Positions 1 to 64,000 are shown, counted from the stretch's first letter. The stretch: DNA of 64,000 nucleotides from an uncultured virus (IMG/VR IMGVR_UViG_3300021400_005597) (IMGVR_UViG_3300021400_005597); one strand, 5' to 3'. Numbers and translations: made by a program. The notes: generated by a model from the sequence alone, not told the origin.

Positions 1-471
1 CATTCCAAGGCAATATGTTTCATTCTTTTCTCTGTCCGCTTTTGCGGAATTAAATGCTGATGTTTTAATTTTACAAATAGTTACTGTTGGGCTTTCAGGT
101 GAATAAATGAAGAAATCAGGTCTTACATCGATCTGTTCACCGAAATAATCAATAGTTGTATCTATGCCCGTTGGGAAATATCTATTATTGTTTCTTAACT
201 GTTCGAAATCACAATATTTTTTTATTGCGGCTTCTGCCTGCATTAAATAGGTAAGCCTTTGCTCATAGTTTTCCCAGACAATATTTCGTTCTTTACAAAT
301 AGAATCAAGTTCAGTCTGAATATCATCTATTGGCTCGCCTTCAAGTATTCTTTTAATAATGGATTTTTCAGCATATGCTCTGATAAGATTATCATTGGCA
401 GATGTCAATGATGTGTGTTTGTTGTGTTCACATTTATCTGTAGTCATATCTAACTGTGATGATGTACGCAT
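1..471 (-). CDS. Partial ORF running off the window edge; possible PD-(D/E)xK-like protein
   Basis: ATG at 471 with AGGAGA SD and promoter motif at 501; frame open to position 1; 'RPDFF...ICKIKT' loosely resembles PD-(D/E)xK. Confidence 0.5.
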   Translation of the reverse strand, partial: MRTSSQLDMTTDKCEHNKHTSLTSANDNLIRAYAEKSIIKRILEGEPIDDIQTELDSICKERNIVWENYEQRLTYLMQAEAAIKKYCDFEQLRNNNRYFPTGIDTTIDYFGEQIDVRPDFFIYSPESPTVTICKIKTSAFNSAKADREKNETYCLGM

Positions 472-530
472 AATATATCTCCTTTTATTTTACTATCTGT
501 ATATGTAAAAAAATATTTGAAAACTATAAT

Positions 531-555
531 AAAAAAGACAACCGAAGTTGTCTTT
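531..555. terminator. Intrinsic terminator hairpin
   Basis: AAAGACAAC-CGAA-GTTGTCTTT with A-tract, at the end of minus-strand ORF 554..1063. Confidence 0.7.
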
Positions 556-1063
556 ATGTACCAAGTTGTGTGGCAAGGCAGATATATTTTGGTTTTTTCT
601 TTCTGCCTTTTTGATTTTTACTTGTTTCTATAGAAGATTTATTGATTTCTTCTAAAATATATAGAGATTGGTTAAATGGATAATATGTATTAACCTTTAT
701 ACTTATAAATATTTCAGGAGAATTATAACCGACTAATTTATTACCCTTTGATTTGGTTAATTTGAAACGATCTGACTTAGGGTTTATATAACAAAACGGG
801 ATATTAAAAGTATCATTTAAGAAAAATGTCGGAATATCCATCATTTCTGTAACTGTGATATACTCTAAATCATTACTTAAATAACCATATAAAAGGCAGT
901 CGTAACCTTTGATAGGTTTAGGGTTTGATATCTTAATAGTCTTAATTTCGTCATTGACTATGACGGTTAATGTATCTTCTGAAATTAGTCTGCCAATGGC
1001 GACTATGCTATAATTAGCGTTTTCAGCGTCTGTAACTGTCTTTTTGATTATCCAATCGGTCAT
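554..1063 (-). CDS. Hypothetical protein
   Basis: 169-aa ORF with SD, upstream motif at 1130 and downstream terminator. Confidence 0.7.
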   Translation of the reverse strand: MTDWIIKKTVTDAENANYSIVAIGRLISEDTLTVIVNDEIKTIKISNPKPIKGYDCLLYGYLSNDLEYITVTEMMDIPTFFLNDTFNIPFCYINPKSDRFKLTKSKGNKLVGYNSPEIFISIKVNTYYPFNQSLYILEEINKSSIETSKNQKGRKKKPKYICLATQLGT

Positions 1064-1153
1064 TTTAGTTCCTTTATTAAATGTGGATTTAACTTTTACT
1101 TTTTGTGTTTAGCGACTAACAACACTAATATATGTAAAATAAAAATTGAAATT

Positions 1154-1417
1154 TTAAGTAAATCCAAAATAATTAGACTCACTTGAGATGAACTTTACAA
1201 AATGGCAGCAAGGGATATCGTATTCGGTATGTTCTCTGCAAGATGTTACCTTAAAGTATGTACTGCCAATAGGTGTCTGATATCTGCCATTTACTCTTAC
1301 CAAGTGATTTTTCTTAATAATGCGGCTATCATGCCAGACATCTACCAAATAGTAAGCACCCATCATTATTTCATCACTTTTAAGTCCTATTGTGTTCTTT
1401 TTCCGTTTAGTCATCAT
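1154..1417 (-). CDS. Hypothetical protein
   Basis: 87-aa ORF in a minus-strand operon. Confidence 0.6.
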   Translation of the reverse strand: MMTKRKKNTIGLKSDEIMMGAYYLVDVWHDSRIIKKNHLVRVNGRYQTPIGSTYFKVTSCREHTEYDIPCCHFVKFISSESNYFGFT

Positions 1418-1562
1418 CGCTCCTGTAATAATATGAGAATGGACATGTAGAACATCTGTCTATCATATCTCCGTTATCGTCTTCATAATAATCATCGCCA
1501 TAACCTCTGCATTCATCGCAGTCAAAACTATTATATAATGGGTTTTCATCTGAGTATTCCAT
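1407..1562 (-). CDS. Small Cys-rich acidic protein (MEYSDENPLYNSFDCDECRG...)
   Basis: 51-aa ORF read manually; fills the operon gap; two CxxC pairs. Confidence 0.55.
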   Translation of the reverse strand: MEYSDENPLYNSFDCDECRGYGDDYYEDDNGDMIDRCSTCPFSYYYRSDDD

Positions 1563-1569
1563 TTATGGT

Positions 1570-1932
1570 TTATTCTCCTTCATATACATTTAGGGGTGGT
1601 TGCCAAGCTACTATGCCGCTTTCTTCAGTATATCCGTATTCACTTGAATATGAATACCAGCCACTTTGACCTTTACGATTAAAGAAATTATGATTATCTA
1701 TTTTATATAGGTCTTTTGCAAATCCTATGACTTTGATTGCTCTTTTATTGTTATATTCGATTGTTACGGTTAAATACTTATTATCTTCTTTAGGTAGCGA
1801 TTTCTTTACAGATATCCATTCAGGTGGTAATATGCCCGGTGTGGCATCGAGTATATTAAGCATCTGGGCTTCGGTTCTTGGGCTTTTTATAATGCGTCTG
1901 GCTACTTCTCTTGGTATATAATCCTGATACAT
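1570..1932 (-). CDS. DUF551-like phage/MGE protein
   Basis: EWISVKKSLP ... VAWQPP signature. Confidence 0.6.
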   Translation of the reverse strand: MYQDYIPREVARRIIKSPRTEAQMLNILDATPGILPPEWISVKKSLPKEDNKYLTVTIEYNNKRAIKVIGFAKDLYKIDNHNFFNRKGQSGWYSYSSEYGYTEESGIVAWQPPLNVYEGE

Positions 1933-1962
1933 CTTATTTTCCTTTCATGGACAGGTGTGGTT

Positions 1963-2220
1963 TTATAATTCTTTATCTTCTTCTTCATTATTAAATAATT
2001 TATTCTTACTGCTAAAATTTTTTACCCTTTCATCGAAAGAACAATTGGTATGCACAGCATAAGTACAAGCTTTTACATAACCTTCATAAGTGCAATCAGG
2101 GTGTTCTATACAATATAAAACGGCTTTTTTAGCCATCCAGAGGTCTGCTCCATACATTTTGCGTATAAATTTTACATTATTTGAGAAATCTTCTTTAGTC
2201 ATTATCTTTTTCCTTATCAA
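1963..2220 (-). CDS. Hypothetical protein
   Basis: ORF track; acidic C-terminus EEEDKEL. Confidence 0.6.
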   Translation of the reverse strand: MIRKKIMTKEDFSNNVKFIRKMYGADLWMAKKAVLYCIEHPDCTYEGYVKACTYAVHTNCSFDERVKNFSSKNKLFNNEEEDKEL

Positions 2221-2506
2221 ATGGGCAGTTTTCGGTGCAATATTCGCAGTCTTTTAAGCAGGTAACGAATTCATAGCCATATAAGAATTCATCTGCTCTC
2301 TCACCCCACTCTTTGTCTGGGTATTTATCACTTATAGTCTCTTTATTCTGGCTTTTATATGCGACACAGCCATCGCCACTTTGAAGATTATGATAATGCA
2401 GAGTGCCTTCATCATCTACATAAAGGCTGTCGTGTGGATCATCTCCTACTTTGTGGATATCGCCTGTATATTTATCTCTTACATAAATGTCTGTTAAAAA
2501 ACTCAT
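2195..2506 (-). CDS. Hypothetical protein
   Basis: GGAGG SD; promoter motif at 2528. Confidence 0.7.
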   Translation of the reverse strand: MSFLTDIYVRDKYTGDIHKVGDDPHDSLYVDDEGTLHYHNLQSGDGCVAYKSQNKETISDKYPDKEWGERADEFLYGYEFVTCLKDCEYCTENCPFDKEKDND

Positions 2507-2547
2507 ATAATATCCTCCGTTTTTTATATATGTAAAATAAAAAAAAT

Positions 2548-2574
2548 AAAAAGCAGATATAAATCTGCTTTTTT
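2548..2574. terminator. Bidirectional intrinsic terminator
   Basis: AAAAGCAGAT-ATAA-ATCTGCTTTT. Confidence 0.7.
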
Positions 2575-2599
2575 ATTATAATTTTGGAATATCTATTAA

Positions 2600-3265
2600 T
2601 TATCCTAAATCAGAATAACCATCTTCGAAATCCTGCCTTATCTTTTGAAGTTTTTCATCTTCGATTTCTTCAAAATGTTCTAATAACTGTTCTCCTTCTG
2701 CTACATTCATTAAATAGCAGTTTCCCAAATTCACATTATCGAAAGAGTCTTCGTGGTCTGTTAAATATTCGATTATCTCTTTAATAGTAAGGTTTTTCTC
2801 TACAATGAAGTCTTTTGTGCATAACATTCCACCACCTGACTCACCATTTTCATCATAGCTTTCCACATACCAATAATCTACATAACCCTCTTCCTTGTCT
2901 TCTGGTAAAAGGTTGTCTCCCGTACCTTCAGAAACTTTGATTAGTTTATCTTTGGCTTCATTAGTAAAATAAAGAGTATCTGTATGGAAAGTAGTGCAAT
3001 AATCATTCCATCTCATATTAAGGTCTTTGTTGCCGGAGATGATTTCGCCACCATCCTGATACTGCTTCCAATAATGGTACTTATCATCGGCATCTTTAAA
3101 TTCCATAAAGAAGCCCCAATCTTTGTCGGGATTGGTTTCATCTTTTTCACCATAATAATCCTGTATAATGATATGCTTTATTTCATATTCGTTGCCGTGT
3201 ACTTTGACAATATCGCCAACCTCAGCGGTTTTTACTGTGCCAAAGATAAATTTTTGTTCTGTCAT
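2600..3265 (-). CDS. Hypothetical acidic protein
   Basis: 221-aa ORF with SD. Confidence 0.75.
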   Translation of the reverse strand: MTEQKFIFGTVKTAEVGDIVKVHGNEYEIKHIIIQDYYGEKDETNPDKDWGFFMEFKDADDKYHYWKQYQDGGEIISGNKDLNMRWNDYCTTFHTDTLYFTNEAKDKLIKVSEGTGDNLLPEDKEEGYVDYWYVESYDENGESGGGMLCTKDFIVEKNLTIKEIIEYLTDHEDSFDNVNLGNCYLMNVAEGEQLLEHFEEIEDEKLQKIRQDFEDGYSDLG

Positions 3266-3276
3266 ATGTTTCTCCT

Positions 3277-3855
3277 TTAATAAATTTCATTGAAATCATC
3301 AAAGATATCTGATTCTTTATCTGATTCCTTTTGTTCTTCTACGGGCCATCCATAATTATCTAGTATAATTTCGTCGTCTTTTTTAGGTTCGTGTTCGACT
3401 AACATCATTTCTCCATCATTACCATAACCAATAGTTGGAGCATATATAATAGGGAATTCATTTAATACAATATCTACAGTATCATAAGACTCACCTTCGT
3501 AATGAACAGTTTTACTATAACCTACATTAACAGCCTGTCCAAAATCATAGTCATTATTATGCAAGTAATTTACAAGTTTTGAAGTTACCTTTTTATCTTG
3601 TACTAATGCACCGGTTATGAGGTCCTTAAAGGAAACGGGCTTCTTATAATGATTATAAATATTAAATTCATCAAATGTAAAGTGTCTCTTATTAAGTTCA
3701 AAATTATACATATGGTACTTATCTGCCGGTTTTCCTTTAACATAGACATAGCCTGAACCCAGCTTACCATTGGAAGGCTTTTCGTCTATAACTATTACGC
3801 CGGCTCTAACAAAATTCTTTAAAAGATGTGTGTCAAGTGTTTTGGGTGTGTACAT
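3277..3855 (-). CDS. Hypothetical protein
   Basis: 192-aa ORF with SD. Confidence 0.75.
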   Translation of the reverse strand: MYTPKTLDTHLLKNFVRAGVIVIDEKPSNGKLGSGYVYVKGKPADKYHMYNFELNKRHFTFDEFNIYNHYKKPVSFKDLITGALVQDKKVTSKLVNYLHNNDYDFGQAVNVGYSKTVHYEGESYDTVDIVLNEFPIIYAPTIGYGNDGEMMLVEHEPKKDDEIILDNYGWPVEEQKESDKESDIFDDFNEIY

Positions 3856-3869
3856 TTTTTATTCTCCTT

Positions 3870-4607
3870 TTATTCATCATAACCATCTTCATAATCGTCT
3901 TCATAATCATCTTCATTGCTATATTCGTCTTCGTTTTCACAAAGAATTGCACGCTTTAATCTGTTGTTTTCAGTAAATTGTGGTCTAAATTCAGTATATT
4001 CACCTTCAGGGCATTCATTTGTGAGATACACTTTATCAGAGTTTTCAATCCAGTCTCCAACATAATCCTGTCCATATGCTGAATGATAATCACCACCACC
4101 AAGACCGTTGCCGCAAGCAATTAAAAGGCTTAATGGGAATACTGCTACTGTTCCCCATTGACTTGGTAAATGTTTGGTGTCAATATATTCTTTGGTTTCA
4201 TCATTAACAATATATCTTGGGATTGTGTAGCTAGAAAGGTCTGGTAAATCACTTGGTTTTATTTCTTTATATGAATCATTATATAAGCAATAGATTACTT
4301 CGCCTGTTTCTACATCTGCTAATGTATGGTCCGGGTATAATTTAGAAAGATTTGTTAGTGATTTATACCATTTGTCATTAGACGGCTGTAACTGATTACT
4401 GATTTCAGCGTAATCACCCGTTAAAACGATATGATCGCCTTTCCAGGTATGTTCTAATAAATAACAAAGAGCTGTGATATACTTATTACTTGTGTTATTT
4501 TTAACATCTATGTAACTTGATTCCATAAGTTTTGCACCACATTCAAAACTCCAAGGTATTAAACATTCATTCTTATCAAGATTGACATATTTATAATACT
4601 GTCCCAT
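3870..4607 (-). CDS. Conserved phage/MGE-type hypothetical protein (MGQYY...GAKLME)
   Basis: 245-aa ORF with SD; motif at 4636; DDYE-repeat tail. Confidence 0.75.
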   Translation of the reverse strand: MGQYYKYVNLDKNECLIPWSFECGAKLMESSYIDVKNNTSNKYITALCYLLEHTWKGDHIVLTGDYAEISNQLQPSNDKWYKSLTNLSKLYPDHTLADVETGEVIYCLYNDSYKEIKPSDLPDLSSYTIPRYIVNDETKEYIDTKHLPSQWGTVAVFPLSLLIACGNGLGGGDYHSAYGQDYVGDWIENSDKVYLTNECPEGEYTEFRPQFTENNRLKRAILCENEDEYSNEDDYEDDYEDGYDE

Positions 4608-4686
4608 AATTATCTCCTTTATATTTGATATGTATATATGTAAAAAGGGCTATAAAAAATGCCCTTCATAAGAAAGGCATTATTAT

Positions 4687-5445
4687 TTATGCAGCTGCGA
4701 TATAGTCTGCTATTATCTGAATTGTGCCACTATCTATATTTAAACCATTACTATTAAACAGATTTGTAAGTTCGTCATAAGAATAGTGGTTCTTATTAGA
4801 TAAATAAAAAGATATGAACTTTATAAGCAAAACATCGTCATTTGGAATATATTTTCTATGCTCGGGTTTTGCTGCAGTAATTGGGATTAAAATATTATGG
4901 ATTTCATCTTCATTGAATTTGCCAGCCTTTAAGTCGTCTTCTATTAAGGTATTAACAAATTCATCTGAGCCATCATTATATTCTTCTTCTGCAAGTTTGG
5001 TAAATTCATCTTTATAATTATATAAAAGGTCTGTATAAAGTTTCTTTAAGTCTTCATTTGTAGGCTTTTTTGCACAAGTATTGATAGCATTTAGTGTCTC
5101 ATAGTCTTTCTTAATAAGCTGTGTATATTTTGCTATTAAATCATTAGCATTTACGATATTGGGCATGAAATCAAAGTGCTTGGATTGTAAATAATCTTCA
5201 ATACGAAGAGATGCATTTGATGACTTATTAAATTGTATATAATATTTTTCAGGAATTTTGCACCCGATTTGTATAGAATTATACTGTATTAAAAAATTAT
5301 TATAATATTCTGCAATAATTGGGTTATCTGTATTTGCCATATATATATCTTTGATTTTACCCATTATTTCTTTTAATTCAGATGAGATACCGGCTAAAAC
5401 CTGAAATGAGATTTTAACGGTAACTTTACTTTTTGTTAAAAACAT
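4687..5445 (-). CDS. Hypothetical protein
   Basis: 252-aa ORF with GGAGG SD; motif at 5468. Confidence 0.7.
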   Translation of the reverse strand: MFLTKSKVTVKISFQVLAGISSELKEIMGKIKDIYMANTDNPIIAEYYNNFLIQYNSIQIGCKIPEKYYIQFNKSSNASLRIEDYLQSKHFDFMPNIVNANDLIAKYTQLIKKDYETLNAINTCAKKPTNEDLKKLYTDLLYNYKDEFTKLAEEEYNDGSDEFVNTLIEDDLKAGKFNEDEIHNILIPITAAKPEHRKYIPNDDVLLIKFISFYLSNKNHYSYDELTNLFNSNGLNIDSGTIQIIADYIAAA

Positions 5446-5519
5446 ATATCTATCCTCCTAAAAGGATATATGTAAAAAATAAAAAATAAATGCCGTTTTT
5501 GGACGGCATTTAATAAAAA

Positions 5520-6566
5520 TTATTGTTGTTTGGGCCTATACTTTTTTGGAAAATGCATAAGACGGAAGCGGGATAATTTAAGTTTTAATTTTTCTTTGAG
5601 TGTGAGCTTATCTTCTACAGGTGGGCAAGTCCAGCCAACTTTAATATCTTCTGTGTCTTGGGTATTTTCTTTTAAAAGAGTATCAAAATTATTATAAAAT
5701 TCCTCAACCAGATGATATTTTTGTGATGTTAAATAGTCTATACAGGCATAATCATAATATTCGATAGGTTTATCAAATAAATGGTTATATTCGCTATATA
5801 ATAATCTGTAATTAGATAGCTTATCTTTGATTATTTCATCATCATTATCTGTACATTTTCCATAAAATGAATGGAATATACTACCTGCTATTGCACCTAT
5901 AGTATCTGAATCTACGGGGCGGCTATTGATAAAATGCATCATGTCAGCAAAATCATCATATTCATAGAACACTCTTATAGCAAACGGCACAGCGTCCTGA
6001 CAAGAAATATAGAATTTATATTTATCATATTCAGATAACGGTTTTTTGGGTGAATTTTGGTATTTTAATAACGGATATTGTGATATGGCATAATCCAAAA
6101 TTTCATCTTTAGTTGCTTTAGTTTTTGCCATATAAATACAAACTGCTGTTGTAATTGCACCTTTAATACCTTCAGGGTGATTATGTGTCGGAATTGCAGA
6201 AAGATAGGCTAACATTTCAGCGTCTTCCTTGGATTTTGCTATTTCGCCACAAAATGATACTCTCATAGCGGATCCATTTCCAAATGAGTTATATGCTGGA
6301 CTGTCTGATTTTCCCATCCACGCTGCAAATCTTCCACCGTAACCCATTGATGGATATTCATTTGCCAACATTCTATAATACCTGCCAAAATCATAGTCTC
6401 TTGCCATAATTGCTTTAGCTGTGGCTATGGAAAGGACTGTATCATCGGTAGGTGTTGCCTTTTTAGTATGTATTCCATAATAAAGGTCATCATCCGGGGT
6501 GTCTTCCTGATAAAACTCATATATACTACCGGCTATATCGCCTAATATTGCTCCTTTAAGTCCCAT
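5520..6566 (-). CDS. ADP-ribosylglycohydrolase (DraG/ARH family)
   Basis: GAILGDIAGS, TDDT, SFGNGSAMR, THNHPEG and DSDTIGAIAG motifs. Confidence 0.9.
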   Translation of the reverse strand: MGLKGAILGDIAGSIYEFYQEDTPDDDLYYGIHTKKATPTDDTVLSIATAKAIMARDYDFGRYYRMLANEYPSMGYGGRFAAWMGKSDSPAYNSFGNGSAMRVSFCGEIAKSKEDAEMLAYLSAIPTHNHPEGIKGAITTAVCIYMAKTKATKDEILDYAISQYPLLKYQNSPKKPLSEYDKYKFYISCQDAVPFAIRVFYEYDDFADMMHFINSRPVDSDTIGAIAGSIFHSFYGKCTDNDDEIIKDKLSNYRLLYSEYNHLFDKPIEYYDYACIDYLTSQKYHLVEEFYNNFDTLLKENTQDTEDIKVGWTCPPVEDKLTLKEKLKLKLSRFRLMHFPKKYRPKQQ

Positions 6567-6703
6567 TTATTTACTCCTTTATACTATTTTCATATATATT
6601 CGTCTAATAAGACCATCGTATTTTTCTTTAGTAAGCATATGCTTATATCTATTCTTTTCAAATGATTTATAACTTGCTAGGTTATGTTGCTAATCTTATT
6701 TTC

Positions 6704-6850
6704 ATTATTTATTTTCTGTGATTTTGGCTTAAAAACATCAGGATTACTCTTATAAAGACTTAAAATAGCAGGCAATGTTTTACCTGTGCCGCATTGCATA
6801 GATATATAATCTTTATTAGTTTGGGTTTTTAGATCGAGTTTATTTGTCAT
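6704..6850 (-). pseudogene. Truncated SF2-helicase-like fragment
   Basis: 48-aa ORF MTNKLDL...SMQCGTGKTL with a Walker A, SD and promoter motif (6880), then an early stop. Confidence 0.45.
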
Positions 6851-6921
6851 AATTATCTCCTTTTTATTTATTTACAGGTATATGTAAAATAAAAAAATAA
6901 AAAAGAGCCTTAAAAATACTT

Positions 6922-7077
6922 TTAAGCCTCGTCCTTTAACCTTAGCGGAAAAATCAAGTGATATAGTAGTTTATCTCTACATGCATAAAATCTTACCAAA
7001 TACCAATGTTTTCCTAAATCTTTATAGATAAAACCAAGGTCATTTAACTGTTTAACAGTTACTGTCCTTTTAAACAT
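6922..7077 (-). CDS. Small hypothetical protein (MFKRTVTVKQLNDLG...)
   Basis: 51-aa ORF read manually, with AGGAG SD. Confidence 0.5.
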   Translation of the reverse strand: MFKRTVTVKQLNDLGFIYKDLGKHWYLVRFYACRDKLLYHLIFPLRLKDEA

Positions 7078-7091
7078 TGCCTTTCTCCTTT

Positions 7092-7328
7092 CTATTTAGT
7101 TTGGCGTGTATTCATCATATCTCTAACAGTCTCTGCAACTTCTTTACCATATTTTAATTCTAATTTAAATAAGTCAGATTCAGTTAACTGATGTCTTACT
7201 ACTTTTAAGTAAGCAGTTCTTGCCATATTTTTATAATAAAGTACGCAAGATATAGAACTTACCAATGTAAAAAAGAACAAAGATGATAATATGGCCACAA
7301 AAATTACATATATTGTATTGATAGACAT
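7092..7328 (-). CDS. Small membrane protein
   Basis: N-terminal hydrophobic helix; SD; motif at 7361. Confidence 0.65.
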   Translation of the reverse strand: MSINTIYVIFVAILSSLFFFTLVSSISCVLYYKNMARTAYLKVVRHQLTESDLFKLELKYGKEVAETVRDMMNTRQTK

Positions 7329-7442
7329 TTAGAGTTCCTCCTAAATTTACGCTATCTAATATATGTAAAAAATAATTCTTTTAAAAAGTGGCGATATTTG
7401 GGCAATAAAAAAAGAGCCTTGGGTAGGCTCTAATAAGTGCTT

Positions 7443-7823
7443 TTAATAATCAATAACATAATCGTTTAATTCAAGTTGGTTGATTTTTTGAAGTGTTAGA
7501 TTTTCGATATCGGTCATCATTTCTTTTAGATCGTAAGATTTAGGTATGATTGTTGCGTCCATTTTATTTGTGCATTCGGTAATCCAAGGAAATTCAGCGA
7601 CTAAATCTATTAATAAATCACTAATATCTGCTTGAGTTATTGCGTCTAAAGAAACATATCCAGAATACTGTCTATGGTAAAAACCATGTTCGGTCATAAA
7701 TACTTTAATTTCATTATAAGCACCTTTAGGATATATAGGGGAATAATATTCTTTTAGTTTCTCTATGCTTAAATCAAAATTTATAGCATATTTTCTTTTG
7801 TACTCTTTTTTATCTTTATTCAT
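7443..7823 (-). CDS. vapD: VapD-family (Cas2-like fold) nuclease/toxin
   Basis: YAINFDL...AYNEIKVFMTEHGFYHRQYSGYVS...FPWI signature; start placed at MNKDK. Confidence 0.8.
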   Translation of the reverse strand: MNKDKKEYKRKYAINFDLSIEKLKEYYSPIYPKGAYNEIKVFMTEHGFYHRQYSGYVSLDAITQADISDLLIDLVAEFPWITECTNKMDATIIPKSYDLKEMMTDIENLTLQKINQLELNDYVIDY

Positions 7824-8112
7824 TGATATATACCGTTTTCCCATATCGGCAATGCATAAAAACATCTAAAATACCACCAGATGCTTCTTCATACCAATAC
7901 CATTTATCTATACAGTCAGTAAACCATTCATTTTTCTTAAGAACTGCATAGAAAGCTCCAATTTTTTCAAATTTCCCTTCGTACCAACCTTTATTATTGA
8001 GTTTAAGGGATAATTTATCTGCTAAATCAGATATTAATATTTGAGCTTCCTCTAAAGTTATATTAAAATCAGACAAGGAATTTTTATTTAATTCTATATA
8101 CATTTTATCCAT
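7816..8112 (-). CDS. Putative VapD partner/antitoxin
   Basis: Overlaps the vapD start; similar size; WFTDCI resembles VapD WITEC. Confidence 0.55.
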   Translation of the reverse strand: MDKMYIELNKNSLSDFNITLEEAQILISDLADKLSLKLNNKGWYEGKFEKIGAFYAVLKKNEWFTDCIDKWYWYEEASGGILDVFMHCRYGKTVYINE

Positions 8113-8155
8113 AATTTATCCTTTAAAAGTTTTAGTTCTTATCTATTTAATGATT

Positions 8156-8815
8156 TTAGATTTTAATTTTGAATTGTTCGATGCCATAACAACCTTTAAT
8201 GATTGTATCGCCGTACTCTTCTATATATCTTTTATGTAGATGACCGTGTAATACAAGTTTAGGGCTGTTTTGCTTAATATATTTGCCTATACCGGTTAAT
8301 CCTGAGTGTGGCATAGGATTCTCCGGTGCTTTATCAAAATTAGGCTTATCGTGGGTTAAAAGTAAGTCTACGGGCATTATTTTTTTTAATAAGGCTTCAC
8401 TTTCTTCATTGGTGTACATTACATAATCGCCTTTTTTATATCTGATAGAACCTTCAAAACCAGCTACCCATTTTCCATCTGCAAGAGTTGGAAACATATG
8501 AACATTTCTTAAAGGGCCATAATTAGCCTGATATGTGCGAGGTTCATCATGATTGCCTAATACGCCATAAAATAAAGTTTTCCGAATATCTTCTATATCA
8601 AAATGGTGGATTAAGATTTGGGCTTCTGAGTAAGTAATGTCTCCTAGTAAAAGAACCATATCAATTTTAGATAAATCGATGTTATCTAGGTCTTCATCTG
8701 TTAATGATCCGTGAGTATCAGCAATGGTTAATACATTGAATACTTTAGTACCACGGGGATTGATACAATCAGGATAGTCTGTTATAATTGGCTTTTTCTT
8801 GAAGAAATTAAACAT
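8156..8815 (-). CDS. Calcineurin-like metallophosphoesterase
   Basis: DTHG, LGD, GNHD, THD and HGHLH motifs. Confidence 0.9.
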   Translation of the reverse strand: MFNFFKKKPIITDYPDCINPRGTKVFNVLTIADTHGSLTDEDLDNIDLSKIDMVLLLGDITYSEAQILIHHFDIEDIRKTLFYGVLGNHDEPRTYQANYGPLRNVHMFPTLADGKWVAGFEGSIRYKKGDYVMYTNEESEALLKKIMPVDLLLTHDKPNFDKAPENPMPHSGLTGIGKYIKQNSPKLVLHGHLHKRYIEEYGDTIIKGCYGIEQFKIKI

Positions 8816-8883
8816 AATTTGAGTCCTTTCTTATATATTTACTGTTAATATATGTAAAAAAATAAAAAAAGACTGTTATGGGC

Positions 8884-9087
8884 TTATAATTCTTTATCTT
8901 CTCCCTTATTATCGAATAATTCATTCATATAATCACGAGCTTTTTCAAAAGAACCAAAATTGCCATATCTCTTTTCATCATTTGGCAGATATAATACCCA
9001 ATATTCTTGTGTTTGAATACCATCATAGGTTTTTTCTTTTGTTATACGGCAGCCATTTCTGAATTTATAAACCTTATTAAACTGCAT
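8884..9087 (-). CDS. Small hypothetical protein
   Basis: 67 aa with SD; ends GEDKEL. Confidence 0.6.
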   Translation of the reverse strand: MQFNKVYKFRNGCRITKEKTYDGIQTQEYWVLYLPNDEKRYGNFGSFEKARDYMNELFDNKGEDKEL

Positions 9088-9099
9088 GTTTACTCCTTT

Positions 9100-9591
9100 T
9101 TAAGAAAATTCATGATTAAACCAGTTAGCAAATTCTGCTATAGACATTAGTTTAAGATCTTTGCCTTTGGCTTTATAATCAAGCCAATTATCTTTAATAT
9201 GGTCTTCTAACCATTTTCTTGCACCGGGTTTATATCCACCACCATCAACAACGAATATAATTTCGCTTTCAGGGTACTGATATATACCATTTAAGAGCAT
9301 ATATGGGTATTTTTCGTCAACACTACCTTGTGCAGACTGATATTTAGCCTCAACTCTGATTCTTCTTGTAGCATCAACTATTACGAATTCAGTACGGCCA
9401 CCTTCTCCGTAAATGGTAATATATTCAGCATTTTTGATTATATAGCGTTTAAGATTAGCCACATGTTCTTTGATTTTAGGTTTTGAAAGTTCAGATTCTG
9501 TAAATACTTCAAAGCCGGCATCTTTGAAAATTGGTATCATCATATTCTCAAAAACACGACCGTTTTTATTTGCTTGTGCCCCTTGTGATAT
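9100..9591 (-). CDS. PD-(D/E)xK endonuclease, probable restriction partner of the MTase
   Basis: G..FE, TEF...VEAKYQ..GSVDEK motifs; directly downstream of the MTase; the exact start (9597 or 9609) is uncertain. Confidence 0.7.
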   Translation of the reverse strand: MSQGAQANKNGRVFENMMIPIFKDAGFEVFTESELSKPKIKEHVANLKRYIIKNAEYITIYGEGGRTEFVIVDATRRIRVEAKYQSAQGSVDEKYPYMLLNGIYQYPESEIIFVVDGGGYKPGARKWLEDHIKDNWLDYKAKGKDLKLMSIAEFANWFNHEFS

Positions 9592-9608
9592 AGCCATACA
9601 AACCTCCA

Positions 9609-10454
9609 CTAATAATTTGTTATAATAACTTCTTTTCCAACACGGTTATTGCCATTGCAGTTAATCATACGCTTTACATCAACAGATTTAATATTATAGT
9701 CTTTGTAAAGATTTTTGACATAATCGCAATCATTATTGGTAAGAAGACAATAAACACCTTTATTGGATAAATCTTCATATAATTTAAATAAACGGATATG
9801 GTCTGCTTCAGAGAAACCACCAGCCTGATAGGTGTCAAAAGTATTGTAATATGGAGAATCGAAAAATACGAAATCGCCTTTATCGGCATCTTTGCAGGCT
9901 TTTTCGAAATCGCCACACATAATCTTGGTTTTCTTTAAGGCTTTTGACATTGACAAGATGTTTTCTTTATCATAAGCATTTACTGTTTTTCTGTGAGCTG
10001 GAGGTACATTATATATACCTGATGAATTGACTCTATAAAGACCATTAAATCCTGCTTTATTTAGGAAAATTAGTAATGCTGCAGAAAGTGGAGATTTAAT
10101 ATCAGCACCATTTGCAAGATAACTATTAAATTGTTCTCTAAATTCATAATATAATGCATCTTTTTTTTCTATTGTGGGTTTGCTATTATATTGATTTTGC
10201 AAATCAAATAATGCATCACATAAGCTATCTGGACTTGATTTAATTTGTTTATACATTCCTATTAACTGTTTATTAAAATCATTGATCGTAGCAGATGCAG
10301 GAGTAAGTTCACAAAACAATGCTCCACCACCAAAGAATGGTTCATAATATCTATTAAAATTTTCAGGCATTAACTCTGTAATTTGGGGAATTAGCTGCCT
10401 TTTACCACCTGCCCACTTAATTACAGGTATGGGTTTATTCTGAATATTTGGCAT
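9609..10454 (-). CDS. dam: DNA N6-adenine methyltransferase (Dam/D12 class)
   Basis: KWAGGK, YYEPFFGGGA, GFNGLYRVN, FDSPY (DPPY variant), EVIITNY. Confidence 0.9.
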   Translation of the reverse strand: MPNIQNKPIPVIKWAGGKRQLIPQITELMPENFNRYYEPFFGGGALFCELTPASATINDFNKQLIGMYKQIKSSPDSLCDALFDLQNQYNSKPTIEKKDALYYEFREQFNSYLANGADIKSPLSAALLIFLNKAGFNGLYRVNSSGIYNVPPAHRKTVNAYDKENILSMSKALKKTKIMCGDFEKACKDADKGDFVFFDSPYYNTFDTYQAGGFSEADHIRLFKLYEDLSNKGVYCLLTNNDCDYVKNLYKDYNIKSVDVKRMINCNGNNRVGKEVIITNY

Positions 10455-10602
10455 AATATAGGTCTTATCCTTTCGTTTATTTTGTTACCTATATATGTAA
10501 AAAAATAAAAAATGTATATTAGCAATTTATTATATAATTATAATAAATTAAAAATCAGCCGTAAAGCAATAAAAAAGGACTTAAATAAGTCCTTTAATTT
10601 TT

Positions 10603-11403
10603 TTATAAATCATATGGGTAGTAATCTCGATTATGTTTAATATTGTCATTAACTATGGCGACTAAGTCTTTTGTTAACGATTGGATATATTCAGGTACTA
10701 TATTATCGGCATGTGTTACTCCATCTTCGCTTACAACTTCATATCCGGTTATTTTCTCATTTTTCATATCTACATATATATGAAGGAAATCGTCATAATA
10801 TTTAGATTTCCAAGATTTGAAGAAATCTTCAAAGACAATTCTATATATGTTTGTATCTTCTCTATCAATTTCGTGCCAATAAAATTGAAAAACAGCCTCT
10901 CCATTAAATTCTAATGAAAATTGCTCGTCAAAGAAATCTAATATATCTTGGCGAATATCTTCATTATTTTTATCAAATATTTCGATTTTAAGGTTATAAT
11001 CAGACCTTAAATTCATTAATAATTTACCAAGTAAGTTTTTACCTTGTCCATCTACCTGTCCCCAAATCCTATCACCCCAGGTATTACCTTCAATTAAGTA
11101 TTCATCATCTGTATCAAGCAATTTTTCTTTTAAGTCGGGATTTTGGTCAAATTTAGCCTTTAACAGCCCGGACATTACACTTACCTTGATATATTCCCAA
11201 TCTTTACGAAGAGAAACTTTTCTGCCCTCTTTTTTGGCTTCAGATGGGCTCATAGTAGTAAATCTTATGCGGTCTTTAGGATTTATACATTTTTGTGCCT
11301 GAAAAGCAGCTTCGTTATTAGTATAGGTAAGCCCTTCAAAAGTAACAGGAGCTTCGTAAAAGTTGGACAGAAAAAAATATTCTTCTCTGAATTTATCTAT
11401 CAT
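10603..11403 (-). CDS. NADAR (YbiA) domain protein with C-terminal extension
   Basis: FLSNFY, EAAFQAQK, KAKFDQN, EGNTWGDRIWG, GKNLLGKLLM. Confidence 0.9.
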   Translation of the reverse strand: MIDKFREEYFFLSNFYEAPVTFEGLTYTNNEAAFQAQKCINPKDRIRFTTMSPSEAKKEGRKVSLRKDWEYIKVSVMSGLLKAKFDQNPDLKEKLLDTDDEYLIEGNTWGDRIWGQVDGQGKNLLGKLLMNLRSDYNLKIEIFDKNNEDIRQDILDFFDEQFSLEFNGEAVFQFYWHEIDREDTNIYRIVFEDFFKSWKSKYYDDFLHIYVDMKNEKITGYEVVSEDGVTHADNIVPEYIQSLTKDLVAIVNDNIKHNRDYYPYDL

Positions 11404-11414
11404 AAATAGTTCTC

Positions 11415-11780
11415 CTATAATAAATCATAATTTATATCATAACACCATTGATTAAACCAGCTCATAACAGTCTTTTTGTTATAGCCATATATATTTTTGC
11501 CAAGAAGAAGATCATTTAGTTCCCATTCTGCTATTTTTAATTCATCTTTTAAACCTTTATCGAACTTGGCATTATCATATATCAAATGACATATATCATT
11601 TAAGGTTTGTAGTTGTAATTTAATAGCATCTTTGTCTTTAATTGGAAGTTCTACTGCGTGGTTGGCTTCTCCCCAGACATCCATTAAAATAGAAAAATCT
11701 GTACGATCATCTGTGAATTCTTTAATAGTATCTGGGATATTTAAATATTCTTCTTGTGTTACTTCATATGGATACGGCAT
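11415..11780 (-). CDS. Hypothetical protein
   Basis: ORF with SD before MPYPY. Confidence 0.65.
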   Translation of the reverse strand: MPYPYEVTQEEYLNIPDTIKEFTDDRTDFSILMDVWGEANHAVELPIKDKDAIKLQLQTLNDICHLIYDNAKFDKGLKDELKIAEWELNDLLLGKNIYGYNKKTVMSWFNQWCYDINYDLL

Positions 11781-11782
11781 TA

Positions 11783-12226
11783 TTATCTCCTTAAATCTAC
11801 CCAATCGAAAAGTGTAGCATTGATTATATCCTGAATATCTTTATCTACAATAATTCTGGGATTATCCGGGAATGGTGCGTTTTTCTTAAAAAGACTATGT
11901 TTATGTTTTTCTTTCCAGTTTTCAAGATTTTTATTTATATTTAATGTGGATTCGTAAACTATATGTCCATCTTTAAATATATTTCCACCATAAAGATTGC
12001 CATGGTTAGAACCAAAAAATATTTCTGCCGTTTTATGAATTTTCATACCAATAGCTACTCTATTAGTGTCTTTATCAACTACAAACTTTATCATATTAGG
12101 GAAGAAACTCGGTTCAAGATTATTGAGTTCATCAAGAGAAATATTGTCATTTAAGACAAACCCTCTATCATCAAAATTATCTCTATTATCTTTATTTTCA
12201 TCTAAAACATCATCTAAATCCGGCAT
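11783..12226 (-). CDS. DUF5674-like protein
   Basis: MIKFVVD...AIG..H...LYGGNI...YESTLNI pattern. Confidence 0.5.
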   Translation of the reverse strand: MPDLDDVLDENKDNRDNFDDRGFVLNDNISLDELNNLEPSFFPNMIKFVVDKDTNRVAIGMKIHKTAEIFFGSNHGNLYGGNIFKDGHIVYESTLNINKNLENWKEKHKHSLFKKNAPFPDNPRIIVDKDIQDIINATLFDWVDLRR

Positions 12227-12338
12227 AATAATACTCCTTTTTCTATATTAAAATTATATCATATATAAAATATATGTAAAAATAAAAATAAAAAACCTTG
12301 GCGTTTATATTGCCAAGGCTTTGTCTGTGTTATAAAAA

Positions 12339-12956
12339 TTATTCATAATCATCATATTCTTCAGGGTGATTAATAATATCAATACATTCTATAGTTTCTG
12401 CATCTGGCTGTTTATAATTATCAGCTTTCTTTATAGTTTTAATATCGTTAAGAAGATTTTGAACATCTTCGTAATAAACGCAGCCACCTGCTCCGAACTG
12501 AAATTCAATACCTGTTAAATTGTCTTTAAGTATAAGGTTTGTATCAAAATACTTATGTGGCTCATCTGGCATATCATATTCACATAAACTATATGAAACT
12601 AATGAGCATTTATTTGGATTAAAGTCTCTCCAAATGTCATTAGAGCCATAATTAATATAAAAAGCATAAACTGAATTATTAAGATTAAGTTTCTTACATA
12701 AATAATCATCAAGTGCATTATCATAATCTTCGATAGTTCCGTAGATGAGCATACAAAGACCATTATTGCCTTCTATAAAATCATCTACCCACCAGCAAAT
12801 ATTTTTATTATTTTCATCAAATTCTTTGAAAGCTTTAGCTATAGCAGGTTCATCTTCTTTTTTGAAACCACAAATTATACGGTTTTCCTGATCTCCGTTA
12901 CTACCCGGGAAACCCACTCTTTTTCGTTCTTCCCACCATTTTGTTAATTCGTCCAT
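12339..12956 (-). CDS. Hypothetical protein
   Basis: 205-aa ORF with SD. Confidence 0.7.
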   Translation of the reverse strand: MDELTKWWEERKRVGFPGSNGDQENRIICGFKKEDEPAIAKAFKEFDENNKNICWWVDDFIEGNNGLCMLIYGTIEDYDNALDDYLCKKLNLNNSVYAFYINYGSNDIWRDFNPNKCSLVSYSLCEYDMPDEPHKYFDTNLILKDNLTGIEFQFGAGGCVYYEDVQNLLNDIKTIKKADNYKQPDAETIECIDIINHPEEYDDYE

Positions 12957-12970
12957 CTTAAAACTCCTTT

Positions 12971-13369
12971 CTATTCTAATTCCATATCAGCTTCATACTT
13001 TTTAGTAACTTCATCTATTATTTTATCCATATCTACATCAAAGGAAACTACATAATCATATCCGTCGAGCATATGACTTTCGTAATAAGGTGAAAAATCG
13101 ATTCTCATATTCTTATCATTTTTAATATTTTGGACAGCAACATCGACAACTTTATTTATAAAATCTTGTGCTGTTTCTTCGCCATATGTTAAGCAGAAAT
13201 TGTCATATTGTTCTACTACATCTTCATCAAAAACATCAGGGACTTCGACAGTCGCACGGTATAAAAAATCTTTACACAATTCATCTTTTATTGAAAAATT
13301 TATATCGTTAGTGTTTGTTACTGTGTGTATTTTTGGTAAATTAATATATCCTGCTAATTCTACTATCAT
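12971..13369 (-). CDS. Hypothetical protein
   Basis: Coupled to the upstream ORF; GGAGG SD. Confidence 0.7.
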   Translation of the reverse strand: MIVELAGYINLPKIHTVTNTNDINFSIKDELCKDFLYRATVEVPDVFDEDVVEQYDNFCLTYGEETAQDFINKVVDVAVQNIKNDKNMRIDFSPYYESHMLDGYDYVVSFDVDMDKIIDEVTKKYEADMELE

Positions 13370-13671
13370 AATTCTTCCTCCTCGTAAGAAATGTCTTGGT
13401 TTATATCATTAAATGTATGCTCTAAATTATAATCTACTATTTTCTTTGCAAGTTCTGCAGTATTATAACCAACAAGCTCTGTTAAAGTGAAATCTATACC
13501 ATCTCTTAATTCCGGATTATTTACATATTTAGTAACAATCCTTTCAAACATTCTGTATGTTGAATGGTTATCGTCCATTAAAAGTTCAGCCATTATTTCT
13601 GCTGATGTATTTTTTAACTCGGAACCACCGTTAATGACTGTGTTAATAATAGTTAAATCATTATTTTGCAT
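13366..13671 (-). CDS. Hypothetical protein
   Basis: Start moved to MQNNDL behind AAGGAG. Confidence 0.65.
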   Translation of the reverse strand: MQNNDLTIINTVINGGSELKNTSAEIMAELLMDDNHSTYRMFERIVTKYVNNPELRDGIDFTLTELVGYNTAELAKKIVDYNLEHTFNDINQDISYEEEEL

Positions 13672-13684
13672 ATTTTGCTCCTTG

Positions 13685-13909
13685 TTATTCAAATGAAATA
13701 TCATATAATTCAGATATTCTTGCATCGAAATCATAAATATTGCCGTTCTTGGTCCAAGCAACCTCTAATGCGATATCAGGATATTTATAAAGATTTGCCT
13801 TTATCTTGTCTAGTTCATCGTCATAAGTATCAGAAAATTTACTTATGCCTAATTGGTCCATGAACTTATCGGCGATATAATCTAATTTTCTTTATGTGTC
13901 TTTATCCAT
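13685..13909 (-). pseudogene. Decayed gene
   Basis: SD+ATG at 13909 and motif at 13933; TAA at codon 6 and a later frameshift, with protein-like sequence on both sides. Confidence 0.45.
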
Positions 13910-14108
13910 GTTGTTAAATCCTTTCTTTCTTTATATGTAAAATTATTTATTAAAAATGGAGTAAAAGCGTCTTAGTAAAGAAAATATGTGCCTTTGCAGA
14001 TTTTAAGTAGATTAAAATATGCATCTATACAGTTTTTTAAGTAAAAAAAGAAATACCCACCAAATAAATGATGGGTATTTTGGGAATCAAATTATGATTA
14101 TGATTGTT

Positions 14109-14960
14109 TTAGATGAAAGGTACATCTCCGTCATCAACGACAGGAGCTTCCTGACCGCCAACTTCCTGAGCAAATTCAGCCGGCTGAGACTGTGCTGGCT
14201 GTGCAGGTGCTTCAGCTTCCTTTGCAGGGGCTGTCTGCTCAGCTGTCTTAGTCTGTTCCTTTTCTCTCTGGAAAAGCGGGATAAGGTCAACTGACTTCTG
14301 TCCAAGGTGATCATTGTAGTAATCAATCTTTGTTACGCCATCAGACTCTCTTTCCCATACTCTTTCTGAGCCAGGACTTGTAACTACTGTTACATACATA
14401 GGTGTCTTCTCAGCATCTTCAAAGTTCTTAAACTTTGCCATCATCTTCTCGATTGGCTGCTGCTGCTTTGAGCCGTCCTGATTTGGCTTAAGATAACTTT
14501 CAGCAATATTGTAAACCTTAATTGTGTGATGGATTACCTTGTCGCCTTCCTCAACATCAATTCTGATATCAAAGTGTGGCTTCTTTGGTGTTCCGTCCTT
14601 CTTAAGATTAGCTGAACCGTCCTGTGTCTTCTCCTCATTAAGTCTTGCATATACAAGCTTACCGGATACAACAGCAAGGTCTGTAACCTCATAGTTGGAA
14701 CTCTTTGCACCAGATGCAATATGGTTAGCAAGAATAGATGTAGGGCCATTTGGGTAGCCTACTGCTGTAATGCACTCGCCAGCCTTAAAAGCGTCAGTTA
14801 ATGGTGCTGTAGTTGAGATACCCATTTCCTGATAAACGAACTTCTTACTTGCTCTGTCATAAACAGGAGTAGTAATTGTAACGCTCTGTCTGTTGTCTGC
14901 AACTGATTTGATTTTACCTGCAATAACCTGCAAGTTGGTCTTTTGATTTAAATACTTCAT
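14109..14960 (-). CDS. Putative single-stranded DNA-binding protein (OB-fold-like, SSB-type tail)
   Basis: Beta-rich body, Q/P/A linker and C-terminal DDGDVPFI; codon usage suggests high expression. Confidence 0.6.
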   Translation of the reverse strand: MKYLNQKTNLQVIAGKIKSVADNRQSVTITTPVYDRASKKFVYQEMGISTTAPLTDAFKAGECITAVGYPNGPTSILANHIASGAKSSNYEVTDLAVVSGKLVYARLNEEKTQDGSANLKKDGTPKKPHFDIRIDVEEGDKVIHHTIKVYNIAESYLKPNQDGSKQQQPIEKMMAKFKNFEDAEKTPMYVTVVTSPGSERVWERESDGVTKIDYYNDHLGQKSVDLIPLFQREKEQTKTAEQTAPAKEAEAPAQPAQSQPAEFAQEVGGQEAPVVDDGDVPFI

Positions 14961-15226
14961 AATTTTGTTCTCCTTTGTTAAAATGTTGCGACCTTACGGT
15001 CGGCTTTACTGTTTGCGTATGAATATATGTGAAAAATTATTTTAAAAGTGGGTACAAAAATAGAAATATTGAGAAAAAATATAAAAATATTAAAAAAATA
15101 CTTAAATATTGAAATATAAAAGGGAAAATATTAAAAAAAATGTTTGAAATTCAAAAGAAAAATAAAAAAACACTCAAATTTCAATTAAGAAATAAGAGTG
15201 TTTAGTGTTTATATTGTAGTTTTGTA

Positions 15227-15778
15227 TTATAAATCTTTTTCTTCTTCTTGTTCTTTACTCTCTGATAAGGATTGCATGTCGATATATGATTTTAAGTCTG
15301 CTTCGAACTTGTCCATATTATCATCTGCTTTTTTGCAATCATATAATTCTTCTGCAATGTCTCGTAAATCAGATTTATCAAGAGGTCCCAAATCAGGATC
15401 TCCGACTATGTAATAATCTTCGTTAATTACATCGTGCAAAAATACATCTCTGTCTCCTATATCAAAGATGATGTCTCCTACACTCGTTATTTCGATGTAC
15501 TGATATATGGAATCAGGAGAAAGATTAGTTTTATCTTTGATTGCTGCTTTATAAATATCCTCAAGTGATGCTGTTTCCTCAGTTACAGTAAGACCAGAGT
15601 TTGAGTCGAAATTAACATATAAGCAAGAAACATCGCCTGCTCTGTAAGAATATCTGGTACAGCCTTCTAAATCATGATATAAAGCGGTTTTAAGGTTATC
15701 ACAAAGTTCTTTTCTTTTATTGATATCTTTTTCGGCATTTATCTCTATCATTGAATTGGTTACTTCTTGTATTGTCAT
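15227..15778 (-). CDS. Hypothetical protein
   Basis: 183-aa ORF. Confidence 0.7.
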   Translation of the reverse strand: MTIQEVTNSMIEINAEKDINKRKELCDNLKTALYHDLEGCTRYSYRAGDVSCLYVNFDSNSGLTVTEETASLEDIYKAAIKDKTNLSPDSIYQYIEITSVGDIIFDIGDRDVFLHDVINEDYYIVGDPDLGPLDKSDLRDIAEELYDCKKADDNMDKFEADLKSYIDMQSLSESKEQEEEKDL

Positions 15779-15780
15779 AT

Positions 15781-17277
15781 TTATTCTCCCTCTGGTTCTG
15801 GTTCAATTTGCTCAAATCTGAAACTTACATACATTTCCGGGTGGATTGCAATTGCTGTGTCAGGCTTTAAGACTTCTTCTTCCTTTGAGTTAGATGTGAT
15901 TACTACATCTTTTGGAAGGTCATTGATTACAATGTTATATTTGGAGTCGAAAGTATATTTGCCTTTTTCATCAGGTGATACCTGACTTAACTTAAGAGTT
16001 GTACTTTCTGCTTCATAAAGGTCTGCTAAAGCCTTATCAGTTTCAAGGTAATCAAATGTGAAATAATAAGTGGTGTTTGTATCTGTATTTGACCATTCAT
16101 TTTCAGGATAATAACCTGATACCTTGAAAGAGTCTGTTAAGAAAGGTACCTTTGTAGCATTTTCAGGTGGAGTAATCTGGTCGATATCAGCTGCCCAGAC
16201 TGTTAAGTTAACCGGCTTATTGGTGTCATTCTTAATATGGATTGTGAATGCACCGTTTTGATTATCAAGAGCGTTGGTTTTATAAACAACTCCATCTAAA
16301 AGGTCCGATAATTTAGCATAACCACTAACCAAAGTATAATCTGTAGGCACGCCGTTAATCTTATTTACATAGGCATTTAACTGTCCTGATGTGTACTGTC
16401 CTAAGCCTACACAGTTAGCATCATAGATTATCGGATCTGTTGCCTGAGAAAAGTTCATCTTTGTAAAGTAATCTCTTGCAATGTCTTCAAGCTGTGTTGG
16501 TGATAAATATACCTTACCTTCTGACTGCATCTGTGAATACTGTGAAAATGCCTGATTAAGCTCAGACTCCATATCAAGAGTGATTGATGTGGTTTCTGTG
16601 GTTTCTTCTTCGGCAGTTGTTTCAGTAGTTGTTTCAGTTACTTCGGTATCTTCGGTTGATTCAGCTGTTTCTTCAGCTGTTTCTGTATTTTCTGTCTCGT
16701 CAGCCGTTTCTTCAGATGTTTCTTCATTATCATCTGTGGTTTCTTCTGTTTGCTCTTCGGTTACTTCTTCAACTGGAGCGGTTTGCTCGCTAACGGGTGT
16801 TTCTCCGAATTTTGCAAGGTCTGCATAAATCTTATTAAACATATCATCATAAGACATTGATGAAAGAGTGCCAGACACCTTTTGGAATACTACATTTGTT
16901 TTTGCACTTGAGATAGGCTCGATATCAGCGTCGATATAGATACTGTCTTTAGCATTTAAGAGTGCTGTTACATAAGCAGTATCTTTGAACTTACATAATG
17001 CTTTCTTTGCACCATTTGCTGCAAGTGTCTTTCCAGGGATTAACTCAACGAAAGTTAAATCATCATAAGTGAAAACTTCGCCGATTGTATATAATTCATC
17101 TGCTGTCTTTTCTTCTACAACTTCTTCTTCAGATTGCATAAGCATATCTTTTGTTACAGAAATACGAATGGTTGTGTCTGTAACTTCCGGTTCGCCTTCA
17201 CCAAATAAAGAACAACCGGCTAGAGATGTAGCTGTTAAAGATGTGGCTAAGAGCAATAACAATAATTTCTTTTTCAT
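15781..17277 (-). CDS. Lipoprotein with E/T-rich linker
   Basis: MKKKLLLLLL...LAGC lipobox. Confidence 0.8.
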   Translation of the reverse strand: MKKKLLLLLLATSLTATSLAGCSLFGEGEPEVTDTTIRISVTKDMLMQSEEEVVEEKTADELYTIGEVFTYDDLTFVELIPGKTLAANGAKKALCKFKDTAYVTALLNAKDSIYIDADIEPISSAKTNVVFQKVSGTLSSMSYDDMFNKIYADLAKFGETPVSEQTAPVEEVTEEQTEETTDDNEETSEETADETENTETAEETAESTEDTEVTETTTETTAEEETTETTSITLDMESELNQAFSQYSQMQSEGKVYLSPTQLEDIARDYFTKMNFSQATDPIIYDANCVGLGQYTSGQLNAYVNKINGVPTDYTLVSGYAKLSDLLDGVVYKTNALDNQNGAFTIHIKNDTNKPVNLTVWAADIDQITPPENATKVPFLTDSFKVSGYYPENEWSNTDTNTTYYFTFDYLETDKALADLYEAESTTLKLSQVSPDEKGKYTFDSKYNIVINDLPKDVVITSNSKEEEVLKPDTAIAIHPEMYVSFRFEQIEPEPEGE

Positions 17278-17323
17278 GAATATTCTCCTTTTCGGGTTTT
17301 GGATATATGTTAAAAAATATTTT

Positions 17324-17689
17324 TTATTTTTGTTCTTCAGGTGAGTAAATAGGTTTTAGATATACAAAACCATTAACCTTAAGGATTTCTTCGATAGAAA
17401 CTGCCTTATTAAACAAAAAAGAAATCTTGTTAACAAGGTCTTTTGTGTAGTTAAGGTCCTGAATGTTGAAAAATAAATTGATTTTGCACGCAAGAAAGTT
17501 TTTGAAATCGTCTTCAGAGAGGAATAGATCTGATTTATCCTTAAAATCCAAGGACATGGTAATCTGTCCGATCATCTTCTTGAAGTTCGGTGGTGTTAAA
17601 GAAAAAGATACATCATGTTTAAGATTTAATTTTCTTGTGATTGCAAGTACCTGTGAATAAGTGTTTGATACGAATTCTTTGTTGTTCAT
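17324..17689 (-). CDS. Hypothetical protein
   Basis: SD; motif at 17738. Confidence 0.65.
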   Translation of the reverse strand: MNNKEFVSNTYSQVLAITRKLNLKHDVSFSLTPPNFKKMIGQITMSLDFKDKSDLFLSEDDFKNFLACKINLFFNIQDLNYTKDLVNKISFLFNKAVSIEEILKVNGFVYLKPIYSPEEQK

Positions 17690-18255
17690 TTAAGTGTCTC
17701 CTTTTTGCAAATATGGTTTATAAAAACATTCACAGATATATGTAAAATAAAAAATTAAAAAATTTGCGAAAAAGGGGTGTAATATGGCTTGTTTTATCCA
17801 AAATGCCCAAGAACTTGATGAATTTTTTGTGCAATTCCGTATACGCTTTTATTATAATACTAAACTTTTTAATAATACATTATGGCATTTTTATTATTAT
17901 GCTGAATATTTATTAGTCATTGCATAAATTTTTTATGTATGCAGTTTATTATAGCGAGTTATTAAATACGCATACATAACTATTCTTTGCAAAGACTTTA
18001 TTAATCTATAAGTAGTAGTTAGTCTATAGTAGTGGTTAGTCTATGTGTTGCTTTTATTAGTCTTTGTATGGATTTGATTGGAATACATATTTTCTTTACT
18101 AAGAATTCCAAGAAATCTAGTTTACTAGATTTCTTAGAGATATGTGTGCATTTTTAAAAGTATTATAGATATGTGTTATCCGTTTAATTATATATAGTGC
18201 AACTTTTATTATAATTATAATTATAAATGCACTATATATTATTATAATGCATATT

Positions 18256-18269
18256 CGAACAGTTGTTTG
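18256..18269. promoter_or_regulatory. Putative LexA (Cheo) box
   Basis: CGAAC-AGTT-GTTTG upstream of the 5'-3' exonuclease operon. Confidence 0.55.
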
Positions 18270-18346
18270 CGTTTCGCAAGGAGCCCCAAAAATTATTTTT
18301 TTTATTTTACATATATCCACAAAGAAAACCGAAAGGAGATTTTATT

Positions 18347-19063
18347 ATGAGTTTTTTCGAAGGAATTTCTCATGTTTCGAGTGTTGTTGAATCTGATGAC
18401 AATGTAATCGAAAGTGTAAATGAAGATTATGATGAAATGCCTGATGATATCTATTCTGATAGCAGCGATGATGACTACGCTTCTATTGACACAGATGATT
18501 ATATGGCAGTTTCAACAGATGACGAAACTGATGAAGAAACAGACGATGACAAAAAGGTGGAAGAACTGCTTGATGATGTTCCTATGGTAGAACCAGAAGA
18601 AAAAGCAGAACCTGTTAAAGAAAAACCTAGTAAGGGGAAAGGTAAGAAAGTGGATAAGGTAAACAAAGTTAGTGAAGATGAAGTGTTAGATAAGAGTTTT
18701 ATTAAGATTGAAGATGGTGTGTGTATTGAGAATGCTAAAATCAATCTTGGCATTATTGATTCTAACCAGAAATTATCAATTTTAGGTAGTCGTGTTGAGA
18801 GTAAGGTTATTAAAGGATCTGAAATCAATATCTTTGAAAATACTGTTATTATCGGCAATATTGAATGTGATACGCTCATTATTAAGGGCGAGAATATTGG
18901 TATTTTAGGCAATCTGTCTGCTGACTTTGTAGATTTAGATGGCGATATCAAGATTAAGGGCGATATTCATACCAACAGACTTGATATGGGTGAAGATGTA
19001 AAGATTTGCGGTTCTTGTGTAATTACAGGTAGCGATGAATTTGATGAAAGTATCTTTGACTAG
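18347..19063 (+). CDS. Acidic protein with C-terminal bactofilin-like beta-helix
   Basis: Repeated I-x-G-N/D-I/L units; start at MSFFEG behind AGGAGA; motif at 18305. Confidence 0.6.
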   Translation: MSFFEGISHVSSVVESDDNVIESVNEDYDEMPDDIYSDSSDDDYASIDTDDYMAVSTDDETDEETDDDKKVEELLDDVPMVEPEEKAEPVKEKPSKGKGKKVDKVNKVSEDEVLDKSFIKIEDGVCIENAKINLGIIDSNQKLSILGSRVESKVIKGSEINIFENTVIIGNIECDTLIIKGENIGILGNLSADFVDLDGDIKIKGDIHTNRLDMGEDVKICGSCVITGSDEFDESIFD

Positions 19064-19072
19064 GAGGTAATT

Positions 19073-20056
19073 ATGTTTCTGATTATTGATGGTTCTAGTT
19101 TACTTACAACACATTATTATGCGTCTTTGCCACCGGAGATGAAAAATCTTCGTGAAGAAAGCCAGAGAGCCCTTTTTTATGAAATGTTAAGCCGTGGTGA
19201 AAACAGTAAATATAATGGTGCTCTAAAGGGTGCTCTTAAGGCCATTATGGACATTATAAGAATGCAAAAGCCTGAGTATATTGCGGTTGTGCTTGACTCT
19301 AACCGTAATACTTTCAGAAAGGACTTTTATCCTGAATATAAGGCTCAAAGAGATGAAAAGCCGGAACCATTAAAAGAACAGTTCAGGAGTTTTGAAGATA
19401 TTCTTAATTCCTGGGGCATAAATGTACTTATTCATACCAGATATGAAGCAGATGACTTTGCAGGTTCTTTAGTAAAGAAATTTGAGCAGGTAGAACCTTG
19501 TGTGGTTTACAGCAAGGATAAGGATTATTTCCAGCTTGTATCAATGAATACTACTATGTGGAAACCGTTTGTTGTTCAGGAAGACGATTATTACCCTGCT
19601 ACAAAGGATTGTCCTAAAAATACAAGGATTTTGAGATGTTCAGACTTTTATGATTCGAAAACACCGGTTAAGAGTGATCATTTTGTAGATTATCTTGCTC
19701 TTGTGGGTGATACAGCTGATAATGTGCCGGGCTGTGCCTATGTTGGGCAAAAGAGTGCTGCTACCTTAATTGCTTTATATGGCACTTTGGAGAATATTTA
19801 TAAAGAGATTGATAACAGACTCTTAAATGGAGAATATGATGAACTTGTGGCTGAGTGGAAAAATGAAGGCCTTAGGTCCAATACATTAACTGCTTTAATG
19901 TATGGCAGAGAAAATGCTTTTTTGTCAAAGATGCTTGTTACTATAAAAACTGATTTGCCTATTACGGCAGACCTTGAAGATTTTAAGACAAAGATTGTAC
20001 GAAATGAATATTATAAAACGATAAAGGAGTATAGTCTTGGCGAAGTTTTAGGATAG
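19073..20056 (+). CDS. 5'-3' exonuclease / flap endonuclease (Pol I N-terminal-like)
   Basis: IIDGSS, FRKDFYPEYKAQR, YEADD, SKDKDYFQL, LVGDTADNVPG. Confidence 0.92.
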   Translation: MFLIIDGSSLLTTHYYASLPPEMKNLREESQRALFYEMLSRGENSKYNGALKGALKAIMDIIRMQKPEYIAVVLDSNRNTFRKDFYPEYKAQRDEKPEPLKEQFRSFEDILNSWGINVLIHTRYEADDFAGSLVKKFEQVEPCVVYSKDKDYFQLVSMNTTMWKPFVVQEDDYYPATKDCPKNTRILRCSDFYDSKTPVKSDHFVDYLALVGDTADNVPGCAYVGQKSAATLIALYGTLENIYKEIDNRLLNGEYDELVAEWKNEGLRSNTLTALMYGRENAFLSKMLVTIKTDLPITADLEDFKTKIVRNEYYKTIKEYSLGEVLG

Positions 20057-20064
20057 GAGGTTTT

Positions 20065-20460
20065 ATGGGAAGAAGTAGAAAAAGTATTAAAACCGAGAAA
20101 GTAAAAAAAGTCAGGGCAAAAGATGAAACTGTATGGTATGTAGGCCATACAAATAAAGAAAATGCTCTTGGCTTTTGTCATAATCCGGGACATAAGGGGT
20201 ATCTTAGTTCGAATGCCATTAAAAAACATGAATGTCTTGGTAAACAATGCAAGTTCTTTAGCAAGTATGAGAACAAGGCATATTGGGTTAGAAAAGACCT
20301 CGTAAAAGTAGTGCAGAAATGGAAAAAGAACCCTAGGGGGTATATACTGATTGATGAACTTGCATACCAGACTGATGATGTTGAAAAACTCTTCAGAGCT
20401 TGTATGAAAATAAGAGATAAAGAAGACAGACTACCTGAAATACAATATGTGCTTAATTAA
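20065..20460 (+). CDS. Hypothetical basic protein, possible Zn site
   Basis: C-x4-H...C-x4-C; GGAGG SD. Confidence 0.65.
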   Translation: MGRSRKSIKTEKVKKVRAKDETVWYVGHTNKENALGFCHNPGHKGYLSSNAIKKHECLGKQCKFFSKYENKAYWVRKDLVKVVQKWKKNPRGYILIDELAYQTDDVEKLFRACMKIRDKEDRLPEIQYVLN

Positions 20461-20524
20461 ATAAAAGCACCTAATTCTCAATTAAGAGAAAAGGGTGCTT
20501 TATTTTTACTTTACATTATTTATT

Positions 20525-21361
20525 TTATAATTGTTCTGTTGGATAATCTGGAACATAATTTCGAATATCACAGATTGTTAAAAAAATATCTTCAGGTAAG
20601 AGACCAATGATATCTTCATCTCTGGGGAGTTCTAAGTCTGTTATAGAATCAATATAATTTACTACTGACTGATTAAGTTGCTCAAGATTAAATACTATGT
20701 TGAAATATCTTCGCCATTGTTGCAGTTGATTGTACATTTCTACGAAATAATCAACATCAGCTTTAACATCATGGATATCTTCTCCCCAATCTATTTGAAA
20801 CCATTCATCTGAACTACGAGATTCTATCTTATTTATAAGATCCTTTTTTGCCAAATCTTTAAATTCAGGATATTTCTTTGCAACTTCAACATAAACACCA
20901 TATCCACGAAGACCAAAATCACCATCCAATTCAACATCAGCCCATTCAAATATTATTTCATCACGGAATTCTTTATTATCAGTAGCACAATCCATAATAT
21001 CTGCCACAGCTTGTTCAAATTCATCTAGTTTTTTAGGGTGTTTGTCAATTATTTGATTTCTAATTATATCAACAACTGCTTTGCTATACTCGTCTATTAA
21101 ACCGATGTCTCCTAAAGATACATCGAAGAAAATACAAAGTTCTTTGGTTTCTTCTGGATATGCTTCGATAAAAGATTTTGCCATATAAATGTAATCTTCT
21201 TTTGATTTCAGAGAAGAATATAAATCAACTATTTCTTGAAGCGTATCTGTTTTGCCATATTTTTGTTCAAAATCATCTTCATCTTCATATTCATGTTTAA
21301 CTTGTTCGCAAATACCTGTCATCATATAATCTTTTAATGCATTTTCGAGTTTTGCTGTCAT
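20525..21361 (-). CDS. Hypothetical protein
   Basis: 278-aa ORF with SD. Confidence 0.7.
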   Translation of the reverse strand: MTAKLENALKDYMMTGICEQVKHEYEDEDDFEQKYGKTDTLQEIVDLYSSLKSKEDYIYMAKSFIEAYPEETKELCIFFDVSLGDIGLIDEYSKAVVDIIRNQIIDKHPKKLDEFEQAVADIMDCATDNKEFRDEIIFEWADVELDGDFGLRGYGVYVEVAKKYPEFKDLAKKDLINKIESRSSDEWFQIDWGEDIHDVKADVDYFVEMYNQLQQWRRYFNIVFNLEQLNQSVVNYIDSITDLELPRDEDIIGLLPEDIFLTICDIRNYVPDYPTEQL

Positions 21362-21379
21362 ATTAAAATCCTCCTTAAA

Positions 21380-22462
21380 TTAAAGTTCTATTTCATCTTG
21401 TGTATTTTCTTCTGCTTCAATTCTCTCATTTATGCTTGGTTCTTCATAACCTGTTTGCTCAACAAAATATTCTTTTATCTTGCCGTGTGTAAGTTGTATG
21501 GTTTGTATTTCGCCATTCTTTGTTACTCTGGCATTCCTTGTTTTGCCAAATGCACCTATTTTGATAAGAGCGTGGTTATTAGGTATATTATCTTTTGGTA
21601 TTGTAATAGATAATGTACGGTTATCTGATACTGTTTCAGGGCAAGGTATATTAACTACATAATATTGATTTCTTTCTTGTCCACATAAGCTATAATGAGT
21701 GAATTCAGCGGGGATAGTAACGGTCTGATCCATTTTATGTTTATAAGCGAGATAAGCGTCTGAGCATTTGTCGAAAAAATTTGATGTGCTCATTTCTACA
21801 GTTTCGTGCTTAAACTTAACAGATATGGTCTCCTTTGTAAAATAAAGGTGGTAACGCTCGTTCCAAGAGATGCAATCATCTTTTGATAAATTAATCTGTC
21901 CCCATAAATCATTTGGCGTACTGCCAATAGGGAATGAAACTGTAAAGGAACCATCATGATTGGTTCTTACCTGTTTAGACTTAACTCCCGGCATATAAAA
22001 TGTACCTTTTTCATCTTTTGCAAGCGGAATACCCTGCTTATTTACGAAATGATTGTTTTTGACATAGAATAATGCGTCTTTGTCATAATATGGGGCGTAT
22101 TCTCTGACTTCTAACATTTCATTAGGGAAAAGTCTTGATAAACAAAAGCATAAGCCGTTGTTTGGTTGCCATTTACTACAGTATAATAACATATTATCTG
22201 ATGTGCCATCTTCATATCGGATAGTTTGGCTGCCAATTGTGATTTCACTTGCACCATAATGGTCTATTGCTGCTTTGTCGCCCATTTTCATTAAATCAAG
22301 CACAACAGAGCGGTTAGTTTCATTTTCCATTGAAAGTAAGTCAAGTGTAATGGAATGGTTTGGTTCATTCTTAAATTTGGCGAAACCTGATTTAAGCATT
22401 TCTTCTACAATGTTTTTCTTTCTGTTTTCGAATAATATATTATAATCGTACCATTCTCCCAT
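21380..22462 (-). CDS. Hypothetical protein
   Basis: 360-aa ORF with SD. Confidence 0.7.
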   Translation of the reverse strand: MGEWYDYNILFENRKKNIVEEMLKSGFAKFKNEPNHSITLDLLSMENETNRSVVLDLMKMGDKAAIDHYGASEITIGSQTIRYEDGTSDNMLLYCSKWQPNNGLCFCLSRLFPNEMLEVREYAPYYDKDALFYVKNNHFVNKQGIPLAKDEKGTFYMPGVKSKQVRTNHDGSFTVSFPIGSTPNDLWGQINLSKDDCISWNERYHLYFTKETISVKFKHETVEMSTSNFFDKCSDAYLAYKHKMDQTVTIPAEFTHYSLCGQERNQYYVVNIPCPETVSDNRTLSITIPKDNIPNNHALIKIGAFGKTRNARVTKNGEIQTIQLTHGKIKEYFVEQTGYEEPSINERIEAEENTQDEIEL

Positions 22463-22474
22463 AATTATTCCTCC

Positions 22475-23524
22475 TTACCAAAGGTCTATATCGTCTGTTT
22501 TATCTTCCTGCTGCGGCTGAGGTGCTGGTGCCGGGGCTTGTGGCTTTGGCTTGGTTTGGTAATATGGCTTATAGTTTGGGTTCTTTTGTTTTTCCATATA
22601 AGCCTTACGCATCTCTCTTGTCAAATCTTCCATCGTATCAACGCCGTATTTAGCCCCATAACGGTTTATAACGCACTTTTCGATAAAAGCCTTGTCTAAA
22701 TTATCAAAACGCTCTTTATCGGCTTTATTTGAGAAACAGGTCCAATAATGTTCCATAGCGTCATAATAGATTGCTGTTTTATTATCATCAGGTAAACAAA
22801 TTCTGATACGCTGATCTGATGGTTTATTTGAGTTAATCCAGAAGTAAGCATATTTAGGCATTGCTATTTCAGTTGGTTCTTTTTCATATTCAAGATGCTT
22901 ATACATATCAATGAATTTTTCGAGACATTTAGCCGTCGCACCTACATCTTCCATTGAATTATGGTACTGTGCCTTATAATCAGGGAATAAATATGTGGTA
23001 ATTGTTGCAAGTTTGTGATTACCACGCTTAAACCCGAGTTTTTTGGCAACAGGTTCGATATCTTCAAGTGAAATTAAGTGCCTTGCCATTTTAAGTGTGT
23101 CAATAGATGGCTTTTCAACATACGGATAATTTGTACGCTTGCACATATTTTGAACTTTAAGTAAATCGAACTTTACATTCTGACCTGCCCAGACATCTGA
23201 TGTATTTAAGATATTCATAATCTCACTAACTTCTTCTGCCTCAGTTTGTGCATTATTGACTGTCTCTTGTGATATACCTGTAAGTTCTGTGATGATGTCA
23301 GGAAGAATCATCTCGGGATTGATATAGGTGTCCACAGATGCTATTGGCATAAATTTACCATCAGGTGAGATAGTATATTTGATTGCAGAAAACTGAATGA
23401 TTTTTGCATCTGGTTCAAGACCGGTTGTTTCTGTATCGAATACACAGATTGTTTTGGCATTTTTAAGTATGTCTAGAACTTCATCTCTATGCGAACTAAT
23501 AGAACGCCATTTAACATTTTTCAT
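22475..23524 (-). CDS. DEDDh 3'-5' exonuclease (DnaQ/PolC-like)
   Basis: FDTETTGL, GQNVKFD, IDTL, HNSMEDV. Confidence 0.9.
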   Translation of the reverse strand: MKNVKWRSISSHRDEVLDILKNAKTICVFDTETTGLEPDAKIIQFSAIKYTISPDGKFMPIASVDTYINPEMILPDIITELTGISQETVNNAQTEAEEVSEIMNILNTSDVWAGQNVKFDLLKVQNMCKRTNYPYVEKPSIDTLKMARHLISLEDIEPVAKKLGFKRGNHKLATITTYLFPDYKAQYHNSMEDVGATAKCLEKFIDMYKHLEYEKEPTEIAMPKYAYFWINSNKPSDQRIRICLPDDNKTAIYYDAMEHYWTCFSNKADKERFDNLDKAFIEKCVINRYGAKYGVDTMEDLTREMRKAYMEKQKNPNYKPYYQTKPKPQAPAPAPQPQQEDKTDDIDLW

Positions 23525-23860
23525 ATAATTTGTCCTTTCTGATATTTGATATGGTTATATGTAAAAAAATGAATAGAAAGTAGCGAATAATAATTTTTGT
23601 ATGCAAAAGAAAGACATATTACGGCTGTTAAATTGCGAAAAGACAGTCGATATATGGCTATATTTGATTATATTTAGAATAGGGGATAGTCGGGCAGAAA
23701 AAGAATAGTATATTATTCCTTATTATACTTTTTAATTTTTGTTTGGTAAGAAACAAATAATTAGTGTTTTTGTCTTTTTGTTTTAATGTCAGTTTCTGTC
23801 GCTGAAAATATTTTTATTTTTCACATATAAAGATACTGACTTTGAAACGGAGATTTTTAT

Positions 23861-24508
23861 ATGAACAAACCCAGATTATTTGTCGATATGGACGGTACAC
23901 TTGCTGAGTGGAGAAATATCAATATTACTGTTGAACATATTGAAGAATGTTATAAGGCTGATTTCTTCAAAAAGAAATTAGATGAAATTTTATATACCCC
24001 ACACTATTTTGGTACTTTGAAACCTCATACAAAAGTAGTTGATGCCATAAAGAAGATTATTGATGAAAATGAGATTGAAGTATTTGTTTTATCATGTGTA
24101 ATACCTGATAAGGATGGACAGTCTCCATTAAAGGATAAGAATGATTGGCTTGATAAATATATTCCTGAAATTGATAGCCAGCATCGTATTTTTGTTCCAG
24201 ACGGTCTTGATAAAAAAGATTATATTCCAAATGGTATTAAATGTACCGATGCCTTGTTAGATGATTATACAAAGAATTTGATGAAATTTTCAAAAGCAGC
24301 TAAAGCGATTAAATTGTCTAATGAGATAAATTCAAGGTATGGAACTTGGTATGGGAACAGAGTAGCCTATGATTCTGAAAGGTTGGCAGAAGACTTAACA
24401 GATATAATTATTAACGGCAAGGAGATAATAAGAGATGATCCGATAAAAGACAATGAGAGTATTGATGCAGAAGAATACTTAAAACAATTCGAAAGTGATG
24501 AAATTTAG
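23861..24508 (+). CDS. HAD-family 5'(3')-deoxyribonucleotidase
   Basis: FVDMDGTLA, K..WL, LLDDYTKNL. Confidence 0.85.
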   Translation: MNKPRLFVDMDGTLAEWRNINITVEHIEECYKADFFKKKLDEILYTPHYFGTLKPHTKVVDAIKKIIDENEIEVFVLSCVIPDKDGQSPLKDKNDWLDKYIPEIDSQHRIFVPDGLDKKDYIPNGIKCTDALLDDYTKNLMKFSKAAKAIKLSNEINSRYGTWYGNRVAYDSERLAEDLTDIIINGKEIIRDDPIKDNESIDAEEYLKQFESDEI

Positions 24509-24518
24509 GAGATGATAA

Positions 24519-24749
24519 ATGAAGTACATAGTGATGTTATTGGCTGTACTTATGGCGTTGATATGCGGAGTATTATTCTTTATATGTACAGTTAAGTTAT
24601 ATTTTGGTAGTAAAGAAAGGAAAAGTAAGAGAATAACGGTATTAGAAAAGAAACAAATTAGTAAACTTTATAATAAATGTTCAATATTTGGTATTTTGTT
24701 TGCTGTATTTAGTTTTATTTATTATTATATATGGTTTACTACAAGATAA
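24519..24749 (+). CDS. Small two-TM membrane protein
   Basis: Two hydrophobic helices; SD. Confidence 0.6.
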   Translation: MKYIVMLLAVLMALICGVLFFICTVKLYFGSKERKSKRITVLEKKQISKLYNKCSIFGILFAVFSFIYYYIWFTTR

Positions 24750-24856
24750 TATGATATAATTAGATAGTCTTCTAATGAAAAGGGGATAACACATATAGCC
24801 ACAACATAAAGAACCACCCGGCTAGGGGTGGTTTTTTATATTAGTGTTATTTTTAA

Positions 24857-25411
24857 TTATTCATCTTTTTCTAATTCAGGATCTTCTTCCCAAAGTGTAT
24901 ATGGAATTCCATCTAAAAAGTATTCGTCGCCATCTTCGGCAGTTTTGCACCATTCATCAAAGTCATCAAGGGTTTTGCTAACATCATCTGCGGTTATATA
25001 TCCGGCTATTTTTTCGCCCATTAAATAATCTTCAATAGCATCACGCACAGTATAATAATTATAGAATTTTTCGCCTAAATCTACTTTTGAATCTGTTTCC
25101 AAATCTGCTTCAGTTAAAACATCATTAAATAAACTTAAATCACCATTTGTACCTTTAATAAAACTTTTAATCATTAGATTTGTATATTCTGGTTTTGTGG
25201 CTGAAGTTTTAGCTCCTTTAATTAGGTAATCCTTATATACAGATGTACAATTAGCACATTTTAATAAAATTAGTGCATCATTGTAAGTGAAATAATCAAA
25301 AGTGTTATTTGTTTTGCTTTCCTTAAGTATTTTATCACAAATATCTGTACACATTCTAACAAGAGTTGGGGTGGCGATTTCATCTTTGTTACCATTAATT
25401 ATAATTTCCAT
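24857..25411 (-). CDS. Hypothetical protein
   Basis: 184-aa ORF with SD. Confidence 0.7.
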   Translation of the reverse strand: MEIIINGNKDEIATPTLVRMCTDICDKILKESKTNNTFDYFTYNDALILLKCANCTSVYKDYLIKGAKTSATKPEYTNLMIKSFIKGTNGDLSLFNDVLTEADLETDSKVDLGEKFYNYYTVRDAIEDYLMGEKIAGYITADDVSKTLDDFDEWCKTAEDGDEYFLDGIPYTLWEEDPELEKDE

Positions 25412-25425
25412 AAGTATTCTCCTTT

Positions 25426-26397
25426 TTATAAATCAATTTCATCTTTTTCAATTAAATCCTGGTTCATTGATTCGGTAAGAGCATAATCAGCTATCTGATA
25501 AGAACAATCAACATATTCCGGGGTTGTTCCAAGTGGGATTTCATCAATATGTTCATTTGCCCATTCTAAAGCCTCTTCAAGAGTATTTGCATCTACTTTA
25601 ATGGTGTCATATACTTCCCAGGATACAGGTATCGTAAATGTTTTGGTTTTTTCTTGTTGCTTTTTAGCAGTAACCCTAAAGCCATTACTATCGACTGTAA
25701 ACTCACTATTATGATAGGTTTCATTTTCTTCTTTAATTCTGGCTTTTAATTCTTCTTTAATCTCAGGGTGCTTTAAGTTATATAATTCATTAGATAACTC
25801 AGTATTTTGTGCTAAAGCATGTTCATAATCTTCATCTGACCTGATGAGATATTCGTTTAATTTCTTTTTGTTCTGTTTAAGAACAGCTCTGTCGTGAATG
25901 AGTTCTCTTTTTTCCTTATTAAGAAGAGCAACCTGCTGCTTAAGTTGTTTAATTTTAGTGGTAATGATTTCCTTGTCAATATCATTTAATTTTTCCTGAC
26001 CATAAATGTAACCACCATGTTCTCTAATAGCCGGAATTACTTCGTGGGTAATCCAGGATTTGAACTCTTTTGCTTTAGGTAAATTGGATTCAAAAATCAT
26101 CTGATACATACCAGCTTCATTGACGAAAATTTTATCCGTAAAATCATTTTTACCAAAGAATTCGGCTTTGCCGGATTCCGGCGAAGCCTTGTATTTTAGG
26201 GCTTTGCGGTCATCTGGATCGGTGTGTTCGTTAATTCTGTGGGCATAATGTGATTTTTCGTAACCAAGGCATTCACAGATATCATTTGCGAAAAAATAGG
26301 TTTCACCTTTTTCATCTTGGAGTGTTCTGATCCGTCCAAGGTTTTCATTGTTAAATAATTCAAAATCTTTAAATTGTTCAAAATAATCCATAAGCAT
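25426..26397 (-). CDS. BRO-N antirepressor-like DNA-binding protein
   Basis: FFANDICECLGY, VNEAGMYQMIFESNLPKAKEFKSWITHEVIPAIREHGGY; coiled coil. Confidence 0.88.
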   Translation of the reverse strand: MLMDYFEQFKDFELFNNENLGRIRTLQDEKGETYFFANDICECLGYEKSHYAHRINEHTDPDDRKALKYKASPESGKAEFFGKNDFTDKIFVNEAGMYQMIFESNLPKAKEFKSWITHEVIPAIREHGGYIYGQEKLNDIDKEIITTKIKQLKQQVALLNKEKRELIHDRAVLKQNKKKLNEYLIRSDEDYEHALAQNTELSNELYNLKHPEIKEELKARIKEENETYHNSEFTVDSNGFRVTAKKQQEKTKTFTIPVSWEVYDTIKVDANTLEEALEWANEHIDEIPLGTTPEYVDCSYQIADYALTESMNQDLIEKDEIDL

Positions 26398-26404
26398 TCT
26401 CCTT

Positions 26405-26995
26405 TTAATAATCTAAACTATAATCATCATTATTTTGATTATCAGAAATATCCAATTGTTTTAATGCCTGTAATCTTTTATGGTATTTATCTGCTGTGGT
26501 TTCTTTTGGCTGTGTCGGGGTTTCTAACATATCTGAATAATCAGGTTCTAATTCCATTGTTAGTTCTTTTTCGAGTTCTTTTTGCGGATCATATATGGCA
26601 AAAATTTCTACATCGTTATCTCTGCATAAAGACCATACTTCGTTTGATGATGGTCTTACTAAAGACATAGTATCGAATGCAGCATCTTTGACTCCATATA
26701 CAAAGAAAAGACAATCACTAATTTCTTCAGCAGACAGATCATGAAAAATTTTTTCTCTGCCGTACATAGGGTATTTGTCTATGTAATCTAATGGATTTTT
26801 ATCAATTTCTTTCAATTTATTATCAGATAGATTAAAAGCATGAATAGTAAATCCATGACAAGTAGCATCATCAAGTGTCTCATAATCAGAGTTTTCTATA
26901 TAATGCAGAGTATCATTAGAACCTTCCTGATAATAAAAAGCCAGATTAGATTTGTTACATAAATCTTTCAAAATACTTGAATTTCTAATTTTCAT
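26405..26995 (-). CDS. Hypothetical protein
   Basis: SD; motif at 27027. Confidence 0.7.
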   Translation of the reverse strand: MKIRNSSILKDLCNKSNLAFYYQEGSNDTLHYIENSDYETLDDATCHGFTIHAFNLSDNKLKEIDKNPLDYIDKYPMYGREKIFHDLSAEEISDCLFFVYGVKDAAFDTMSLVRPSSNEVWSLCRDNDVEIFAIYDPQKELEKELTMELEPDYSDMLETPTQPKETTADKYHKRLQALKQLDISDNQNNDDYSLDY

Positions 26996-27043
26996 AAAAA
27001 ATCTCCTTTTTATTTTTGTTGTTTATATATGTAAAAACAATCA

Positions 27044-27075
27044 AAAAAAATAGACACTCGTGAGAGTGTCTATTT
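27044..27075 (-). terminator. Intrinsic terminator
   Basis: AAATAGACACTC-GTGA-GAGTGTCTATTT, with a U-tract on the minus strand. Confidence 0.75.
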
Positions 27076-27265
27076 GTCTTAACATAAGAAGGTTTTTTAT
27101 AAACAAACGATTAACTTTGAAGATTGTTTTATGAGTAATACTACTTGGCAGCTATGTGCTTTTCATATATGTATCTTTTTACTCATGTAAGCATTCCTTA
27201 GTCGCTTTTGACCGGAAACTTAATTTTCTTACCAAGTATAAAACATATATATTGCCCTAATCACA
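27045..27265 (-). ncRNA. Candidate SOS-regulated structured small RNA
   Basis: Bounded by a consensus sigma-A promoter and a terminator; no long ORF seen; internal complementary blocks. Confidence 0.45.
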
Positions 27266-27271
27266 TTTTAT

Positions 27272-27300
27272 ATTCTAAACATTTGTTCGTTATTTGTCAA
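27272..27300 (-). promoter_or_regulatory. Sigma-A promoter with embedded LexA box
   Basis: TTGACA-N17-TAGAAT; CGAAC-AAAT-GTTT spans the spacer. Confidence 0.8.
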
Positions 27301-27301
27301 T

Positions 27302-27396
27302 AACTTTTTATAAAAAATTTTACCTTTTTTATAAGAATATGACTTTTTTATAAAAAATATGACTTTTTTATAAAAAATATGACTTTTTTATAAAAG
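27302..27396. repeat. Tandem 20-bp repeat GACTTTTTTATAAAAAATAT (about 5 units)
   Basis: Near-identical units at 27341, 27361 and 27381, degenerate units at 27301-27340; each has a TTTTTTATAAAAAA-type palindrome. Confidence 0.9.
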
Positions 27397-27398
27397 TA

Positions 27399-27887
27399 TT
27401 AGATTTGTGGCTGATTAAAGATAAGTAATTTATAGTTTACTTCATCAATTATTGTCTTTGGTAAGGCTTTAGTTTTCTTTTTATCATATAAATCAGCTAC
27501 AATATGTATATCGGCGTCTACTAACGCTTTAGACACATTTGATTTAAAACCTACGCTCTCGATCGGAAGCCCCTTAAAATCTTCGCTAGGCTTTTTATTG
27601 TCAGTTTTTGGTTTTGTATCTTTTTTAGGCTCTGGTTTGGTTTCCTTTATGGGAGTTTCGACAGTTTCTTCTATCTTTTTCTTCCTAGGACCTCTAGTTT
27701 TAGGCGTTTCTGTTTTTACTGCCGGTGTTTCAGCTGTCGTTTCTACCTTTGGCTTTTTAACCTGTGCTTCATAAAACTTACAGGTAAAACTCTCAATAAA
27801 AGGAAATTGTTCTTCAACTCTATCAAGTTCATCCTTGAATTTACATATTACTGCATTTTTGCATTTGCTGCATTTAAGATTGTCCAT
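27399..27887 (-). CDS. Protein with Cys-rich N-terminus, K/E/P/T linker and RNAP alpha-CTD-like C-terminus
   Basis: LPIESVGFKSNVSKALVDADIHIVADL resembles alpha-CTD PIEELxLSxRxxNxLxxxxIxTVxDL. Confidence 0.5.
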   Translation of the reverse strand: MDNLKCSKCKNAVICKFKDELDRVEEQFPFIESFTCKFYEAQVKKPKVETTAETPAVKTETPKTRGPRKKKIEETVETPIKETKPEPKKDTKPKTDNKKPSEDFKGLPIESVGFKSNVSKALVDADIHIVADLYDKKKTKALPKTIIDEVNYKLLIFNQPQI

Positions 27888-28010
27888 ATTATTTCTCCTT
27901 TTTGATAGAAATATTTATTGTTATGTATATATGTAAAATAAAAAAGTATAAAAAAGAGTGCTTGAATAGCACTCTTTATAATAAATATTATTTGATATTA
28001 TAAATTGGTT

Positions 28011-28595
28011 TTATTGTTCTATTTCTTCTTCCACAGCTAAATTTTCTTTTATTTCTCTAATAAGTTCATCTCTTTCATTCTCAGGGCTCGTACAAAATTC
28101 TTCACCCTCTTTATTTACAATAGATATACTAGAAGAAAGTGCATCGATTTGTGCGGTATATTCGTCATTAATTTCTTTTGTTTCAAAAGTATTACATTCT
28201 TCACAAAGAATGCCAACAAAAGATGGATGACCTTTTAAGTCCACACAAACAGGTGTTGAATAATCGCCTCTGATATCACCCTTTAAATGAACACGAAATA
28301 TTGCGATATTGTCATCAGGGAGACTTATATATTCAATATTATTTGAGATATTGCATAAATAATTATAAGTGTTATCATGTGCCTTTAATGGGCCATTTTC
28401 ATAAGCATAATCCAAAGCTTCTTCAAAAGAATCATATGGCATTGGTCTTTCAAATTGCTTTAACTGGTCTAATAGTGGAAGAATGTCATATAAATACATA
28501 TCTTCAGCTACATTACCGTTTTCATCAAAAATATAAGGCTTATCTGGGCCCTTTCTGGCTTCTTTTACTTCTTCAATTACTTTTTCAATATTCAT
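28011..28595 (-). CDS. Hypothetical protein
   Basis: 194-aa ORF with SD. Confidence 0.7.
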   Translation of the reverse strand: MNIEKVIEEVKEARKGPDKPYIFDENGNVAEDMYLYDILPLLDQLKQFERPMPYDSFEEALDYAYENGPLKAHDNTYNYLCNISNNIEYISLPDDNIAIFRVHLKGDIRGDYSTPVCVDLKGHPSFVGILCEECNTFETKEINDEYTAQIDALSSSISIVNKEGEEFCTSPENERDELIREIKENLAVEEEIEQ

Positions 28596-28599
28596 ATTA

Positions 28600-28725
28600 T
28601 TACTCCTTTTCTACATCTTCTTCTGATTGTTCGGGTTCTTTAAGTGTTTCACACTCTTTGTCTTCACATTCCAAGCATTCAAGATAAACTACCTTTTCAT
28701 TTAAGATTGGACAAAATTTACTCAT
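28600..28725 (-). CDS. Small Cys-rich protein (MSKFCPILNEKVVYLECLECEDKEC...)
   Basis: 41-aa ORF read manually; SD; motif at 28746. Confidence 0.6.
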   Translation of the reverse strand: MSKFCPILNEKVVYLECLECEDKECETLKEPEQSEEDVEKE

Positions 28726-28799
28726 AATTTGTTCTCCTTGGATATATATGTAAAATTAAAACAAAAAAATAAAGCCCATAGGCTTTACTTTTTATATTT

Positions 28800-29195
28800 T
28801 TATTCATAATCAAGTCCATCCAAACCTCTTATAAGTTCAATGGTTCTTTCATGTTCTTCTTGTAAAACAGCATTGTCTTCTTTATATTGTTTTAGATATT
28901 TGCCGGAGATACCAGTTAAGAGACTTTCTATATATTCTTCATCGCAATACTCATTATCAAGAAATTCTTCATAACAAGCATAAATCTCACCATTAAATCC
29001 CCTTTCCATTAAATATTCATCAAATGTAAGTTCAGGCGGATTTGCCTCTGTAAAACATTCTGGTGGATATTCTTTTAAATATGCTTTCATTGCTGCGACT
29101 TCATCATCAATAGTAATATTATGGTCTTTCTTCCAATCCATAATATAAAGGTTATAACATAATGTTCTAATGTCGTTTACACTTTTCATAAGCAT
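28800..29195 (-). CDS. Hypothetical protein
   Basis: ORF with SD. Confidence 0.7.
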   Translation of the reverse strand: MLMKSVNDIRTLCYNLYIMDWKKDHNITIDDEVAAMKAYLKEYPPECFTEANPPELTFDEYLMERGFNGEIYACYEEFLDNEYCDEEYIESLLTGISGKYLKQYKEDNAVLQEEHERTIELIRGLDGLDYE

Positions 29196-29202
29196 TCTCC
29201 TT

Positions 29203-30132
29203 TTAATCTAAATCCAAATTATCGTCTTCTATGTTGTTTGTTTTATTGTGGATTAAATCATAGGCTCTTTTGTAAGAAGGTTCTATAATTAAATTATATC
29301 TTTCTGTTAACATAGTTTTATAGAAATCTTTTTGTAAATTATCCAAACATTCGGTATTATCTATAATATTAAAAATATTATCTAAATGAATTTGAGGATA
29401 AATCTTTATTAAACTATTTAGGCAATCTTTATCATCTGTAGATAGTAAATAATCTCGATAATTGATCTTTTTATCATCTATTTTAATGGCAGAAGTAGGG
29501 AAATTATAAACTCTGTTGTGCTTTTCCATATCAGAGTTTAGTATTTTTGTTATCAATTCTTTATCAGCTTGTGGATATAAACATGAACCACAGTCATATA
29601 CCGGGGCTAATTTGCTCATATCGGTTTCCTTATTATATAAAAAACCCCAATTGTCATTATGTCTATCGAAATTACCGATAAAAGCATCTACAATAAACAT
29701 ATCCCAGAATCGTTCTTTAAGTGATAAGACATCTATATTTTGCTGCTTATCTATACTATCAAGTATATCTTGTAATTCTGTGCCATAGCCATTATGTTCG
29801 CTGTCTATGATAGTATTTTTTAATGAAGCAAAGTTTTTTAAGTCGTAACCGTCTTTTTCTAAATCACCACAAGCAACAACAACTTTTGTTTTGTTATCTT
29901 TTGTATATGTGCCTAATATTGTCTTTTGAACAGGTATGCCAATACTTTCATATATTTGGCAACCTAAATATTCAGAAATGCAGCTATTTGTGTAACTCAT
30001 TTCTTTATTTTTACTAGGGATAGCCGGGAATTTAAGCATATATAATTCATTATTAAATTTGATACAAATTTTATTTCCATTTGCTCCTTCATATGTTTTT
30101 CCGGTTTTTTGGCAATATGTAAAATCTATCAT
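29203..30132 (-). CDS. HipA-like (CtkA-type) Ser/Thr kinase
   Basis: GANGNK, YMLKFP, SEYLG, GNFDRHNDNWG, APVYDCGSCL. Confidence 0.88.
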   Translation of the reverse strand: MIDFTYCQKTGKTYEGANGNKICIKFNNELYMLKFPAIPSKNKEMSYTNSCISEYLGCQIYESIGIPVQKTILGTYTKDNKTKVVVACGDLEKDGYDLKNFASLKNTIIDSEHNGYGTELQDILDSIDKQQNIDVLSLKERFWDMFIVDAFIGNFDRHNDNWGFLYNKETDMSKLAPVYDCGSCLYPQADKELITKILNSDMEKHNRVYNFPTSAIKIDDKKINYRDYLLSTDDKDCLNSLIKIYPQIHLDNIFNIIDNTECLDNLQKDFYKTMLTERYNLIIEPSYKRAYDLIHNKTNNIEDDNLDLD

Positions 30133-30136
30133 TTTA

Positions 30137-30337
30137 TTATTGTCCTTTCTTCAGACCTAGAAACTCTTCTCTTAATGTCCAAGCTTGTTCGCTCGTGATC
30201 ATTCCCTCAACTTCTGCAACATTTATATCTGTTTGCAGTTCACAATAATAGCAATCCCAAAGTGAAGTGTCTTGGTTTTTCAAATAATTATCGATGCTTT
30301 CTTTTAGGCATTCGGGGATATAAATATCTTCTTTCAT
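30137..30337 (-). CDS. Small protein upstream of the HipA-like kinase (possible antitoxin)
   Basis: 66 aa; first gene behind the motif at 30381. Confidence 0.55.
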   Translation of the reverse strand: MKEDIYIPECLKESIDNYLKNQDTSLWDCYYCELQTDINVAEVEGMITSEQAWTLREEFLGLKKGQ

Positions 30338-30413
30338 TTATATTACCTCTCATATATTATAAGGTTACCTTTATTTTAATATATGTGAAATAAAAAATAA
30401 AAGAAAAAATAAA

Positions 30414-31184
30414 TTATTTATCTAAATCTTCATTGGCACTTATAGCTTCGCCGTCTTTGTAATAAAAGAATTCATCATCGCCATATTCGGCCAACAAATC
30501 ATTTAATTCTTTATCAGTTAAATAATCTACAATTTCATTAAATCGTAAATCTTCAAAGGATTTATCCTTAAGGCAATCAAGATAATAACTCATAGTGCCT
30601 TCAAAGTCATCATAATTATTGCATAAGATTTGGAATTCAGCTTTCATAGCGAAAATAGCGGTACTTGCATCACGATATACTAAAGTGCCGGTATCTTTTT
30701 TATCATCAAATGCCATTATATTGCTTTTAGATGCATCATATTCTTTTATCTGGATAATGTCATATTGACTACATTTATGAGTATTTGCTTCATTTAGAGC
30801 ATCTACTGCAGTAGAAAAGTCCTGGCATAAAACTGCTTTTCCAAGGAAATCACCTTTATTGTTAAAATTTATAATCATTGCTTTATATATTTTACTGTCC
30901 ATATATTTCTCCTTATCTAATTTTTCTAAAACATTTATTCTTTCCATATCATTTTCAATCGTAAGAACCTTATTAATACCATCAATAAGGCTTGTGCATT
31001 GATATTGTGTTTTATTATTAACTTCCAATATATATTCAGTACGATTATTTTTAGACAATAATGATTTAAAAACATACATATTATCGCTATTGCCTTTAAT
31101 ATTTCTAATAACTGCCTTGCTTATATTTGGTATTATAGGCTTTATAATCGGTTCTGAAATTTGCAGATCATTTTTTGTAATCAT
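30414..31184 (-). CDS. Hypothetical protein
   Basis: 256-aa ORF. Confidence 0.7.
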   Translation of the reverse strand: MITKNDLQISEPIIKPIIPNISKAVIRNIKGNSDNMYVFKSLLSKNNRTEYILEVNNKTQYQCTSLIDGINKVLTIENDMERINVLEKLDKEKYMDSKIYKAMIINFNNKGDFLGKAVLCQDFSTAVDALNEANTHKCSQYDIIQIKEYDASKSNIMAFDDKKDTGTLVYRDASTAIFAMKAEFQILCNNYDDFEGTMSYYLDCLKDKSFEDLRFNEIVDYLTDKELNDLLAEYGDDEFFYYKDGEAISANEDLDK

Positions 31185-31210
31185 TTTATTTCCCTTAATA
31201 AAATCTCATT

Positions 31211-31780
31211 TTAACTCCAATCATCATAGTCATCTATTTCTTCTATTGTGGGCTTTTTATATTTTTCTTTGCATTCTTCTAACCCTTTATAAAGTCTGTA
31301 AGTTTGGGTTTCAAATCTTCGGAAATCTTTTTGAAATTCTTCGAATGGTATATTTTCTTCAAATCTGCTTGGCGTATATATGGGTTGAAATTTTTCTGTT
31401 ATAGTTGATAGAATGTTACAATAATTTTCCGTGTTATCAGCTAAAGGGATAATACGGTTTATATTAGACGCATATACTCTAAAGAAATGAGGGTGTTTAT
31501 GTTCACCTTTATTATTTTTAATACCATATCTTAATTCGTTATCAGAAATATATGCAATAGGTGCTCCCATTTCTTGTAATTCTTTATATACTCCCTTATA
31601 TAATCTTTCAAAACATAAAATTAAAACATGGTAATCATCAGAAACATATGGTATTTTCTGATCATATATTTGTTTTAATCTATTAAAAGATTCGTTATTT
31701 TTAAGCAAATATGTATTAACTGACGAATCAAAAATAATATTCTTATGCTGATATGGTTTATTTGAAGGCATAAAAATCAT
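31211..31780 (-). CDS. Possible HEPN-domain protein
   Basis: CFERLYKG...KHPH...YTPSRF resembles HEPN E..LK / H / Y...RY. Confidence 0.4.
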   Translation of the reverse strand: MIFMPSNKPYQHKNIIFDSSVNTYLLKNNESFNRLKQIYDQKIPYVSDDYHVLILCFERLYKGVYKELQEMGAPIAYISDNELRYGIKNNKGEHKHPHFFRVYASNINRIIPLADNTENYCNILSTITEKFQPIYTPSRFEENIPFEEFQKDFRRFETQTYRLYKGLEECKEKYKKPTIEEIDDYDDWS

Positions 31781-32039
31781 GCTCCTTTGTATCTATTTCA
31801 TCAAGAGTAATAAACTCTAACAAAAAGACATTATTAGATGATAATTTATCAACTAACAAAGTAATATCATTGCTGATTATATTGTTTTCAATAACTATAT
31901 AGGCTACCTTATAACCTTGAGTTGGGGGAATAATTCCAAGTAGATTTTGGTGCCCAGATAAAGAATTATAAATATTTATAAATGCTTCTTTTTCAATATC
32001 TGTAAAATATAATGGAAGATTTGCGATATTTTTATTCAT
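31758..32039 (-). CDS. Small protein overlapping the HEPN-like gene (degenerate MNT-like?)
   Basis: Position and size only. Confidence 0.4.
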   Translation of the reverse strand: MNKNIANLPLYFTDIEKEAFINIYNSLSGHQNLLGIIPPTQGYKVAYIVIENNIISNDITLLVDKLSSNNVFLLEFITLDEIDTKEHDFYAFK

Positions 32040-32120
32040 TTGAGGTTCTCCTTCTTATGAACTATTATCTACATTATATATGTAAAATAAAAATTGAAAA
32101 AGAATAATTATTGCATTTAT

Positions 32121-32702
32121 TTATGATTGCTGCCATAAATCAAATGGATTATGGAAGAATGAAAACTCATCATTTTCTTCTTCCTGCTCATTTTCTGTAT
32201 ATTTTTTTTCATCATACATGAGTTCTTCTTGTGATTTATATATTTCAGGGTTCATTCTTACAAAATCCTGCTCTTCAGCAATTTCTCTGATTTCTTTTCT
32301 AAAATAATTTCTTCTGTAATTATTTAAGATATCGGCACCGATTTTTCTAAACTCCGGCTGTGAAAGGTTATGTTCTTTTGCATATGCTGTTACATCACTC
32401 ATAACAATAGCAACATCTCTTTCCATATTGAGATTATATAAATATGAAAGGTCGTTAGTTCCAACGCCGGCTTTTAATAATTCAACATCATAATGCACAG
32501 GCTTATTGGTTTCTTGTTCAAGAAGCTTGATTTTCTTAATTTCTTTTGGTGGCTCAATTTGAGCTTTAACCTTATTTACGGCTTCTAATTCCTTTTTACC
32601 AAGAACTTTTTCTACCTGTTTTGAATTTTCTGCAATAACTAATAATTCTTTCATTTCAGGGCTTAGTTTCTTTGAAATTTTAATGTATTCTTCTCTTGTC
32701 AT
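32121..32702 (-). CDS. Hypothetical protein
   Basis: SD; motif at 32748. Confidence 0.7.
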   Translation of the reverse strand: MTREEYIKISKKLSPEMKELLVIAENSKQVEKVLGKKELEAVNKVKAQIEPPKEIKKIKLLEQETNKPVHYDVELLKAGVGTNDLSYLYNLNMERDVAIVMSDVTAYAKEHNLSQPEFRKIGADILNNYRRNYFRKEIREIAEEQDFVRMNPEIYKSQEELMYDEKKYTENEQEEENDEFSFFHNPFDLWQQS

Positions 32703-32791
32703 AATTATTTACCTTTCTTCTAAAAGTCTGGTTATTTCTATATCAATATATGTAAAAAATAAACAAAAAAATATATTTTACATATATATCT

Positions 32792-33541
32792 ATGGAAACT
32801 TGTATTATTTGTGAAAAAATCAATAAAGGCTATAAAACCAGAAATGGAATAATTTGCCAAAGTTGTGCAAAGATATTGCCTAAAGCAGTAATTAAGCAAT
32901 TAAAGAATATAGACACATCCGATGTAGAAAAAGCGTATGGGTATTATTTAACGAATGATAAATTGTTTTCGCATTTTAGGCCTACGCTTGAATATAAAAA
33001 TCTTCAGATTGATGAAACATTAGGGCTTATTTTACTTGGTAGAGAGTCTGATAGAAATATCTTTGATGTTATGGAACTGGCTGATGAGTCTTTTTCGATT
33101 CATACTAAAAACCGTGTTAAAGACGAGATCAACTGCAGGGTTTACGCATCATTTAGATTTGATACTCCAAATATCAGAATTGATGATATTGATATGGGTA
33201 AATTCAAAGTACCTGTTGAAGAAGATGATGCGGATATATTTGTGTCTTTGCCTTATAAAATACAGATTTTAGAACATTCAATTATTGAACTTAATCATAA
33301 AAAGATAAATGAATATAATTATAAACTTGAGAATGCCAAAAGTGCCGACAATGACGAGTTATTAAAGGCAAAGGGATTTTATTTAATTGATGGAGAATAT
33401 ACAAAAGCACAGTTAAAAGAATACAGAGCAAAGATGCTTAAAATGTTTCATCCGGATAATAACCCTTTAGTACAGATTGATGGGATTATAGATAAGATAA
33501 ATGAATATTATTATATTTTACTAGGAGGTTTGAATGAGTAA
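32792..33541 (+). CDS. Zn-ribbon plus C-terminal J-domain protein, probably leaderless
   Basis: CIIC...CQSC; LKEYRAKMLKMFHPDN (HPD); ATG 6 nt after the promoter motif, no SD. Confidence 0.75.
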   Translation: METCIICEKINKGYKTRNGIICQSCAKILPKAVIKQLKNIDTSDVEKAYGYYLTNDKLFSHFRPTLEYKNLQIDETLGLILLGRESDRNIFDVMELADESFSIHTKNRVKDEINCRVYASFRFDTPNIRIDDIDMGKFKVPVEEDDADIFVSLPYKIQILEHSIIELNHKKINEYNYKLENAKSADNDELLKAKGFYLIDGEYTKAQLKEYRAKMLKMFHPDNNPLVQIDGIIDKINEYYYILLGGLNE

Positions 33542-34697
33542 AGCAACAATTAAGGCTATTATGTTTTCTATATATGGGTGTTCTTTAGCGGCCATTGTTT
33601 GTTTTGTTTCACCTGTATTTTTTAAGTTTTATGCAAGAAGATTTGTATTAGGCTTAAGCATGGCTGAATATACAATTATTGCGTGTATTATAGGGGTAAT
33701 GCTTGTAATAATTGCATTGGCCTTAAATGCTTTAAGAAACAGATTAAGACTTAAATATGAATATGATGAATTCGGCGTAAAGAAGAAACTTAATTTGTTT
33801 AATATAGACTCTACCAGCCGAAAAGAAATTGAGATGCAAAAATTGGCTGATATGGAAAGAGTTATTCCAAGGTCTGTATTAGAAAAAGCCACTAAAAAAG
33901 GTGCTATGGATCCTAAAGCGGAATTAGACTCTCTTATTGGCCTAAATAAAGTTAAAACAGAAGTTAACAGTTTATGGGCAAGAATTAATTTTGAGATAAA
34001 ACAACAGCATAAAAAAGGCTATGAAGTTGGGCATATGGTATTTTTTGGTAATGCCGGAACGGGTAAAACAACTGTTGCCAGAATTATTACAGGTATGTTG
34101 TATAAATATAAACTTATTAAATATAACAAGATTATTGAGATTGACGGTAATTTCTTAAAATCAGGTAATGCAGAAGATACAGCCATTAAAACCAAGGCTC
34201 TTATAAGAAAGGCTTATGGTGGTGTGTTATTTATTGATGAAGCATATGCACTTGCTATTGATGGTGATGTGCAGGGTAATCAGGCTGTAGCAACACTTAT
34301 AAAAGAAATGGAAGATAACAGAGATAAGTTTGTTTGTATTTTAGCGGGATATCCAAAAGAAATGAAAGGTTTACTTGATTCTAACCCGGGATTTCGTTCA
34401 AGAATAAAGACTTATATAGAGTTTCCTGATTATAATGCAACAGAATTAACTGAAATTGCTTTTAAGATGGCATCTGAGCAGGATTTAGTATTAACAGCAG
34501 ATGCTATGGACGCAATATCAGTAAGACTTACTAAAGAAAAAGATTTACCGTCTTGGGGTAATGCCAGAACGGTTAGAAATATTATAGATGAAAGTATAAA
34601 CAGACATGCCTTAAGAGTACAGTATATTAAAGATAAAAAAGAACAGTTTACAATCACAAGAGATGATGTAAGCACTAAATGTAATGATGTTATTTAA
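33534..34697 (+). CDS. Membrane-anchored AAA+ ATPase (CbbX/SpoVK family)
   Basis: Two N-terminal TM helices; GNAGTGKT, LFIDEAY, AGY, NPGFRSR, GNARTVRN. Confidence 0.9.
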   Translation: MSKATIKAIMFSIYGCSLAAIVCFVSPVFFKFYARRFVLGLSMAEYTIIACIIGVMLVIIALALNALRNRLRLKYEYDEFGVKKKLNLFNIDSTSRKEIEMQKLADMERVIPRSVLEKATKKGAMDPKAELDSLIGLNKVKTEVNSLWARINFEIKQQHKKGYEVGHMVFFGNAGTGKTTVARIITGMLYKYKLIKYNKIIEIDGNFLKSGNAEDTAIKTKALIRKAYGGVLFIDEAYALAIDGDVQGNQAVATLIKEMEDNRDKFVCILAGYPKEMKGLLDSNPGFRSRIKTYIEFPDYNATELTEIAFKMASEQDLVLTADAMDAISVRLTKEKDLPSWGNARTVRNIIDESINRHALRVQYIKDKKEQFTITRDDVSTKCNDVI

Positions 34698-34708
34698 GGA
34701 GGTTTATT

Positions 34709-35248
34709 ATGTTAGAAACGGGAAAAGATTATAAGATTGACAATATGCTGATATATGAAAATTCATTGTTTGTATTGGGGAAATCCATTGATAAGCACGC
34801 CAAAACGGGTGATTTAGCCTTTATTTTATTTGATAATGGCAAATGTATCTTTGATAAAAGGGATATTAACTCTTCAAAAGAAAGATTTGCTATAAAAGAA
34901 CAATTTAATGAGTTTTTAAGGGATAAGCGTATTGATATAGAAAACCCTAAATGTGTTAATAAGTTGGCATTAGCCAAAGTGCAGTTAGGTGTATCACAAA
35001 AAAGATACGGTATAGACCTTGGTAAAAAGCGATTAGATGCTGATATTGTGGGGCAGGATTTACACAATTTAATTAAATATTTGAAAGAATTTAGCGAAAC
35101 GCAGAAGAAATTGGTGTTGGTTACTGTACATTTAAGTCAGTATCAAAAAGATTTACAGACAATAGATGATCCACATTGTCATATTTTATACAGCAAATTT
35201 ACACCATTTGAAGAAAATGCATTAAAAGATTTCCTGATAAATAAATAA
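34709..35248 (+). CDS. Hypothetical protein
   Basis: GGAGG SD; third gene of the operon; C-terminal H...PHCHILY. Confidence 0.65.
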   Translation: MLETGKDYKIDNMLIYENSLFVLGKSIDKHAKTGDLAFILFDNGKCIFDKRDINSSKERFAIKEQFNEFLRDKRIDIENPKCVNKLALAKVQLGVSQKRYGIDLGKKRLDADIVGQDLHNLIKYLKEFSETQKKLVLVTVHLSQYQKDLQTIDDPHCHILYSKFTPFEENALKDFLINK

Positions 35249-35269
35249 ACCCACATTATGTGGGTTTAT

Positions 35270-35872
35270 TTATATGCCAAGTTCTTCTATGTGCCCTGTT
35301 TTTTGATATTCTTTTATTTGTTTCTGGACCTTTTTCTGGGCCTTTTTGATTTCTTTTTTATGTTCTTTTTGGAACTGTGCTTTCTTTGAATGATAATCTG
35401 TAACAGGCATATAGTTTTCAGCCTTAAAATCTACTTTTTCTTTATCATCGTGTATTTCTGTACAGTCTAAAAAGAGTTTATGAGAATACATTTTAGAGCC
35501 TTCGCTATCCGGTGAATAGAATTCGATAACTGCTCTGTCTGTAATACAATTATCAATATTCAAGATAATTTTATTAAGATTTTCAGGTTTTATTGGCATA
35601 TCATCGAAATGGATTGTTCCGCCATATGAACAGTCATACGGGTGGAAATCTCCATCATATTCAAATGTAAGTTCATATTCCTTATTATCATTATCCACTA
35701 AAATGATATTAGATAGATTGGGATTTGTGTTCCTGAAATCTTCATATTGTTGTATTGTATCTAATAAATTAGGAATAAACCCTAATTTTACATTTTTAAG
35801 TACATGCGTAGGATAAACCATAAATGCTGCTGTCCAAGGATCTTTTTTGAAAGGTAAAAGAGGTATTCTCAT
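35270..35872 (-). CDS. Hypothetical protein
   Basis: 200-aa ORF with SD. Confidence 0.7.
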   Translation of the reverse strand: MRIPLLPFKKDPWTAAFMVYPTHVLKNVKLGFIPNLLDTIQQYEDFRNTNPNLSNIILVDNDNKEYELTFEYDGDFHPYDCSYGGTIHFDDMPIKPENLNKIILNIDNCITDRAVIEFYSPDSEGSKMYSHKLFLDCTEIHDDKEKVDFKAENYMPVTDYHSKKAQFQKEHKKEIKKAQKKVQKQIKEYQKTGHIEELGI

Positions 35873-35886
35873 TTTATTCTCCTGAT

Positions 35887-37773
35887 TTAATCGTAATTTT
35901 CATCATAATCTTCATCATCTTCGTCATAGTCATCATCATAATCTTCATCATCATAATCTAAATTATTATGGTCTCTTTCATACAAACTGTAATCAGTTAC
36001 ACCAAATAACATAATATGGTCGTGGTTAAGATAATAACTTACGGCACTTAAGAATGCTGAGCGAAATTCTGATACTAAATTACTTGGAATTGTTTCATAA
36101 TCATCTGTGCTAATATTATTGAGATAATTGTCTAACGCATCTTCAAAATCTGATAAAGAACATTCTTTTTCAAAATGATTAGTCGTTTTATCAATAAGCG
36201 ACATTATCGAGCTAATATTGTATTCAGGATTATAATAAATAATATTTGAATTACAGTCAATAATGTCTTTTCTCATTTGTAATGGGAGAGAATCGCTGAC
36301 ATAGGCAAGTAATGAATTTACATATACATCTTTATTTGTTAATAATTCCTTACATACTATGCCATCTTTTTTCATATAGTAGCTTTCATTTTCAGAGTCG
36401 CAATATACATAATCGAAATAAGTAACCTCGCCGGATTCCAAGGCTTTTCTTGCTTCTTCCTCTGATTCAAATATAGGGGCTTCAGAGCCTTCTTCGTAAG
36501 AAATGACATATACTTCATAAGGTGTTACAGATGGCTTTCTAGGACCAGCTGATTGAAAATTAGCGTATTGTGTCAACCCATTATATCCAGCACCCATAAT
36601 TACAGTCTTATATGAACTATTTTGAAGATATTTGGCTAATATTGAAGTGTAAACAGATATATCTGCATCATTTGCAAATTCAATATTATCAAAAACTAAA
36701 GTATTTTCATTATCTTCCCATATCTCTGCCTGTGCTTTGATTTCTTTTGTTCTTTTATCTTCAATAATGAAGAAACCAGCCTTAGGATTGAGAAGACCAT
36801 GCATCATAGCAGATTCACCTGCATCATCTAACTTTTGGCAACAAAATGTTGATTGCCCAAGGGTTACTTGTCTTACATCGGTAGCATCCATTATATATGC
36901 TGTATATTTGTCATCAACTGTTTGAACATTAACATCTTTAAGTTCACAAACTACATTTTTGAACTTAAATCCAGGTTTTTTGTACCTTTTTTCAAGTCGT
37001 TTAATTTCAGGTAAAGAGTCTAATTTATCAAGTTCTGCCTTTAATCCATCGACTGTGGTTGTATCTTGAAGGTCAATGTCATCATAGTTTTTGCATAATT
37101 TGTGGATTAAACTATCGTTAGTTTCGATATGATTTACAATCCATGAAGCAGTTTTTAATGCTTTTTTATTATCTTTGAAATATGCGTCATATAATAAATC
37201 GGCTGTATAAAAAGCAATATTTGGGTTATCTGCTAAAGAAATACATTCATCAGGGGTAAATGTTAAGTAAAATAATACTCTGTCATTTTCAGGGATATTG
37301 GTATCTCTCATATATTTTGCAGCACGAAGATTAAATCTATCTACAAAATCTTTATGAGAGAAGTCTTGTGTTTTTGTCTTTTCAAACATAGTATAGACAA
37401 AGGCAATATGATTAACGATATTTGGGATTCTACCGTGGAATCGTTTGTCTCTTTGGAATAATTCTTCTAAAATGCTTTGATTTCTCTGAATATCTTCGTC
37501 AGCTGGTTTCATTGGAGTTTTGAAATTATTCCAATAATTTGTAAGATAATCTGTAAAAATATTATTAGCAGTTTCAAAATCATTGTTTCTGGCTGCTAAA
37601 TGGTATGCTTTGTATAATTTATTAACTGTATATCTGCAAATAGGAATTCTTTGTTCGTGCATTGCATTAAAAATAAACAGCTTTTCATCTAAAATAAGTT
37701 GGTAGTTTTCTTTTAAATTGTAAAGTTCTGATGGGATTTCATCAAAAATATTATCTTCTGTATATCTTGGCAT
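35887..37773 (-). CDS. Large hypothetical protein with CCQ...HG...FDNIE domain and acidic tail
   Basis: 628-aa ORF with SD; motif at 37821. Confidence 0.75.
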   Translation of the reverse strand: MPRYTEDNIFDEIPSELYNLKENYQLILDEKLFIFNAMHEQRIPICRYTVNKLYKAYHLAARNNDFETANNIFTDYLTNYWNNFKTPMKPADEDIQRNQSILEELFQRDKRFHGRIPNIVNHIAFVYTMFEKTKTQDFSHKDFVDRFNLRAAKYMRDTNIPENDRVLFYLTFTPDECISLADNPNIAFYTADLLYDAYFKDNKKALKTASWIVNHIETNDSLIHKLCKNYDDIDLQDTTTVDGLKAELDKLDSLPEIKRLEKRYKKPGFKFKNVVCELKDVNVQTVDDKYTAYIMDATDVRQVTLGQSTFCCQKLDDAGESAMMHGLLNPKAGFFIIEDKRTKEIKAQAEIWEDNENTLVFDNIEFANDADISVYTSILAKYLQNSSYKTVIMGAGYNGLTQYANFQSAGPRKPSVTPYEVYVISYEEGSEAPIFESEEEARKALESGEVTYFDYVYCDSENESYYMKKDGIVCKELLTNKDVYVNSLLAYVSDSLPLQMRKDIIDCNSNIIYYNPEYNISSIMSLIDKTTNHFEKECSLSDFEDALDNYLNNISTDDYETIPSNLVSEFRSAFLSAVSYYLNHDHIMLFGVTDYSLYERDHNNLDYDDEDYDDDYDEDDEDYDENYD

Positions 37774-37872
37774 AACTTTCTCCTTTTTATATGCTTTATT
37801 TTGTTTTTCATCATATTTATATATGTTAAAAAACTACTGAAAAAATATGCTGGAAAATAGGCTTTGATAGAG

Positions 37873-37884
37873 GAACATATGTTT
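37873..37884. promoter_or_regulatory. Putative LexA box upstream of the integrase
   Basis: GAAC-ATAT-GTTT. Confidence 0.5.
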
Positions 37885-37943
37885 CGGTATCGTTTTTTAT
37901 TTTTTTATTTCACATATATCGTCCAAACGATTACAGAGAGGAT

Positions 37944-39320
37944 TTGGAGATGGGAATAAAAGAAGAACTTAAAAAGACTGAAGAAACTATTAAAAAAATT
38001 TCGCTATCAAGGGAAAGTTTTGATATAATGGGCGTAGACGAAACTACCTTTGAAACAATAATGAGGGATTTATCGAACAAACAAAGAACTTTGAAAATTG
38101 AATATGCGAAACAAAAACATGTTACTAAAGATGGTAAACCAAGAATGGTAACGCCTAATGGGAAATATTTTAAGACCTATTTACCGGATAAAACAACTGT
38201 TAGAGCAAAAACTGTTGATGAGGTGTACTTAAAACTTTACGACTACTATTCAGAGGACGGCAATTATATTACTGATTTTAGCGTGCAAAATATTTACTCT
38301 TTGGCAATTGATGCAAAAAAGAAAGCCAAAGGCGTGAGCAATAATAAAGCTGATATTTCAAAAAGTAATACTATTTTGAGATTAACTCAGGATTATAACC
38401 GTTTTATTACACCCGAGTTTGCTAAAATGGATACACAGTCTATAACACAAAATAAACTTTATGATTATATTATAGACGAATTAAATGATATTTATAGCAA
38501 AACGGGTAAGAAACTGTCTCATAAGTCATTCAATGACCATTTTAAGCGAATACTTAATTTAATTTTTGATTATGCTGCAGATCACGACATACTTGAGTAC
38601 AATTTTCTTCGCAAGAGCAATAAATTTGCATCAACTAATTTCTCAGATTTACTTGATTATGGGAAAAAGGATGCGAAAGAAAAGGCTTTTAGTGAAGAAG
38701 AAATAAAAACTATGGCAGATGAGATACAAAAACGCATTGAAATGTGGTTTGGGAAAGGTAAAATTTACACTACCGGCTATATGTTTATTTTGGCGACCGT
38801 TACAGGTTTAAGAATCGGCGAGCTGTGTTCACTTAAAAAAGAAGATGTTAATTTTAATGAGAAATATATACATGTTCATGCTCAGCAGTTAGAAGAAAAA
38901 GACGGCGATGGTTTTGGATATGTTGATCACACAAAAAATGAGAAAAATGGCTCATTAGGTGGCAGGTATGTTCCTTTAACAGATAATGTTTGTGAATTAT
39001 TGCAAGAATTATTTGAAAAACAACAACAATTTGGGATTAAATCTGAATGGGTATTTTGTAATGAGAACGGTGATTGGATTAGGCATACCCAGTATAGCCA
39101 GTTTCTTCGCAGACTTAGTAAGAAATTTGGATACGGAATAACCAATAACCACGCTATACGAATGTATTTTAACTCTTATAAACTTGTGCCACTTGGCGTT
39201 GAAGCCCCGGAGAGAGCCAAAATGCTTGGGCATAGTATAGAGGTTAACCTTAAGCATTATAGTTTTGCTGACAGGGACTATTGTGAAAAAATTAGGCAAA
39301 AACTTAATAAAATTGGTTAG
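37944..39320 (+). CDS. int: Tyrosine recombinase/integrase
   Basis: TGLRIGEL (R), TKN (K), HAIR (HxxR), MLGHS (H), KHY (Y). Confidence 0.93.
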   Translation: MEMGIKEELKKTEETIKKISLSRESFDIMGVDETTFETIMRDLSNKQRTLKIEYAKQKHVTKDGKPRMVTPNGKYFKTYLPDKTTVRAKTVDEVYLKLYDYYSEDGNYITDFSVQNIYSLAIDAKKKAKGVSNNKADISKSNTILRLTQDYNRFITPEFAKMDTQSITQNKLYDYIIDELNDIYSKTGKKLSHKSFNDHFKRILNLIFDYAADHDILEYNFLRKSNKFASTNFSDLLDYGKKDAKEKAFSEEEIKTMADEIQKRIEMWFGKGKIYTTGYMFILATVTGLRIGELCSLKKEDVNFNEKYIHVHAQQLEEKDGDGFGYVDHTKNEKNGSLGGRYVPLTDNVCELLQELFEKQQQFGIKSEWVFCNENGDWIRHTQYSQFLRRLSKKFGYGITNNHAIRMYFNSYKLVPLGVEAPERAKMLGHSIEVNLKHYSFADRDYCEKIRQKLNKIG

Positions 39321-39493
39321 TGCCTACTTGTGCCTACTATTTTTAGGCATTAAAAAACCCCGAAAACCTTGATTTTACGGGGATTTTTAGGGAAGCGATA
39401 GACGGGGCTCGAATACATATATCATAGCCTTAAACCCTTGTAAATACGGGCTTTGCAGAGTGTGTGCATAACTTGTGCCTACACTTTGCCTAC
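39320..39493. mobile_element. attP site: tRNA-Gly 3'-end core with flanking arm repeats
   Basis: 39391-39413 reverse complement is TTCGAGCCCCGTCTATCGCTTCC (T-loop, T-stem, acceptor CTATCGC, U73); paired TGCCTAC repeats at 39321/39331 and 39476/39487. Confidence 0.75.
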
Positions 39494-39561
39494 AAAACAT
39501 TTGTTCGCTTTTGAAAAAATGGAAGAAAGGAGAAAAGGTGGTTTCGTCTTATTTTATAAAA

Positions 39562-39990
39562 TTATTCTTCTATTTCCTTCCAATAAGTAATCAATCTTTT
39601 GTCTTTTTGTTTTTTACAGGTGTAAGCTATATATACATCTTCATATCTGTTTTCCATATAATCATTATCAACATAAATATAGCCATATTCATCTACTGTG
39701 CCCTCACATACTTCGATGCATTCAAGGTTAAGTACGCTACCGTCATCATTGATGATATATGCAGTATCTCCGGCTTCAACTTTATATAATGTCTTAAAGT
39801 CCTGAGTTCTATGGTCTGCAATTATCCAATTATCTAATAGAAAATCCACATTATTCTCTGATGAATTGTAAAAGCAAGCGGAGTTTTTAGCATCACATAC
39901 GCTTTGCTCGTGGCTATAATATAATGGTACATCAATCTTTGCTGATGGGATTTGAAATGAAACGGCTAAGCCTAATAATAAACCTAACAT
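39562..39990 (-). CDS. Sortase-like protein
   Basis: IPSAKIDVPL, IADHR (His), AYTC (Cys), KRL (Arg); hydrophobic N-terminus. Confidence 0.7.
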   Translation of the reverse strand: MLGLLLGLAVSFQIPSAKIDVPLYYSHEQSVCDAKNSACFYNSSENNVDFLLDNWIIADHRTQDFKTLYKVEAGDTAYIINDDGSVLNLECIEVCEGTVDEYGYIYVDNDYMENRYEDVYIAYTCKKQKDKRLITYWKEIEE

Positions 39991-40043
39991 GATGTTTGTC
40001 CTTTTTTTTATTTTTTTGATATTGCTACTGCTTTCTCCGCCGA

Positions 40044-40475
40044 GTTTTAGATATCTATTATTTATTATATATTTAAAAGTCTCTGGATTTGATTACATCT
40101 ATTCTATCGGCTTTAGATATCGGTTATTTATTAAATATCTAAAAGCTTAAAACTATTGACGAAGCGAAAGATTTTGTTTTAGATGTCTGTTATTTATTAG
40201 GTATCTAAAAGGAGCCATCTAAAATCTGGTAGCGTCTCGAAGTTTTAGATACCTGTTATTCATTAGATATCTAAAAGTGCTATAACAGTCTTAATATAAT
40301 CATTTTAGTTTTAGATATCTGTTATTTATTAGATATCTAAAAGAGCACAGTTGCCATAGCACTTATGCTCCAGGTTTTAGATATCTGTTATTTATTAGAT
40401 ATCTAAAAGTGTAGCAGGTCTTAACATTTTCATTCCAGCGTTTTAGATATCTGTTATTTATTAGATATCTAAAAG
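40044..40475 (-). CRISPR. CRISPR array: 7 repeats of 36 nt, 6 spacers of 30 nt
   Basis: Repeats start at 40044, 40110, 40176, 40242, 40308, 40374 and 40440 (66-nt period); minus-strand consensus CTTTTAGATATCTAATAAATAACAGATATCTAAAAC; degeneracy increases leftwards. Confidence 0.96.
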
Positions 40476-40669
40476 GTCAAATCAACATTAGATATTAAAT
40501 TAACAGATATTGATAAAATAGTATTTCCTTCTAAATGCCCTGTAGCCATAAGAGATGTAAATATGGCTATCATTTGTTGAGCATTAAACTGAAAATGGTC
40601 TTTTATCATTTTTCCTACGGATTAGTGCCATCTCTCCATAAGGAAGGTTGCTAATTCAACCTATATTAT
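40476..40669 (-). ncRNA. tracrRNA/omegaRNA-like scaffold with anti-repeat
   Basis: Anti-repeat at 40488-40510; several hairpins; 7-bp loop-loop complement at 40551-40557/40629-40635. Confidence 0.7.
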
Positions 40670-42277
40670 TTATTTTTCAAGGTTCTTATATTTTTCCATT
40701 AATAATGGAAAATCTTTTTCGCATTCTTCTACATCATAAAAATCGTTTTTATTTTTTTTATTAATATGTGTAAGTAAAAATGCTCTATATATTATTTGTG
40801 GAATCTTTTCATCTTCCACAGTTAATATTTTTTTAAATGGTGCTTCGCTAATACCCGTGTCATGCTTAAACCATTTAAATTTATCAGGGACTTTAATTCT
40901 TTCAATTTCGTCCATATCCATTTGTTTTAAACGATTATCAATTTTTGTTAATAAAGCAGATGGAGCAGAGGTTTGCGATATTTTTCTCTTTTCTTTGAGA
41001 TATTTGTATTCATCGTCTGTGTGTGTTTTACCTACTTCGTCATCCCATATTTCTTTTTGATTAAGGAAAGACACATCTTCCATGATAAATTTATTTCCCA
41101 TACCTAATATATAATTACAAATATCCCATTGCTTTAAGTCTTTTTTTATACCTTCAATACGGAACAATTCACTTTTATTTTGGACTTCTTGCATATAATG
41201 GTTTGACCTATACCATTTTTTACGCATTTTTTGTCCATTTGGTCTTGTATAGGCTCTTTTTATTCTTCCATCTTTATGATAGTTTTGACGGTTATTTACA
41301 TATCTAAGATATGTAATTTTTTTATCGGTTTCTGCTTTTTTTTCTTCTAGTTGTTTATAATCATCAGGAAGCAAAGACGCAATAAATATTTCGTCATTAT
41401 TTATGGCACATATTGTATTCTGATAAATAGAAATAGAAACTAATCCGGTTTTATCATATTTATGTTTTTGACTGCCATTTTTGTTATAAGTAATAGGTGG
41501 TAAACCTACATAAGAAACAATAAGCATATATTTAGTTTTATTTTTAACCTGTGTAGCTTTTATAGTTACACGCTTTATGCGATTATTTAATGCTTCTTTT
41601 TGATAATCAGTTAAATCTTTATTTGGAATAAATATTTTGTTTTCTTTTTTTGTGGCTTGTCTATTTGATAATATAAGCGTATAACCGCTTTTGCCATCTT
41701 TTTCATCTTCAGTAAGCCTTATTCCTGATTTATTATCAGAAGCGAGCATTAATGTATCTCTAAATTTAGCTGTTTTAAATTTTGGTATAGGTAATTCGCC
41801 TTTTTTAGACAACTTTTTTGGATAATATCTTGATTCGAAACTTTCCCATAATGGCATCGCAACACCAAGTTGAGCCATAGTGGAATTAATATTTTCTTTA
41901 AAACAATTAAAGTTTGCGATTTCGCCAAGGAAATCATATTGTGTAAAACCATAATCTTTTAAAATAGCATTTTTTTCTTTATAAAGAGCCTTTAGTTCTC
42001 TTTCTTTTTCTTTCACAAGTTTAAGAGATTCCTTATCATCTGATTTTTTAAGTTCTCTAATTTCTGTATAAAGATTATCTATTTTACTGATTAAATCACG
42101 GTATGTATGTGTGCTTTCCATTTGTCTCATTCTTTTAAGCATTTTGCCAAGCATAGCATTGTAAATTTGCCTTTCACAATCCATGCGTTTTTTTAAATCA
42201 TCTTCCTGCCATTTAGCGAGATGTCTTAATGGAATTTTCACACAACTTATTTTTTCACCAGTTTTATTTAATGCCAT
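40670..42277 (-). CDS. TnpB/Cas12-like RNA-guided effector with inactivated RuvC
   Basis: N-terminal RQIYNAML; RuvC-I GLVSISIYQNTIC (Asp to Ser), RuvC-II IMEDVSF, SAPSALL, RuvC-III PQIIYRAFL (Asp lost); adjacent to the CRISPR array. Confidence 0.8.
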   Translation of the reverse strand: MALNKTGEKISCVKIPLRHLAKWQEDDLKKRMDCERQIYNAMLGKMLKRMRQMESTHTYRDLISKIDNLYTEIRELKKSDDKESLKLVKEKERELKALYKEKNAILKDYGFTQYDFLGEIANFNCFKENINSTMAQLGVAMPLWESFESRYYPKKLSKKGELPIPKFKTAKFRDTLMLASDNKSGIRLTEDEKDGKSGYTLILSNRQATKKENKIFIPNKDLTDYQKEALNNRIKRVTIKATQVKNKTKYMLIVSYVGLPPITYNKNGSQKHKYDKTGLVSISIYQNTICAINNDEIFIASLLPDDYKQLEEKKAETDKKITYLRYVNNRQNYHKDGRIKRAYTRPNGQKMRKKWYRSNHYMQEVQNKSELFRIEGIKKDLKQWDICNYILGMGNKFIMEDVSFLNQKEIWDDEVGKTHTDDEYKYLKEKRKISQTSAPSALLTKIDNRLKQMDMDEIERIKVPDKFKWFKHDTGISEAPFKKILTVEDEKIPQIIYRAFLLTHINKKNKNDFYDVEECEKDFPLLMEKYKNLEK

Positions 42278-42345
42278 TTTTGATCTCCATTATTTCAATA
42301 TTTATATATGTAAAATAAAAAAATAAAAAAAATAATGTAAAAAAT

Positions 42346-42377
42346 AACACCAGATAGGAAATATTTCTATCTGGTGC
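42346..42377. terminator. Intrinsic terminator upstream of the effector cassette
   Basis: CACCAGATAG-GAAATATTT-CTATCTGGTG. Confidence 0.6.
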
Positions 42378-42397
42378 TTTCTTTGTGAATAATTCTG

Positions 42398-42784
42398 TTA
42401 TTGCTGTTTATTTTCATATGGATCGTCTTTAATGTACCAGATGCACACAATAGCGTCATTTTCATTGCTGAAGAACGACCAGTAATCTTTGCCATTTACA
42501 TATATGAAATGCCCATATACACAAACACAGCATCTTTTATCATTATCTTTAAGGAAATCCTTTAATAATGGCCTTTCGCCTCGTTTATAATATACTTTCT
42601 TTGCTATGGGGAGATATTTACGGATATATTTATTTTCATCTTCCAAGCTAAGATAACCATTAGTTTGTAAGCCAGCAGGAAGTGGTGCTGTAAAAGGTGT
42701 TTTATATACATCTTCATAAGCTGAGCCTGTTCCAACGAAAGAACAAGGCATATTATTGTATTTTATATTAGGTGTTATTCTCAT
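42398..42784 (-). CDS. Hypothetical protein, possible Cys/His hydrolase fold
   Basis: 128 aa; PCS...GHF...D. Confidence 0.6.
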   Translation of the reverse strand: MRITPNIKYNNMPCSFVGTGSAYEDVYKTPFTAPLPAGLQTNGYLSLEDENKYIRKYLPIAKKVYYKRGERPLLKDFLKDNDKRCCVCVYGHFIYVNGKDYWSFFSNENDAIVCIWYIKDDPYENKQQ

Positions 42785-42793
42785 ATGTTATCC

Positions 42794-43093
42794 TTAAATG
42801 CACTTAATTGGGCTAGTCCTTTTAAAAGGGTAGTCAGCCATACGCTTGAAATACGAACTTCCAACAGCTTTTACATGATCACGAAGGTCTTTATTTGCAT
42901 CGTGAATTCTCAAACTCTGGAAATGGTTATCTGAATCAATAAAAGTGATTAATAAAAATGCACCATCAGCTACTATTTCTTTGTTATTTGAATAAAACTG
43001 ATGAATAAGCTTCTTGATTTTAAGATTATTGACATAATCTCCTTCTTCTAAAAGAATATCCTTAATAAAAGGTCCATCATAAAAAGTAATCAT
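42794..43093 (-). CDS. Hypothetical protein
   Basis: 99 aa with SD. Confidence 0.65.
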   Translation of the reverse strand: MITFYDGPFIKDILLEEGDYVNNLKIKKLIHQFYSNNKEIVADGAFLLITFIDSDNHFQSLRIHDANKDLRDHVKAVGSSYFKRMADYPFKRTSPIKCI

Positions 43094-43135
43094 TTGTTTT
43101 CTCCTTTGTTTATATATTTAATTTACCTTTGTAAA

Positions 43136-43684
43136 TTAGAAACCAATATTTTTCGTGTATAAGAATAAAGACAGCCCGGAAACAAGCATTAAGATGGCAA
43201 GCAGCCACGAGACCTTAACAGATGTTTCAGAACCTGATAAAACTTTAGCTATTCTGAATTTACCTATGCCAAATATGTATGGAACTCCTGATGGATTAAA
43301 CGAGTCTAAAAAGATATGAGACAGACCACCAATAAAGAACCCGGTAAGATAAGGTGTATATAGGAGACTAAAAAATAAACCAAAAACATATAAGAATATG
43401 TCGTGGAATATACCTCTGTGATTTGAACCTGTTTTTCCAAATAGCATCTGTATGCTGTTTATCATTGTGGAAAATGGCTTACAGAGTTGTCCCATATTGC
43501 TGTTTATGTTATCAATATCAGGGAATATAGAACCAATAATACCGCCCATCACAATTAAAGCGATGGCTGCCGGTTTATTAGTGATTATAATTGGTGTGTA
43601 ATTTGCAATAAAATCAATATTTAATGATACCATTGCAGATACGGTTAATCCATTTATTAGATGACAGTTACCATTCATAAGCAA
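43136..43684 (-). CDS. YdjM-like membrane metal-dependent hydrolase
   Basis: N-terminal His, FPDID, HRGIFH, SHIFLD; TM helices. Confidence 0.85.
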   Translation of the reverse strand: MLMNGNCHLINGLTVSAMVSLNIDFIANYTPIIITNKPAAIALIVMGGIIGSIFPDIDNINSNMGQLCKPFSTMINSIQMLFGKTGSNHRGIFHDIFLYVFGLFFSLLYTPYLTGFFIGGLSHIFLDSFNPSGVPYIFGIGKFRIAKVLSGSETSVKVSWLLAILMLVSGLSLFLYTKNIGF

Positions 43685-43794
43685 ATTCTCTAGTTATCTA
43701 AGGGTATTCATCGGGTATATTTCCCTATGTATCCTTGCAGGCCCGAAAGGATAACGATAACCTTCTAATAATATATGTAAAATAAAAAATAAAA

Positions 43795-44403
43795 TTATCT
43801 GTCTATACAAGATGCCAATAATAAGAATAAATCAGAATCAAGGCACTCTTTATTAAGTATCTGATATGCTGTAAATATTGTCTTTTTAGGCCTGTATGAA
43901 CGGGCTTCTGTTAAAGCATCATACATATCGCAAAAAGCAACAATCTGGGTTGCCGATTTTATCCTTTTAAGGCCATCAGGGTAACCTGTACCATCTAATT
44001 TTTCGTGATGGTGCAAAACAATGTCTTTCACGGTATCTGATAAAAAATCATTGTCTTTTATCATGTTGTAGCCGGCTAATGGGTGGTTACGGATAAGTTC
44101 AATTTCCTTTTTAGTAAGTTTCTCTTTTTTATTGAGAATTTTAGATGGTATAGACAGTTTGCCTATATCGTGGAGCAAAGCACCTCTTATGATATCGTTT
44201 GCTTCTTTCTTATCGAGTTTTAGGTGTTCTTCTGTGTCAATTTGGGAATAGCATATTTCTGCAACCAAATAAGCGACATTTAATGAATGTTTGAACACTT
44301 CGCATTTTTCATTTTTTAATCTGTATAAATATGGCTGAACATCTGGTTCTACTAAGATGCTGTCAACCAATAATCGTGGTTTATTCTGATGTTCCATCTT
44401 CAA
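43795..44403 (-). CDS. HD-GYP phosphodiesterase
   Basis: HSLNVA, LLHDIGK, HHHEKLDGTGYP, DMYDAL..RSYR. Confidence 0.92.
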   Translation of the reverse strand: MKMEHQNKPRLLVDSILVEPDVQPYLYRLKNEKCEVFKHSLNVAYLVAEICYSQIDTEEHLKLDKKEANDIIRGALLHDIGKLSIPSKILNKKEKLTKKEIELIRNHPLAGYNMIKDNDFLSDTVKDIVLHHHEKLDGTGYPDGLKRIKSATQIVAFCDMYDALTEARSYRPKKTIFTAYQILNKECLDSDLFLLLASCIDR

Positions 44404-44418
44404 TCCTTTCTATTTAGC

Positions 44419-44658
44419 TTAAACCAAATAATCCTTTAATCTGATTTTTAGATCGGAGATATTGTTTTCAGATGTATGGGCAGTTAAAACTAGAGGTTTT
44501 GATAAATCTAATGATAAAATACCCATTACTGACTTACCGTCAATCATAATACGCTTATTATTTTTTGGGCTGATATCAATATCATAATCAAGTTTCTGAA
44601 CAATATTGATATACTGTTTTATATTTTCAGTTGTGATATATATGATAATCTGCGACAT
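44419..44658 (-). CDS. HPr-family protein lacking His15
   Basis: IDGKSVMGILSL (Ser46 motif); start at MSQIII behind AGGGGA. Confidence 0.75.
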   Translation of the reverse strand: MSQIIIYITTENIKQYINIVQKLDYDIDISPKNNKRIMIDGKSVMGILSLDLSKPLVLTAHTSENNISDLKIRLKDYLV

Positions 44659-44780
44659 AATATCCCCTTTTAATACATATTTTAGATATATGTAAAAAAT
44701 AATTATTTTTTTAATGAAGAGAAAATAAACAATAAAATAGGGTGTCAAATGACGCCCTATATACTTAAAGGTTAATTTGG

Positions 44781-45725
44781 TTATTCGAGATATTCTCCTA
44801 AATCATGTTCACTTGCATCAACAATTTTTTCTAATACGGAGTCGTAAGCATAAGCGTGATTTGATAAAATTTCTTCATCTTCAACACTTTCTTTATTAAT
44901 AAAAGTTATCATATTATTTAAATCTTCAACGCTTGTTACGGCTGATTCAGGAACAACAATACATTCATGAATTGAAGACGGAAGAATATAAAAATCTTCA
45001 CCAAATCCTTCTGCTATTTCATTCATGAATTGTGTATTTAGAATACAAGACGCACCAAGTAAATTATTATGAGCAGACACAATAAACATAGGAGCATCTA
45101 ATTGGCCTATGTTTGAATGAGATATAGAGTTAAGAAAACAGCCAATCTGTTCCATAAAACAAGATCTATCAAGATTAGCAATAGCTTGTTTATGGATATC
45201 TTCTATTGTAATATTCCAATTATTAAGGAATTGCTCAGTAACAGTTACGGACGCATTTTTCGGTCCAAATGGTAAAAAGATTTTATAAATACAAGATAAA
45301 TCATCAAATTCCTGATGAACAATATTTTTTAATCTTTCTGTATTTAATTCTGTGTTGCAAAGTACAGGTATAATACGTGATTTAGCTTTTTCATAATCAA
45401 ATATTAAATCTGCCAGTTTTTCTTGCGGTAAAACAGGTTGATTTAATAAACAATCGCTTATCTGTCTTAATATTTCTTTTTTAGTAATCTGATTATTCTT
45501 ATATGCCTTATAAAAATCATCTACATAAACGATAGGTTTTATTCCTGATTCAAAATCTTTTGGTGTAAAATGAATGCCTGTTAAAGTAACATTGTTTTTG
45601 AGCACATTTTGTACAGTAATTGTGCTATTTTCAAGTATTTTTTTGCCTTCAGCAGATTGCTCTAAATATGCCGGCAGTTCTTTTGCGATACTTTCTGCAA
45701 ATTGTGTAATATGTTGTCTTTCCAT
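44781..45725 (-). CDS. DUF5688-family protein
   Basis: KNNVTLTG, PIVYV, GASCIL, YILPSSIHECI, LSNHAYAYD. Confidence 0.8.
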   Translation of the reverse strand: MERQHITQFAESIAKELPAYLEQSAEGKKILENSTITVQNVLKNNVTLTGIHFTPKDFESGIKPIVYVDDFYKAYKNNQITKKEILRQISDCLLNQPVLPQEKLADLIFDYEKAKSRIIPVLCNTELNTERLKNIVHQEFDDLSCIYKIFLPFGPKNASVTVTEQFLNNWNITIEDIHKQAIANLDRSCFMEQIGCFLNSISHSNIGQLDAPMFIVSAHNNLLGASCILNTQFMNEIAEGFGEDFYILPSSIHECIVVPESAVTSVEDLNNMITFINKESVEDEEILSNHAYAYDSVLEKIVDASEHDLGEYLE

Positions 45726-45806
45726 ATATAAATCTCCTTTTTATTTGGTATTTATATATGTAAAAAATATGCAAAAAAATAAGGCTACTTAATTGTAGCC
45801 TTAGTA

Positions 45807-45944
45807 TTATTCTTTATCTTCATCAGATTCTTTAGATTGCTCTTTTTCTTGTTCAATTTCTAATATTAGATTATCTATAAAAATCTTGCATTGTTTCATA
45901 GTTTCAATAGCGAGTTTGGTATCTTCCTTCGTTGCAAAGAAACT
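45807..45944 (-). pseudogene. 5'-truncated gene remnant (HEPN C-terminus-like?)
   Basis: Open frame SFFATKEDTKLAIETMKQC...DEDKE without a good start. Confidence 0.35.
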
Positions 45945-45947
45945 ATA

Positions 45948-46154
45948 TTAATTTTCCATTTCTGGTTCCGTATCATCTGTGCGTTCATTTAAAATATCAT
46001 AATAGTCATATGCTTGGATATTATCCTCAACCTGACTGATTTCTTCATCCAGAGCGTCAATTTCACTCTGTTTAGGAAACCAAGATGTGCCGATATCTGA
46101 TCTTAAATTTTTTAATTCTGTAAGTCTTTGTTCTAATTCAAGTCTATCGTTCAT
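45948..46154 (-). CDS. Small coiled-coil protein
   Basis: Start at MNDRL behind AAGGAG; motif at 46179. Confidence 0.65.
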   Translation of the reverse strand: MNDRLELEQRLTELKNLRSDIGTSWFPKQSEIDALDEEISQVEDNIQAYDYYDILNERTDDTEPEMEN

Positions 46155-46411
46155 GATTATAACTCCTTTCATATGAATATATGTAAAAATAGATAAAAAA
46201 AATAGACCTATTGGTCCTTATGATATAAAACGAATAGATAGTAGCGTCCCGGTTAAATGCCAGGTGAAAAGAACAAATGTTTGATAAGACGAAAGGTGGT
46301 TAGGAGTGGTTAGTAAAGTGGTTAATAGAAAGTAAGAAATCAGCATTGCCATTTACTATACAAAAAAGCCTACTCGGTAGAGTAGACTTTTAATATTAAT
46401 TTGAAATTTTA

Positions 46412-46807
46412 TTAATAATCTGGTTCTAATTCGCCATAATCGTCCCATTTATCTGGTGGTTCTAGAGCTTGTCCTGATAAATTATACCATTGACCGCAAT
46501 TATCACAGGCAAATGCTCCCATATATATGTCTATTATCTCATTTTCGCACCCACAAGAGCACTTTCCGATAGCAGGAGCCATATATGTATATTCTGTCTT
46601 AACAACGCCTAAATCGTCTATTTTATCGTTATTAAGGGCATAATCATAGTTTTCTTTGGCAATCGCCATGGTACCAGGTAATAAATTACCATCTTTATCA
46701 CAAGGGAAGCTGTAACCGGACGATGGATCGTGTTTCCATCTAAATTCTCTTGTATAATAGATATCAGTTACTTCATGTCTTGGTTTTATGATTGTAAGTT
46801 CGCTCAT
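46412..46807 (-). CDS. Hypothetical Zn-ribbon protein
   Basis: CSCG...CDNCG. Confidence 0.7.
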   Translation of the reverse strand: MSELTIIKPRHEVTDIYYTREFRWKHDPSSGYSFPCDKDGNLLPGTMAIAKENYDYALNNDKIDDLGVVKTEYTYMAPAIGKCSCGCENEIIDIYMGAFACDNCGQWYNLSGQALEPPDKWDDYGELEPDY

Positions 46808-46814
46808 AACTTAT

Positions 46815-47054
46815 TTATCCTAATTCTTCTGCGTCTTCTTCTATATTAGGTTCTTCAGTTTCTTCTATAATAACTTTTGCATCAGGTTCATTATAAATAA
46901 TGCTGCCCTCTGCTTGATACCATTTATTATCGTCAAAATATAATTCATATTTCCAAAAATTATAATCTTCATCTTTGAATTCTATACTTCCAGCACAAAG
47001 ATAAGGAATTATTTTCTTTAAGGTCTCATTTAATTTCTGTTCAGTATTGTCATC
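46815..47054 (-). pseudogene. 5'-truncated gene remnant
   Basis: About 79 open codons (DDNTEQKLNETLKK...EEDAEELG) with no start, abutting the nuclease stop codon. Confidence 0.5.
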
Positions 47055-47749
47055 TACCTTTCTTCAAATAAATCTTCGTATCCTTCCCAGATACCTACAC
47101 CATTGTCCATAGCAGCTTGTTCAAGTGCTACAAATCTGTCTGAATATGCTACATTAGGCTCTATTGTCATTACCTTGGCATATCCATTATTAAGTAAATA
47201 TTCCTGTACCATCTCGCCATCTTCAAAGTAAGCATAAGCAAGTACACGGTCATACTTATCATACATATTTACATCGAATTCCAAGTAAAGAGTTGTACCT
47301 TCAGGGAGTTTATCTTTCATAATATCTGAAATATCTTTGCCTTCTTTGGTATTTTCTTTACCGGACTGCTCCAAATAACTATCAGGAGCAACGGATTCAG
47401 GAGTATCCACTCCAATAAGACGAATTTTAGTATCTTCGCCATTTAATGAGACTACATAAGTGTCTCCGTCCACTACTCTTTTAACTGTTACCTGTGTTAA
47501 ATTCGCCAAATTATCGTTAGTGTCAACTTCATCAGTTGGCGTTTGTATATCGGTGTCAACTTCTGTAGTGGACTCCAAAGTTGTATCGCTTTGTGATATA
47601 ATAGGTTCTTCTACATAACTAGATGGCGATACATGAATTGTTTGAGTTGTATCAGCAATGGGCACATTACTACAACCAATTAAAAGTGCTGTTGTAAGTG
47701 TGATGCCTGCTGTTATAACGCCAAGTTTGAGTAATTTTTTATATTGCAT
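47054..47749 (-). CDS. Thermonuclease (SNase) lipoprotein
   Basis: LLIGC lipobox; VVDGDT, IRLIGVDTPE, DKYDRVLAY, GIW. Confidence 0.92.
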   Translation of the reverse strand: MQYKKLLKLGVITAGITLTTALLIGCSNVPIADTTQTIHVSPSSYVEEPIISQSDTTLESTTEVDTDIQTPTDEVDTNDNLANLTQVTVKRVVDGDTYVVSLNGEDTKIRLIGVDTPESVAPDSYLEQSGKENTKEGKDISDIMKDKLPEGTTLYLEFDVNMYDKYDRVLAYAYFEDGEMVQEYLLNNGYAKVMTIEPNVAYSDRFVALEQAAMDNGVGIWEGYEDLFEER

Positions 47750-47834
47750 AAAAATCTCCTTAAATATTGCTGTATTTATATGTAAAAAAATAAATAAAAA
47801 ATAAGATATCTCATTTAAGAGATATCTTATCAAA

Positions 47835-49523
47835 TCAAAGTTCAGGTCTGTAACAATCCATATCCGTATATTCTTGACTATTATCGAAACCAACATATGG
47901 ATTTCCATCTGGTTTTGCAATCTTGTTGATTATATCTATTTTTTGGCTGTAACTGTTATCTCCTAGTATATGGATGCCGTCTTTTTTTCTTGTTAAATAA
48001 CCGTCATAATTATATAGATGCATATTATAAAATTCTTCCCAGCGTTGTAGTTCAAATAATTTATGGTCAATAGATGGTGTTAATGGGGAATTATTTGAAT
48101 TATATCCAATAGCAATTTGTTCCCTGACTTGCTGTAAATGAGATACTTTATCGTGGGCTTTATCGGTAACATGAATACAAGCCATTTTATCCATTGATTG
48201 CTCAATTTTATAAAGCATTTCCCAATCAGATGTTAAAACAGCGTGCTCAAATATTTGAGCAAATGTTTGATAAAAAGATGTAGCAAGTTTAACCATCTCT
48301 TTATCGCATACTTTATTTTTATACAAAACTTTAATTTGATCTATTCTGTATTGTGCATAAGCGGAAAGACCAAATAAGTTTTCTATTGCACGATGATCAT
48401 ATGTACTTGAATACATAAATTTGTTTTGATATTTCATTATAAAGTGTTCTTGTTCTGGGTGATATTCATATCCACTATTAGCACAATTTTCATCAAATAC
48501 ATTAAAATATTTTTTTATAGAGTTTGTTTCTATTTTACAAAATTCGTAGTCATCTTCTTTTATTGTTCTAGGAATTAAATTATCAATAGCGTTATTATAA
48601 TTTATTCTTTGTTCTTGTATTTTAGATAATGGAACAACCTCTTCAGGGGATAATTTACTTATTCTTAAATTTTCTTTGTAATGGTCTTTTTGCACCTTTT
48701 TATCAGACTTTGAGAGAGTTTTATATCTATTGATATATTTTATTGCACTCTCTTGTTTTTCTATAAATTTTTCTCTTTGTTCTATCAAATGCTTTTCATC
48801 ATATGCCGGATCCGATAATTCTTTGTTTCTGGTGATACAAGTATGGTTTGGGAAATGTGTTTTATTATATTGATTAAGCCTTAAAAGATGATTTTTTTCT
48901 TCTTCTGTAAAGAAATCGAAATATCCTTTATCTATTGGGAATTTATATTCAGGATAATTAGCTGCAATGCTTGTGTTTGTTGTATAAGTATATCCTAATA
49001 AAAGATATTTTAGATATTGGTCTTCAAAATAATAACCTCTATTTAAGACATCAAGTATTTTATTTATTTTTGTATCTCTCATTGCGATTAAATCTTTTAA
49101 CGCTTCATATACCACTTGGATATAACTTGCAGATAACATTGAAATATTTAAGAGACAAGTAATGCCTGCTTGAATATAATCTATATTAGGGTTATCTCCT
49201 AACATTATATCTCTTATATGGTATAAGTCTCCTGTACTGTGGACTCTATCAAAACCAGCATAGCGGATTTTACCTCTTGCACCATATTCTACCTGAGCAT
49301 CAGCAATTTTTTTATAATGCCAACGCACGGAATCATTATTTTTGTAAGAGGGATAACGCCTTTCGAGATTTCCTTTATCATTAGTAATATATTTAAACCT
49401 ATAACCTACTGTATCTATATATGGATATTCCTGTTCAAATTTTCTTTTTTCTTCAAATGCTCTTTGTTCTTGGGCTTGTCTTGCTAATTCGGCTTGTTTC
49501 TTCTTATTGTTAAAAATCGACAT
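47835..49523 (-). CDS. Large hypothetical protein
   Basis: 562-aa ORF with SD. Confidence 0.7.
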   Translation of the reverse strand: MSIFNNKKKQAELARQAQEQRAFEEKRKFEQEYPYIDTVGYRFKYITNDKGNLERRYPSYKNNDSVRWHYKKIADAQVEYGARGKIRYAGFDRVHSTGDLYHIRDIMLGDNPNIDYIQAGITCLLNISMLSASYIQVVYEALKDLIAMRDTKINKILDVLNRGYYFEDQYLKYLLLGYTYTTNTSIAANYPEYKFPIDKGYFDFFTEEEKNHLLRLNQYNKTHFPNHTCITRNKELSDPAYDEKHLIEQREKFIEKQESAIKYINRYKTLSKSDKKVQKDHYKENLRISKLSPEEVVPLSKIQEQRINYNNAIDNLIPRTIKEDDYEFCKIETNSIKKYFNVFDENCANSGYEYHPEQEHFIMKYQNKFMYSSTYDHRAIENLFGLSAYAQYRIDQIKVLYKNKVCDKEMVKLATSFYQTFAQIFEHAVLTSDWEMLYKIEQSMDKMACIHVTDKAHDKVSHLQQVREQIAIGYNSNNSPLTPSIDHKLFELQRWEEFYNMHLYNYDGYLTRKKDGIHILGDNSYSQKIDIINKIAKPDGNPYVGFDNSQEYTDMDCYRPEL

Positions 49524-49578
49524 TATAATATGCTCCTATAATAAATATTGGGGTAAGTTTTTAGCTTACCCCTTTATT

Positions 49579-51009
49579 TTACTCTAATTCTTCTTTATTT
49601 TCATCAATTTCTTGTATATTATAATTGTAAGTATTATTTATATTGTGAACTTCAATAGCGTGTGATGTAAATGCTGAGTTCTTTTCAAGTGATATTTTTT
49701 CATCTGTGTCGCAGATAATTATTTCATTATCTGATGGACAGTAGATTTTTGCATTGGTAAGTTTTTTATCATCTAAGAACTCTTCAATGACATTCATATT
49801 GATTAAAATAGCCGGGTTATCATATACAAAGATTTTTGGATAGGTTATTTCAGGAATGATTTCTCTTGGGAGTCCTCTACTAATTGCTTCATCTGTAATA
49901 GCCTTTTTTAATGTCTTAAACTCAGCCTGATTGCTAATATTCTCAGCTGCAATAATTAAAAGATCTGCTGGTCCAAAATTTAAGTCTACCATAATTTTAT
50001 CCATCATATCTTCATAGATATAACCTACTGGTTCAGCTTTGAAGATTACTTGAGTATCTGGTAAAATATTGCTGCTTGGTTCTATTCTTAATAGTTTACG
50101 GCCCGTTGTTTCTTCTTCCGCTGTCAATTTATCCTTTGCTACTAAATAAGGCATTAAAGTATCTACAAAAGTATCTTTAAATTCTTCTGATGAATAATCA
50201 TAATTAACTGTTTCTTCAGTTTCTTTCTCACTATCTTGGTGATTTTTAAAATCGTTGTTGATTTCATCTACAAAATTGCTAAAATGATCTTCAATTTCAT
50301 TTACAAAATGTTCTAAAATAACATCATCAGATATCTCAGAAGTACGATATAACTTATAATAATTATTTAATCCAAAACGGGATTCATGATCTTTTGAAAT
50401 GATAGTTAATATCATATCTGATGTTCCATCTGGATAGGTTTCTTCATCAATCATAATATCTGTATCAGGAATATCCAAAAGATTATAAAGAGTTTCGTTA
50501 AATTCCTGATAAGTCATATAATCATCATTAAGTGGGAAACCGCAATTATTAGTAGCATCATCTATAAAATATTCTAAATCACTATTTGGCTCTCCTAAAT
50601 ATGACCTATCAATTGGATCGGACTCTTTTGCTTCTGTTTCTTCGGTCTTTTCAGCCATTTCTGGGAGTTCGTTTCCTGATTCGTCAAAATACATATATCC
50701 AACATGGTCAGGGCTTTCACATTCTTCAGCTAACTGAATATTTTCAGCGGCTGCATACATATTCTTCTTAAGAATTTTCTTAACTGCTTTTTTAATTTTC
50801 ATATCATCTGTTTCATGTAAGGAAACGATATCATTAAATTCATCAATGCCTACATAGAAGTGGACATTTTTACTTGATAAATAAAATACAGCATAGGTTG
50901 TTTCACTAGGTTCAACAATTGGTGTCCAATCATCAAGGCCTAGGTTATCAAGTGTTTTTCTCATTCTGCTCTTTGCTATTTTGATTATTTTATCTTCATA
51001 TTCTGGCAT
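49579..51009 (-). CDS. Acidic hypothetical protein; C-terminal half is distantly DUF5688-like
   Basis: AAENI...AILIN...YCPSDNEIII. Confidence 0.6.
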   Translation of the reverse strand: MPEYEDKIIKIAKSRMRKTLDNLGLDDWTPIVEPSETTYAVFYLSSKNVHFYVGIDEFNDIVSLHETDDMKIKKAVKKILKKNMYAAAENIQLAEECESPDHVGYMYFDESGNELPEMAEKTEETEAKESDPIDRSYLGEPNSDLEYFIDDATNNCGFPLNDDYMTYQEFNETLYNLLDIPDTDIMIDEETYPDGTSDMILTIISKDHESRFGLNNYYKLYRTSEISDDVILEHFVNEIEDHFSNFVDEINNDFKNHQDSEKETEETVNYDYSSEEFKDTFVDTLMPYLVAKDKLTAEEETTGRKLLRIEPSSNILPDTQVIFKAEPVGYIYEDMMDKIMVDLNFGPADLLIIAAENISNQAEFKTLKKAITDEAISRGLPREIIPEITYPKIFVYDNPAILINMNVIEEFLDDKKLTNAKIYCPSDNEIIICDTDEKISLEKNSAFTSHAIEVHNINNTYNYNIQEIDENKEELE

Positions 51010-51085
51010 AATAAATCTCCTTTTTTACATTGGTATTTATATATGTTAAAAATATAAAAATAAATAGAACAGCCTTATGGCTGCT

Positions 51086-51331
51086 CTACTTATTAAAGGA
51101 GGTATTGGAATGACTATCAAAATAATAGTTAATTGCATTTTCGATAATTGATGTTTTACTTTTGTTTAAGGTTGCGGCTAAATAATTTATTTTAGTAAGG
51201 CAATTATCTGATAGTTTATAAGAAACCAGTCTGCCTTCTTTTTTATGCCGTCCTTTGTTTATAGGCGTATTATAAAGCCTATTAAGTTCATCAGCTCTCT
51301 TTTTTAATTGTTGGAACTCCGGTATTTGCAT
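51086..51331 (-). CDS. Ribbon-helix-helix DNA-binding protein
   Basis: VSYKLS...LA...NKSKTSIIENAI pattern. Confidence 0.6.
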   Translation of the reverse strand: MQIPEFQQLKKRADELNRLYNTPINKGRHKKEGRLVSYKLSDNCLTKINYLAATLNKSKTSIIENAINYYFDSHSNTSFNK

Positions 51332-51566
51332 TAAATCCGTTTTCTTGGCACACCTCTCTTTCCTCCTCTACTGATTTAATAGTAGAGAAAATAGCAAAAA
51401 CGGTAAATGGAATAATTAAAAGTCCTGTGTTGATTGCAAATATTGTGTCGAATAATTGTGAATGAGCATAATCAAGGCATAAAATAAAGCCAATGATTAT
51501 ATTGATAAACTCAGTAAAGAAAATAAGTGTTGTGAATGAAAAGAATGCGATTTTAAGTGTTTTCAT
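51291..51566 (-). CDS. Small two-TM membrane protein
   Basis: Hydrophobic helices; SD; motif at 51593. Confidence 0.65.
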   Translation of the reverse strand: MKTLKIAFFSFTTLIFFTEFINIIIGFILCLDYAHSQLFDTIFAINTGLLIIPFTVFAIFSTIKSVEEEREVCQENGFNANTGVPTIKKES

Positions 51567-51665
51567 AGGGTTATTTCCTTTCTTGTATCTATATATGTAA
51601 AATAAAAATTGAAAAAATTTTGCAAATAAAAAACACCTTTGTAAAAAGATGTTTTTTATGTTTGT

Positions 51666-51818
51666 TTAATCTTTCATTATAAATTCTTCTTTGGTGGTTA
51701 TATTTACTACTATGTAGTTACCACCTGATGTAATTCCTTTGATTTTGTAGTTTTCTACATTTTTGCCTTTTTTGGCGAGTTGCTTTTTAAGTGAATAAGT
51801 TAAGTTTTTAAGTCGCAT
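51666..51818 (-). CDS. Small basic protein (MRLKNLTYSLKKQL...)
   Basis: 50-aa ORF read manually; SD. Confidence 0.55.
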   Translation of the reverse strand: MRLKNLTYSLKKQLAKKGKNVENYKIKGITSGGNYIVVNITTKEEFIMKD

Positions 51819-51834
51819 ATTTTAATTTCCTTTT

Positions 51835-52524
51835 TTAATTTAATACATTTAGATCATAAACGCTTATAGATACTACTTTACTATCCCATCCGGGCATCAC
51901 ATCTGATACATCACCGCTACATTCTTTGAAAGACTTGTCTACTATGAATTCAGTAGCACAGATACACGACATTGAGTAAACATTGTTTTCATCGGTATGG
52001 GCATCAGATTTAATATCTCCTACCACGGCAGGGATTTGTGTTCCATTCTCAAGCGTAATGGTAATAAGCGTGCCTACAGGTGCGTTAAAATAAGTGCCTA
52101 TTGCTACTAAATAGCGGTCTTTGTAGCGATAAAAGCCTTCTTCATCGGCACTACTCATTGTTTTGAGCTTATAAGCATCAGAGTGCTTATTAGTAATAGC
52201 ACTTGCGTACTCATATGCCTTAGTACCGGTATATTTACCTTGTCTTATATTAGGTATTCCCGGCACAGATGCAGCGTCGATAGGGTTATAATCAGGTAAA
52301 TCATAGACAGTTGGTGTTGAAAATACGGTATTTTCCAATGTCATAAGATTTATTTTAGGTTTAGTAGTAATATTTGTAGATGTAGCCTTAAATGGTCGTT
52401 CTTTAATAAATACTTTGGTTTTATAGGTTTTAGGGCATAATGCCGGGATAATCATAATGGTTATTAAGGCTAAAACTCCAAGTAATCTGTAAACCTTATA
52501 TGAAATTGTTGAATTGGTATTCAT
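51835..52524 (-). CDS. Membrane-anchored protein, possibly 3D/DPBB-like cell-wall-active; leaderless
   Basis: N-terminal TM; RYLVAIGTYF...GT.I.I.L.NG...VGDIK; ATG 6 nt after the motif. Confidence 0.5.
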   Translation of the reverse strand: MNTNSTISYKVYRLLGVLALITIMIIPALCPKTYKTKVFIKERPFKATSTNITTKPKINLMTLENTVFSTPTVYDLPDYNPIDAASVPGIPNIRQGKYTGTKAYEYASAITNKHSDAYKLKTMSSADEEGFYRYKDRYLVAIGTYFNAPVGTLITITLENGTQIPAVVGDIKSDAHTDENNVYSMSCICATEFIVDKSFKECSGDVSDVMPGWDSKVVSISVYDLNVLN

Positions 52525-52596
52525 AGTATTATATGTAAAATAAAAAAATTAAAAAAGAGCTCTTGTAAAAGAGCTCTTAATTTTGAAAGAAATTAT

Positions 52597-53292
52597 TTAG
52601 AATGGCAAATCGACATCTTCATTTTTATTTAGGGTGTCATCTAGTATTTGTTCAATTTTGTCTTCGTCAACATGTATTTGGTCAACAATGTAGCCATATC
52701 TGCCGGACAGAGTATCTGAAATAATAGATTTGGCATCTTCGATGTTTTCAGCTTTTGATATAATAGACGCAGGAACATCGATAGAATATGGTAAACCACA
52801 CTCCTGGAGTGTTTTACCGCCCGTTTCCCAACTGATACCCGTTACTTTAATAGTGTTTTTTTGCGTGGTATTTGTTGTTTTAGTTTCTTCGTAATTATTA
52901 ATACAAGCATATTGCTTATCAACATACATCTTTAATCTATCGAGGTTAAATGTGGCATTAATTGAAACTTCAATTTCTTCTCTTGTCCCAAAAGCACTTT
53001 CTTCAAGGATATATTCGATTGATAAGTGCTTATCAGCCGGATAATCAAAGAATTTTGTAAAGTGGTTATTTAATGTGTCTCTTAATGATTCTTTATCAGG
53101 GAATGATTTACTTAACTGTTCATCATACTCGATATCGCTCATAATTTCATCAATATAGTAGTTTGCATTTTCCTTTGTATGCTCTTTAATAAGATTAAGC
53201 ATATACTGCTTTGGGTTAATCATTTCATCTATATTGATAAATTCTTCTAAATCAAAAGTTGCTTTTAATGATAATTTTTTTGCATTTTCCAT
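52597..53292 (-). CDS. Hypothetical protein ending DVDLPF
   Basis: SD; motif at 53328. Confidence 0.7.
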   Translation of the reverse strand: MENAKKLSLKATFDLEEFINIDEMINPKQYMLNLIKEHTKENANYYIDEIMSDIEYDEQLSKSFPDKESLRDTLNNHFTKFFDYPADKHLSIEYILEESAFGTREEIEVSINATFNLDRLKMYVDKQYACINNYEETKTTNTTQKNTIKVTGISWETGGKTLQECGLPYSIDVPASIISKAENIEDAKSIISDTLSGRYGYIVDQIHVDEDKIEQILDDTLNKNEDVDLPF

Positions 53293-53372
53293 AATAAATG
53301 TCCTTTCTACATAAAATTGATATTGTTATATGTAAAAAGAACAATAAAAAATACAGAGCCGAAACTCTGTAT

Positions 53373-54080
53373 TTAGTCTAGGTCATCATAATTATCATTA
53401 ACATCTGTTAAAAAATCATTAACATTGTTATTATTTAATAAATCTTCATATTTATCCTGAATATTTAATAAAATAGTTTTGTTTTGTTGTTCTGTTTTTA
53501 CTGTAGAATAATATAAATTTTCATAATCAGGACAATTTAAGATGTCGATTATTTTTGCTTCTGCTTCTTTAGGTATTTGCTCGTCATAAAGATTTAAATA
53601 TGCCTTTTGGATATCCTCTATTTTAAGCTGCGTTCCTTGTTCATATTTGTCTTTAATAATGCCCACAATATCTGATAAGTCGTATTTATACAATCTACCT
53701 GATTTAATTTTCATAGCAATTAAGTATTCGTCTTGTATTGTCCGGACTTTTAGGCAGTTATTGAAGGTTTTATAGTATTTACTAAATAATATAATTTTAG
53801 GGCTATATGAAGAAGTTGTTTTGAAATCTTCGTTAATCCAACCAGTCGGCAAACCATTTTCATCTCCAATTTTGTTTATGATTTCTTTAATATTTGAAGA
53901 TGCTCTTATGATTGAGTCTAAATCTGTTGTTTGGCCTCTAAAACCATAATTAACAACAATAGAAGAACTGCCTACAAGAATAATTTCAGCGTCCGGGTTA
54001 GATTTGTTCATTTTTTTATATTCTTTTGCAATGAGATATAAAAAATGGTCTATATCTCCTTTTGTAAAGTTAAACGACAT
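53373..54080 (-). CDS. DUF6036-like nucleotidyltransferase (AbiEii-like)
   Basis: ILVGSS...TTDLD...GLPTGWIN...LIAMK..GR..D.SDI. Confidence 0.75.
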   Translation of the reverse strand: MSFNFTKGDIDHFLYLIAKEYKKMNKSNPDAEIILVGSSSIVVNYGFRGQTTDLDSIIRASSNIKEIINKIGDENGLPTGWINEDFKTTSSYSPKIILFSKYYKTFNNCLKVRTIQDEYLIAMKIKSGRLYKYDLSDIVGIIKDKYEQGTQLKIEDIQKAYLNLYDEQIPKEAEAKIIDILNCPDYENLYYSTVKTEQQNKTILLNIQDKYEDLLNNNNVNDFLTDVNDNYDDLD

Positions 54081-54495
54081 AATCAATACTCTTTTCTACA
54101 ATTTTGTACTTAATAAAAAATTTACCTATATCTGATTGATTACACTCAGCAATGGCTTGTTCTTTAATAGATGAATCACCTAAGTCTGATAAGATAAGAA
54201 TGTCGCTTGGGAATAAATAATCTTTTAAAGGACAATCTCTAAACTTATCGTAATCAGGTAATGGTTTTGTTTTATATTTGTATGCATAATAATCTAAAAT
54301 AGCCAGGCAATAAAAAGATTTGTATTGTTGGTTATTATCCCAGAAATATTGAACAAAATTATATCTTAAAATCATTTCAGCAAAATGATGATCACCATAA
54401 GTTTTTATAAAATGGCACACTTCTGATTTGAACAAATCAAATGATGTATTTGTGTCTAAAAGTAATAATAATGGTTTTTCTGGGAATTTGTTCAT
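54070..54495 (-). CDS. Partner of the DUF6036 NTase (putative antitoxin)
   Basis: Overlaps the NTase start; FDLFKSEVCH...YCLAILDY. Confidence 0.55.
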   Translation of the reverse strand: MNKFPEKPLLLLLDTNTSFDLFKSEVCHFIKTYGDHHFAEMILRYNFVQYFWDNNQQYKSFYCLAILDYYAYKYKTKPLPDYDKFRDCPLKDYLFPSDILILSDLGDSSIKEQAIAECNQSDIGKFFIKYKIVEKSIDYVV

Positions 54496-54509
54496 AGTTA
54501 TCTCTCTAT

Positions 54510-54815
54510 TTATGGCCAAAATCTATCGACCAATGACTGCATGTTTTCTACTCCAACCGGATTAGAAGAATGAATAGCGATTGGGTAGAATGTTTCTCTT
54601 TGAATAAGATAATGGAGCAGTTTGATAGCATCTCCACCATCTTTGGCATAATCACCTAAATCATGGTCAAGGTCAAGAAGAGCTATACTACCACCCTTAT
54701 CTTCTATTTCTTCAATTAAAGAAATGGCCTGATTAACTGATTTTGCACAAATATAGCCATCAGGTGTAGGTCTTACATCATCAAGATAAATTTTTGCATT
54801 GTTATACCAAGCCAT
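54510..54815 (-). CDS. Cyclic-phosphate processing receiver domain protein
   Basis: IYLDDVRPTP, LDLDHDLG, IHSSNPVG. Confidence 0.85.
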   Translation of the reverse strand: MAWYNNAKIYLDDVRPTPDGYICAKSVNQAISLIEEIEDKGGSIALLDLDHDLGDYAKDGGDAIKLLHYLIQRETFYPIAIHSSNPVGVENMQSLVDRFWP

Positions 54816-54900
54816 TTTTTTACTCCTTAAATATCGTCGTAATCTTCTTTTCCCTTAAATGGTTTTGAATTAAGGAATTGTTCCGTATGTCTGGTTCATA

Positions 54901-55212
54901 TTATATCTCCTTTGGTATTAAAATCAGACTTTTAAGGTTATGTTCTTCTGTCATAATATCAATTGATGTTTTAATGTTTTGAGACTCTAATATAGAATCT
55001 GTTTCCAAAATAGAGTCAATTACACTTTGTAAATTAGCTGAATTAGGTACTAAATCAACTAAAAGAGACTGTTCATCAAAAAGATAACCATTTTCATACA
55101 TTCTAAATGGTAATAAATATATAGCTTTTGCATCTGATGATGCAGCATATATCTTCTGCATTGACGAAACGATTTTCTGTGTTATTGTGTCATTCATATT
55201 TAATGTTGACAT
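54901..55212 (-). CDS. Hypothetical protein
   Basis: 103 aa with SD. Confidence 0.6.
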   Translation of the reverse strand: MSTLNMNDTITQKIVSSMQKIYAASSDAKAIYLLPFRMYENGYLFDEQSLLVDLVPNSANLQSVIDSILETDSILESQNIKTSIDIMTEEHNLKSLILIPKEI

Positions 55213-55231
55213 ATTTACTCCTTAAATAGTC

Positions 55232-55388
55232 TTATTTATTGGTGTCAGAATCGGCCTTTTCTTCTTTTGCTTCCTTATAATCAGGGAAATTCTTATCGTC
55301 CCACTTAGGATCTGCAAAATTTAAGTTATTCATGCAGTAGTTTACTGTGTACTTAATAGCCTCGTCCATTTTCTTTTCGTTTGCCATG
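55232..55388 (-). CDS. Small protein downstream of Fic/Doc (MANEKKMDEAIKY...)
   Basis: About 51-aa ORF read manually; AGGAG SD; ends approximate. Confidence 0.5.
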
Positions 55389-55404
55389 TTTGTTCTCCTT
55401 TGTT

Positions 55405-55992
55405 CTAAATAGTGATTTCGTCGTCCTCTTTTGATTCGGACTCATCTGACAAATCTGTCGTTTCTTCGTCTATTCTTTCTTCAGTTGCTTTTGTTATTTC
55501 AACTTCCATTTCGGTGGAAATAAATTTATAATTATTCTTTATAATTTCAGATATTTCTTCAACTGTAGTTATTTTGTTTGTTGCTATATCTAAAACAAGA
55601 TTACTTGCCTGTTCTTCTGTTAAAGTTAAGGCATAGCCTTGACTGTACAAAAAAGAAGTGGCTGTGGCTAAGCCCATTCGCTTGTTACCATCAAGATAAA
55701 CCTGATATTGAGAGAAATCAAGCATATATTTAGCAGCTTTATCAAAAATTGTCGGGTATAATACTACATCGAAATATTCACCAAAAGGTGCGATAGCTAA
55801 TGATTCCAACAAATTCTGGTCTCTGATTTCAGATGAGCCACCTAAATATTCTACCATTTCTTTATGAAGCAAGTTGATATCATCTACTGTTAATGGCTGG
55901 ACATCTTTCGGTCCTTGTCCAAGCTCATCTAAAGTATTTGAATAATTTTGTTTTAAATAAGTAATAGCATGTTGAATAACTTTGCTTTCCAT
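55405..55992 (-). CDS. Fic/Doc (death-on-curing) family protein
   Basis: IRDQNLLES, YPTIFDKAA, QVYLDGNKR (His replaced by Gln). Confidence 0.85.
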   Translation of the reverse strand: MESKVIQHAITYLKQNYSNTLDELGQGPKDVQPLTVDDINLLHKEMVEYLGGSSEIRDQNLLESLAIAPFGEYFDVVLYPTIFDKAAKYMLDFSQYQVYLDGNKRMGLATATSFLYSQGYALTLTEEQASNLVLDIATNKITTVEEISEIIKNNYKFISTEMEVEITKATEERIDEETTDLSDESESKEDDEITI

Positions 55993-56136
55993 ATATGTTC
56001 TCCTTTATTGTAATATAGATATATGTAAAAATAAAAGAGAAAAATATGTGAAATATGATTTTTGATAAGTATATATGTAAAATAAAAATTGAAAAAATTT
56101 TTCAATCTAAAAAGGACCGTAGATGGCCCTTTTATT

Positions 56137-56661
56137 TTAATCAGGTGTAATAATTCTTGAGTAGCCTATACATATAGCATCTGCTTCATTATCATCAATG
56201 GGATTATATCCAAGTGATTTGGCAAATGCAATATCTGCGTTTTTAAGGTCGTTATTTTTAAGTCTGACCATTTTACTGTTAACCTCTTTTGTAAGGGGTA
56301 TTTTGAGCGTTTTACGCCATTGTGATGGTAATACAAACAGTACGGGTATCTTATTAAGACAGTAGCCTATTATAATGCCTTGTAATCTACAAAGCCATTT
56401 AAAACAGTATGGATCTTTGCCTGAAAAAGTATCTTCAATTATTATTTCATCATAAGCACGCTTTTTAAGTAAGGCAAGTATTGTTTCTGAAATATCGTGG
56501 CATCTTGAGTCCATATTGAGTTTCTTTCTCATTTTAGGAGCAATCTGTTTATCTGTGAATGGGTTATCAGGTTTTATGGTACCGCTTTCAACAAGTTTGT
56601 TGTTATTAAAATAAGCATATCCTGCACCCGTTGTTGAAAGGTCTAAGGCTAATATTTTCAT
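56137..56661 (-). CDS. RuvC-like Holliday junction resolvase
   Basis: ILALDLST, IIIED, PSQWRK, DNEADAI. Confidence 0.85.
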   Translation of the reverse strand: MKILALDLSTTGAGYAYFNNNKLVESGTIKPDNPFTDKQIAPKMRKKLNMDSRCHDISETILALLKKRAYDEIIIEDTFSGKDPYCFKWLCRLQGIIIGYCLNKIPVLFVLPSQWRKTLKIPLTKEVNSKMVRLKNNDLKNADIAFAKSLGYNPIDDNEADAICIGYSRIITPD

Positions 56662-58268
56662 AAAAGGTCTTCCTCTCTTATTCTATTACGCCAATAATTT
56701 AATGATTGCTGAAACTGTGCGATATCGAAATAAAAATCAAGCTTGTCTTCCATTTCCTTAAGTTTCTGGGCTGTCAGTTCGTGTGATTTATAAATTCGTC
56801 TGTATTTACAATAATTCTTCCTTACAAAGTCAAAGGTTGCCTGCTTATCAACAGATTTAATCACAGTTCTGCTGGCAAGTTCGTTTCTTAAGTCTTCTTC
56901 TGTCTCTCTTGCTTTCATAATTTCCTTTTTAGCGTAGTTAAGTTCGTTGTCCTTATCAAAGAGTTTAGTCGCAAGATGTGTATTTGTCTTTATAAGAAAA
57001 TCATTCTCTTTACGCTGTTTTTGGATAATGCGAATAAGTCTTTGCCAGGTATCTTCCATTGTTACCTCTACCATTTGGACAGGAAGCGGATCTAATTCCT
57101 GAATGAGAGACATCGTTTGCTGGACATTACGCATTTTCTTCTTTCTTGCTGCCTTTTCTTCTTTTGTTTCACCATTTACTCTCCAGGTAAGGCTCTCGTC
57201 CATTATAGGAAGGGAACAATCCGGTTCAGAGAATTCAGAAATGCTGTCTCCGTGGTCAACAAAGATGGCATCTTCTTTATTAGGAGCAAGTCTTAATATT
57301 CTGCCGACCATCTGAAACCATAACGGCCTTGATTTAATATGTCTGCAAGAGAACGCATAAGATACAGGTGGACAGTCAAAGCCATAGGTTAAGAGTGCTG
57401 CATTGATGAGTCCATCTATTTCACGGTTTGTAAGAGCGTCAATAAGGGCTTTTCTTTCCTTTACGCTCATTTCTCCATGGATAACTTCGAATTTATATCC
57501 GTTTTGCTTAAAAATATCGGCTACTTTTTGGGCCATATGTACTGTGTTAGTAAAACCTATGGCTGGTCTTCCGATACCATATTCTTTATAGCAGGCAATT
57601 AAATCACCCCAGATGGCATTATTATCAAAGATTTCTGTCATCTGCTGTTCTGATAATTCTTCGCCTAGGGCTGAATCAGGTTTTACATCGGTGATGCCTT
57701 CGATAGGGCGTGCATAATATTTAAGCTTGGTTAAAAATCCTTTTTTTATTAAAGATGCGACAGACTCTTGTTGTACGAGTTCATCAAATATGCCAAACTT
57801 ATGAATGCCATCAGAACCCTTTAATAAAGCCTTACCGTCCATTCTTTCAGGGGTTGCTGTAAGACCTAATACTCTTACGGGGTTAATCATTTGTACCAGT
57901 TTATATGACTGCTCTAATGAAACATGTGCTTCATCAAAAATAATGGTTGGATTTTCGATATCAAGTTTATCCCATTGTGTTCTGAGACTGTCTTTTGAGC
58001 ATACGATACATTTCTTACCAGTAATTCTGGTTTTATCTGCCCAAATCATATCAACTTCGTCATTTAAGACTTCTGTAAATTCTTTTTCAGCTTGTGCTAA
58101 TAATTCAAGTCTTGGAACGACAAAAAGCACTATTCCTGATAATTTATCAATAATAGCACCTGCAATTACTGTTTTACCTGCTCCCGTTGGAAGACAAATA
58201 ATCTGGTCTAAATCTGAATTTGTTACTCTATCAACAATTAACTGTTGATATTCTCTTAATTCCTTCAT
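56658..58268 (-). CDS. SF2 DEAD/DEAH helicase
   Basis: LREYQ, PTGAGKT, DEAH, TATPER, QMVGRILR. Confidence 0.93.
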   Translation of the reverse strand: MKELREYQQLIVDRVTNSDLDQIICLPTGAGKTVIAGAIIDKLSGIVLFVVPRLELLAQAEKEFTEVLNDEVDMIWADKTRITGKKCIVCSKDSLRTQWDKLDIENPTIIFDEAHVSLEQSYKLVQMINPVRVLGLTATPERMDGKALLKGSDGIHKFGIFDELVQQESVASLIKKGFLTKLKYYARPIEGITDVKPDSALGEELSEQQMTEIFDNNAIWGDLIACYKEYGIGRPAIGFTNTVHMAQKVADIFKQNGYKFEVIHGEMSVKERKALIDALTNREIDGLINAALLTYGFDCPPVSYAFSCRHIKSRPLWFQMVGRILRLAPNKEDAIFVDHGDSISEFSEPDCSLPIMDESLTWRVNGETKEEKAARKKKMRNVQQTMSLIQELDPLPVQMVEVTMEDTWQRLIRIIQKQRKENDFLIKTNTHLATKLFDKDNELNYAKKEIMKARETEEDLRNELASRTVIKSVDKQATFDFVRKNYCKYRRIYKSHELTAQKLKEMEDKLDFYFDIAQFQQSLNYWRNRIREEDLL

Positions 58269-58402
58269 AAAATTAACCTTTCTTATTTGTTATATCTATA
58301 TATGTTGAATAAAAAATAAAAATATTTATTTGGCAATTTAGGAACTTCCCCAAATTTGCGAAATAAATATATGTATATATGTAAAAAATAATTATTATTT
58401 TA

Positions 58403-58415
58403 GAACAAATGTTTG
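58403..58415. promoter_or_regulatory. Putative LexA box upstream of the helicase-RuvC operon
   Basis: GAAC-AAAT-GTTTG, identical to the copy at 46271. Confidence 0.55.
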
Positions 58416-58459
58416 AAAATAAAAAAAAGAGCCTCTCTTTAAGAAAGGCTCTGTAATGA

Positions 58460-60823
58460 TTAAAGATTATTTAAGTATTCTTTTATTCTTGCAACTCCGT
58501 TTAAGACTTCGCCTTCAACGGTGATTAAGGTTGGAGCACTTTGTAAGTTAAATTTTTTACAAAAATCAGGGTTTTCACTTGCCAAAATTACAATGTAGTC
58601 GATGCCTTTTTCATCTAGCATTTTCTTTGCTATCTTACAATTTGGACAGGTTTCTGTTGTTACAAGTGTAGGTTTTTCTACGCTTGGTTTATCAGTAGAA
58701 ACCGGTTCTTCTTTTTTAATCATACTATGGGATTCTCTTTCAAGTTTCTCATATTCTGTTCTATTAGCAAACTCTTGTGCCTTACCATCATTCCAGTTCT
58801 GAACAGGTCTGTAATAACCGGTAATACGGCTATATACTTCTGTCTTTTCACCGCAATGAGGACAGGTATAATGTTCGCCCGAAATATAACCGTGTTCTTT
58901 ACAAATTGAATATGTAGGCGACATTGTGTAATATGGCAGTTTATAGTTTTCTGCTATTGTTCTTACTAGTTTTGCTGCAGATTTCCAATCAGGTAATTTC
59001 TCTCCAAGGAATGTATGGAATACTGTTCCTGATGTATAAAGTGTCTGAAGTTTATCCTGAATATCAAGTGCGTCAAACACATCGATTGTATAATCTACAG
59101 GTAAATGTGATGAATTGGTATAATATGGTGTATCGCCCTTATGTCCTGCTGTGATGATATCAGGGTATTTAGCCTTATCGTGTTTAGCAAGACGGTATGC
59201 TGTACTTTCAGCAGGTGTTGCCTCTAAGTTATAAAGGTCGCCATTATACTGTTCCTGATAATCAGACAATCTTTCTCTCATATGATTAAGAACATCTTGT
59301 GCGAATTTTTGTGTTTCTTCATGAGAAAGGTCTTTTCTAAGCCAGCAGGCATTGAGTCCGGCTTCATTCATACCAACAAGTCCAATAGTGGAGAAATGGT
59401 TATTAAATGAACCCAAATATCTCTTTGTATATGGATAAAAACCACTCTCAAGTAGGGAAGTTACAGCTTCTCTCTTTAACTTAAGTGATCTTGCTGAGAT
59501 ATCCATAATTTTGTCAAGACGCTCATAAAACTCTTTCTCTGATTTAGAGAGATAAGCAATTCTTGGTAAATTGATAGTTACAACGCCGATAGAACCTGTA
59601 CTTTCACCCGAACCAAAGAATCCACCTGACTTTTTACGAAGTTCACGAAGGTCAAGACGAAGTCTGCAGCACATTGAGCGGACATCTGATGGTTCCATAT
59701 CGGAGTTGATATAATTTGAGAAATATGGAGTGCCGTATTTAGCTGTCATTTCAAATAAAAGTCTGTTATTTTCTGTATCTGACCAATCAAAGTTCTTGGT
59801 AATTGAATATGTTGGGATTGGATATTGGAATCCTCTGCCGTTAGCATCGCCTTCAATCATAATCTCAAGGAATGCCTTATTAACCATATCCATTTCCTTC
59901 TTGCAGTCTTTATAGTAGAAATCCATTTCTTTACCGCCTACAATAGCTGGTAATTCGGCCATATCAGGTGGGCATGTCCAATCAAGAGTAATGTTTGTAA
60001 ACGGTGCCTGAGTGCCCCATCTTGATGGAGTATTTACGCCATATATAAAGGATTGAATACATTGCTTAACCTGTTTATAGTCAAGATTATCTACCTTGAC
60101 AAATGGTGCAAGGTAAGTGTCAAATGATGAAAAGGCTTGTGCTCCTGCCCATTCGTTTTGCATAATGCCAAGGAAATTAACCATCTGATTACAAAGTGTG
60201 GAAAGATGTGTAGCCGGAGATGAAGAAATTTTGCCCTCTACTCCTCCTAATCCTTCCTGAATTAACTGCTTTAATGACCAACCGGCACAATAACCTGAAA
60301 GCATAGATAAATCGTGAATATGAATATCTGCATTTCTATGTGCTTCTGCAATTTCCTGATCATAAATTTCAGATAACCAGTAATTAGCTGTTAAAGCACC
60401 GGAATTGCTTAAAATAAGTCCGCCAATAGAATATGTTACGGTAGAATTTTCCTTAACTCTCCAATCGGCAACTTTAACATAATCTTCGATAATTTTTACA
60501 TAATCTACTACTGTTCTTCTTGTGTCTCTTAAATTGTCGTGCTGTTTACGGTATAAGATATATGCTTTTGCTACATCACCGTAACCTGATTCCTGAAGTG
60601 TTTTTTCAACACTATCCTGGATATCATCAATACTGATTTGTTCGCTAACGACTTTTTTCTGGAAATTAGCCGTTGTTCTTAATGCAAGAATGTCGATAAT
60701 ATCATCATTATAGTTAGTCTTTGTACTATCAAATGCCTTTTTAATAGCATTTTTGATTTTATCAAGATTAAATTCGACAATATTACCATCTCTTTGAATT
60801 ACATACAATTCGTTTGAATACAT
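58460..60823 (-). CDS. nrdD: Anaerobic (class III) ribonucleoside-triphosphate reductase with ATP-cone and C-terminal glutaredoxin-like domain
   Basis: ATP-cone; HIHDL, SMCCRL, EATPAE, CKEHG..CPHC, YSRITGYY; TCPNC. Confidence 0.95.
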   Translation of the reverse strand: MYSNELYVIQRDGNIVEFNLDKIKNAIKKAFDSTKTNYNDDIIDILALRTTANFQKKVVSEQISIDDIQDSVEKTLQESGYGDVAKAYILYRKQHDNLRDTRRTVVDYVKIIEDYVKVADWRVKENSTVTYSIGGLILSNSGALTANYWLSEIYDQEIAEAHRNADIHIHDLSMLSGYCAGWSLKQLIQEGLGGVEGKISSSPATHLSTLCNQMVNFLGIMQNEWAGAQAFSSFDTYLAPFVKVDNLDYKQVKQCIQSFIYGVNTPSRWGTQAPFTNITLDWTCPPDMAELPAIVGGKEMDFYYKDCKKEMDMVNKAFLEIMIEGDANGRGFQYPIPTYSITKNFDWSDTENNRLLFEMTAKYGTPYFSNYINSDMEPSDVRSMCCRLRLDLRELRKKSGGFFGSGESTGSIGVVTINLPRIAYLSKSEKEFYERLDKIMDISARSLKLKREAVTSLLESGFYPYTKRYLGSFNNHFSTIGLVGMNEAGLNACWLRKDLSHEETQKFAQDVLNHMRERLSDYQEQYNGDLYNLEATPAESTAYRLAKHDKAKYPDIITAGHKGDTPYYTNSSHLPVDYTIDVFDALDIQDKLQTLYTSGTVFHTFLGEKLPDWKSAAKLVRTIAENYKLPYYTMSPTYSICKEHGYISGEHYTCPHCGEKTEVYSRITGYYRPVQNWNDGKAQEFANRTEYEKLERESHSMIKKEEPVSTDKPSVEKPTLVTTETCPNCKIAKKMLDEKGIDYIVILASENPDFCKKFNLQSAPTLITVEGEVLNGVARIKEYLNNL

Positions 60824-60888
60824 AAATATCTTTCCTTTCTATTTAGATTTTTATTATATGTAAAAAATTTTTTTATTATTTGGTACAT

Positions 60889-60916
60889 AAAAAAGAGCAG
60901 GGACTCTGCTCTTTTT
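60889..60916. terminator. Bidirectional intrinsic terminator
   Basis: AAAAAGAGCAG-GGACT-CTGCTCTTTTT. Confidence 0.75.
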
Positions 60917-60938
60917 ATATTTGTTATAGATTTATTGT

Positions 60939-61670
60939 TTAATAGTCTTCTTTTGCTGCTCTTTCAAAGGCTTGAGTTAGCATATTATCAATTAACTGAC
61001 TTCGCTTATGCCTTTCAACACGAGTGCGTTTAATATTAATTATATTATCAGATATAGTGTCTGTAATATAATCACTTACGGCTTTAGAACCGTCTTTTTC
61101 AAAGATATTTAAGACTTCTTCTAAATGATTGTTTATTAAGTATTCTTTATTATCTTTAATGGCTGTCTTAATATCAGTCTTTATTCCCTTTATAAGAACA
61201 AGAGTATCAGCCAAATCTTTCATTCTTGAAAAATCACCGCCTAATTCTACAGCAGTAAGGGCTGTGTCAAGAGCGATAAGTTTAAGCCTTAAAAGGTCTT
61301 TTTCATCAATAATATTGATTGTAAGTTTATTTAACTTGCAAAGATTATTAAAATGGAGTTTGCCGGTTGATAATTCAAAGTCTTCAAGGGTAATTCCCGG
61401 AAGCATCAGGTCATTGTTAAGCCACCCTTCATCAAGAGCATATTTTCTTTTTAATGATTCGCTTAATAGTGCAATTTCGAATGGAAGTTCATATCCGACA
61501 TAATCCACATCGGTTTTATTTGTAATGTCTCTATAACCGTGCATTATCATTGCAAAACCACCTACAATATTGAGTTCATATTCAGGGTAGTCTCTTTCGG
61601 TCATAATCTGGTCAAGTTCGATTAAGGCTCTGCCCATAGGATTTTGGGCTAATTCTTTTTTGTTTCTCAT
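60939..61670 (-). CDS. Second DUF6036-like nucleotidyltransferase
   Basis: IVGGFAM...TDVD...GWLNND...LKL...R.KDLAD. Confidence 0.7.
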   Translation of the reverse strand: MRNKKELAQNPMGRALIELDQIMTERDYPEYELNIVGGFAMIMHGYRDITNKTDVDYVGYELPFEIALLSESLKRKYALDEGWLNNDLMLPGITLEDFELSTGKLHFNNLCKLNKLTINIIDEKDLLRLKLIALDTALTAVELGGDFSRMKDLADTLVLIKGIKTDIKTAIKDNKEYLINNHLEEVLNIFEKDGSKAVSDYITDTISDNIINIKRTRVERHKRSQLIDNMLTQAFERAAKEDY

Positions 61671-61927
61671 AATTCCTCCAAGTATCTGTCCTGTACCATT
61701 TCAAGGAATTCAGGTTTAAATTCATCTTTGTGTTTCTTCATGTATAAAAGCAATGATCTTCTGTCAACTTGTTCCAGTTTTTCGAGCCAGATTTCAAATT
61801 CAAATTTAGAATTGGCATTCAAAAGATGTGGAACCAATGTATAGAAATCATTCAAACTTTTCATATAATTATTTAATGGATTACCCGTATGCGGTCTTCT
61901 GTAACTCATTTGTTTTATCTCCTTCAA
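61667..61927 (-). CDS. Small partner of the NTase
   Basis: Overlaps the NTase start; motif at 61946. Confidence 0.55.
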   Translation of the reverse strand: MKEIKQMSYRRPHTGNPLNNYMKSLNDFYTLVPHLLNANSKFEFEIWLEKLEQVDRRSLLLYMKKHKDEFKPEFLEMVQDRYLEEL

Positions 61928-62009
61928 AGTTATTCTTTTATATATATATGTAAAAATAAATTGTTACTTTTTTATTATATATTATATACTTTGAAGTTAG
62001 CAATAAATG

Positions 62010-63518
62010 TTAGTTATAATCGTCGTCATCATAATCTTCATCATAATCTTCATTGTGATAGTTTGGAATACAGTCTAAAAACTGAGATAAATACAATATT
62101 GTGCGTTCATCTGTAATATCACATCCATAATTAAGTTCTGCTGCTTCAAAAAATTCTTCAGGTGAGCGGCAATAACTTGCAAGCTCGCACAATTCTGATT
62201 CCATCTGCATATCAAACTCGTCATCTTCTGAAATCCAAGGGGTTTCATAATAACCGCCATAGTCGATATCCTGATAACTATATCCACTACCATAGCCATA
62301 GAAATTGTATTTCGGCTTTGGTTCATGTTCGATTAAATCAGCAGTAAGTCCGGATAAGGCTTTTCTTTTTTCTTTATTTTGTTCGATTAGTTTATCGTTT
62401 GTTTTACAAAGACTGCTTATAAGTGCTTCTAAGCTTAATACATAGCCTTCAAACTGTGGTTGTCTTACCTTTACACCTGAATTACCATGCATATCACCAT
62501 CGCAAGGTAAACAAAGACTGCAAGCCGGCACATTTCTTTTCTTAAATGCCATACCCTCATCAAACATACCGGTAGAACCCGAGTCGTATTCGTCATTAAG
62601 GTCTTTAGGACGCTTTTTATTGCTTATAGGGGTTACTGTAAAAGTCTGTGTATCTTCTGGTTCAAGACTTAAGAGTGTCTGATAAGAAGTTTCAATCATA
62701 TCGGTACTCATATTTTCCAAAGAACACAACATTCCTTCGTCATAACCTTCATAAGTAACATCTAAGGCAATACCTTTAAGATTGTTATATCCAAGATTTC
62801 TTAGATTATCAACTATGGCTTTAAGACCTGTACATTTGCCTGATTCTTCATTTGCTGTAAAGGCGAAGATTACATTATCCGGCATCTGATTTTCCTGCAT
62901 TAAAATAGTGCTTGCTGCATTTGTGCCTAAATTATCATATGTTCCTTTGAGATACTGATTATTTTCAGATAATTCACTAAATGGTTTAGTAATTTCCTCT
63001 ACATTATCAGCATGTGATGATACAATGATAATTTCGCTATTTTTATCAAGGTCTTTAAGAGTCGGTCTATGGCAAAACAAAAAGTGGTCTTTCTCAATTA
63101 TATGATATTCAGTACACTCTAATTCCTTTTTAATGGCTTCAAGTTTATCTTTTACATAAAAACCTGTATCATTATGTGAATAACACTTTTTAGCAAGGTT
63201 TTCCAATACCTTGATATGTCTTTGTTCTCTTTCAGATAATTCAAAAGCAGGTAATGGCTCAATTTCTGGTTCTTCTTCTATATCTTCTTCTTCATCGTCT
63301 TTATAAGAAGTAGCTATCAGATCCTTGAAATCATCTTTGGTTTTTTTGCTTAATCCCTGCCGTTTAATTCTGGTTTCTTTTAAGGCGTAGGACTTGATTT
63401 CAATAGTGATTTCATCTGCTGTATTGTCAGCTCCTAATTCCTTACAATATTCAAGCCATTTATAACCCGGTACTTGAGAACGGGATATTGTTATTGTTGG
63501 GTGTTTATCTATTTCCAT
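62010..63518 (-). CDS. M28/M20-like zinc metallopeptidase domain protein
   Basis: SSHAD, GTYDN, NEESG, LDVT, MH. Confidence 0.7.
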   Translation of the reverse strand: MEIDKHPTITISRSQVPGYKWLEYCKELGADNTADEITIEIKSYALKETRIKRQGLSKKTKDDFKDLIATSYKDDEEEDIEEEPEIEPLPAFELSEREQRHIKVLENLAKKCYSHNDTGFYVKDKLEAIKKELECTEYHIIEKDHFLFCHRPTLKDLDKNSEIIIVSSHADNVEEITKPFSELSENNQYLKGTYDNLGTNAASTILMQENQMPDNVIFAFTANEESGKCTGLKAIVDNLRNLGYNNLKGIALDVTYEGYDEGMLCSLENMSTDMIETSYQTLLSLEPEDTQTFTVTPISNKKRPKDLNDEYDSGSTGMFDEGMAFKKRNVPACSLCLPCDGDMHGNSGVKVRQPQFEGYVLSLEALISSLCKTNDKLIEQNKEKRKALSGLTADLIEHEPKPKYNFYGYGSGYSYQDIDYGGYYETPWISEDDEFDMQMESELCELASYCRSPEEFFEAAELNYGCDITDERTILYLSQFLDCIPNYHNEDYDEDYDDDDYN

Positions 63519-63520
63519 TT

Positions 63521-64000
63521 TTATTCCTTTTCTACAGACTGATCATTAACTAATTCATCATATTCATCTTTAGATTTAACTAAAGTCCAATCAAAATCTT
63601 CATAGACGAATCCTTCTTCTTGGTCATATTCAAGTATAGGAAGTTCGAAACCTTCAATATATCCATTTTCATTATGGATAATACCACGATATCCCTGCTC
63701 TTCTTCCCAAGCTAAATGGAATGTGCATTTATCTGCTAATTTTTCAAGCCATGCTACGGGTGGGCACCAAGGTGTATCAAACCTGATTTCCAATTTATCG
63801 CCTTTTTTGGTTGTATAAGTATCGCAACCATTCCATTTACAGCCCCATTGCTTATAATGGTAATCATACCAATTAAAGCAGCCATATTTGTCAAAATTTT
63901 CAATATATCTGTTTCCCATTTCACACATTTCATCGATATATTCCGACTGTGTGATAAATGTTGTACATCTCATACCTATACCATCTTCATCTTTAACCCA
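63521..64000 (-). CDS. Partial DUF1281/YubB-like ferredoxin-fold protein
   Basis: NWYDY...WGCKWN, FDTPWCPP; frame open to the window edge. Confidence 0.65.
   Translation of the reverse strand, partial: WVKDEDGIGMRCTTFITQSEYIDEMCEMGNRYIENFDKYGCFNWYDYHYKQWGCKWNGCDTYTTKKGDKLEIRFDTPWCPPVAWLEKLADKCTFHLAWEEEQGYRGIIHNENGYIEGFELPILEYDQEEGFVYEDFDWTLVKSKDEYDELVNDQSVEKE

Follow-up and report, generated by a model that had tools for sequence, protein, structure and literature searches.

The locus described here raises the question of which function, if any, is fulfilled by the non-coding DNA that separates a TnpB-like gene from a CRISPR array in an uncultured virus. The stretch of DNA that was analysed comprises 64,000 nt and is referred to as the window. 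On its minus strand, ORF calling identified the effector gene P0001 (42277-40670), which encodes a protein of 535 amino acids and ends with the stop codon TAA. The gene is followed on the same strand by 193 nt (40669-40477) that, according to their fold and to contigs from RNA libraries, form a non-coding scaffold doubling as the leader of the array. The array itself (40475-40044) consists of seven repeats of 36 nt and six spacers of 30 nt with a period of 66 nt, and it extends from repeat 1 (40475-40440) to repeat 7 (40079-40044). The initial annotation had interpreted the region as a natural single-guide-like scaffold of the effector, with an anti-repeat fused to the first repeat and a pseudoknot between two loops. 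The scaffold and the anti-repeat directly 5' of repeat 1 are supported by the present analysis, whereas the pseudoknot lies within chance expectation. We consider it reasonably likely that the 193 nt are the guide-RNA scaffold of a TnpB-derived, nuclease-dead effector, that the scaffold ends in an anti-repeat and that the complex binds DNA without cutting it. According to this model, the scaffold, possibly beginning within the ORF's final ~130 nt, would be transcribed together with the array and would fold into 5' hairpins and one long composite hairpin, with the anti-repeat at its end. The anti-repeat would pair with repeat 1 in cis, thereby generating an sgRNA-like molecule for spacer 1, and it could in principle pair with later repeats, too. 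The complex would then bind spacer-complementary DNA, leave it uncut and bring about silencing in the manner of CRISPRi or of Cas12m and TldR.

The locus and its effector protein

The window is AT-rich (~31% G+C) and its ORFs include NrdD, a helicase, a DNA polymerase exonuclease subunit, Ant/Bro, a Dam methylase and an integrase, while many others have no family. None of the window's 82 ORFs was found to be cas1, cas2, cas4 or a virion gene. The window looks like a section of a large, phage-like mobile element, which stems from samples of the ruminant gut. The sole further copy of the locus that a metagenome scan found is located on a contig of 171,554 nt (L001). Each repeat of the array forms its own 12-bp hairpin (-10.5 kcal/mol), of which both arms contain the palindrome AGATATCT. 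The repeats become increasingly degenerate towards 40044, which indicates that the leader side of the array is the gene side. Usually, the guides of TnpB and Cas12 proteins lie 3' of the scaffold or the repeat. Together with this family knowledge, the fact that the degenerate repeat of the array is the last one argues for a repeat-spacer order. It had also been stated that no promoter motif separates gene and scaffold; indeed, no sigma-70-like site is present on the minus strand between 40669 and 40477. No target of the spacers was recognised, neither within the window at up to seven mismatches nor as an exact seed of more than 12 nt in the target search, and comparisons with a phage collection and a plasmid collection yielded no match below E 0.5 and one match with an E-value of 0.4, respectively.

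P0001 belongs to the TnpB/Cas12 superfamily by homology and by the WED-REC-RuvC fold of its AF2 model (pLDDT 94.2, pTM 0.88). A tblastn search uncovered annotated TnpB or transposase genes on Clostridium, Bacillus and Geobacillus phages and plasmids that are 23-27% identical over 80-98% of the query, and the reference phages and plasmids contain only relatives of P0001 and P0005 with less than 31% identity. A profile search retrieved 2732 relatives (cluster representatives) at E<=1e-3 and 779 at E<=1e-30, and the profile matches in the PDB were 9j09 (8e-9), ISDra2 TnpB (1e-3) and LaTranC, the latter at only 0.2. Sequence searches of Pfam, PHROGs and the PDB with P0001 gave nothing, and NCBIfam gave one weak match to a TnpB N-terminal domain (E 0.0026). 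At the structural level, Foldseek matched the model to Cas12f, Cas12m and TnpB with E-values from 1.7e-10, reached by AsCas12f, to 1e-8 and with target-normalised TM-scores of 0.44-0.69. Further matches were Cas12m2, the TnpB proteins of ISFba1 and ISDra2, Cas12p, the dCas12f structure 9n9c and LaTranC (9jfo).

The catalytic site is incomplete. When 116 relatives from the best 150 were aligned, 75 of them showed the D-E-D triad of the RuvC domain, in place of which P0001 carries S283, E400 and I495. Moreover, its closest relatives are nearly all non-canonical at the triad, and close homologues read SET, TLN and SVN. P0001 also has no CxxC pairs and hence no zinc finger, which is absent from the consensus of the whole subfamily. 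With two RuvC carboxylates gone and no zinc finger, the effector is predicted to be nuclease-dead and the complex is expected to bind spacer-complementary DNA without cleaving it; DNA is thus probably bound rather than cut by this system. However, the retained E400 leaves room for a possible residual or RNA-processing activity. The protein P0160 is identical to P0001 at 515 of 536 positions (96%) and keeps the S/E/I residues in spite of ~66 nucleotide differences between the genes, which speaks for purifying selection and for the maintenance of the gene as a non-nuclease. The loss of the catalytic residues, which was missing from the initial annotation, brings the system nearer to the logic of TldR and dCas12f than to that of a nuclease.

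The scaffold, its RNA-library contigs and its relatives

The 193-nt scaffold has a fold z-score of -3.5 (one of 200 shuffled sequences folded as well), and the z-scores are -4.4 for the scaffold with repeat 1 and spacer 1 (259 nt) and -5.95 for the 361 nt from 40800 to 40440. MFE and centroid structures agree on a long composite hairpin (40608-40511), which is built from the stems TGATAAAA/TTTTATCA (40608-40601 with 40518-40511), ATTTTC/GGAAAT, AATGCTC/GGGCATT (40585-40579 with 40540-40534) and TAGCCATA/TATGGCTA (40569-40562 with 40550-40543). Three of the five stems that had been proposed before are present in the MFE structure, namely the latter two and TCCT/AGGA, which is part of the 5' hairpin TTCCT.ATGGA/TCCGT.AGGAA (40645-40612). 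The 5' hairpin AGGTTG/CAACCT (40662-40645) exists in the sequence but is outcompeted in the MFE structure, and the fifth hairpin, AAAATG/CATTTT, had to be abandoned, since the long-range stems TGATAAAA/TTTTATCA and ATTTTC/GGAAAT take its place. The loops AGAGATG (40635-40629) and CATCTCT (40557-40551), the candidate partners of the pseudoknot, are indeed exactly complementary. However, 119 of 500 shuffles also yield a loop-loop 7-mer, and a kissing loop is thus not beyond chance. An Rfam search revealed nothing relevant, the two rli38 matches (E 0.4-0.8) being located elsewhere.

Comparison with related strains provides a second view of the fold. The pair 40582/40537 of the AATGCTC/GGGCATT stem is G-C in the window and in a contig from a sheep gut study (X7), G-U in a DNA contig (X2) and A-U in a contig from a bovine gut study (X15), and is therefore a compensatory pair. 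Moreover, A>G at 40522 in relatives converts a C.A mismatch to a C-G pair and lengthens the helix, while G>A at 40567 in three relatives creates an A.C mismatch, by which one predicted pair is lost. In relatives, the scaffold differs at only 4-6 positions, as compared to 4-9% in the gene. The DNA contig X2 shows 69 differences over 40482-42304; among those listed, three fall into the scaffold and none into 40583-40798. Usually, omegaRNAs start inside the 3' end of the ORF. The unchanged segment of X2, although tentative because it is judged from the listed differences, would fit such a start, and the guide RNA may begin inside the ORF, extending to about 40798. A perfect 9-bp hairpin (40712-40692) is also present in the terminal 129 nt of the ORF, for which no substitution is listed in X2.

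The scaffold is also present in RNA libraries. A metatranscriptome (X4) from the sample in which the locus is best represented contains one contig identical to 40446-40653. The contig of the sheep gut study runs from 40618 to 40442 with four differences and continues with another spacer of 29 letters and a repeat, and that of the bovine gut study runs from 40729 to 40441 with six differences and continues with another spacer of 31 letters and a repeat. Thus, in the RNA-library assemblies of three studies, the scaffold lies in one piece with repeat 1 and the first array unit. Being assembled contigs, these data reveal neither the ends nor the strand nor the processing of an RNA, and DNA may be present in RNA libraries, too. 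The contigs differ in their upper ends (40653, 40618 and 40729), which hence define no 5' end. In X4, the gene body is without cover, and uncovered parts cannot rank expression; in X7, the scaffold contig has a depth of 200, whereas contigs matching the gene have 2.6-3.6 and a further repeat unit has 20, and contig depth cannot rank expression either. The leader-proximal spacer differs between the strains, which points to turnover of the array.

Loci with the same architecture were found among more distant relatives of P0001. The DNA encoding its closest homologues P0002-P0004 (50-66% identity) was found in none of the viral contigs; the metagenome scan gave only the source contig L001, and a genome scan returned a single spurious match of 58 residues. 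The viral contigs did not contain P0005 either. A first exact-pattern scan with pieces of the repeat gave no match, and the other scans of this kind gave 90 and at least 120 loci, with single matches among those listed and no array. The 35 distant loci on viral contigs comprise 31 with a D/E/D triad, a single D/E/N case, two broken ones and a dead one (L007, Y/N/E), and L007 is the only one with an array in its flanks. A second scan added two dead loci with arrays of 36-nt repeats (L248, Y/N/N; L249, Y/N/D). It also yielded L252, a full-length locus that has a canonical RuvC-I motif and lacks an array, as well as the truncated L250 and L251, which have an intact RuvC-I motif and whose contigs end before any downstream array could show. 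In the window as well as in L007, L248 and L249, the effector gene is followed by an array on the same strand. Taken together, a scaffold and an array accompany all four dead loci and none of the 31 D/E/D loci. Instead, the D/E/D relatives carry a conserved omegaRNA of 168-213 nt that ends in a covarying hairpin and AGTNTCAG, and the repeats of the sister clade (..CAAGGGTGTCAAAC) resemble the omegaRNA end of these active relatives.

The sister clade (~26% identical) provides six scaffold modules, among them an orphan 1.8 kb from the gene (L007 module 2). Their RNAalifold consensus contains 30 pairs, of which 18 show compensatory changes. Covariation across homologous loci, which the initial annotation had named as a check, is thus seen in the sister scaffolds. 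Covariance models revealed no clear sequence homology between these and the scaffold of the window. A covariance model built from the omegaRNAs of 16 active relatives (R1) matched neither the scaffold nor L007, and a model of the six sister scaffolds (R2) had no match in the whole window. With filters off, R2 gave only weak matches of 12-13.5 bits in a search of 601 nt, in which the AGGTTG/CAACCT hairpin corresponded weakly to hairpin 1 of the sister model (12.1 bits, E 0.018).

These observations bear on the explanation according to which the 193 nt have no dedicated function and merely combine an AT-rich leader or 3' UTR, incidental hairpins, a decaying domesticated tnpB gene and a vestigial array. 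AT-rich DNA folds easily, the pseudoknot is within chance, targets of the spacers were not found in the window or in the phage and plasmid collections, and cas1 and cas2 are absent from the window. However, purifying selection acts on the gene, the scaffold has diverged even less and contains a compensatory pair, the first spacers vary between strains, the same architecture with 18 covarying pairs recurs in a clade of only ~26% identity, and the RNA-library contigs of three studies carry the scaffold. We therefore regard the absence of a function as very unlikely.

The anti-repeat and its possible partners

The minus strand reads ATATCTGTTAATTTAATATCTAA at 40510-40488, 12 nt ahead of repeat 1, which confirms the position of the anti-repeat. 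Together with its flanks (40518-40486), this core is an inverted and degenerate copy of the repeat that lies directly after the long-range stem and is joined to repeat 1 by a linker of 12 nt (40487-40476). It can pair with the repeat, as had been proposed: RNAduplex predicts a duplex of 26 pairs in blocks of 5+13+8 with -17.6 kcal/mol. This value is moderately above chance: among 1000 dinucleotide-shuffled versions of the leader, 4 attain it, as do 14 of 1297 further 194-nt segments taken from the 64 kb, and several unrelated sites of the window pair with the repeat at up to -21.5. When the 83 nt of anti-repeat, linker and repeat 1 are folded alone, the MFE structure is the anti-repeat:repeat hairpin (-16.5, as compared to -10.5 for the repeat's own hairpin). 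In contrast, in MFE folds of the whole region the repeat remains folded on itself, and the partner of the anti-repeat is the 5' end of the scaffold. A weak point of the favoured reading is also that a crRNA having its own hairpin may need no tracrRNA. The spacing of 12 nt between anti-repeat and repeat is preserved in two of three relatives (X7 and X15). In the DNA contig X2, 110 letters that do not align take the place of the linker and separate 40482 from the first canonical repeat; these letters fit no simple repeat/spacer arithmetic.

The sister clade shows the same order of elements. In all six modules, CCTTGT follows directly after the long-range stem, and the consensus structure pairs it with ACAAGG of repeat 1. 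The succession of long-range stem (to 40511 in the window), anti-repeat (from 40510), linker and repeat 1 is thus common to the window and the sister clade. The anti-repeat probably tethers scaffold and repeat, and a cis-acting single guide for spacer 1 is plausible.

The competition between two folds of repeat 1 also allows another interpretation, in which the element forms a leader-repeat hairpin that regulates the crRNA from repeat 1 and has no tracrRNA or sgRNA role, the rest of the 193 nt being leader and 3' UTR. In type II-A and VI-B systems, a segment of the leader pairs with repeat 1, competes with the fold of the repeat and blocks extraneous crRNA (PMC13187072, as far as the available part of the source goes). 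The local MFE structure found here pairs leader and repeat 1 with the same geometry and likewise in competition with the repeat's own fold, and the 12-bp hairpin of the repeat could be the sole handle that the protein needs. However, the known mechanism suppresses extraneous crRNAs in systems with a spacer-repeat order, whereas a repeat-spacer order is expected here. With this order and with the degenerate repeat closing the array, a hairpin of leader and repeat 1 would silence the newest real spacer. Moreover, the interpretation leaves unexplained ~150 nt of conserved, covarying structure upstream of the element as well as the orphan module of L007, in which scaffold and array lie far from the ends of the gene. 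We hold it to be distinctly unlikely.

The orientation of the element is relevant for a further alternative. Since the arms of the repeat are palindromic (AGATATCT), the element resembles a direct repeat as well, and its inverted orientation is indicated by the loop alone (GTTAATTTA against GTTATTTATT). Indeed, when 40518-40486 is aligned with the repeat in reverse complement, the arms fit both orientations and the loop fits only the antisense one. The element could therefore also be a decayed terminal hairpin of the ancestral omegaRNA, a 'repeat 0', in a scaffold that is bound by the protein and whose anti-repeat is unused. The crRNAs would then join the scaffold complex via the protein, or spacer 1 alone would be part of a covalent omegaRNA-like guide. 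The palindromic arms make a likeness in either orientation expected, the sister scaffolds have a direct, degenerate terminal hairpin with a tail ahead of repeat 1, the 3' ends of the repeats (..GTGTCAAAC) resemble the omegaRNA 3' end of active relatives (..AGTGTCAG), and the downstream module of L249 has a single repeat and no array. On the other hand, the loop of the element, compared by eye, matches the antisense repeat at 9 of 10 positions and the sense repeat at 5 of 10. Furthermore, both arms have lost exactly the G required for self-pairing while pairing to the true repeats is kept, and a duplex with the repeat as stable as the predicted one is rare among shuffles. On balance, a decayed hairpin without use of the anti-repeat appears unlikely to us, and the reading as a guide-RNA scaffold with a functional anti-repeat is preferred.

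Comparison with known systems and implications

The locus shares several features with TranC and Cas12f-like systems, namely an effector of the size of TnpB followed by a short array of 32-38-nt repeats, a structured RNA of 100-200 nt with an anti-repeat between gene and array, and a repeat that originated as the 3' end of an ancestral omegaRNA or reRNA (10.64898/2026.03.27.714800; PMC10691335). In Cas12f and TranC systems, the tracrRNA is usually encoded between the gene of the effector and the array (10.64898/2026.03.27.714800). Of the hallmarks of type V and TranC systems, the same-strand array is present and an anti-repeat RNA has moderate support (4/1000 shuffles; 14/1297 windows), while DNA cleavage is predicted to be lost together with the two catalytic residues. 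As described in the available parts of these sources, TranC and Cas12f-like effectors are active nucleases, whereas the RuvC triad reads S/E/I here. P0001 also belongs to a TnpB lineage other than that of TranC, with no zinc finger and a C-terminus of the 'QRDLYSAFL' type. Moreover, unlike in TranC and Cas12f-like systems, only 12 nt separate the anti-repeat from repeat 1, and the repeat also forms a 12-bp hairpin by itself. The inactivation of TnpB proteins has precedents: ~50 independent origins of type V systems, inactivated TnpBs and a group V-U24 with a non-canonical RuvC-I motif have been reported (PMC10691335).

The resemblance to TldRs concerns the protein. TldRs keep the RNA-binding fold, are sometimes borne by phages and are expected to act by DNA binding (10.1101/2023.11.30.569447; PMC13622181), and P0001 likewise combines descent from TnpB and a decayed RuvC site with a kept fold. 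However, the gRNA of TldRs is a single, omegaRNA-like one, whose short, fixed guide is directed to a host promoter (fliC, oppA), and an association with CRISPR arrays is not described in the available parts of these papers (10.1101/2023.11.30.569447; PMC13622181). Instead of a single gRNA with a conserved host-promoter guide, the locus has an array of seven repeats and first spacers that vary between strains. The TldR-type neighbours fliC, csrA and oppF were not seen in the window.

Nuclease-dead dCas12f proteins are encoded beside CRISPR arrays, and putative gRNAs have been found by covariance in the intergenic DNA upstream of the array (PMC13472631). The present locus is similar in that a dead miniature effector adjoins an array, but the dCas12f proteins described in the accessible part of that study belong to the Cas12f lineage of Bacteroidota, are chromosomal and often occur with sigma-E (PMC13472631). 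In contrast, P0001 represents a Bacillota- and phage-type TnpB lineage on a phage-like element, and no rpoE or HTH partner was seen. Cas12m keeps its RuvC residues and uses only a crRNA, and Cas12k works with Tn7-like transposition proteins, with which, unlike Cas12k, the effector is not associated in the window. Both proteins mediate RNA-guided DNA binding without target cleavage and have small arrays and no adaptation genes (PMC10691335); a small array without adaptation genes and, by prediction, a binding-only effector are found here, too. The fold matches of the P0001 model in this group are 8hhl and 8pm4.

Our literature search, which did not extend to supplements and the original TranC paper, retrieved no publication on a dead TnpB lineage without zinc finger that carries arrays on phage-like elements. 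A natural single guide, tracr-L, is reportedly produced in Streptococcus pyogenes, where this long isoform of the tracrRNA is said to target the promoter of cas9. tracr-L likewise combines the functions of scaffold and guide in one natural RNA, but it is a type II RNA and not fused to the first array unit. Overall, the scaffold is best read as tracr/omegaRNA-like and the locus as a TnpB-derived CRISPR system of a predicted nuclease-dead type, i.e., a variant of the TranC/Cas12f, TldR and dCas12f kinds and not a new category.

The view that such a locus is an intermediate on the way from omegaRNA to split tracrRNA and crRNA has been published for the nuclease-active TranC (10.64898/2026.03.27.714800). 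A far-reaching version of this view for the present locus, which is conceivable but in our opinion doubtful, is that a phage-borne dead TnpB performs multiplex CRISPRi with exchange of spacers. Its main guide would be a covalent tracrRNA-crRNA consisting of scaffold, anti-repeat, a 12-nt loop, repeat 1 and spacer 1, the later spacers would be served in trans, and the system would be a living intermediate of the omegaRNA split, preserved in a lineage that no longer cleaves DNA.

Should the scaffold and the first array unit indeed function as a single molecule, the TnpB/Cas12 line would include a natural single-guide form. Such a single guide would adjoin an array that still changes its spacers, which bears on the way in which tracrRNA and crRNA arose by the splitting of omegaRNAs. 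The effector is a compact dCas-like protein of 535 amino acids that is predicted to be dead, has a confidently predicted fold and is under selection, and the architecture of its guide is partly mapped. Furthermore, the finding that arrays occur with dead relatives (4/4) and not with those having an intact triad (0/31) points to a 'binding-only' CRISPR clade of phages and Bacillota in the ruminant gut, which could conceivably serve to silence rivals, hosts or the elements themselves.

Gene content of the window

Upstream of the effector gene, a perfect 13-bp palindromic hairpin (42348-42376) separates it from the preceding ORF and is adjoined by two minus-strand promoter-like sites (42389-42360 and 42341-42312). 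Directly past the CRISPR array lie a small sortase-like ORF (39562-39990, minus strand), whose ribosome-binding site falls in the sequence following the last, degenerate repeat, and a tyrosine integrase gene (37944-39320, plus strand). Elsewhere, genes for an ADP-ribosylglycohydrolase (5520-6566), NADAR (10603-11403), a HipA-like kinase (29203-30132), the cyclic-phosphate receiver domain cREC_REC (54510-54815) and Fic/Doc (55405-55992) form a cluster with the look of host takeover or counter-defence. The phage-like element also carries a gene for a bactofilin-domain protein (18263-19063, plus strand).

Relatives of the effector

The active phage TnpB relatives with an intact D/E/D triad among L003-L036 have a conserved omegaRNA in common, located in the roughly 170-210 nt past each tnpB stop. 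Its terminal hairpin covaries (CCAACG/CGTTGG, CCCATG/CATGGG, CACGCG/CGTGTG and TTAATA/TATTAA), and its 3' end is AGTNTCAG, past which the sequences begin to diverge, marking the guide boundary. P0006, which is related to the P0005 dead clade, is annotated with Rep_3 (PF01051) and PF21205 on an N-terminal stretch, which is possibly a fusion or the result of a mis-called start.

Scaffold modules in the sister clade

In L249, a sister-clade locus with a dead tnpB-like gene, one module (2155-2361) consists of a scaffold followed by one repeat without an array. Where the guide would be, the sequence leads directly into the next gene's ribosome-binding site and start codon; a homologue of this gene sits after the array in L007. 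The guide of this module may be single and fixed, or the arrangement may be autoregulatory. Orphan modules of scaffold and array (L007:2581-2962, L248:2146-2458 and L249:339-716) are located either upstream of the dead tnpB-like gene or 1.8 kb downstream. Thus, one dead TnpB-like protein may serve several scaffold-array units.
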